A DNA stretch of 63,605 nt, the filler included, from Hyphochytrium catenoides (Eukaryota; Protista; Hyphochytriomycota): the NCBI GenBank assembly GCA_900088475.1. It is 7 parts of 7 records of this genome, joined end to end, with 100 filler letters (N's around TTAATTAATTAA, not from the genome) between each part and the next. Parts side by side here need not be neighbours in the genome. Positions count along the whole stretch, not along the records: positions 55,828 to 63,605 come from FLMG01001512.1; 6 more parts are not named here. One strand, written 5' to 3'. The position numbers and the translations under genes were made by a program. The notes under the pieces were generated by a model. The model searched no databases, had not been told where the DNA came from, and was given only the letters and a program-made list of their open reading frames with translations. The first letter of the stretch is position 1. Each line of letters begins with the position of its first letter. This document shows, piece after piece, positions 1 through 63,605 of the stretch.

Positions 1-1027
1 GCGGACGAGTTCTCTCTTCTCGCGGGAGTCCTCCGCAATGGAAGAATCGTCGGTGGTTGAAGGCTTCTTCGGCATCTTCGGAGGTTCTATTTACTTCTTC
101 TTGTTGTCGAACGCATCCTCTAAGGTTTCTTCCAGCGGTCGAGAGGGCGATGGGATGGAGATTCCAGACTGTCCATTTGAAGATTCCAGACTGTTTATTT
201 GAAGATCGAAGATCTATTGACTTCCTTCCAAGAGCGCGCCAGTAGTGGATCCTCGTCTGCCCACTAACTATTACGTCCTGGGGGATGGCTGGCTAGTCAA
301 CCCCTCATCCCTTACACTCCTGTTGTAAGGGGAGCTGTCAAGTCCGAATACAACGCTAAAATCTCTATTTTACTGTATGCAAGACCTAGCTTTGTTGGGG
401 AGAGGTGGAGTGGGCACCTCGTGCTGCTGTTTTTAGGGTTATGGTATTCTGACACCAAACTACCGCTTAGTGTTGGGGAATAATAACGTCTCTTCCGAAA
501 CTACCGTACCAACGTTATTTTGGCAGAACACGGTACTGTACTGCATACAATCGTTCTGATCCTGAATCATGTATCCCTGTTTGTGATACCAAGAGCCAGT
601 TTAGGTTCAGAATAACATCAGTGAAGTCTAGGCTTTTACTAGAATCGGCCATCTCTGAATCTTGCAGTAGTAATATAACAAACATTATGGGCAGTAATCA
701 CAGATAAGCGTAGTAGCACCTTGCCCTCATCTTCGTGAGAGAGGTTGAGTGGCTCTGAGTCTTTTGTGCCTCAAGCAGCAAAACGACGGCTGGAGTCTAG
801 CTGCAACTGTCTAGGTTTATATACCCAGCACCCAATTTATTCTGCTGAGCAGTGACCCAGAAATAGACCCAAAAGTCTCAAATTGCTCTAATTCAGGGGG
901 ACTTTCGGCGGGCACAAACAAGCTATATACCTATGGAACGACTTTGAAATCGTTAGGGCATGGCCCAAGCTTGTTGGAAGAAAAGCCCAAGTGTTGACTG
1001 TGACTGTGAGGCACATGCTTCGGACAG

Positions 1028-1048
1028 CTTTGACCAACCATTTTCCCG

Positions 1049-1088
<40 letters not shown>

Positions 1089-1312
1089 GCTCTCTTTTTC
1101 TTTCTTTCGCCCTCTCTCTCTCTCTCTCCTTTCCGCTCTCTCTCTCTCTCTCCTTTCCGCTCTCTCTTCTCTCTGTCCGCTCTCTCTCTCTGTGTCGCTC
1201 TCTCTCTCTCTCTCTGCTGTTTCTCCTTCTCTGCGTTTTTGCTCGCTCTCACTCTCTCTCCTGAAGTTTCCTCTATTTGTTCTCTCTCTCCTCTCTCTCG
1301 CTTTCTCTCTTT
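1028..1312. repeat. (CT)n-rich microsatellite tract, representative of dozens (e.g. 5205-5285, 5579-5900, 6318-6372, 9355-9555, 10497-10560, 30160-30382, 43370-43455, 44855-45300, 54886-54945)
   Basis: Directly visible imperfect CT/GA dinucleotide arrays. Confidence 0.97.
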
Positions 1313-1824
1313 GACTTGTCTCTCCGATTGCTCGTACCCTTCTCTATATTGTATCTCTTTGATGGACCTGCTATCTCTCACGAATTCCGGCGATCATAGC
1401 TTTATTATTGTGGTTTGCCGCTCTGTCTCTCCCTGTCTCTCCCTCTGTCTGTCACGCAGAGGTATCTGGCTAATCTCTTGTCTGTCTTTTTCTTGGATCT
1501 TCCCACTCTGTCTAGCAAGGGGACACTCTGTCTCTCCCACCCATTCTTATTCCCTTCCTTATGGCTTGCCTGTGCCCACACAAGACGTCTCTTTCAGCCC
1601 ACGCCTACCTCTCGCCCCTCTTCACTCTCCACCACAAAGTTGGACCACCAAGAGCAGCGCTGGGCGAACCCAAGAAAACGACAGAACAGGAGACAAAAGA
1701 GAGAGAAAAAAAAGAGAGAAAGAGAGAGAAATCACTTTCTCCACGGCGACACTTCAGACAAGCTTCAGATCAGAGCTTCGCAACGGAGATTTTTAGAGAC
1801 TAAAACCAACAAACAGCAGCAACC

Positions 1825-2256
1825 ATGGCGGACGGAAAGTAAGTGGAGAATGACAGGTGAAAGAGTAGAGGAAAGAGAGCGAGAGAGAAAGGGATAAGAA
1901 GCATATGGGCCAGGATGGTCTCTCTCTCGCTCTTGTTGGCGGCTGAAAGATGGATATGTGTTGTCTCTTTCTTTGAGACGGTGTGATTGTTCTAGTTTTT
2001 CTTTGCCTTATCCTTGCCTTTCCGCGAGTCTTCTGTTCTTACTCTCTCTCTCCGTCTCTTCTTCTCTCTCTCTCTCTCTCGACCACCAGCGACGAGGGCA
2101 TCAAGGAGATCGCTGACAGCGAGATTGAGACCAACTGGGATGAGGTCGTCGACTCTTTCGACGCCATGGAACTTAGGGAAGACCTCCTTAGAGGTATCTT
2201 CGCCTATGGTTTCGAGAAGCCCTCGGCTATCCAGCAGGTAAATCTCTTTCTCTTGC

Positions 2257-2292
<36 letters not shown>

Positions 2293-4038
2293 TGCTCGTG
2301 GTGACATGCTTTCAAACTCTGTTCTCTTGATTTTTGTCTCTCTCTTCTTTGGCTTGGTCCTACCCTTAGATGTATCTGAGGCTTTTTTAGATATCGGTCT
2401 ATTAGATCTTGCTATCTTTGTCTCTCTTCTTGTCTCTTCACTCTGTCCGCTGCTTAAAGCAAAAGGTTCGCTCACTCATTTTCTCTCCCCTCCGGCGTGC
2501 TTTTCTCTCTCTCTCTCTCTCTCTTTCCCACTATAGCGCGCTGTGAAGCCCATCCTTCTCGGCCACGATGTGATCGCTCAGGCTCAGTCCGGAACTGGAA
2601 AGACCGCCACTTTCGCGGTCTCTGCTCTTCAGCAGATTGATGTTGGTCTGAGAGAGACTCAGGCGCTTATTCTTGCGCCCACCAGAGAACTTGCTCAGCA
2701 GATTGTGAAGGTTATCGTCGCTCTGGGTGACTTCATGAGCGTACAGGTAGGGCCTCTCTCCCTCTCTCTCTCTCTTTCTCCCTCCCATTAGGTGTTCAGG
2801 AGCTTGCTCCCTCTTGCATCTCCGCACGTTAAGACAATTCCCTTGGCGTCATCTTTTGCCCTAGAGCAAGCCTCTTCCTTCCTTTGCGTCTTCAGCTATA
2901 TTAATGGCGCTGGGTATACTGCATGTTCTCTCCGTTCTCAAGTGCTCTCTCTCTCTCTCTCTTCTATACTTTTTGAGCGGTGTTCCAAGCGCTNNNNNNN
3001 NNNNNNNNNNNNNNNNNNNNNNNNNNNNNNNNNNNNNNNNNNNNNNNNNNNNNNNNNNNNNNNNNNNNNNNNNNNGTCCACGACATGATCAACCGAAGGG
3101 CTTTAAGGCTCGACCACGTGAAGCTGTTCGTACTGGATGAGGCTGATGAGATGCTCTCCAGAGGGTTTAAAGACCAAATCTACAACGTCTTCAAGTTCCT
3201 CCCTGAGAAGGTGCAGGTGGCGCTGTTCTCAGCTACCATGCCGCTTGATGTCCTTGAGGTCACTCAGAGGTAAGTCTCTCTCTCTCTCTCTCTCTTTCCT
3301 CTCGACGGCGTCTCTCTCTCTCTCGCCTCTCTCTTCCTAATCTCTCCTTTGCCAACCTTTATTGACCTTCTTTGCGTTTTGTACCTCGATGTGAAAGAAG
3401 TGAACATCCATCTTTGTCTCTCTCGCGACTATCAATGTCTCTTTATGCTAAACGATTGACCTCTCTCTCTCTTGCCGTTCTTTTCGCGCCGTAGATTCAT
3501 GAGAGACCCCATCCGTATCCTCGTCAAGCGCGATGAGCTGACTCTGGAAGGTATCAAGCAGTTCTACATCGCTGTCGAGAAGGAAGAGTGGAAGCTGGAC
3601 ACGCTCTGCGATCTCTACGAGACGCTGACCATCACCCAGGCCATTATCTACTGCAACACACGCAGAAAGGTGGACTGGCTCACCACGCAGATGCAGAACA
3701 AGGACTTCACTGTCTCTGCCATGCACGGAGAGATGGACCAGAAGGAGAGAGACGTCATTATGAGAGAGTTCCGCTCAGGTTCCTCCCGCGTTCTCATCAC
3801 CACTGACCTTCTCGCTCGTGGTATCGACGTCCAGCAGGTCTCTCTGGTCATCAACTACGACCTGCCCACCAACAGAGAGAACTACATCCATAGAATCGGA
3901 CGCTCTGGGCGTTTTGGCCGTAAGGGAGTGGCGATCAACTTCCTCACTGCCGCTGACTCTCGGTACCTGCGCGACATTGAAGAGTTCTATAACACGCAGA
4001 TCGAGGAGATGCCGCTCGATGTCGCTGAGCTCATCTAA
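1825..4038 (+). CDS. eIF4A: Eukaryotic translation initiation factor 4A (DEAD-box helicase), spliced; part lies in the N gap at 2994-3075
   Basis: Exons 1825-1838, 2090-2237, 2537-2746, (gap) 3076-3269, 3495-4038 have GT-AG boundaries in consistent phase. Motifs: Q motif [50 protein letters not shown]; eIF4A-type C-terminus [12 protein letters not shown]. Confidence 0.97.
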
Positions 4039-5204
4039 GAAGAGGAACCATTCACAGGAAAGAGGGAGAAGAGGAGCCATGAGTAAGCAGAGAGAGAAAG
4101 AGAGAGAGAGAGGAAAAGAGAGAAGGGGGAAGAGACTTGATGAGACGAAAGCGTGGGGAAGAAGAGTGTGGAAAAGGAAAGGATTGGGAGAGAGGAGCAC
4201 GCCGTCTCTCGTTTCTCTTTCTCTCTCTCTCTCTGCGTTTTTCCTCCGTCTCTCTTGCTACTCTTTTTCGTCCCTTTGCTTTTATTGGAAGGGGCATCTT
4301 TATAGGTTCAGGCTTCTCCCTCTGGGCAGTAGATGATGAGACCAAACAGTGTCATTCCGTCGATTAATAATTAATGAGGAAAAACGAGACAGAAACATCA
4401 TGCTTCCCCGTTGAATGTCTCTCGCTTTCTCTCTGTCTCTTTTGGCTATTTGTGCTTCCTGCCTCTCGAGTTTGCTTTCTTTCCTCTTTCATTGTCTCTT
4501 ACCCCGTCCCCCTCTCTTCGTCTCCCATTTTCTTTCTCTCTCGCTTTCTTGGTCTCTGGTTTGCCTGTGCCCTGTTCTCTGACTCATCTTCCCTCGATTG
4601 CCAGTTGGGATTCAGGAGTCGTCAAGAGAGGAACTCTTCCTTCTTTCCCACCGCAGGTTCTTTGGTTCTGTGTTCTCTCTTGCTATGTGCTCTCACCCAC
4701 CATCTATCGCCTCTGCTCCGCCCTTCTTTCTCTCAGTCAGTTCAAGGGACACCCTTCTCCTCCTTTCTGGTGTCCCTGTCTCTCTCTGTCTCTCTCCCGG
4801 TCCCTTCAATCTTCTCCTTATCTGTCTCTCTCACTTGGCTAGCTAGCAGCGCAAGAGCTCGATTATCCTTTCAATCACTTTCCTGACGAGACGCCAGACT
4901 GAAGACGAAGAAGCTGGCATCAGAACCAACGGTAAGGCAGGCAGTCACGCTCCTCTGTGTGCCAGGCAGAGAATAGCCTGTGGTCGAGCCATGGCGGATC
5001 TACCTGTCTCCTGAAGATTGGGATCCCAGAGGACTGTACCAAGCCCACGCTGGATCGAGGCAGAAAAAAGCTTCATCTTTCTTTGACGGTAGGGCAACGC
5101 ACACGGAGTCTTTGTCTCTCTTCCCAGATCGAGGGACATACTGACCAGCAATCAAGGTGACCTTTGAAGTGGTCTACATGGAGCAATGGCGAGATATTGT
5201 CCTT

Positions 5205-5269
<65 letters not shown>

Positions 5270-5603
5270 CTCTCCTTTTCTCTCGCTTGCCGCTGCTATT
5301 GAAAGGAAAATCTGGGAATCGTGAAAAAGCTGGGTCGACAAACCGTAGAGTAGTAAGACAGAGTTAAATAGACCCAGGTCTCGATCTGGTTGACCCTTGA
5401 AATTTGGGTTAGACCCTATCGACACTATATAATACCTTCCGCTGAAACAATTGAATCACAGACACCGGTGATATGGTGTATTGAAAGATTCCAAGAGTAG
5501 ATATCCTTCGGAAGCAATCGATATGGAAATTTATTAACGTGGTCCGTTACATCTTTCTTGTGAGGCTTTGGGCCAGCTACTCTCTCTCTCTCTCACTCTT
5601 ACC

Positions 5604-5659
<56 letters not shown>

Positions 5660-5748
5660 TCTCTCTCTTGCTCTCTCTGTCTCTCGCTCTCTCTGTCTCT
5701 CGTTCTTTTGCTCTCTCTCTCTCTGTCTCTCTCTGTCTCTCTCCCCTC

Positions 5749-5782
<34 letters not shown>

Positions 5783-6315
5783 CCCTCGCTCTCTCTCTCT
5801 CTCTCTCTCTGTCTCTCGCTCTCTATGTCTCTCGCTCTTTCTCTCTCTCTCTCTCTCTCTCTAGCTCTCTCTCTCTCTCTCTCTTTCTCTCTCCTCTCTT
5901 CCTAGGTATGTGTGCAGCTCTCTCCTCTTCCTCACGCATTCCTGGGCCAAGCTGCCCAAGTAACTCCCCCCTATGTTGTCGACATTGCCAGCGAAGAAAG
6001 CGTTGAAGAGCCTCTCCTCTGTGTATAAAGCATGCATTCTCCTCTTCCGCGACGTGGAAGCGCTCGTCTCTCTCTCTTTTATCATCTTTTCCTTCTTCTC
6101 TTCCTTGTCACTCTCTACGGCCAAGGACAATCGTCTTACCTCTTTGCGCTCGTGTTCAATTCTCCTGGCCTCTCTCTCTAGCCTTGTTGACCCGCATCCT
6201 CTCCGCTCCTCCACCGCTGTTTCTCTTCTCTTGTCTCCTTTATATGTAGTTGTTCAGATCTCTCTCTCCATCTCCCTCTCCCTGTCTGGATGTCTTATAG
6301 ACAACGACATTGCCC

Positions 6316-6374
<59 letters not shown>

Positions 6375-6559
6375 AGCTAGCTGGGCAACACCGCGCCATT
6401 CCCTCTCTCTTTCCTATCATGCTCGTTTCCTCTTTCATGGGCCTCTACAGTTCCTCTCTTACGTCAGCTCCCATCATCGTCTCCTTATCCTCCTCCTCCA
6501 TCTGGATCGCCCCTTATTGGAATGGGAAGCCCTTCTGCGGCGGCAGCCTTCTCTTTCTC

Positions 6560-6607
<48 letters not shown>

Positions 6608-6908
6608 CTCGGGGCTAGTATGCTTCGCTCCCTTCGGCTCTTGCAGCTTAACGTCTCACCGTTAGAGCTCTGATGCCAGTCAATAAAAATCTCAGAGAGA
6701 CTCATTCTTCTTCTTCATCAATTCTACTTTGCTGGGGCGGGTTAAGAGAGAGATAAAGAGTCCAAGAAGAGACTTTTCTCTCGGTGTCTCTCCGCTCTTC
6801 TCCTTTTCCTCCCTGATCAAAAGCCTTGCTTTGCTTTGGCTTGAGTTCAAAAAGAAAGTAGAAAAGGAAAGAGAGGAATAGAGAGAGAAAGAGAGAGAAA
6901 AGAAGAGA

Positions 6909-9447
6909 ATGGATCTCGAGATTGGGACACTTCCCACAGCCCACAGCAGGGAAGAGGGAGAGGAAGTGCCGAGCACAGGGAGAGAGAGACATGTCGCAGC
7001 GCCCACCATTGATCTCTCTTCTCCGCCAGATGTTTCATCCCCTGAGTCTCTTCTCTCTCTCCTGGGAGGATGGGAAAACTTTGAGTTCTCTCTCTCTAAA
7101 CTGCGCAAGGATCTAGGTCTTCCTGACCCTTTGAAGGTAGAGATTAGACTAAAGAATGTGACACTCACGGCACCAGGAGAGACAGCGAGAGAAGAAGAGA
7201 GAGGAGCAGGACCTTCCTCTCCCTCTTCTTCTCTCTCTCCTTCTCCCTCTGCTCCTCCTCCTATCCCTACGGTCGGCAGCGTTTTATGCAAGATAGCCAC
7301 CTGCTGTATCCCAAGGAAGAAGAAACAGCAAGAGGCAGCTGTGGGAGAGAGAAAGAGAGAGAGAGAGAAAGTCTTTCTTCTTCGCAATGTGACGACTGTC
7401 TTCCGCCCGGGACGCCTAACATTAGTGCTGGGCAGACCTGGATGTGGGAAGAGCTCTCTTCTTAATGTCATCGCAGGGAAGCAGGGTCTCTATAGATCTT
7501 TGGGAGTGGAGGAAGAGGGAGACGGCGTCTGGTACAACGGGAGAGAGAGACGAGAGATAGAAGCCTCTCTCCCTCGTCTCGTTGGCCACGTCGGGCAGGA
7601 AGACTTCCACTGTCCCACTCTTTCTGTGCTAGAGACCTTCCAGTTCGCCCATAAAATGCTAGGAGGAGGAAAAGGAGGAGGAGCCAGCAGAGAAAGAGAG
7701 ACGAGACAGAAAAGAGAGGGGTCTCTCTCTCCTCTCCAAGCTCAACATGCACAGCAAATCCTTCAAGCAGCTGAGCACTTCAGGCCGGAAATCATGCTGA
7801 AGATCTTAGGCTTAGAGGGATGTAAGGACACCAGAGTTGGAGACGCCACGTATAGAGGAGTTAGCGGGGGAGAGAAGAAGAGAGTCACTCTAGGAGAAAT
7901 GCTCTTTAGCTGTCCGTCTCTTCTCTCTCTGGATGAGATCTCTACGGGTTTGGATAGCGCTGCGACCTTTGACATTTGCCGATATCTAAAGACTCTCGCG
8001 TCTGCAAAATCTCTGAATATCGTTGTGGCGCTTCTGCAGCCTCCTCCTGAAGTTTATCGGATTTTTGACGATATCTTGGTGCTGGAAGGAGGAAGAGTTG
8101 TCTACCACGGAGAGAGAGAAGAAGCGATTCAATACTTTGAGTCTGCAGGCTATCATTGCCCAGAAGACAAGGATCCCGCAGACTTTATCGTGGAGGTCTT
8201 CTCTCCGGGAGCAAGAGAGCAGTTTGCCAGTCTCTCTTCTCCTTCTTTCTCGCCACCAGCCTCAGGTACTGGAGCAGAGGATGGTAGCACTGGGACACCC
8301 ACGTCTTCTTCTCCTTCTTCACCACCAGCCACAGCGAAGGAGTTCTATGACTTCTTCATCAGCTCACGTTGCTACAAAGCTATTGAATCTGCGGTTAATG
8401 CGCCTTGGCCTCCATCTGTAATATCTGGAGCTTCATCTGCAGATCACATGAAGATTCAGATTTCGTCGGATTTTTCAGATTTATCGGGTTTCGCCACATC
8501 GTATGCCGATAACTTGCGCTTCGTGGCAGAGCGTCAGCTTAAGCTTAACCTGAGGAATCGCGTCTATTTGACCTCCAGGATCTTTACTTGCTGCTTTGCT
8601 GCTACATTGTATGGGACAGCGTTCAAAGACGCCGATCCGATGATCCCGCAAGTGATGATGGGCTGTCTCTTCTCCTGCCTGATGTTTATCTCTATGGGAC
8701 AAGCTCCAAATATCTCTTCTTTCTTGGATCTCCGGCGTATCTACTATAAGCAGAGAGCTTCAAACTTCACCCGGGCGTCTGCGTATGTCATTGCGTTCAA
8801 CGTCTGCAATATTCTCAATGCGCTCGTCGAAGCTGTTTTCTTCGGGACAATCGTCTACTGGCTAGTTGGATTTATAGGAGAGATAGACCGCTTTCTCTAC
8901 TTTATCTCCATGCTGGTGGTGATGAACATGGTCTTCTCTTCTTATTTCTTCCTCTTGAGCTCTGCGATGCCTAACATCAACGTTATGCAGCCGGTAGCGT
9001 TCATGAGCATTCTCTTCTTTGTCCTCTTCTCAGGGTTCACGATTCTGAAGGATCTCATACCGAAGTACTGCCTCTGGATCTACTATATCTCGTGAGTGAT
9101 GCCGGAGGCTGTGAGAGAGAGAGAGGCACAGAACCAGAGAGAGAGAGAGAGAAAAAAGAAGTCATTGAAGGAAAGAAACACGAATAGAGAGAGAGACAGA
9201 CGGAGAGGGCAAAATAGAGAGAGAGACTGAGCATCAAGCAGAGGAGAGAGAGGTAGATGGGGTAGTGAATCGAGAAGTGTATCAGGAGTGGAAGAGGGAC
9301 AGGGTCTGCCTATAAGGGAGCTCACCGCCTCTCCGATTCCTCTTTCCATCTTCCCTCTTGCTCTCTCTCTCCCATTCTCTCTCCCTTCCTCTCTCTCTCT
9401 TCTCCCCCTTCTTTTTCCCTCTTTCTTTCTCTCTTTCTTTCTCTCTC

Positions 9448-9486
<39 letters not shown>

Positions 9487-10496
9487 TCTCTCTCTCTCTC
9501 TCTCCCTTTCTCTCTCTCTCTCTCTCTCTCTCTCCTCCCCCTTTCTCTCCTTTCTCCAGGCCTATCCAGTGGGCTATTCGCTCCTTAGTGCTGAATCAGT
9601 ACAAGGCCAATACCTTCCAAGTCTGTCAATACCAGGGGAAACCCTTCTGCTCTCTTCCTACTAAGAATTACACAGTGGGAGACTTTCTTCTCGATCGTAT
9701 GCAGATCCCTAAGGAAGAGTACTGGCTCTCTCTCTCTTTCCTCTTTCTCGCTCTTGAGTGGCTTCTCTTCATGTTCCTGGCGGCTCGAAGCTTGGAGAGG
9801 AAGAGATACTATGGCCCACCAACCATTAGACCTTCTCTTTCTCTCTCTTCTCTCTCTCCTGCCTCTCCGGTAGGGAAGAGAGGAAGTGCTCCTATTTCTC
9901 CCTCTCAACAGGAGCTCAAGGCTGCTGCGCGGGCCAACTTCATCCCTGTGACCTTAGCGTTTCATGACCTCAGTTACTCAGTGGAGGTGCCTGTAGGAGA
10001 AGGAGGAGAGAAAGGAAGAGAGAAAGGAAGAGAAAGAGAGAAAAAGCGAGGAGGTAAGAAGAAGGTGGAGCTCCTGAAGAAAGTCTCTGGGTATGCCAGA
10101 CCTGGGACAATGACAGCGCTGATGGGCTCCAGTGGCGCAGGTAGGGAGACTGGAGAGAGAGAGAGAGACAATCTACTGCGGTGGCTGATGGTCTCCTCTC
10201 TAATTTCCTACTCTTTATTACCTCTCATCGCGCTCTCTCTCCTTTCCCCTCTTTTCATCGCCTTTTTCCCGCCCCTCTCTGGCTCTTCTCCTCCCCTCAA
10301 CCCAGCAGGAAACTTTTTCTCTTTCTCTTTCTCTCACTGACATTCTTTCTCTCTCTCTTCTTTCTCCAACGCCTCCTCTCTCCCTCCTCCCTCTCCTTCT
10401 TCCATGCCACCTTCACCTTGTCTCTTCCCTTTTTCCTTCTCTCCTTCTCTCCCTCTCTTCTCAACTCCTCATCCCCCTGCCGTCCTCTCGCCGAAC

Positions 10497-10564
<68 letters not shown>

Positions 10565-11025
10565 GCCAAACAGGAAAGACAACGTTGATGGACGTGATAG
10601 CCGGTAGAAAGACAGGCGGTCAGATCACCGGGAAGATTCTCCTAAACGGATTGAGGGCGAGTCCGCTGGCGCTCCGGCGTCTGACGGGATATTGTGAGCA
10701 GCAGGACATCCACTGTGAGACCGCCACTGTGCAGGAAGCCATACATTTTAGTGCGCTGCTGCGACATTCTTCCTCTCTCTCTTCCCCGTCTTCCGCTCCA
10801 TCTTCGTCTCCTGTTTCGCCTTCTCTTTCTCTCTCTTCCGGAGCTGGGACGATGAAGAGTAAGCCCAGTAGCTGGGAAGAGAAAAGAAAGAGCATCGAGG
10901 ATGCGGTAGAGCTGCTAGAGTTAGAGAAAGACCTTCCTCTTGTTCTCTCGTCTCTCTCTCTCGAACAGAGAAAGAGACTGACGATAGCNNNNNNNNNNNN
11001 NNNNNNNNNNNNNNNNNNNNNNNNN

Positions 11026-11067
<42 letters not shown>

Positions 11068-12397
11068 CTTCCTTTGTTAATCATTCCATTCTCTCTTTCC
11101 TCCTCTTCTCAAGTTTGGTATCTCTCTCTCTCGCTGGTTCTCCTCGCACTTCCTTTTTTGCATACTCTATCCCCACGGATCGCGGGCTCCTTCGCTATCT
11201 CTATCTCTCTTTTGGCTTCTCTAGCGATTTCTCTCTCTCTTTTTGCCTCTTATTCTATCTCCTTTTTTTTCTCCCATGTTTCCTCTTTCTAGAACTCTAG
11301 TCTCATCTTGACTGCAGTCTATTGATAACGTGTGTCTCTCTCTCTTTCTTTCTCTCTCTCTCTCTCTGTCTCTCTCTGTCTCTCTCTCTCTCTCTCTGTG
11401 TCTCTCTCTCTCTTCCCTCCGACTCTTCCAGGTCATGCGTGGAGTGAAGAAGACAGCGCTGACGGGACGAACCGTGATCTGCACCATTCACCAGCCTTCC
11501 GCTGACGTTTTCTTTCTCTTTGACTCTCTCCTTCTTCTCCGGAAAGGAGGAGAGACAGTCTTTTTCGGAGAGATTGGCCCGAGGGCAGAGAAGTTGGTCG
11601 CTTACTTTAGAAAGATTCCAGGAGTGAAGAGAATGGCCGAGGGCAGAAACCCAGCGAGCTATATGCTGGAGGTAAGAACAACGAGTCCGAAGGGAGAGAG
11701 AGAAAGAAAGAGAGAGAGAGAGACGGGGAAGAGAGAGTCAAGGCTCGCCATAGACAAATCGACAAGACAGAAAGAGAGATTATTGTTATACGAAGCTCTG
11801 TCATTCATCTTCTTATTTTGGCTTCCTCTCTTCTCTAACTCATCTGTTTCTTTCTCCCCTTTTCTCCTTTCTCTCTTTCCTCCTATCTCGTGACCCAACC
11901 CTCTCTCTCTCTCTCTCTCTCGCTCTCTCTCGCTCTCTCTCTCTTTCTTCTTCTTCTTCTCTCTCTCTCTCTCTTTCTTCTCTTCTTCTTCTCTCTCTCT
12001 TTCTTCTTCTTCTTCTTCTCTCTCTCTCTCTCTCTCTCTTTCCTCTCTCCCCCTCTCTTTCTGTCTCCATCTTCTCCCTCTTATAAACCATCGCAACGTC
12101 TTCGACAGGTCATCGGTGCCGGGACCAACAACAAGGTCCAGCTGGACTTTGCGCTAGAATGGGAAAAGAGTCTGGAGAGAGCTTCTCTCTCTTCTTCAAT
12201 GGCTTCTGAAGGCATTGGCAAGCCGTCTGCGAGCTCAACTTCCATAGAATTTGGTTCAAATCGAGCTTCATCTGCAGCTCTGCAGCTTTCTGCGCTCTTC
12301 CATCGGTCGATGCTTCACAACTGGCGGAGCCCTTCATATAATCTGACCCGCATTATAATCTTCCTCATCCTCGGTACGTAGGCAGGACACTTTTACA

Positions 12398-12439
<42 letters not shown>

Positions 12440-27926: not shown

Positions 27927-29574
27927 GAGCAGCTGAGAGACGGAACGAAGGCGGCGTAATGGCGCTAGAAGGGAGGAAGGGACTACGGTGAGGACAGCAT
28001 TGTGAAGAGGAAGAGATTGTTACAACAACAGAACGTCAATAGCAGACACAGACTTTTTAATAAAAGGAATGGAGCTCCTCCTCGTCCGCGCAATACTCTC
28101 TCTCCCTGCTGCTCCTGGACTTGCTGTCCAACCACCCCTTAGGGTGAACGACGGCAAACGCAGGGCCATAACCGTTCAAAGAGAAGAATTCCAGTTAGCA
28201 AGAGAGAGCAAAAGGAGAGAACAAGAAAGAAAGACTGTAAGACAGAGAGAGAGAGATAAGCAAAGAGAGGCAAAAAGCAGTAAGAGACTCTGCAGAGGTA
28301 GTTTTTGAGTTTGTTGAGTCTGGTCGAGGGCTTCTGATGATGACTACTGACAACGAACATTTGTAACCCTAAACACTCCCCCGATACCTAGCTTCTCTGG
28401 ATCATCAGTGGTGGCGGTCTACCTAAACTCATGTTGTCCGCCTCACTCTCTCTTTTCCCCAGAAGTGAAGCAGCAACAAGGCGAGTAGTAGCAAGAGTAG
28501 TACGCTCACACACGGCGGAAGTTCATTAGCAGTGCTGCCCGCCAAGTGTGCTCTCCACTCTCGCGACGGATGCTTCGGACGCTGGATGAGGACTGTCATG
28601 CAAAGCGACAAGACAGACGATGAAGCTCTACAGAGACGGATTATCGCGAATGTATTGTTGTCTGAAGCTTCTGCCTGTCAAAGCACAGGCTGGATGAACA
28701 GATAGCAATGAGATATATGTGTTGTTGCAGATCTTGGTCTCGTACCAGCCCTCCTCACTACACTGCTCTGCCTTCCAGGAATAGTTTATCGCTTGTCCTC
28801 GTAAGTACCTTCTTCACCATATTATTCCATTCTGTTTTATATCAATAGCTTTAGGCTTCGCCTAGGGCTCGCCCGACGTTACTAGTGCGTAATCCAGCCT
28901 TCGGTTGCACTCTTAGTGGAAGATGCTTGGATCACTGATTTAGTTGTACAAGTAACACCAAGAACTCTCCATTCCTTCTACATGTAGAACTAGTTCTATC
29001 ATTATTTCCTAGGAGGTAGGCACGTTCTCTAAAAGATCTCTCTACTCGTTCACCGACGCTTCCTATAGCAGAGTAGTGAGTGAGGGAGGGAGGGAGGGAG
29101 TGAATGGCAAAACAATCTCAACTCTCGACTGCTGCAGAAGTCGCGTGACATGTCACCTCCACCCTCAGCTTCTACAGCTAAAAATACAGGATAGTAGGTG
29201 ATGCGTCTCAGGTAAAATGAGGTTACAACACAAATTCGCCTGGACTCACGAGATGTGCTCGGTTTATAGTGATACGTCTCGCGTTACAATCTCGATTTTT
29301 GTTCATAAAACCCCTTTCTCTTCTGCTCTGATCCATTTTATATCTCCAAAGTACACAAACAAAGACCCAAACCCAAAGAAAATGTTGACTGTTCAGCTTC
29401 GACCCTTCACAATAGGGAGTTTGAGCTGCGGGGAGGTGTTGGAGTCTGAGGGCACAGTTATGTGGCCTACAAGCTGGCAAGCTTAACTACCCAAGTTTCA
29501 GCTCTAAACTCCTAGTAGAAGCCGAGATATGAAGCAAACGAAATGTCCCTGTTTATATCTATGGCTTATGGTCA

Positions 29575-29674
29575 NNNNNNNNNNNNNNNNNNNNNNNNNN
29601 NNNNNNNNNNNNNNNNNNTTAATTAATTAANNNNNNNNNNNNNNNNNNNNNNNNNNNNNNNNNNNNNNNNNNNN
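29575..29674. other. Artificial contig-joining linker
   Basis: N44-TTAATTAATTAA-N44. Confidence 0.98.
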
Positions 29675-29941
29675 TGTTTGTTTCTTGAGCACCCTCTGCG
29701 ATGCTTTTTGCATCTTCTTAAGAAGCTGCTCCTGCTTGTCTGGAGGGAGATCCTTCCACGCCGTGGAGGCGATTTGTAGGTGCCGGGCAGGAACTTGTAT
29801 GAGAGACGGAGGTAGCGGAGAGCGAGGAGGATAGCAAGACGAGACAAGAGAGAGAGGCCGAGAGCGTACATAGCCTGCCCTGGATGGAGCTAAAAGCAAG
29901 GGCTTGGCCCTGATCAGCCATGGGACCGACCGAGAGAGCAT
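29675..29941 (-). CDS. 5' fragment of a hypothetical, probably mitochondrion-targeted protein (truncated by contig end)
   Basis: MLSRSVPWLIRAKPLLLAPSRAGYVRSRPLSL... is rich in Arg/Ser/Leu and lacks acidic residues. The frame stays open to the contig edge. It lies head-to-head with CSN3. Confidence 0.5.
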
Positions 29942-30342
29942 TGGAATCAGAGCTCCAAGCACCGAAGGAGAGGATACTTCTTTCTCTGTTCTTGCCGCTT
30001 CCGGGCTTCTGGTCCGTGTGCTTTGGTCTTTGTCTTCGCTGTCTTACAGCTTCTAGTGGCCAGCTAGTCTTCCCGCTGAAGCTCATGTCTCTCATCTGCG
30101 AGGCGGCGTTAGTCCATGAGGACATGAAGAGAGATGCCAGCGAAAGTGTGCCGCAAAAGAGAGAGAGGGAGAGAAAAGAGAGAAGAGAGAGAGAGGAAAA
30201 AGGAGAGAGAGAGAGAGAGAGAGAGAGAGTGAGAGAGAAAGAGAGAGAGAGAGACAGAGGCACAGAGAGAGAGGGAGAGAGCGAGACGGAGAGACAGACA
30301 GAGAGCGAGAGAGAGCGAAAGAGAGAGAGAGAGAGCGAGAGA

Positions 30343-30382
<40 letters not shown>

Positions 30383-30937
30383 TCAGAAGCATCTTTGCTT
30401 GTTTGCCTCTTCACTTTTTGACCAAGCAGCCACCCTCCACCTACCTCCCAATCACTGATAACCTTGATCAGATAACTATTAAAATTGATTCTCTACAATC
30501 TATTGAGAATAGTTTTTTCTTGGGGTAAGTGAGAGAAAAGAGAAATGAAAAAGAATCTGCAGCTTCATCAAATCTTCATCAGATCTTCAAGACCTCTGCC
30601 GTCAACAGAGACCGCATTGGAGACCGCATTGTTCATGGTGACAAGCCTTTCTTGAGGAGCCTCTCACCTCTCTTGCTCTTTCTTCTTTTCCTTCCTGCAG
30701 CTTTCCTTGGCGTTGTTCGGACTCGCACTTCCCCACAGAGGCTTCTCAGCCCCTTTCTTCCTTTCTAAGAACGGAGTTCAGAAACCCTGAATCGCTCTTC
30801 ACGAAGGTTTGAGGACAGAGTAGATTGCTTAAGAGCGGACTTCATAAAGCTTAAGGAAAGGAGAGCAGGCGGAGGTCCGAGACGGGGAAAGGAAAGCCTG
30901 GAGAAGAGGGATATCGCCTCAGGAGGCTGATGGTATA

Positions 30938-33900
30938 ATGAGCGATCTCTTTCAGACGGTTACCGCTGTTGACAGCAGCCACCAGCCAGAGGCTTCACAT
31001 CGACACCTGATCAACTTAGTAAGGCCCAGTCTGCACTTTGTGCCTAGGCGTGTCCACCGCATATTATATTGTCCTCCTGCCTCTTCCTGCTCACTCCAAA
31101 GCTGCTCTTCTCTTCTTTGAATGCCTCCTAGTCACATCCCTTCACCCGTTCTCATCCTCTCTCTCTCTCCTCTCTGTCTCTTATTCTCTTTCTCTGAGTC
31201 TCTGCCTTTGTACAATCTCACTCCATCTTTAAGGTTTCCCTTCCCGTCTCGGTATATCACCTTCGCTCGGCAGTTGCTCTTTCTTAGAGCCGAGCTCCCC
31301 ACTTTTCCTCTCCTTTCGCCACGCACTTCCACAACTAATAACGGCTCAATCTCCCTTAGCGTGGAGAGCTTGATGGTCGGCAGCAGGAGGTCAGAGAACT
31401 GGTGAAGCGCCTTCGCCGCCATGAAGATGCCCTTCCCTTACTTCATTGCCTGTGAGTGACGCCATTAACGTCGTTGTTAATGAAAGAGTCCATCGTCCTT
31501 CATCATAAAGCTTGCGGGCACTCGCTCTTGCTCCTCCTCTGGAGCTGAGAGGGAGTTCTTCCTCATCCGCATCTTATGAAGCGTCCTCTCTTCGCTTCTT
31601 GTTCTAAACGCCTTCCTTCTTGTTGCCGCTCACCGCCTCGCTTCGCTCAAAATCTGTTGCATCCTCTTTCTCCTTTCTGCATCCTGTTCTTCCCCTGCTT
31701 TCACCTTCCATTATCTGACACGACACTCTTTTGATCTTCTTTCTCTACGATTCACCCCGCTTTCTCTCACTTCATGGCTTATTTTTGCTCTGTCTCTTTC
31801 CCTGCTTCTCAAACCGCCCTGGAATGGGTCACTCTAGGGCGGTAAGGACTGAGGCAATGAGCGCCGCTAGTGCAGAGGAGAAGCTGGAACTCTTCGATGC
31901 TATCAGCAGCTTTCTCGTGGAGTTCTCGGAGGCACAAGTCAAAGTTGCACCAAGACAATGTTAGTAGCAACCTTGTGCTCGCACTTCCTCCCTTTCTCTC
32001 ATGCTACTTCGTCTAACTACGATGAACACTCATTTTTCTCTCTCTCTCCTCGCGTGTCCTCTTGCATTGAAAGTGAAGGCCGTGCTGCGGTGGTTTTCCG
32101 AGACTGGAGTGCAAGAGAAATGCGCCCTGCAATGTGTTCTACCTCTACGAAGCACACTTCAAAAGATCTCTGCACATTCTTGGAAATTGACTGTGGCCCA
32201 TGCACCTTTCGCTCTTGTCTGTCTGCATAGTAAATGCTACAACGCCGCTCGAGAAGTCATCGCGAGGTAAACCTATGGTTAGACCACTGCCGCGGGGAGA
32301 GAGGTGGACGGCGGCGGATAAGGGCCTATAAGAAGGACAATTGATTGAATAGGAAAGACAGGGGATCGGAGGGACAGACGTCGACGTTTCGCCTTACTTC
32401 GAACAAAGGGTACAGGGTACAAGGAGCTAAAGAGGTGACAGGCGTGATAGTCGACTGTCTTGTTAGCGAGGCGTGTCCTCAATGCGCTGCAGTGTGAGGC
32501 AGTCAAAGAGCAAAGGGGCTGTGGGCTCTCACTCTCGTTGAGTGTACCACTTATCTTCTTGCCTCTCTCTCTTCCTCTCCCCCTTCTGCCTTTGGCTGTC
32601 AGTGATATTATGGAGGCAAATGCGAAGACGTCAGGTGTGGATCCAGTTGATCTCCTTCTCTACCTTTACTACGGTGGAATGCTCCACATTGGACTCAAGC
32701 AGTTTAGCAGGGCGATTGACTTTTTACGACTGGTGAGAGGGCAGTGGAGCTGACATACGTTTCTCTCTTTCTCTATCGCTTGTCCAAATTCTCTTCTCTG
32801 CCCAGACCTCAATTGCTCTGCCTTTTGCAACAGAGCTCGGCTGGTTTTCTCAGATACTTCTTGTCAGACCCTCTCTGTTGATGTTGGCTTCCCGTCCTCT
32901 AGCTTAGCAAGCTAGATCCTTGTCAATGACACAGGATCTGGCTTGAGTAGGCACTCTTTGCACGTATAGGCTAACTTCTCGTCCCCGCTTAGGCAATAAC
33001 TACACCCGCGTCTGCTCTAAGTGCAATAGTGCTGGAAGCATATAAGAAGCTTATTCTGGTCTCGCTAATAGAGGAGGGAGAGGTAAGCGTGTAGCCTTCC
33101 TTATCTTGTCGTCTTCACCTGCTAAAGGCGGACTAGGCTTTGCCCGTAAAATGCTTCCGTCTTGCAAGAGCTTCTGTCCTAGAGAGAAAGAGAGAATTGT
33201 AGCAAGCGATCCGGACGCTTTGTGTTTTGACTCTCTTTCTAGCGGCATCGTTTGGATTCTTGTTGACGGCAAGGCTCTTTGAGTACAGCTTAAGCCGTAA
33301 TTTCTCTCGCGACCTGGCCCTCCGTCTTAGCCTTAGACCTTGATCTAAGTCTGGCCCCGCGGTGGTGGCCACGATTTACCTTCTTTCTTTGTGTCTTTCG
33401 CTTGCGCTCGTTTGCTTAATTCACCTTCTTCTCTTTCGTGGGATGTTCCTCTCACCGCCCTCCTCTCTATTGCCTAGGTGAAACCTCTTCCTAAGTATAC
33501 GTCCAGCGTGGTGAGCGGGTTCTTTGAGCAGGTCTTTAAGAGCAAGCAGGGACCCTATGAAGAACTAGTCAAGGCCTTCAAAGCCTCGAAACTTGAGCAA
33601 CTGGAGGAGATAGTTCGAGACAACAGCCAGACATTTACGAGGGTAAGCTGTGATAGCGGCCTTGGACTCAGACAGCACGCGGGGGCTACGATATGAGAAT
33701 GAGAGACTCTGACCGCAGCGGCTACTTTCCGAGCCCCCCCTTACCATCGCCTTCATTGTCACTGCAGGACAACAATCTAGGCTTGGCTAAGCAGTGTATC
33801 GAAGCGTTGAAGAGGAGAAAGATCCAGCGCTTAACACTGACCTACGTCACTCTCTCCCTCTCTGACATTGCGAGCTCTGTGGGACTAAGAGATAAGGTGG

Positions 33901-34983
33901 AGGCTGAGAAGTACATTGTCCATATGGTAAGCCACCCCATTATCTTCATCGGTCTCTGGCAAGGAAAGGATGCACTTCTGCTATGTGGAACTTTTCTTTA
34001 CCCATCAGCCTTGCCTGTCCCACGCCCAAAGTGTCCTCTCCTTTCATCATCCATTCCGTGACAACCCTCTACTACTCTCCCGGCGGCGAAGGCGGTGCCA
34101 CCGATGTCGTCATGTTGTCAGTGCCTTATACTTACCATGTTATCTCCCAGATCTCTAAAGGCCAGATCTCGGCCTCTATTGCTCAGGACACGGAGATGGT
34201 GACCTTCTTAGAGAGCGAAGAAGAATACGATGACAATCAGATTGCAGGCAAGCTGAATGACTACGTTCAGGTAAGCAGTCCACCAAGGGTTCGCGTCAGG
34301 GGCGTTTGACTGAAGTCTTTCTCTCCCATGGTTACAGGCTGTGTCTCAGCTATCAGACAGATTGAGAGCGCTGGAGAAAGATATCATAACGGATCCATCC
34401 TATGTTACCAAGGTAAGAGCGCTGGACAAACGAACTAGGATATAGAGATAGCGGGCCAAAGAGAGACACAGACAAAGTGCAAACGGGGCGTCTTTTTGTC
34501 CCAGTTAGTAAGGAAAAGGATGGAAAGAGACGGTGAAAGGAGAAAAACGGCTTTGGGGTGGATGAGAGAAGAGCTATGGACGGAAACGCACCGGATATGA
34601 GGAGTAGAGCCGGGCTTCCAAGAGGCGAACTGGGCTAAGTGATCATTCCAAGAGACGGATCAGAGACTTCTGGAGGCAGGAGTGAGAGAAGAAACGAGCA
34701 CAAAGAGTAGGGTCATATACGGGCAAATGATAGAGATTCCACGAGAGGTAGAAGTTCAAGAAATCAGGGATAGATAAGGGCCCAGGGGTCGCTGTCTGCT
34801 CATGACTTTGGCCAACTCTATCTTCAGCAAAAAAGATCCACAGGGGAAGCTGGAGAGAAAATGCTTCCTTCTTCGTCAGCATCTTCTGCCCCTGGCATTA
34901 GCTCCGGCTATGGGCTCCCACCAGACTATGACGAGAACTTTCCTGAACTCGGGAGTGGAAGCAGCTATCTTAGGATGACTTAG
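30938..34983 (+). CDS. COPS3: COP9 signalosome subunit 3 (PCI domain), about 11 exons
   Basis: Spliced exons give LLYLYYGGMLHIGLKQFSRAIDF, AITTPASALSAIVLEAYKKLILVSLI, LPKYTSSVV, DNNLGLAKQCIEALKRRKIQRLTLTYVTLSLSDIA, EAEKYIVHM/ISKGQISASI, all characteristic of CSN3. Last exon 34828-34983. Confidence 0.93.
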
Positions 34984-35588
34984 CCGCCGGCCGTACAAAT
35001 AATACTGGGATAGACAGATTGAGATTGCTGGACGGCTGTCTTTAAGTGGGGCTGTGCGTCAGCCAGAGAGAGAGAGAGAGGGAGAAAAGAGAGGGAGAGA
35101 AAGACAGATAAGTGGCTGAAAAGGTAATTTTTAGACGAAGACTGCGCTAAAAGCGGCCAGGTAGTTGAGAGAGAAGGGAGACAAGTTATACACTTCTATT
35201 ATATAAATTGGCCAGAAAGCTTTTCCGGGTAGTGGCGTCTCCTGGTACATCTTGCCAGCTGAGATCTCAACTTTTACGGGAGGAATGACATGAAGGAGCA
35301 GCTCTCTCTCGTGCTCTCCGTTTACTTCCAACCCTTGCTGTACGCTATTATTGATTAAAATTGATCCTTGTCTTGCACAGCCAAGGTTCAGGCCGAAGGC
35401 TTAAAGAGCGCCGGAACAAGACGAAAGAGAGAGAGAGAGACACTGAGAAAGGAGGATAGGAAACAATGGAACAAAGTGTGGATGAGGAAGAAAGAGGAGG
35501 TTCCATATTTGGTCTCTCCTCCTTTCTATCTTCCTCACCACCTTCCTTCCGTTCATCCTCCAGTGGCCCTTCATCGGCCTCCTTTTTC

Positions 35589-37989
35589 TCAATAATCGTC
35601 CGTCCTCCCCCAACTTTGCTGTTCTTGCTCTCTAGCTTTCTGCTCAGCTAACAAGTCTGCATTGGTTTTGAAGGATCTCCGACTTTGAATGATTCGACGC
35701 TGGATCCCCCGCCACTGAGAGACCGTCATGTCGCCGTAGAAGCTCTTCTCAGCATTTTGAAGCCGTCTCTCGTGGTAGAATCGCTGTCCATGCGCGATGA
35801 CAGCTGAGAGAGTTAGTCCTTCCTCGGGAAGGAAGCTCAATATCTTCATCAGGAGCTCCACCGGCCAACGGAAGAGCCGTGAATTCTTTCTGGCTGTCAC
35901 CTCATCTAGCACAGAAAGCAGCTGGAATGTTAGCAGCTCACGTGGCTCACTCCGTACCTCTCTGGTTGAAATGATGCGGTGTCGTGGGCAAACCAGAAGG
36001 AATGTTAAAGTTCCCAAGCGTCTCTCAATGCTTGAGTGCGTCGCGCCCTCTCTTTCCAGGCGCTGAGGCTGCAGAGAGTACTGCACATTGTTCTTGAAGA
36101 CGGCAATGCCCCCTTCTCTCAGTATAACTGGCGCCGACGGTATGACACTTCCCACTGTTGGCTCTCGGTCCTCTGTCGCCCCATAATAAGGGAAGATAAC
36201 GTCTGCAAAGTCTGCCTTCCTGGCTGCGGTCAAGCTCTTGGGAACCTCCACATAGCTCTCGAAGCCCTCAACCTGACGAAAGCACAGCTTGCCTGCGAGG
36301 CCTGAAGCTTCATTAATGCCATAGCAGCACATGCCTACAGCTAGGATATCCTCCAGAGGAGAGCCCTCTGAGCGCCAATCCTCCTGTGCGGTGTCCCAAC
36401 CTCCCTCCTCTCTAGTGTACCTGTACTCCGTACAGCGAACCATGACCTGCAACTCCTGGTTCCGAAGCTTTGCCTCACAGCAGCGCTCAAACAGCGGTAC
36501 AAAGAGAGAGAAAAGGCGAGAAAGCGTCTGATAGAGCTCAGGAAAGAGCTCCCGCGGAGCGCCGCAGACATCAGATCTGATCTGTACCTCTCCTTCCTCC
36601 GAGACCCAGAAGATGGAAGGAAGGAGCTGATACGGTGAATCCGATCTCTTCGCTCTTCGGGGCCGCCCCGTTCTCCACAGCTGCTGCTCGGCTACTGGAT
36701 CTTGTACGGCGCTAAGGCCGCGTACGTAAGGGAAATGAGAAGGGTCAATCACTTCGACCGCGCCTCTCTTTCTCAGTCCTTCTTTCTCTTGCATATCATG
36801 CTTCAGGTGGAACAACTGGCGTCTCAGTCCAGGGCTGTAGCTCTTCGCAACATCATTTACATCTCTCTCTAAGTCATCCAGCAGATCTGTTGGCACTGCT
36901 TCCTCACAATAGAAGATCCTAGAGCGGTTAGGAACCACCCACTTCTCCTTTGTGCACCTGGCAGGCAACTTGCCGTAGAGAGTTCGGAACCTTGAACTGT
37001 CAAGAAGGCTGTGCCAGGTAGATATATGGGACGCAAACACGAGGTCTTTTTGGACAGGGTCCTTCCCTCTTTCTTCTTCGTCTTTTCCTTCGCCTTTAGC
37101 GTCCTTCTTCTCCTTGTTACTCTCCTTCTCCTTGTTACTTTTCTTCGGTATAACCTTCATCTGCCTCGCGTCCTCATCCTCGAGACGCTGCGTCAAATGC
37201 CGCAGATCTCTCACCCAAGTCGGCGAAGCATCCTTTGATTGGGTCTCTGGCACGCCAACAACCACGTCGACTGGGCCTTGGATGCTGACGCCTGGATAAA
37301 TGTATGACAAGGAAGAGGAGGCTATCCTGTGCTTCACGCGCCAAAACTCGGAAGAATTGACGGTTTGAGAGTCAGAGTGGTCAGTCTCGTTGCTGGCCTT
37401 TGTCTGTTCTTCCTGAGAATCTGGAGAGACGAATGGCAGCGAGACAGAAAGAGGAATAAGCTAGAGAAGACGGAAGAGGACAAGCGCTGAGCTGGAATAA
37501 TAAGGAGAAAGGCTCTAGCTTTCTCTTTCTCTCTCTCTTTCTCCCATGTTTACATACTCAACTCCTCTCTGCTATCTTTCATATTCTAACTGACCTGCCG
37601 CCGCAGCGTCTTCACAGGTAGAGTCCCTGGATGCAGGGGCAGGACGAGGATAGACTAGTTGCCCATTCTTCGTGAAAAAGAAAGTGCGCAAACTGGTATG
37701 ATAGCCAGCTCCTACCGTGTCACCTTCAGAATAGGCAGCCTCAGGAGGGAGCTCAGGTGGTGCTGTGCCAGACGCGTCAGGGCTCGTTGACACCTCAATC
37801 TTACCCTTACTGCAAGGCAATAGCCCACAATAGGAGAGCAGGGCAAATCGGTGAGGGATCAAGATAGAGAGAATAGAAGAGATACGGGGAAGGGAAGAGA
37901 GAGAGAAGGAAAAAGTATAAGGCAAGAAGAGCGTTAAAAAAAGAGTAATGAGGAAGAGAGCCACCCATAGAGAAGGATGGGCGAGAGAG

Positions 37990-38040
<51 letters not shown>

Positions 38041-41000
38041 CTGGCAGAACGAGAGAGAAGCGGACTCTGAGGCTCGACGAAAAGAAAGCCGCTGAGGAAG
38101 AGCCAATGCGAGCGGAAGTCTACGTCAAACAAGCTTAGAGCGGAGACGAGCAGAAAGAGGTACAGGAAAGTCCGCCCCAAGGAGAATCGAGAGGAAGCGA
38201 AAGGAGGGAATCTTGTTAGACCTCAGGTAGCCCACGGTGCTTCTATCGCTGCGATGCCATTCCTTCCGCCGTAAGCTCTCTCTTCTGCATGCAGAGGACG
38301 CCTCTCCAATGTACTTATCTTCAGGATGATCTGCCTCTGTCAGCCCTATCGACAACATCCATGGAGTGCCGTCCGTAGGCACCGAGAGAATGGTGCACTC
38401 AAAGTAATAGATCTCGAAACGGCTGTTTGAGGAGCGCTGATAATTCTTAGCAAAATGGACAGAGAGGCTGCTGGCATAGTGGCACGTGCTATCCATTGGA
38501 AAAAAAGAAGTAAGAGAGAGAACATTGGAAGAAAAGGGAACATTACTGCGTGATATAAGCAGCCATTCGTCCTTCCTAATATCCTGAAGGAGAGAAGCTT
38601 TGACTTTCATGCCGTTTCCTTGCGCGTTATCTTCCTTCTCATCCTGCGCGACCACAGGCGCCTTCTCTTCTTTACTCTGTCGCCAGCCATTGACCGCTCC
38701 CATCTTGTCCTTGTAGACTTTGTAGTTTATCCATTGTGAGCGATCATAGGCAATGATGGGTTGGTTTGAGAGGTAGGGACGCTTCATCTGTAACGCAACT
38801 CTCTCCCGAGCCTCCACAAGGGATTGGTTATCGGAGGCCTTGCCTGCAGAGATAGATAGACAATGTGAGAACAGAAGAATGAGAGGGGAATGGAGATGAG
38901 GAAGTGAGCGTGAAAGAGAGGAAAAGATCTAAATAGACCGACAGGCAAAGAGAGAGAAGAGCTTGAGAGAGGTTGGTTGACACGAGAGAGTGAGAAGAGA
39001 GAGGGCGAGAGGCAGAACTCTTGTTCGCTTCCGGTAAACTCATAGAGAACACGACAGGTGGTATAAATGACTCAGGAAGGGTGATTGCATAGGCGACATG
39101 GGAGAGAAGGAAGAGTTCTTCTGAAAAAGAAAAGAGAGAGAGGACATAACCGAAGGTTCAAGAGCGGGACCCATAGATGGAGTTATCGGGAACCAGGACA
39201 TGAAGAGATAACTGGATATCTCTTTGCGCCTCACCACTAGGCCTCGATTTGTTCTCTCTCGCTGCCTCTAGCCCACAAAGAGAGTTCCAGACAGACTGAG
39301 GATCAGCTCGATGTAAACCTACTGCCTCCACATAGGCCATAGCAGCGACCGCCGAAGACCTTGCCGTCGTTTCTGTTTGTTCCTGCCCTATGGCATGCTC
39401 TAGCTGTGACTGTGTCACCTTGCTTCTCTTAGCCCGTCGTTCTGGGTAGTCTCCTACCTCTCTCCTCCTTGCAGAATGACCTCTAACACTCTTTGATTGA
39501 CTGTCGGTATCGCTCCTCGCCAACTCAGTAAGCAACTCTGATTTCATTACCCTTCTGCTAGTCTCTGAGTCTATTGATGAAAGAGCAGAGTCTAAGGCAG
39601 AGCTTGAAGCCTTTTGTATCCTCCTTTTGCAGCATCGAAGAGCTTCTTCCGCAAACCAGTCATATATCTCAGGCTGGGGAACCGCCAGATCCATGTCCCA
39701 AGAAGGAGGAGGGCGCTTGAAAGAGCTCTCTAGGTGTTGCTCCAAGCTACTCAGCTCTTCTAAACCGATATTAGAGTTCTCAGCGTCCAGACAGTCCACC
39801 AACGCCTCCCAGCCCTTCTCGTAAGAGAGAATGTGCGTAAGGACATCCAAGTCCACTATGACTGATGGCAAGGTGACGCCCAAAGCACAGAGGCGGAACA
39901 CAATGCAGCCGACAAGAAGCAGCTCTTGTCTTTCAAACTCTATTAGTTCCCCATCTGGTATCAACCCCATTATTTCGACCAAGATTTCTCGCGTGATGGC
40001 CATCAGATTGCTCTGTCGTGCCTCTGTTGCGCTGAAAGAAGGAGACCGAGTGATAGTCAGAAGATTTCTCAAATGCCGGAGATCCGTCATCTGTTTTTCT
40101 TCCTCCGTCTCTAAAGTGGCAGCCCAAAAGTCACGTACGTCGCTGTACAGGGTCGAAAGAGCGGACTGACTCTGCTCTAGCAAACACGCAAGGGCTCCGG
40201 ACTTTTGGCTCCTCACGAGGTAGTCAACCACCTCCAAGAGCGGCCAGTCTAAAGGCTCTCTTAGCTCTCTTTCGTCTTCAAGCTGTCGCTGTGATGCCGC
40301 AGTTTGAAGTACGAGCTTTGTGATGGGATCGTCTATCGAGGGAATATATGTGAAGGCAGATTGGAAGTGGACACGTCCAACAGCTATGCACAGCTCACTA
40401 TGCTGAGGGGCATAAGGTTCCCCTTCTAGGCCAAGGAGAGCGTCTCTGCTAAGGAAAGATAGCAAAGGCTGGAACTCCTGGGACCTGTGCCAGGGAGCAG
40501 GCGTGTCAATGGTGCTTTCATCTCGATCCTGGAGAGCCCCTTCCTGCAGAGAAAGAGAGGACCTGGATGGCGAAAGCGGGGTTTCTTCGTCGTCACTCTC
40601 AGAATCTTCGGGATAGAAAAGATTTCCTTCTGCAGTCGTCTTGCCACTAGACGCTATTCCAACTTTCCTCTCTCTCTGCTCCTTCGCGATGGCTAAGAGC
40701 TCTCGAATGCATTCTTCCTGTTGAGACGCACCCTGCAGCACCTTCCACAAGCTTAACCGCAGTTCAGAAGCATAGACTCTATGGCAATGGCTGGGCTCAT
40801 CTAGTATGTGTAACACCATCAGTGCGGCGAAGCCCAGGTCATTGCTTAACCGAAGCATCTTCAGGAGCCGCTCCTGGAGTGGAAGGGCTGGACAGTCTTG
40901 AAGACCAGACCCTTCGTGGCTGTTGTACAGGTAGTATACCAGAGAGTTACACCACACCTTCTCGATCCTCTCCTTCTCAAAAGCTGCCGTTTCCGCACAA

Positions 41001-42895
41001 GGGGAGGTCCTCTGGCCATTATCCGGTGCAGCGGAAGCCCGCGGACGTTGCACAGCATAAGACTTGTCTTCAAAGAGGACTGACGCCAAGTTATAGAGAA
41101 GAAAAGCAGTCTTCTCTGGTGTCTCGCCCTCGGCTGGGATGTCTATCGCCCAACCACTATATCTGGCTAGGACTTCCTGGAGTGCTGAATGAATAGCAGA
41201 AGTAGAGGCAACGGCTTGTCTCCTGCCGTTCGTCGCCTTCCCATCCGTAACGAAGCGCCCCAGGAAGGTAATGCACTTGCCCACCAACTTCTCATATGTC
41301 ACCAGTCGTTCTCCGCCATTCGCAACAGAGCCTATTAGCAGCCTTGCAAAGCCTCTGACCAGTTCGCTAGCCTCCACTTCCCTTTCTCTCCAAAGGAGAG
41401 CAATGGTGATGTCTACGCAGGGACTCTGTCGTGCGATAAGATGGACAAGAGGCTGTTCAATTGAAGAGTCCTCATAGTTGCCAAAAAAGTCAGAGTTGAA
41501 GGCTACTAGAGCATTGTTTCTAAAGAACTCGTCTCCTTCTCCCTTCAGTCCTGACCAGATGGCTTTGTAGATCCTTCCTATCAGCACCAGGCATGCCTCC
41601 CTCCTTCCTTCATGCATGAAGTGCCGGCAGATGAAGGCCTTGAAACTACGTTGTAGAGACCAAATCAATTTGAAGGAAGAATTGCCTGAAGAACGTCGTC
41701 TTTGAGGTATGACCTCCAGCCTCTTTATATCGTCTTGAGGGAGGCACACAAGCCTGAGCCATACAGCCAGCAGCCCTTCATCTTCCTCTCCTCGCTTTAG
41801 CTCCTGTCTAATGGCCATCAGGGCTGGATCTACAATGTCTACTTCCTGTTCCTCCTGGCGTTTCCATTGTTCACAGGCTTCTTCGTACATAAAGCGGAGG
41901 TTGAGAAAGGCCAGACCAACCTCAGCAAGGAGATGAACGCAATCTGGGTCAGCAATGCTGTGTCCTGCTTCCCTTACTTCTTCCAGGAGCTGAAGCGCGC
42001 TGGCCACAGCGTATCCAGCCTGACGCACACTTCGCAGTGTTATCACTGGTGGCCCTAACTCTTCTTCTCGACCATCTTTGCTCGTCGAGGGCCTGGGACC
42101 GCTGTACACCATCAAAGGTCTTAGTCTTTGAAAGATCCCAGACTCGTAGAGCAGGTCTCTGAACCACTGCAGCTGCCACGCTTTAAAGTTCGCCGAACAT
42201 CCCATGTCCACATTCTCAATAGGCCCGTCACTTGGATCTCTTGCTCTCTTTGCTTCGGCAGCAGTGGAAGGAGAGCCTGAAGAGGAAGGAGCATCTTGTC
42301 TCATTGAACTAGATGAGGCACTTTTCCCTCTCGCCTCGCTTGCCCTGACTTCTCCAACCTTATCTCCATCTCCTGTGAAGCTCTCTACCTTTATCACCTC
42401 ATCACTTCCTCTCTCTGTTCTGTGTGCCTCCCAGAGATCGCATAGCTCGTCCGTCGGACTGTAGGGACGGACATCCAGCATCAAGCTTGAGACGTTCCAG
42501 ATCATTTCGTCCAGCTCCTGACTGAAGCTATCATGAAGACAGAGACGTTGGTTGTTCGGGTCCATCCTTTGAACAGTAATAGAAAAGCGGAGCAAGGCAC
42601 TAAACGCCTCTGAAGCGCCTATCGGGCACTGAACCATTGATCTTTCTGCTCCTTCTTGTTCTTCTCGAGCTCTGGGTTGGGGCTCCCTTCTCTTCCCTCC
42701 GGTGGGCTCATTGGCAGAGAAGGAAGCCCACCAGTTATCCTCTCTCTCTCCGATGGGATAGCGACGTCGTTTCTCTGTGTAGGCGTCATAGAAGGTCATT
42801 GGGTGGCGGAGGACAGTGTAATAGTAGCCGCCATAGCCTGGGCGGACGGCGTTGGAGACTTCTCTCTCCTCTTCCAGCTCTTGGGTCTCTTCCAT
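35589..42895 (-). CDS. Large (~2000 aa) protein: helical N-terminal region + SPRY domain + C-terminal DUF4246-like domain; 5' end may extend towards the contig end
   Basis: Exons ~42900-39235, 38843-38222, 37809-37595, 37420-35589 join in phase at GT-AG sites. SPRY: YYFECTIL, LSIGL, YSEGDTVGAGY, FFFTKNGQLV, YIYPGVS. DUF4246-like: VIDPSHFPY, YQLLPSIF, LYQTLSRLFSLFVPLFE, LQVMVR, EDILAVGMCCY, FLLVCPRHRIIST. Confidence 0.8.
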
Positions 42896-43397
42896 TGTCA
42901 GCTTGTCGGAGAGAGAAGAGGTCTCCTCCCGCGTCTTCTAGCTTAACCTGCTGTTTATGAGGTTTCTGTCTGGACCCTCCTTACCTGCCACGCCACCCAT
43001 TCTGACGCCAGCGGCGCCCCACGAGAAGAGCGATGGACTGCAAAGGTCGTGAGAAGGGAGAGGACGGACGTCAGAGGGACGAAGAGAAAGAAAGACAGAG
43101 AAGACACGCAGATATCAAGAAGGATTAGCGAGCAGGAGGAGAAGAGAGTGAGGGAGCCCCACTGAGAGAGAAAGGTACCGCTGATCGTATGGGTGGGGTG
43201 CGCAGGAAGCGAGGGCGAGCGGGAGAGGGAGCGCAGCAGGGAGACGAGGCTAACAAGAGAGAAACAAGAGAAAAAGACACAAAGAGAGTGAGAGAGAGAG
43301 ACCAAGAGAGACAGGGGGCCAAGAAGAGAGACACGAGAGAGAAAGACACAGTGAGAGGGAGGGAGAGAAAGACAGAAAGAGACAGAGAGAGAGAGAC

Positions 43398-43436
<39 letters not shown>

Positions 43437-43455
43437 CAGAGAGAGAGAGAAAGAG

Positions 43456-43555
43456 NNNNNNNNNNNNNNNNNNNNNNNNNNNNNNNNNNNNNNNNNNNNT
43501 TAATTAATTAANNNNNNNNNNNNNNNNNNNNNNNNNNNNNNNNNNNNNNNNNNNN
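43456..43555. other. Artificial contig-joining linker
   Basis: N44-TTAATTAATTAA-N44. Confidence 0.98.
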
Positions 43556-43575
43556 TCTCTCTCTCTCTCTCTTTG

Positions 43576-43606
<31 letters not shown>

Positions 43607-43836
43607 CATCTCTCTCTTTCTCCATCTCTCTCTCTCTCTCCTTCCCCCGGGCACTACTTGCTGCTTAGAAAACAAACACTGTGGGCAAATCTAACACGAT
43701 ATGCCTTCTCACTCTCTCTTCTCTTACCTACTTTCTTTCTCGTTTCCTGTTTATCCTTTCTCTCTTCCTCTCTCCAACCTTTCGCTCTCTCTCTGTGCAT
43801 CTCTTTCTCTCTCTTCTCTTCTCTCTCACTTCACAG

Positions 43837-44341
43837 CCATCATCCAGGAGCTTCTCGGGATATCTTCTTGGAAGCGGGACACGGCTTCTCTTTCCTTCGA
43901 AGTCTCCTGCAGAAAGAGCAGAAGCAGCACAAGGAAGAACGTCCAAGTGGGCAAAAGAAAGAGAAAGAGTCCGCCAAGCCTTTTCTCTCTCCTTCTTCTC
44001 CTAAGCAAGCGCGAGAGAGAGACGTCAATCTCTCTCTCTCCTCTCCTTCCGCTTCAGTCTCTTCTGCTACTAGACAACGCCCCAAGACAGCAGGAGCGGG
44101 TAGGGCCGTGAAGCCTCTGCGTAAAGATGGAGAAGGAGAGAGAGAGAAAGGGAACAATCTGATGGAAGAGACAATGAAGGTAAGCATCCATCCCTATGTC
44201 CTTGGCGTGGCTGGAGTGCTCCTCCTTGCTCTCTCTCTGTTTCTCTCTCTTCCTCTTCCTCCCTCTTCCTGTCCCCTTCTCTCTTTCTTTCCTGGCCCCC
44301 CTTTCTCTTTCTCTCCCCATCTCTTCTCTCTCTCAACACCG

Positions 44342-44374
<33 letters not shown>

Positions 44375-44883
44375 TCTCTCCTCTACTGAGTTCAGAACCT
44401 TTCACCTCCCTGCTGGCTGTGATATCAATCTCTCTTTCTCCATTTCGATCCTGCTTTCTCCCCTGTTCCATATGTTCGGCTCTTTCCTTTCTCTCTGTCT
44501 CATCCCTTCTCCTCTCTCTCGCTCTTCCCCATTTCCTCTCTCTAAGCTCTCTCTCTCTCTGTTTCTCTCTGCTTTCCCTGTTTCTCGTACGCTTCTGCTC
44601 ACCTCCTTTTCTCTCCAGCCGCGCCTCGCCCGTGTCCAGGCTCTAGCCCCTCCTGAAGAGCTGAGAGAAGCAGTTTTGAGTTCTCTCTCTTCTCCCTCTT
44701 CATCTCTTGACGGTACGACCAACCAGAGCTCTCGCCTTCCTCTTTTCGCCTATTCGCTTTCTTCCATCTCTTTCTCTCTCTCCTTCTCTGTTCTCTGAAA
44801 GAAGAGAAAGCGGCATAATTCTTGTTTCTCCTCACTGCGTGCGCGCGCGCTCCCTTCTCTCTCTTTCTCTCTTTCTCTCTTAA

Positions 44884-44929
<46 letters not shown>

Positions 44930-45862
44930 TCTCTCTCTCTCTTTCTCTCTCTCTCTTTCTCTCCTTTTATTTTTCTCTCTCTCCCTGTCTCTCTTTGTCT
45001 TACCCTCTCTCTCTGCCTGTTCCTGGTGTGCTTTCTCTCTCTCTCTCTACCTGTTGTCTCGTATGTCACCTTCCTCCTGTGTCATTCTCTCTTCCACGTC
45101 AGTAACTAAGGCCCGAGAGTACATTCTCTGGCTCGAGGCCGAGCGGACAAAGCTTCACAGCCAGTTCTCAGAGGAGGTTCGTGCCATTCCTTTTTCTCTT
45201 TCTCTCTCTTCTCTCTCTTTCTCTCTCTTTCTCTCTCTTTCTCTCTCTTTCTCTCTCTTTCTCTCTCTTTCTCTCTCTTTCTCTCTCTCCCTTTCCTCTC
45301 CCTTTCTTCATGCCCCTCTTTCTATCCTCTCCAGATTTCTCTCTCTCTCAAAGTCTCTCGGTCCCCTCTTTCTCTCTTTCCTTTTCCGTCTCCCTCTCTT
45401 GCCCTTTCTTCTTACTTTTTCCAGCCACTCCGTCCGCTTCTCTCCTCTCTTTCCCTCCAACTCATCTGTTGTCTTCCTTTGCTCGGTCTGAAGTTTTCCC
45501 TCCTGATTTATCTCTCCGTGTTGCTCTTTCTCTGTCCCAATATTTGTTTTTTTCTCTCTTTCTTCTTCTCTTTCTTATTTCTTTTTTTTTTGTTTCTCTT
45601 TTCTTCTCTCTTTCTTCCTCTCTCTAACCTGTTTTGGTCCGCCGGCGCCCTCTCCCCTTTCCCGTGCTCTCTCTCTTCACTGACAATATTTGGGCCTGTT
45701 AGCAAGAAAAGTTGAAGCAGATGCGGATCGCTAACAAAGCTCAAAGTAGACAACTTGAGAGGTAAGCCGGAGATACAAAGAGACAGAGAAGGAAAGAGAG
45801 AGACAAGAAAAGGAGAGCGAGGGCAGAGAGAGGAAGAGACACAGACAGAGAGAGAAAGAGAA

Positions 45863-45922
<60 letters not shown>

Positions 45923-46247
45923 AGAAAGAGGAAACGGAAAGTACTTATATTTTGAGCGGATACAATCTCTTGGTCCCGCCTCTGTTCTTCTGATTGTGTC
46001 CTTCTATCACCCTCTCTCCCTCCCGCTGCAGTCTTTCTCTTCCCTTTTCTCGTCCCTCGATAGCTCTTTCTCCACCTCTTCTTATAATTGTCCTCAACTG
46101 ACAGGTCTCTCTCTTTCTTCTCTCACTCTCTTTCTTTTCTCTCTTTGTGTCGTGCACCACTCTTGGTCTCTTCGTTCCGGTTCGTATTATCTGTCCAGAC
46201 TGCAGAGACAGCTGAGCCGACCCACGTCAGAACCAGAAAGTAGTTAA
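43837..46247 (+). CDS. 3' part of a hypothetical protein with a C-terminal coiled coil (5' truncated)
   Basis: Exons ~43837-44179, 44619-44712, 45103-45176, 45703-45761, 46199-46247 all splice in consistent phase, giving ...AREYILWLEAERTKLHSQFSEE/QEKLKQMRIANKAQSRQLE/RLQRQLSRPTSEPESS*. No family recognised. Confidence 0.7.
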
Positions 46248-46509
46248 GAAGGAAAGAAAGAAAGAAAGAGAAAGAAGGGGAGAACGAAAGAGAGAGAGAG
46301 GCGGGAGAGAGAAAAAGACGCGAGCGCAGCTCGAGTATAATCTTAGTTGTGTTATGGAGCTTCCCTCTCTGAAGTCTATGTCTCGCTTTCTATCTCTGGT
46401 ACTCTGTCTTTGTCTCCTCTCTCTCCTCGTCGCTTCGTCCTCTTCCGCAAGAGGAAGCAAGAACCGCTAAGAAGAGAGAGAGAGAGAGAGAGACAGAGAG
46501 AGAGACAGA

Positions 46510-46544
<35 letters not shown>

Positions 46545-47024
46545 GTGGTATGGCAGCAAAAAGACTAGAGAGAGAGAGAGAGGGCTTAATCGGCGAGGAG
46601 CTGATTTATAGGAGGAGATTCGTTTATTTACATCGAACCTCCCGTGGGCTCATTGCCACGGTCGTCCGTTCGAAGCAGGGAGAGAGAGAGAGAAAGAGGT
46701 TTCGAAGGGGGCACTAGAGGCTAATGCCATAACTTAGGTTGCGATAGTCACGATGTGAGGAGAAACAGAAGAGAGAGAGAAAGAAGGAGAGAGAGAGAAC
46801 GTCCGAGAGGAGTCCTCCCATAAACTGGGAAGAGAGAGAGAAGTCGTAGAGATTGTTTACACCTCCCCAGTCAGAAACACGAGGGGTTGTCAATCAAATC
46901 TATATATATAAAGAGGTGGGAACAGAGAGAGCGCAAACGAACGAGAGAGAGAGAGAGGCATGCGAAGCTTTTCTGTCTCTCTCTGGGTTTTAGCGTTGAG
47001 TGGAGCAGGGGGAGAGGGTGGCAC

Positions 47025-47399
47025 TCAGTAGTCATCTTGCACTGTCAACGCCTTCAACTTGTCAATAAATTGAGCGCGCTTCGAGCCAAGAATCTGAGCC
47101 AACACCTGAAGAGAATAAAACGAGAGAGAGAGAGAGAGAGAGAGATTAGATACAACCTCAGCCGGTACCAGCAAGGAGCAGTTAAACACCAGAAGGTATA
47201 CAGCACCAGCGAGAGAGAAATAGAGCCAGAGAGAGAGCCTAGGAGAGAGAGTGTATGGCCAAATGGCCACAACGAACGAGGACAGAGAAAAGTGAAATCA
47301 GATGACATGGCAAAGACAGAGCGAGAGAAAGCGAGAGAGAGAGAGAGAGAGAGAGAAAAGAGGTAGACCGTGAGGAAGAGAGAAACCCTTGCTCACCTC
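47025..47399 (-). CDS. 3' end of a hypothetical membrane protein (5' truncated by contig end)
   Basis: Exons 47238-47157 and 47105-47025 give LSLWLYFSLAGAVYLLVFNCSLLVPAE/VLAQILGSKRAQFIDKLKALTVQDDY*. An upstream donor gag|gtgagc lies at the contig edge. Confidence 0.55.
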
Positions 47400-47499
47400 N
47401 NNNNNNNNNNNNNNNNNNNNNNNNNNNNNNNNNNNNNNNNNNNTTAATTAATTAANNNNNNNNNNNNNNNNNNNNNNNNNNNNNNNNNNNNNNNNNNNN
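47400..47499. other. Artificial contig-joining linker
   Basis: N44-TTAATTAATTAA-N44. Confidence 0.98.
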
Positions 47500-47554
47500 G
47501 ATGAGGTATTATAGCTACAGATCCTCCTCCCCGTTGTTGCAGCCACCACGGAGC

Positions 47555-48344
47555 CTACACTAACCACTCCAAGCCAGCAGCAACCTTCTTCCTCTTCATA
47601 ATAGGCATGAGTGTCCATTGCATGAAGGATATACGGTTATCTAGGGAGAAGACAATCCTGGTGAATACTTCCATACAAATCACGCGCTGTTCCTGGTCAC
47701 CATGACGTACAACTTCTAGCCTACGACCAGCTATGGTCACGCGGTCACCTCTTGGGTCCCAAGCATTAATCTGCACCTTCTCGTCATAGAAGCGTATCGT
47801 CTTGAAGGCACCATGGAGCTCCTGACTGACATAGTGAGAACGAGAAGAATGGTCAGCACTCTATGATGGAGAGCTTCACGGCACCGGGAACAACAACTTA
47901 CAAGCATTCCATGAGACCGTCAAGCCCATGGTATTCGTTATATGTTGGCAAACAACGATCAAACTTTCCGTCCGCACTTGTCAGGGAAGGAGAGAGAGTA
48001 CTGCGGAGCACGACGCATCCATCTCCAAATATATGAAAGTGGTTCTTCAACTTATCCTTGCCGTCCGTCTTCCCCGCAGCCATCTCAGTTCTGAGGACAT
48101 GAAGCCGAAACTGTCTGATTCGGTCATAATCCATACGTCTACCCCAGCACGTTGTGGCCACAGCGTCCGTAGGAGTCGACATCATGGCCACACGACGCTG
48201 CAGTGATTGGTTCTTCAGTTCCGCCTGTTCGACCTCAGAGGATAAGATGGCGAACTTCCCGGATACATAGCCCACCTTTCTTCGCCGAGAAGGACGATTG
48301 ACATCATCGCCACCTTCCTTCTGTTGCTGTTCTTTGCTTTTCAT
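47555..48344 (-). CDS. Putative bZIP-like protein with a C-terminal SnoaL/NTF2-like domain, 2 exons (start 48344 or 48437)
   Basis: A 76-nt GT-AG intron (47901-47826, gtaagt...ctgac...cag) fuses two ORFs in frame: NRPSRRRKVGYV...LSSEVEQAELKNQSLQRRV, then YHGLDGLMECF/QELHGAFKTIRF...FTRIVFSLDNRISFM. Domain calls are from pattern recognition only. Confidence 0.5.
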
Positions 48345-51300
48345 CGTTATAGGGGAAGAAGAAAAGAAAGAAGAGAAAGAAGAAGAGAAAGTAGAGGAAG
48401 AAGCGGCCCCCTTGTTGGGCAAAGGGCAATGCTGCATTTATGCTGCCAAGTCCAACTCGCTGCAGCGATCTACCCGCGCTGGTGTTCTGGGCTACATAAT
48501 AGTGTAGCTGACCTCCTCCTCCTGTTGAAGAATGGTGGTTGAGTGTTGCCCCTTCTTGTTGTTATTGTGGCGGTGTCTTGGCTGACTGGCTACCTCTACT
48601 ATCTTTTCTTTATGGATTGTACTGGACGGCAGATTTGGAGCTCTTCTTCGTCGTCCGTCCTCCAAGTAGTGGCACCGCTCCGGATGCAGCCACCAAGCTG
48701 AAAGATGATGAGCGGTGGAGTGGTGCCGTTTGCTCTTACAATTTTTGAAGGAGGACAACCACCAGCAGGACGATACAACCAACGACGGGAAGGCGCCCAC
48801 ACCGCGGCCACCACCTCCGTCGTCCTCGTCTTAGAAAGAGAAGTTTTTTTAAAAGCGGACGATGGAAACCCTCGCTTCCAATCTACTCGCAGTAGCGTAG
48901 AAAAACGACAAAACACGGCACTGAGGGGAAGAAGGGAAGGATAGAAAGTATTACGCGGCCGACCATAGCAGCACCGATCGCTGGATGCGCGGATGGTGGA
49001 GGATGTGGATGATGCCGAAGAGAGAAGAAGCGAGGGAGGAGGATTGCTCTGGTGTGCTGCTGTTTGTTATTGTCGAAGAACAAAGAGAGGAAGTCCAAGA
49101 AGAAGTAGAATAGTCTCGAGAAGAAGTAGAATAGTCTCGAAGCGCGCAGAGAGTGGCCTCCTCCTGCTGATGGTGGTGGTAGGAACTAAGCCCCTCTTAG
49201 GGTCCCTTCTACTCTTTTTTGGGTGGCTTACTGCTGTGGAGCTGCCTGCCAGAAGACGCGCTGACAGCAAGCTGTGCGGTTAATAATAGGAGGAGTGCGG
49301 ACGAGTAGAGGAGGGGAAGAAAGAGGTCATCATCAGCAGTAAGAAGTCATAGGAAGAGGACGGATGGCGGATGGATGAACGTTGTCCCCATTAAGGTGGT
49401 CGAACTAAGAAGGGAAGAACAAGGAGGACGAGGAGGATCTCACAGCAGAAAAAGACGACGAGGAGGCGAACAGTTGGTGGCCTGCTGCTGGAGCTGGTGC
49501 TTTTCTTCTTCTTGCTTGTTCCTTCTCCTCCTTCTTTGGCAAAAAGTAACCACTGAACCAGAAGTTGGAAGGCACCTGAAGACCACATTCTTCCTCCTTT
49601 TGTACCGTAGAACTACCTCAGTAGCAGTGGCCCGTTCGAAAACGCTCAGCTACTAGGGCCTTGATTGGCCGTTTACCCGTCTGTCAAAGGTATCCTACAA
49701 GTACTCGTCACGAAGGCGAATTCCCAATAAAGTAAATAATAATGACTCCACCCCACTGAGGGGCGCTGCTTCTATTCTGTTTACTAGGGAGGATAGCGAG
49801 TCGTAGGCGTAGCCTATACTTGTCGCTGCGGTGAGGCCCAAAGCATGTAATGAGACAACAAAGGGGTTAAAGCCTCGTGGAAGAAGGAAATAATCGTTGT
49901 TATAATAAAGAGCACGAGCAGCAGCATCAGTGAAGACATAGTAGTTGCGCCTGGAACTCGTCTCACTACGACGGCGGCAGCGGCCTTCCGCCGCCTCCTT
50001 GCGCTGCGGTATTTGGTTCCAATACTTTTGAATGATAAAAGAAAGATAGATAATGAAGAACATGATGATACTCATCACAAAAGACGGCGGTGTAGTATTA
50101 TCCCACCTCAGCATCATTTGCATCCTCCTTCTCTTTTGACAGAAGAGATTGACGAAGAGCTTCTTGTTGCTGCTGCTTCTTCTTCTCCGCTTCTATCATT
50201 ATTCCTAAGACACAGTAACCATGACCCTTCTTTTATTATTGATGATGTTTGAGGAGAAGAGATCAAGGACTCTTAGAAGCTCTGGTCTTCGTCGCGTCTT
50301 CTCCTTGTTCTTCTTTTTCTCTCTCCTTGTTTTCCTTTGATCTCTTCCTTTTCTTTCTTTCTTTCTTCGTCCCGGCAGGACTAGATCATCACTACTTTCT
50401 GCTGTTCGATCTGTACGGAGTCGCAAGGCATGACCTAAGAACAAAGAGGTCAGTTTACCACCTAACAACAACAAAGGTATCTGAACAAAGCTGTCAAAAA
50501 AACGTTAGCTGCTGTGTGAAAGGTAGCAACTTATCGGAATTCCACCAACAGTAAGCCACCAGCAGTTGCGGGGCGGCGATGGCAGGGAAGAGGCTGCAAG
50601 AACGGACGGATAAGAGGTGTAGTGGCAAAGAGGAAACCTCTTCATCGATGATGGGTTCTGTGTCCCAGCTAGTATTATATGATGATGTGATGATGGACCG
50701 GGCCTCGAGACAATACTGTTGAAGCACATACTACCGAGGAAGCGTATTTTGCGGAAGGAGGAGCACCGCAGCGATGAGGAAGAAGTGAGAGACAAGAGGT
50801 ACGAGTTATCAGGATGATTAGTTGCGGGAAGACTGATCGAAAGACATTTGTTATCTGACAAGAGTGCAAGGAGAACATTGACGGTGCGCCCAGAAGCTGG
50901 AGTAGCGCAGCGACTTTGAGAGAGATGCACAGAAGAAGAGTAGAAGGATAGAAGTGTCAAAGAAGTCTAGAATTATCTCCTAGTGCTCATACTCTGTCCG
51001 TTATTCTCTCTTGTACGGTCTCTACATTAAATTGACTGTGCTGGTCTTATTTGCATTGAACTTTCTTCTGTACTGTTGGAAGGTTAGTAGATGATGTCTC
51101 TGAACTTCGCAAGACAGCGACCGAGCTTGAGCCCCATCAAAGCTTTTCTCTTCGTCTCTCTCTATCCACCTCCTCTCTCGTGCATGGCTTGCATATGCCA
51201 TCTAGTAGAAAAACCTAGCCAAGAGCTTGGACGAGCGCTTATTGAGCACATCATCATCAGGACAACTCTTGATCATCAATCCGGCAAGAAGAGCTAATAA

Positions 51301-52299
51301 GTCCAACACGCTACCACTCTCAACAAGGAATAATGAGCTGAAGCTCACTAGGCCCCACCACACCATTCATCCAACAACATGATGGCAGCACCACCAACAA
51401 CAACCCTCCTATGATGCCAACCGACGACCAACAAGAAGAAGAACTCCTTCGCTCTGGCACAGCTTCGCTTCTTCAAGAGCTATTGGGGACTTACTGGGCA
51501 TACGACGTGAATTACCTCCTCCAGCCGTCATGAAGGGAGGAAGGTGGAACAGCCATCATTGGCTAAATAACTGATGACGGTCACGAACAAGACGAGTGGC
51601 AACTGCTGATTGACGCTGATGATGGTGTTCCTCCACGTTTTTGACCAATAAACGTAGCGATGAGAGCAGCAGCTGTCCCTCATCGTAATCAAAGCACATG
51701 CTGCTCATCAAGTCATCAGCAGTCGTCCTCGCCTCCACAACACCACAAAGGCTAGTAGTTGCTGCTATAGTTCTTCTTTCTATTGCTGCGGGCACCTTGC
51801 TTTGCCGCCGGCCAGCCTCCTAGGAGTGAAGAAGTAAGCTCCACACTATAATGCGACATTATCATAAAGTCAAGCGACATCTTGGTCCCATCACCTCCTC
51901 CCCATCTGCTCTCGTCGTTAGCGGTCGTCCGCGAATGTCTTCCCCTTCGCCATAAGGTAACCTGGATACCCAGCTCTGCTATGGTATCACTGGCACCCCC
52001 GCACCTTTCTGCTCACAATCAGCTGCTGCTGCTGCTGCTGCTGCTCTTGACCTTTCACTCCTTCGTCCTTCCCAATGCTGATGCCAGCCCAGCCGCCGAT
52101 CAGCAGTCTATATACTACGCGGCAACCAGGCCTCTGGGTCACACAGCCCTGCCTCATAACGTTTAAGCTTGGGAGGATGAGTCACCTACGAAGCTTCAAA
52201 AGTAAATGCAGAAAGCAGGATGACATCTCCTATTGACTTCGTTAGGAGGAATAGGAAACCTCGGAACCGGGTCCAATCGCCGTTCTCCAGGTGGGAGCG

Positions 52300-53910
52300 A
52301 TGCTGCGACTTCAACAGCGCCTAGTCTCAGCGGTAGAGAGAAGGCTGGGGCGTCGAGGCACAGCCCAAATCTTCTCTCGATCGGTTGACTCATGGATATC
52401 GCAACGCCAAGCGCAAAATAGAATCGCTCAGCTCAGTTCTTGGGGTCGGGAGGGAGCTGCTTCTCCTCATCCCACGTACTCAGAGCGCTTGTCCGTATGG
52501 TGGTCAGGTGAGCATCACTATCCTTTCTTTCATTGTCGATTATTAGCTACATCGCCGCCTAAGGATCCTTCTTCCTCACAGACTCGTGCGAGCTGCTCCC
52601 TTGTTCTCCTATTCGTGTCCGCTAAGGGCAATCCTGTCTATAAAAAACCGTCTCACTCTTTTTCTCTCCTTAGAGATGCCTCGGAGGATGAGAAAAGTGC
52701 GGCAGATCACTCTGCCTGGCGGGGACCTGCTGCAGATTAGCTATAGCGAGGTCTTTGGTCATTTAAGCTTTGTGTTCCTCGCTATATCCTTCGCTTTCCG
52801 TGATATTCTAACGCTGAGGTCATTGGCACTGGTGGCTGGGACGAGTATGATGGTCTTCAACTACTGGCACCCGGTGGGGCACCCGCTGTGGTTGCCGTTT
52901 AAGTGGAACGCGATCTTCATTGGTGTTAACTTCATTCAGATCGTGACTCTTCTTAGGGAAAAGTATCTGGTGCGATAGCTCGTGTTGCTTCTTTATGTAC
53001 AATTTGCTCTTCCATTAGCTGTGGCATGTCTCCTCCGCTGTCAATCTATCCTACTCTATCTCTTCGCGACATGCTCTGGTCCATCTATCGTCTGCTTGTC
53101 TAGCTTAGCTTCGGCACCACTGCCCTAGGCTCCACTGGATAACGGTGCTTTTATTGTCTCCACCACCAGATTGGGTTTACTCATACATCCCAATTGTTTC
53201 CTCCCGTTCATGTCACTTTTCCTTCTGAAGGGCTCGTCTCGCTTCCGCGTTTTTTCTGTATGCCAGGTTTTGCATGGCGGGATCTTTCCCTCTCTCTAGC
53301 TTCATTGACCCGTCCCGCGCCTTGTACTGACGTTCCATGCTGTGGCTCTTGAAATGTGTAGGCTCACAATCTATCCAAAGATGAGAAAGCAATTCATAGG
53401 CGAATCTTTGAACCCTATGGAATGGACCTGACAGACTTTCTTCAGCTGCTTAATGTAAGCACATGCGAGAGATGACCCTAATGTATCTCATAGGGGAAGG
53501 ACGAAGAGATCAGCATAGAGCTTCTACAGTCCTGGGCGTGAGAGGGTGAAGTCTTTCCTTATTTATATTATTGGTCTGACCAATCTCGCACGCTCCCCTT
53601 TGTTCGACCGGTTGGTGCCATACAGATCGGTCATTTCCGCAGCTATATTGCAGGAGCTCAGCTCTTCCAACAGAACACCCCTCAGTACAATGTGTGGCTG
53701 TTGATTGAAGGCACTCTTGACGTCATTATCAACGGAAAGAAAGTGTACCAGCTTAAGCCAGGAAACTTCTTTGGTGAAATGGGTCTGCATCTTGGCCTCA
53801 GGATCAAGGATATTCCCCTCGCTTCCGCTACTGTCGTCGCCAAAGATAAGTGCCGCGTACTAGTATGGCCTCGACGGAAGCTAAATGACTTTCTCGATGG
53901 CCATGAACAT
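52300..53910 (+). CDS. Popeye-domain-like (POPDC) membrane protein with a cyclic-nucleotide-binding fold; 3' truncated by contig end
   Basis: Exons 52300-52507, 52674-52969, 53362-53454, 53626-53910. TM region GHLSFVFLAISFAFRDILTLRSLA...WNAIFIGVNFIQI, linker LSKDEKAIHRRIF...DFLQLL, cNMP fold WLLIEGTLDV...LKPGNFFGEM...SATVVA...VLVWPRRKL. Confidence 0.82.
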
Positions 53911-54004
53911 GTAAGGAGCTAGCTGCGACGGGCGGGAACTCTTCCCTATAAGTCTTCCGCTTTTACGTGGTGCTCAACTGGTTGCTCCTACCTTCTTTGC
54001 TTTC

Positions 54005-54104
54005 NNNNNNNNNNNNNNNNNNNNNNNNNNNNNNNNNNNNNNNNNNNNTTAATTAATTAANNNNNNNNNNNNNNNNNNNNNNNNNNNNNNNNNNNNNNNN
54101 NNNN
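54005..54104. other. Artificial contig-joining linker
   Basis: N44-TTAATTAATTAA-N44. Confidence 0.98.
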
Positions 54105-54575
54105 GGAGCTGTTTCTCTCTTCTTTCTCGTCTCCTTCTTCCTCTGCTTCTGACTCTTCTTCTTCATCGGCTTCTTCGTCATCAGTAGAGGTAGAGATGTC
54201 TCCTCTTTCTCTCTCTTTTTCGGTGAGTCTTTCCTCAGGATCATAGTCATCATCGCTCGAGCTAGCAGGGGCGCAGACAAGAGATGAGAACGACTAATTG
54301 GAGAGGCTTATGGGGCAGGGAGAAGAAAGAGAAAAGAGAGAGAGAGTGTACGGAGAGAGAGCGAAGTATTTTATGAACTATAGGCAAGAAAAGAGAGGAC
54401 TACACGGCGAAAAGAGAGACATATAAACATAGGGGAAAAGACGAAAAACCTTGAGTCCTCTTCGTCTGCCTCTTGCGCGCCCTCCTTGTGATGGGGTTTG
54501 TCTCCCTAAGAGCGTTTAATCAGAGAGAAAGTTAAGGACCTTGCCTTCAAAGTAGCGTCTTCTCTCTCTCCTCTG

Positions 54576-54629
<54 letters not shown>

Positions 54630-54882
54630 CTCTTTCTTGAGACTGTTGCTGCTCTAACCCTGTAAGAAGTTCTCGCGTGATTCCGTTAAGGTCTACGCTT
54701 CTTTCCTTGCTCCCTCCCTCCTCATGAGTCTCTCTCCTTTATCTCTTGATCCTCCTATCCGCGGTCACTGTTTCCTTCCTCAAAAGATGTACCTTACGCT
54801 GCAATCTTCTCAGTGAGTCCGTGAACTCTGCAATAGGACCTTGTTCGTTCCTGTCTATCATGCCAAACTCCACCTGCTCATG

Positions 54883-54946
<64 letters not shown>

Positions 54947-55554
54947 GGAGAAATAGAAAGGTGAACAGAGAGAGAGGAAAAATGCGGAGAGGAAGCAGGG
55001 GAGGGAGAGAACAAGATTCCCCGGTCACAAGAGAAGAGGAGGGGATGAGCTGACGGTCGACAGGCAGACGATGAGGTGACCAGGGTAAAATAGTCAATGA
55101 TCTGAGTCCCGTAAGAGAGACAATGGTAGAGAGAGAGAAAGAAAGAGACACAAGAGAGAGAGAGTGTGCGAGAGAGAAAGGGCAAGAGAGGGGTATCAGA
55201 CAGGCATACAGACAGTACCCTAACCTTGGATCCGTCTGAAAGTTCCACCACCAGATCAAACGTCCGTGCACTGCCGCTACGGCTGGACTGAGGATGTGGA
55301 GAGAGAGAGAGAGAGAGGCCACAAGAGAGATAGAGGGGCCACAAGAGAAAATGGATTGAAGACAGAGAGAGATGGATAAGGACAACAGTAAGAGATGGAT
55401 CAGAGAAAGACAGAGGTGGAAGAGTAGAAAGAGAGAGAACGAGAGATGCAGCTGTGCTGCCGGGAAACGGAGGAGAAAAAAGAAGTAGAACTCTACCTGC
55501 AGAGAAGAGATTTCTTTGATTGGGAGAAAGAGGTAGGGCCTCATAAAGAATAAC
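54105..55554 (-). CDS. Internal fragment of an Rtt106/SSRP1-like histone chaperone (PH-like domain + acidic tail)
   Basis: Spliced exons give LFFMRPYLFLPIKEISSLQ/SSRSGSARTFDLVVELSDGSK/VEFGMIDRNEQGPI..., then the acidic region EADEEDS/SSDDDYDPEE...DDEEADEEEESEAEEEGDE. Both ends are truncated. Confidence 0.75.
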
Positions 55555-55671
55555 CTGAGAGAGACAGAGGATTACTTTATATCTAGCTAGCATCTGCTGT
55601 CTCTTCGCACAATGCTATTCTAACTCTCTCTTCCTCTGTCTATTCTCTCTCTGTCTGCTCTCTGTTTGTCT

Positions 55672-55724
<53 letters not shown>

Positions 55725-55727
55725 GAC

Positions 55728-55827
55728 NNNNNNNNNNNNNNNNNNNNNNNNNNNNNNNNNNNNNNNNNNNNTTAATTAATTAANNNNNNNNNNNNNNNNN
55801 NNNNNNNNNNNNNNNNNNNNNNNNNNN
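55728..55827. other. Artificial contig-joining linker
   Basis: N44-TTAATTAATTAA-N44. Confidence 0.98.
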
Positions 55828-58800
55828 CATGAGAAACGGCAGCCGATTTCTGGAGGTTATCTTCTCTGGACGGCGTCTACAAGAGAGATTATACGGTCTC
55901 CATCGAAGACCCCAAACGCCTGACACCTAGTCTCTCTGCTAAAAGTCCAGATACCCCAACTTTTACTGTACTGTAATCATTCGTAACAGAATCCGCACAC
56001 TTTATACGGGATCAGAATGGGAATTATTCTTCAGTTGTGAGAATATTTACGCTATGTGGTTTAATGTTCCGGAAGAAAATTTTGCTGTTTTTGGCAGGAC
56101 AAGCTCGTACTCGGGCCAAGCAACTTTTTCAGCTATATCCAGGTACAAGTACTTACTTTCGAATTGAAAGTGGATTCCCATCATCTCCATTCCGCTCTCA
56201 CATAGCCAAATCCACCTTCCTTCTGTAGAGGGGGAAAGGGTGTAGGGTCCAAAAAGTGTGGAGTGCCTATAGTCTGCCTTTATTAGTAGGATTCCTAGTG
56301 TCAGCGAAACTCGCTTCTTCTCTTCGTCCTCTTTATCAACTTTTCACCACCACTTCCTTACCCCCTATTCCCCCCCCTTCCCCCCCAATTAATGATGGCC
56401 TTCAAGGTATTCTTGATGGAAAAGCACATCCGGATGATGTCCTCTTATTGGAAATAAGTCCATTGTCACTTGACAATATCCGTCATTCAATCGTTATCGA
56501 TTCTGAGATTGATAGATTGGATGACCGTCTGAGAGAGGGAAATCTCCTCTCTCTCTCAGTTTGTCTTTTTCCCTCTCTCAGTCACGAGTCCCGCCGTCCA
56601 CGGCCGCTTTTGTCTTTCTTTCTCCCTTGGAAGCTTCTGAACTTATTGGAAAACTGAGAAGGCGCAACCATGTCGATTAGCGCCAAAGGAAATCACACAT
56701 TGGGTTGGAGTCATTGAATGTTGTTTACATCAATTAACAATAAACGAACAACGTTCAAAAGCAGACATTGTCTTCATGATAATGACGGTTGTAGAGGACT
56801 TCGTTCGTTCTGGTATCGGACTGAAACCAGCAAACTATGCTCACATTGTGGCTAAGTGGTGCTTGAAGGCCTCAGCGGCGTTAAACCTCAACATTGCTCT
56901 TGTTGTTGTGATTCTCTTCTTCTTACAAGATGATGAATAGCGTGCTGCCGCCGGTCCGCTAAAATAATAGAAAAGTCTTCCTCCAGTTGTTTCCACTTGT
57001 TTCAGTAGAGTGAAGATGAAGAAGAAGTGCCGTTGAAGCTGAAAATTCTGATGAAGAAGGTGACCTTCAGACTGATGAGTTGTTAAGGCGGGCCCCTGTG
57101 AGTTGTCTGAGGCTGCTTCAATGAAGCAGTTCGAATGATTCCTGCTTGCTGAAGATATGAAATGATGGTCTAGGCTGCAAGGCAAACAGTTAATTTCACT
57201 ACGGCTGCTGAGCCTACTTATGAAGCTTGCTTTAGGATGAGCAAATTTAACTTTGTTTAGGAGGCTGAGGACGATGGCCTTCCGCTGGATGATGAAGCGT
57301 GAATGATCACATCATTGAGCTGCTCGAATTGATGAAGGACGTCGTTGCTATCGCCGGCATGGTGGAAAAAAAAAGTACGCTGCTTAATCAGCGCTAAGAA
57401 GGTAAGGAGAATAATGTAGAGAGGAGATATCCATGTCATTTCAGTCGCATTCAACCAAGAGGTCCTCGCGCTTCAATATGAGAGCTCGACAAACAACAAG
57501 TACACACTGTTGTTGGCAGCTTAGCAACTCGGACTTCTTCTTCTTCTTCTTGCCACCCCTGCTGCTCTTTCCTCCAGAAGACAGCTAGTAGGGTAGCTAC
57601 TACCATGATACCACTACTCCTCATCATGTTACCACCTACAGACAGCTAGTAGGCAAGCTCCTCCTCCTGCCTGCTGCTGCTGCCGCCGAAGTAATACAGT
57701 CTGAATATAGTAAGGAAGAAGGCTGGCATAATAGCCGCTTGCATAAGAGAAGCTGATTACTACTTCTGTTTTTTCAACAATCTTCTGAATCTCCACACAT
57801 GTCCTTTAATTCTTGAATGGCAGCTTTGCTTCTCAAGGCAGACGGAAGAAAGTCAATCTACAAAGCTGGAGGTCGTCAGCCAAGTTGTGAAACCGGCGGG
57901 TCTCTCTGCACACCCCAGGTCATTATCTGGCAAGACGCTATTTCTAATTATAACAATAGACGCAACTAACATGAGCCACTACTACTTAGCGTACGTAGCG
58001 ATAAGTTCATTTAGGTTGAGTGTCGTGGCAAAGTATGTGTTCATTGACATCTTACTTGGTAATAGTTATTCCGTCTGTTCCGTCTTACTTACCCTTACCC
58101 TCCCTTAGGAGGGGTTGGGCCAGTGGAAGGCCTATAAGCCTCGATGATGCTGTCGGTATAGCTGCAATGCGTCGTGGGAGGTGTAGCGGGCGGAAGGCCT
58201 ATTGTCAGGCGTCGTCGTCATTGGAATCCCTGCTGGAAACACGAGCGTGTTGTATGGCGAATCGCGTTTAAATTGGAGGGGGCCGCCAGTGGATTTGTTC
58301 ATGATTGTTATGTTTGCGTTGTTTTGTGAAAAAAAAGCTGTTGGTCCTTAATGCTACTAATGGCTTGGTGCTTCCTAGTAGCAGCTTGACTTGAGTGTGA
58401 GCTGGTCAATTGAATAGTGAGCTGGTCTACAAAAGGAGTCATTGTGACCGTCCATCAGGCGGACCAACGTGAGAAACGTAACCCTGACCCCAAAGCGTTA
58501 TCTCGACTTCGCCTTTGTCCATTTAGCGATTTCGTATCGGTTTAATGCTCAGACAGCACCTCCACGTTCCTGGCCACCCTCAACCGACTGGCAGACCTGG
58601 GCAGCTAAGTTTGAAGATCTTCACTTGACGCTACTGCTTACGCTCATATCTGCTCTGCATGGTCACAGATCAAGGTCGAGTCCGGCCAAGCAGAGCTCTC
58701 ATCAATATTATGGAATGCAGAACTCCAATCGCGGCAATAACGCAAGTGACAGTGACAAAGGATATGGCAGTCTGGAAGTCAGTATATAGCTTAGTGCCCA

Positions 58801-59766
58801 TCCTTCAGTCTTCCTTTGTGACCTACAGGATTGGGGGTCAGCACACTCCCGCGAATTTGTCGAGATCGCTGCCTAAGGCACAAGTACGGCTTCCAGGGTC
58901 CAGCAGCGGCAACTGGGGTGTCACTGACCTCTTGAAGCTATCAGCTGTTCTCTCCAAGCTATCAGCTGTCCGATGGGCTCACACACAATTCTGGGGGATG
59001 AGCGCAGGCTTGGTCCATCATCCCAACTCTAGCAGAGACCGAAGAGACACTCCCTCCTCTGCGTCACCAACACTACTAACTCCGCTTATATTAATATACA
59101 GAAAAGCCTCCACATACTTGCGCACCAACCTTATGCGGCTTCACTGAGCCTCTTATTCTTGGTTCAAGTAGTCCAAGACTGCATTAACTTCGCTATTATC
59201 AGAAGGCCATTCGTCGGAACGTTAAGACAGCATAAGAAGCAGCATAGATCAAATGTTTTCCATGATCCTCGCATTGTCGCCATATTGGGATAGCAAGTAG
59301 TGGCTGCTAAGACGATTGCTTGTTATTGGTCGCTAAAGAAGAAGACACGAACCTCTCCGCTCTCCTTGTCGTCGATAGTCATGTCGGAAGAGGGCATAGA
59401 GAATATGGGAAACAATTTTGTCGTCGTGTATTACTTCTGGCGGCATGGTCAACAAGAAGTAAATACTGCAAACGCCCTTACGTACGCATCGTATCGACAT
59501 CTTACTCGTTCAAGTTGCTCGTTCCAGCGTAAAATAGATTCTAATCCTAGCGGCAACACCGCTTCCTAATTATTGAAACAGTAGTGAGCTCTGGGGGTCT
59601 CTATACTCCTAGTTACTCAAGTCATACAAAGACCTATATATTGAGCAGTTCTCTCATAGTCTGACCTTCAGACATGTTGGAGCTTATTACTAGCTTACTT
59701 TTACTACCATGCCACCACTCAACAAGTAAGGAAAGCAGAGTAGTCGGAGCACTCTCGTTGGACATG

Positions 59767-62700
59767 TTATTTGGCAATGACCAGCCGCAGAGGTGGCGCC
59801 TTCACCCATTTCATGGCTTCACGAATATCTGAGTCTTTGACTGTCTTGTAGACTAGATTTTCGTTCATCCTAATGAAGAAAAAGCGAAAGAAAAGGAAAA
59901 AGAACAGGTAGAGATGAGCGCAGAATGCCACTACGAAGAAGGCCGTAAATATGGAGTAGATAAAGCTTGTGGAGCTTGAATCGGTCGCGCCCTCCTCGCC
60001 TGAACTATAAGAACTCCCTGCTGCTGCTGCTGGTGTTGTTGGATAGAAGCTTCCACTCAAGGACCCGTCAGAGGAAGAAGTTGACGACCAGGTAGATGAA
60101 GACGACGTTGAGTAAACGCTCCCACCACTCGAGGCTGATGAAGGTGTTCCACTGTAATAAGAGTAAGACCCGCTAGTGCTTCCCGACCCTGTCACTGCAT
60201 CAGAAGAATACGTTGTTGTTGAGTCGTTCGTAGTGTCTGATGATGTAGAGGATGAGGCAATCATGTCCATCGCTGCCTCCAGGAAGACGTACGAGCCCAG
60301 GCCCATCAGGAAACAACAGAAAAGATGGAAACTAAAATGAACGGGGAGGTATGACAAGAGCTTCCCACTACAGCCAAGCTTCTCACGTTTTGTTGCCACC
60401 TTCTGTTTGAGGAGTTCACCTTCACCATCATTTTTTCCTGGACCTGCCAGCAAATCAAGGACTTTAGGGTAAGAGTAGCCGTAATCCAATCCCATGGGAA
60501 AGCTTGGGTGAGAGGCATGCTGGAGAGCGTCCAGGTACATGTCGAGGTTGCGTGTTATAAGTTCGTGAGCGCACCCCAACTCGGAGCTTTCTAGAAGCGT
60601 TTTTGGCTGTGAGACATCTTTGGGGAGGTAATAGGCTACTAAGGGCGACAGTGACCTAATGGTTGCGGTGGTCACCTCGATCCTCTTGAACACGTGTAGT
60701 TCGTTATCAAGGAAAGCTTCCTCACATAGCAGGTGCTTGAGATAGACCTCATACCAAGCCGTTTTGTATTTGGAGTTCTTGTCAAGCTTGTGAACAGGGA
60801 GCTCTTCCGAATAGACTCCGATAAGTTTGGTGCAAAAGTCGACCACTTTGTCATACTTCTTTTGAGCCTTGTAGATCTCTTTCAAGAGGTTCAGAGAATC
60901 TCGGATATCCACATGCGCCGGACTTAGCCGCTGAACTTGCATAAGTATACAGCTCTCGAGCTCCACCTGAGCGTTCTCGATAGCGCTACCGCTGCTGCTG
61001 CTGTTCTCCTTAGCCGCTGGTTCTTGTTGGGAACTTTCTTTCTTGTGGTCCTTCTTCTTAGCCATGGCGCTACCAGTAATAATCAAGTTCTTCGACATTA
61101 AAACGTCCTCCGTATTCGTCTTAGTTCGATGAATGACTGATTCCGCATTCTTTATCCGTTGGAGGACGTTGGCTTGGAAGAAGACGGAGCTAACACCTTC
61201 ATTGAGCCACCTCAAGAGCTTTTTCCAAGGGCTAGGGTTCTCATACTCCGCCACGGTATGCTGTGCGTAGTACATCAAGGATAGAACATATCTTGCATGC
61301 AGCTGTCGTGGATGATGCTCCTTGAGTTGCTTTCCAAGTTCAGCAATGATCCCTTTGATATCTGCTTCATCCTTAGTATAAAATACAGCTTTTGGCGCTT
61401 TCTCAGCTAGCCATGACTTTTCGTGTATGCACCGTAAGAAGCGAGTTTCGAAGCGACACAACTGGAATTGAAGCGATATCGGGTGATTCTCGTCCAGAGC
61501 TTCTAGATCTTTCCATTCAGGCAATATCGACTCAAGATCATCCTTTGCTTTATCCCATTCGTTCAGACGCATTGTAGTCCACACTTGTTCCAAGCGGAGG
61601 CGCAATTTCCAGATCTCTTGTGATGCTTCCTCAGTGAATTTCTGGAGGAACTTGTCTTTTGGGGTCTTCTCAGCGGTCTCCATTGAAGTAATAGCCGTCC
61701 TAAAAATGCTCCTTGACTCTTCAAGCAAGATGCGGCTCTTCTTGATATCTTTGACGGTCGTGCCGAGAGCGCTCAGGACGAAACCAGCTGTCAAACTGCG
61801 AATGTAGCTGTTCTCATTATCACCGCTCTTTAATTTGGAGATGAAGAGTTCAAGACTTTCAGCTTCCTCAGCCATAAGTCGCAGAGTGACGTAGTTGGGG
61901 TCGCAAAACATAGCGTCGCGAAATCTGATCTCGTTAGGGTAAAGCTGTTTGCGAGTCCATTCGTATCTTTCGTGGGAGCCTTTCTTCTCTCCAGCTGCAA
62001 CCTCCGGAAGAGGAGCCGCTCTCATGGCTTGATGCTCATCTAGGATCATTACTATGGGTGTATCTTCAGGTAAAGGAAGGTTCAAGGGCCCATACGGCAA
62101 ATTGAAGTTTGTCGTCTCCTTGAGCTCATAAAAACCTCCAATCTGGAGCTGAAGTTCGCATACATGCCCGATGGCGCAAGTGCTGCGAAGGCTAAGCTTC
62201 ACATCCCGGTAGCCTCCAGGGACTGGCTTGTCCAAACGACCGAGGGTATTCTTAACTCTTACCACAACGAAAGGACAATTATTCTCGACATCCTTGGACC
62301 CAGGAGCGGCAGAACTTGCGAGGTTATCCTTCCCAGCAAAACAACTTCGTAGAATCCTGTCGAGACCACGAAGGAGATCTACTGCATCCTTGAAGATGAT
62401 GGTAGCTCTTACAACATCAATGACCCTATGGTAGCTCCCGTCGTATTCCTTCTTGGCCTTCTGCGTTATCCTATCCTCAGCCTTAAGCGGCCCAAAGATC
62501 ACATGGGGACTAGTCCCGCTGTCTGCTCCCATGGCAGCAAGCTTGACGATGAACTCGTCAAATTTCTTTTTCACCACTCTAGCATCATTTTTCAGTGTCG
62601 TCGCATCGTAATACTTGCCACCGCTGTGTTCAGGATTTATATCCACCGTCGAATACTCGAGCACCATGTCGGTCTTCTTAAGTACATCCTTCTTTTTGAT

Positions 62701-62913
62701 TACCCTTTCAAACAAGGTATCGTAGTTCGTGGTATCAGCAATGGTACTTGCCACCATGTCAAGCGTATCGATGAAGTTGTCGTAGAACTTTTTGATTTTC
62801 TGGAGGTCCTTCTGGTCGTCGTTGACTTCGTTAGATCGTGGCCCTCCGCCTCCTCTTGACGCATTAATAATTATCTCCCCCTCGGAGGCATGGAAGGGGA
62901 TGATGGCAGCCAT
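59767..62913 (-). CDS. Intronless ~1048-aa protein: N-terminal RelA/SpoT-like nucleotidyltransferase domain, TPR-like helical region, two C-terminal TM helices flanking a Ser/Thr-rich loop
   Basis: Motifs in RSH-synthetase order: GPLKAEDRITQK, DVVRATI, VRVKN, GGYRDVKL, CELQL, HERYE (~62500-61960). TPR-like segments HHPRQLHARYVLSLMYYAQ and AHVDIRDSLNLLKEIYKAQKKYDKV. Hydrophobic stretches at ~60280-60360 and ~59870-59965. Confidence 0.82.
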   Translation of the reverse strand: MAAIIPFHASEGEIIINASRGGGGPRSNEVNDDQKDLQKIKKFYDNFIDTLDMVASTIADTTNYDTLFERVIKKKDVLKKTDMVLEYSTVDINPEHSGGKYYDATTLKNDARVVKKKFDEFIVKLAAMGADSGTSPHVIFGPLKAEDRITQKAKKEYDGSYHRVIDVVRATIIFKDAVDLLRGLDRILRSCFAGKDNLASSAAPGSKDVENNCPFVVVRVKNTLGRLDKPVPGGYRDVKLSLRSTCAIGHVCELQLQIGGFYELKETTNFNLPYGPLNLPLPEDTPIVMILDEHQAMRAAPLPEVAAGEKKGSHERYEWTRKQLYPNEIRFRDAMFCDPNYVTLRLMAEEAESLELFISKLKSGDNENSYIRSLTAGFVLSALGTTVKDIKKSRILLEESRSIFRTAITSMETAEKTPKDKFLQKFTEEASQEIWKLRLRLEQVWTTMRLNEWDKAKDDLESILPEWKDLEALDENHPISLQFQLCRFETRFLRCIHEKSWLAEKAPKAVFYTKDEADIKGIIAELGKQLKEHHPRQLHARYVLSLMYYAQHTVAEYENPSPWKKLLRWLNEGVSSVFFQANVLQRIKNAESVIHRTKTNTEDVLMSKNLIITGSAMAKKKDHKKESSQQEPAAKENSSSSGSAIENAQVELESCILMQVQRLSPAHVDIRDSLNLLKEIYKAQKKYDKVVDFCTKLIGVYSEELPVHKLDKNSKYKTAWYEVYLKHLLCEEAFLDNELHVFKRIEVTTATIRSLSPLVAYYLPKDVSQPKTLLESSELGCAHELITRNLDMYLDALQHASHPSFPMGLDYGYSYPKVLDLLAGPGKNDGEGELLKQKVATKREKLGCSGKLLSYLPVHFSFHLFCCFLMGLGSYVFLEAAMDMIASSSTSSDTTNDSTTTYSSDAVTGSGSTSGSYSYYSGTPSSASSGGSVYSTSSSSTWSSTSSSDGSLSGSFYPTTPAAAAGSSYSSGEEGATDSSSTSFIYSIFTAFFVVAFCAHLYLFFFLFFRFFFIRMNENLVYKTVKDSDIREAMKWVKAPPLRLVIAK

Positions 62914-63605
62914 TGTCAGCACTACTGCTGTGACTCAAGTGAGTGGGTGGTCGAGCTTCTCAGGAGCCCTAATGTGAAAAGTGTGAGGCCGACCAGGCGC
63001 TTGCCCTGGAAAGACAGAAAACTAGACAAGAGCAACTTCGTGGAGCTCGAGAATCTTAAAACTGAAGGCTACTCTCCTCCTGCCAAGCACCGTTCCTCTT
63101 CTTGTGAGGGTAACATGATGCTCAATCGGACTCTTCTCTCTCTCGTCTTCTTCACCAAGAAGCTGACATAGTATTTCTTAGCAACAGCGTAAGCGCGGCT
63201 GTTGTGGCAGTAGGGTGATTGATCTTGAGCAGCTCCTCCTGTTGTTGTTGCCCATCATTGAGAGGAGGGACCCGTACAAAGACAGCATTTCAGCATTGTT
63301 ATCCTCACCAGGAGTAACCCCTAGTTAGCGGCGCCAGGGCTAGCTGCTGAAACTGCCCTACCGTTTAGATCCTGCTAGTTTCCACTATTTGACAGGAAGG
63401 GGCATACATAGGGAATCCTCATGTGGTCCCCCACCATACACGTCTCTATCGCCTTCCCTGTCCTTACCATCACCGCACAACGGTCTTAATGAATCAGGAG
63501 CAAGCCTTTCTTCCTGCGGTCGGAGCCAAACCTTTCCGCTCGTGACCGTAATAAACTGTGGAGTATGAGGCACTCTCGATGAAGCTTAGAAAAAAAGTTG
63601 GTGGG

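Follow-up and report, generated by a model that had tools for sequence, protein, structure and literature searches.

In eukaryotes, canonical ppGpp metabolism takes place in plastids, via long RelA/SpoT-type (RSH) enzymes with HD domains. Bacteria and phages are known to use adenosine and guanosine 3'-pyrophosphokinases of the Tas1/Apk1 kind as weapons. Tas1/Apk1 itself (6OX6) synthesises (p)ppApp and is an effector of the type VI secretion system of Pseudomonas aeruginosa. eCIS/DUF4157, PAAR and Mu/MuF-type delivery modules have been reported for Apk1 homologues (PMC12691689, PMC3482391), and the 2025 survey of Apk1-like homologues covered bacteria only (PMC12691689). RelQ/SAS1 and RelP/SAS2 (5DED, 6FGK, 6EWZ) are stand-alone bacterial (p)ppGpp enzymes of ~200 residues, whereas the CapRel/FaRel2 toxSAS enzymes are bacterial/phage defence proteins in which a toxic synthetase is fused to its own inhibitory/sensing region.

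XopAD-type type III effectors, which are bacterial and injected, carry two RelA/SpoT domains (PMC3482391), RSH-like toxin domains at work within the eukaryotic cell. Fungal NLRs with a RelA_SpoT effector bear an N-terminal RSH-type domain, a NACHT or NB-ARC between effector and repeats, and a presumed role in defence/incompatibility (PMC4986451). Synthetase-only divergent RSHs of diatoms (Thalassiosira, Phaeodactylum), Dictyostelium and ascomycetes have been held since 2011, unplaced and without assigned function, in 'divRel', a catch-all bin and not a defined family; the 2011 paper makes no mention of TPR or transmembrane segments (PMC3153485).

Here we describe a gene in a 63,605-nucleotide stretch of Hyphochytrium catenoides DNA (the window). 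Family profile, fold and conserved catalytic positions identify residues ~103-325 of its product as an RSH-type synthetase domain, in agreement with the RelA/SpoT-like identity proposed in a first-pass annotation. Like the divRel proteins, the product is synthetase-only, without HD, unplaced and uncharacterised.

An RSH synthetase domain homologous to Tas1/Apk1

The uninterrupted ORF of ~3.1 kb that had been noted at first pass was borne out (Table 1): from the first ATG (context gacaATGg) the frame stays open, and the other two minus-strand frames are closed by 45 and 72 stops across the same span. An alternative GTG start lies at 62922, with an in-frame TAG directly 5' of it, three codons upstream of the ATG. 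Residues are numbered here from the ATG; the first-pass numbering is higher by 3. The gene is predicted to be intronless.

Table 1. Features of the ORF and its predicted product, with positions in the window
Feature	Residues	Position	Strand	Remarks
Whole ORF		59767..62913	(-)	1048 codons plus stop
N-terminal region	1-100	62614..62913	(-)	no recognisable domain, no signal-peptide-like hydrophobic stretch
RSH synthetase domain, Tas1/Apk1-like	103-325	61939..62607	(-)	profile, fold, motifs
Lineage-specific insert	191-212	62278..62343	(-)	between helix and RxKN strand; low model pLDDT
Lineage-specific 44-residue insert	268-311	61981..62112	(-)	between K265 and GSH..YE..R motif
All-helical predicted region	330-850	60364..61926	(-)	without detectable homologue
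Lys/Ser-rich linker	608-645	60979..61092	(-)	predicted non-helical, inside helical region
First hydrophobic segment	853-886	60256..60357	(-)	max KD 1.78 over 19 residues
Ser/Thr/Gly/Tyr-rich loop	887-982	59968..60255	(-)	96 residues, 76% S/T/G/Y
Second hydrophobic segment, Phe-rich	983-1015	59869..59967	(-)	max KD 2.4
Basic C-terminal tail	1016-1048	59770..59868	(-)	33 residues, net charge +3

Direct searches with the single sequence were blank. The protein had no match to Pfam RelA_SpoT (PF04607) even at E<=10. Nothing relevant came back from Pfam, NCBIfam or PDB, whether the whole protein or just the domain was searched, no PDB chain was matched, and an exact-sequence look-up gave no record of the gene. 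A word-indexed homologue search with residues 90-340 also returned nothing; this blank reflects a sensitivity limit, because relatives of that length range were recovered by exhaustive searching with residues 91-341 (302 at E<=1e-3, the best at 2.8e-16). A family HMM from whose construction the query was left out gave it 137.5 bits, and thus the motifs described below are not chance. Within the family, 26 of 95 domains match Pfam RelA_SpoT at E<=0.01, and one relative, P0001, reaches 33.6 bits with the cut-off at 27.

Searching the PDB with the family profile placed Tas1/Apk1 6OX6 at the top (E 4.8e-19), followed by YwaC (2.2e-8), SaEAS (2.9e-6), and then RelQ, RelP, Rel and RelA; CapRel gave E 0.05. 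Homology of the family to solved RSH synthetases is therefore present at profile level, and the family is nearer to Apk1/Tas1 than to other RSH subfamilies by ~11 orders of magnitude, the match to the RelQ/SAS1 and RelP/SAS2 class being weaker (2e-8 and worse).

The motifs that the first-pass annotation had listed are present in the claimed order: GPLK at 141-144 with R148 and K152, D166..R169, R219-V-K-N222, GYRD at 234-237, E253-L-Q255 and H314..Y317, with K144, Y157, K221, H250, K265 and R321 as further key residues. The five motifs Syn1-Syn5, which are the same as those of RelQ and RelP, align with invariant family columns and with the Asp and Glu of Tas1 and YwaC, so placing D166 as the Mg-binding Asp and E253 as the catalytic Glu. 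Both residues had been said to be retained, and both are among the 21 positions conserved in at least 70% of the family, all 21 of which the query keeps. Tas1/Apk1 and the query also have motifs in common that go beyond those general to RSH enzymes: K..eR...K....Y.GD ahead of the catalytic Asp, then GY... and E.Q, and GH..YE..R following an insert; at the site of the 44-residue insert of the query, Tas1 has a shorter one. The domain is divergent but apparently active.

Structure comparison, which the first-pass annotation had suggested as a check, assigns the domain to the RSH variant of the Pol-beta nucleotidyltransferase fold. The AF2 model of the domain has a pLDDT of 82.5, and the best 50 PDB matches listed by Foldseek are all RSH enzymes. 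With VIA-align, the domain model gave Z 13-15 against SAS1, Rel, SAS2, CapRel, SaEAS and Tas1 (CapRel 14.1, Tas1 13.4), compared with Z 8-9 against other Pol-beta transferases (TdT, Pol mu, RsfS); these Z values do not separate RSH subfamilies.

The remainder of the protein holds no other Pfam domain. Consistent with the earlier statement that HD and NTPase domains are lacking, there was no Pfam match to the HD hydrolase, TGS or ACT domains of long RSHs (Rel/RelA/SpoT, plant RSH1-4) or to NACHT or NB-ARC, and the protein contains neither an HD dipeptide nor a Walker A motif. Neither a secretion/delivery domain nor an antitoxin-like domain such as a pseudo-ZFD was detected in it. The N-terminal region likewise fits the earlier view that there is no evident signal peptide. 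Weak phmmer matches of residues 30-98 to the first half of relatives' domains were considered as a degenerate second RSH copy, and this was rejected, since the family HMM run with filters off finds none.

Predicted helical region and membrane hairpin

The synthetase domain is followed by a long region that had been described as helical with TPR-like segments. The first part of this description holds at the level of prediction: a single-sequence AF2 model is all-helical, at low confidence (pLDDT 38). The second part was not confirmed. A few segments of the form E/N-H-P and S-L-N-x-L-x-x-x-Y recall TPR_10/12, and language-model features lean towards TPR_12/TPR_10 clusters, with a value of only 0.87. 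There is no Pfam TPR match at E<=10, hhalign of this region against the TPR regions of relatives gave a probability of 0.16, and phmmer of the query against relatives on the same question gave only E>=0.05. A word-indexed homologue search with residues 330-860 returned nothing. With no homologue and no confident model, a regulatory role for this region is a guess.

The C-terminal layout noted at first pass, two hydrophobic segments around a Ser/Thr/Gly/Tyr-rich loop and then a short basic tail, is present in the sequence. The loop has zero Lys/Arg and one N-x-S sequon. The flanks carry +4 in the 20 residues before the first segment, -2 and -3 at the two loop ends, and +3 in the tail. This distribution fits the positive-inside rule and favours the topology put forward earlier, in which the enzyme would lie in the cytosol and the loop outside or in a lumen; the tail would likewise be cytosolic.

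Relatives, architectures and locus

The query is a member of an uncharacterised family that occurs in cryptophytes and diatoms, the named relatives coming from Guillardia, diatoms and protist transcriptomes. Among 62 relatives examined for fusions, TPR_12/TPR_10 occurs in 11 and LRR in 7, while eCIS_core occurs in 4 and PAAR and Mu portal modules are also seen; the fusion partners are thus of two sorts, sensor-type repeats and toxin-delivery modules. These delivery modules are common to Tas1/Apk1 homologues and the bacterial members of the family. The query differs from Tas1/Apk1 in that it has no delivery domain and no recognised adjoining immunity gene, sits in a eukaryote-like locus, and is fused to the long helical region and membrane hairpin. 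Tandem RSH domain copies, the arrangement of XopAD, are seen in the Guillardia relatives; the query differs from XopAD in being single-copy and host-encoded. TPR-type repeats follow the RSH domain in relatives of the query, which is itself unlike the fungal NLRs in having a membrane hairpin and no NTPase.

Strongly hydrophobic segments are found in 26 of 150 relatives. One relative, the metagenomic P0139, shares the layout, with RSH, TPR_12 and a C-terminal membrane anchor. In the literature we found no account of these architectures, and the layout itself is not confined to this protein. Homologue and metagenome searches found no ortholog against which conservation of the hairpin could be gauged; looking for close relatives in metagenomes gave 76 pattern matches, of which none was confirmed. 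In a tree of the domains no sister to the query is supported, and identity to the nearest relative is 43% across 140 columns; the tree thus gives no origin or donor.

The gene is probably that of a eukaryotic microbe. Long ORFs are absent from the flanking 3.9 kb, which would be unusual for a bacterial contig. Eight flanking ORFs had no Pfam match, and the flanks contained no tRNA, Rfam family or recognisable gene.

Possible activity and role

We lean, at slightly better than even confidence, to a hairpin-anchored, Tas1/Apk1-like (p)ppApp-type synthetase that is autoinhibited and serves stress or defence. We count in its support the family profile, the query-free HMM, the fold, the 21 conserved residues, the fusions, P0139, the charge layout and the open frame. 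The first ~850 residues would face the cytosol, with the RSH domain followed by a ~520-residue helical, possibly degenerate TPR-like regulatory region, and between the two membrane spans a mucin-like loop rich in Ser/Thr would be exposed to the outside or to a lumen. The enzyme would transfer the beta-gamma pyrophosphate from ATP to a purine nucleotide, at its 3'-OH. By analogy with the closest characterised relative, the acceptor would most likely be an adenine nucleotide, yielding (p)ppApp and draining ATP. The helical region may keep the enzyme inactive until it is released by a cue from the cytosol or from near the membrane. The role would lie in stress or defence, by way of growth arrest or cell suicide, and not in housekeeping signalling. 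Taken together, the product is probably an autoinhibited cytosolic (p)ppApp-type synthetase acting in stress or defence.

The adenosine assignment meets resistance at Syn3, where guanosine enzymes have SxH and Apk enzymes have GxN (PMC12226406). The query instead has D237-V-K239 there, aligned opposite GYSGVN of Tas1, with the Asp 99% conserved in the family. The GxN signature of adenosine-specific enzymes and the guanine-contacting SxH are thus both absent, and sequence cannot give the acceptor. Some Apk1-like exported enzymes make (p)ppGpp only and others make both products (PMC12691689), and ppGpp signalling was proposed for eukaryotic divRel by Atkinson et al. (PMC3153485). Together with the RSH fold and motifs, these points would suit an alarmone synthetase that makes (p)ppGpp, or is promiscuous for purines, and serves ordinary signalling such as stress signalling from a membrane. 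We consider this rather unlikely, given the missing SxH, the lack of the HD domains of plastidial long RSHs, and the profile distance at which a (p)ppApp synthetase, Tas1, is the nearest solved relative. Still less probable is a tRNA 3'-CCA pyrophosphokinase like CapRel/FaRel2, halting translation when triggered. CapRel matches the domain structurally as well as other RSH enzymes do, and a fused sensor-plus-toxin logic is known for it (PMC12691689, PMC11782079). Its profile relation, however, is only E 0.05 compared with 5e-19 for Tas1, its C-terminal domain is a different one, and the query has no detected antitoxin-like domain.

The gene model itself is open to challenge at its 3' end, where the hairpin part could be intron or untranslated, or the whole a silent pseudogene or contaminant contig. 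One low-depth DNA contig has two 1-base deletions (59894 and 59897) within the T/C-rich run coding for the second hydrophobic segment, whose Phe run is coded by T-rich DNA. Two deeper DNA assemblies (depth 23 and 207), however, are identical to the window here, the frame is open for 200 codons through the hairpin with 6-7 stops in each of the other two frames, and the loop is coded by mixed Ser codons in which TRF finds no repeat. These DNA contigs are probably the source assembly itself. The charge layout, the membrane anchors of relatives and the flanks add to the case against an artefact, which we regard as improbable. A catalytically dead RSH-fold domain, retained as a nucleotide-binding or scaffold module, seems very improbable: the two inserts are absent from relatives, but they fall in loops that are also variable in relatives and Tas1, and every conserved position, the Mg-binding Asp and catalytic Glu included, is kept.

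Beyond the preferred reading of a hairpin-anchored (p)ppApp-type synthetase, a wider and decidedly tentative proposal is that cryptophytes, diatoms and this organism share host-encoded Tas1-like (p)ppApp synthetases coupled directly to sensors of the LRR, TPR or membrane kind, with no NTPase switch. Infection or membrane damage would release the enzyme and drain ATP, as a cell-autonomous defence comparable to toxSAS abortive infection. The query would be the membrane version, with the glycosylated outer loop or the helical region as its trigger.

The query and its Guillardia, diatom and transcriptome relatives, with their LRR, TPR and membrane fusions, connect the bacterial Apk1 enzymes with divRel. 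Residues ~95-330 offer a concrete intronless single-domain construct for asking whether (p)ppApp-type nucleotides occur in eukaryotic cytosols. If the enzyme serves ordinary signalling, an enzyme class is still named for an orphan family. If it is active, toxic-alarmone biology would reach into protist cell-autonomous stress or immune responses.

The reading frame and its surroundings

The predicted gene is a single minus-strand open reading frame, closed on its 5' side by an in-frame TAG three codons upstream of the ATG. The alternative minus-strand frames carry 45 and 72 stops across the ORF, with 6-7 stops in each over its final 200 codons. Contigs from two sequencing runs (depth 23 and 207) cover 59500-63200 with zero differences from the window, and may be the source data themselves. 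A third run, X3, includes a low-depth contig (depth 6) that lacks one base at 59894 and another at 59897, within a T/C-rich run coding for the second membrane segment. If real, these deletions would shift the frame; they are probably a homopolymer sequencing error.

The ORF listing contains no ORF longer than 162 codons in the flanks (55828-59766 and 62923-63605). Eight ORFs from these flanks gave no Pfam match, and searches there for tRNAs and Rfam families were negative. Coding density around the gene resembles that of a eukaryote rather than a bacterium. The ~3.9 kb on its downstream side (55828-59766) may be either intergenic or occupied by intron-rich genes invisible to ORF listing. A C-rich short repeat at 56356-56386 (unit CCTTCCCCCC, 3.1 copies) is the sole tandem repeat in the piece holding the gene.

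Coordinates of the reading frame and of two invariant codons
Feature	Position	Strand	Remark
Query ORF	62913 (first ATG) to stop 59767-59769	minus	1048 codons; ATG context gacaATGg
Codon of D166	62416-62418	minus	invariant family position
Codon of E253	62155-62157	minus	invariant family position

These two residues were called D169 and E256 in the first-pass annotation, the offset arising from counting at GTG 62922.

The N-terminal synthetase domain

The whole protein gave no match in a single-sequence search of Pfam, NCBIfam and PDB. In an exhaustive phmmer search against 1.84 billion representatives (cut-off E<=1e-3), 302 proteins of 121 to 4564 residues matched query residues 91-341 (best E 2.8e-16). 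When the query was aligned with 94 domain pieces of this family, K144, D166 and E253 were the three invariant columns, and the consensus read PLK..R..EK....Y.GD..R..D.VR.S / R.KNRF / GYRD..LN / GHVCELQLHL / GH..YE..R. Realignment with a query piece reaching residue 335 showed that its last motif is supplied by H314, Y317 and R321, on the far side of a 44-residue insert at 268-311; residues 191-212 form another insert. Of the 21 positions at which at least 70% of the family agree, the query retains every one, and it scores 137.5 bits against an HMM of the 94 relatives built without it. Pfam RelA_SpoT is matched at E<=0.01 by 26 of the 95 family domains, and one relative, P0001, exceeds its gathering score.

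The best match of the family profile is Tas1 (6OX6; E 4.8e-19), followed by YwaC/RelP (2.2e-8), an exported Streptomyces synthetase (8VX3; 2.9e-6), and then RelQ, Rel and RelA; CapRel scored E 0.05. In the profile alignments, the invariant Asp and Glu align with D..R and E.Q, respectively, in both Tas1 and YwaC. Two motifs, K..ER...K....Y.GD and the GH..YE..R that follows the insert, are common specifically to the family and Tas1; GYRD at Syn3 is a signature specific to the family. Residues 101-300 were modelled with AlphaFold2 from the family alignment, giving a mean pLDDT of 82.5, with low confidence in the inserts only. RSH enzymes fill all of the listed top 50 Foldseek matches of this model in the PDB. 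VIA-align gave Z 13.4-14.9 for SAS1, Rel, SAS2, CapRel, SaEAS and Tas1, and Z 8-9 for TdT, Pol mu, Pol lambda and RsfS. We therefore conclude from sequence and model that the domain is an RSH synthetase, nearest the Tas1/Apk1 group. The RelA/SpoT motifs read in the first-pass annotation are thus confirmed by family alignment, profile and fold, and its core interpretation as an RSH-type synthetase is supported. The enzyme class itself, RSH/SAS and Tas1-like, is already known.

Relatives and the C-terminal architecture

Sources were looked up for 30 relatives, of which 13 are labelled as eukaryotic. Guillardia theta accounts for five clusters, whose scaffolds reach 937 kb and several of which have tandem domains and more than one membrane segment. 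Cylindrotheca closterium supplies two proteins, a Bacillariaceae MAG one and an Entomoneis MMETSP transcript one; the other four are EukProt transcriptome ORFs. No named bacterial source is attached to any of the 30, the remainder being metagenome or raw-assembly proteins. Fusions among the 62 longer relatives are to TPR_12 (11), LRR (7), eCIS_core (4), PAAR (1) and Mu portal (1). Bacterial Apk1 homologues (PMC12691689) and RelA/SpoT-like polymorphic toxins (PMC3482391) are reported to carry the same delivery modules. Strongly hydrophobic 19-mers occur in 26/150 relatives. The closest architectural analogue is P0139 (a metagenomic protein of 579 residues; L001 214-1953), in which an RSH domain, a clear TPR_12 array and a C-terminal membrane anchor reproduce the query's layout in short form. 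It is present on several metagenome contigs, on one of them next to a papain-type peptidase gene; on a longer contig an MFS transporter gene is also nearby. The maximum-likelihood domain tree gave no supported sister for the query.

Four Guillardia paralogues (P0002, P0008, P0050 and P0060) each have two Tas1-like domains and five or more hydrophobic segments, and the tandem domains recall two-domain XopAD type III effectors (PMC3482391). Another relative, P0092 (351 residues, metagenome), is an apparent fragment that joins a protein-kinase-like C-terminal end and one hydrophobic segment to a Tas1-like domain, which suggests receptor-kinase-style fusions in the family.

Residues 330-850 of the query gave no match in homologue searches and contain no Pfam repeat. 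A model from the single sequence is helical throughout, interrupted by a Lys/Ser-rich stretch at ~608-645, at a pLDDT of only 38. Comparison by hhalign with TPR regions from five relatives gave a probability of 0.16, and language-model features point to TPR_12/TPR_10 clusters (0.87), a lead only. The description of this region as TPR-like is therefore unproven; real TPR_10/12 arrays do follow the RSH domain in relatives.

Two hydrophobic segments (853-886 and 983-1015) enclose a 96-residue loop with 41% Ser, 17% Thr, zero Lys/Arg and one N-x-S sequon. Its Ser codons are mixed, and Tandem Repeats Finder detected no repeat in the loop DNA. The 20 residues leading into TM1 carry a net charge of +4, the two ends of the loop -2 and -3, and the tail +3. 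This layout fits an N-in/C-in topology, with the loop predicted to be outside or lumenal. The query has neither a Walker A nor an HD motif.

Divergent synthetase-only RSHs ('divRel') were described in diatoms, Dictyostelium and fungi in 2011 (PMC3153485), RelA_SpoT effector domains occur in fungal NLRs (PMC4986451), and in UniProt some relatives from Guillardia and Cylindrotheca already bear the name 'RelA/SpoT domain-containing'. Compared with known RSH-type systems, the query is without an HD domain, an NTPase or a delivery domain. Two inserts are particular to its lineage, and it adds a long helical orphan region and a membrane hairpin whose loop is mucin-like. Our literature search found no paper on these protist architectures, nor any test of family members.

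Acceptor and possible role

The product of Tas1/Apk1 is (p)ppApp; among exported Apk1-like enzymes, however, some are promiscuous and others make (p)ppGpp only (PMC12691689). At Syn3, guanosine enzymes have SxH where Apk enzymes have GxN, and exchanging the two motifs did not switch specificity (PMC12226406). In the query, Syn3 is D237-V-K239, with the Asp 99% conserved within the family. The acceptor is therefore unreadable from sequence; adenine nucleotides are our best guess, taken from the nearest characterised relative only.

Family members are fused to LRR/TPR sensors in protists and, in bacteria, to modules for toxin delivery, a pattern that favours a conflict role over housekeeping. 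Apk1-like enzymes are reported to turn over very fast, SaEAS at about 1e5 per minute (PMC12691689). A cytosolic copy free of regulation would therefore do harm, and some autoinhibition is expected. We propose that the protein may be a cytosolic ATP-dependent 3'-pyrophosphokinase, tethered to a membrane through its C-terminal hairpin and held off by the helical region until a cue arrives. Once released, the enzyme would make (p)ppApp-type nucleotides and drain ATP, leading to growth arrest or death.
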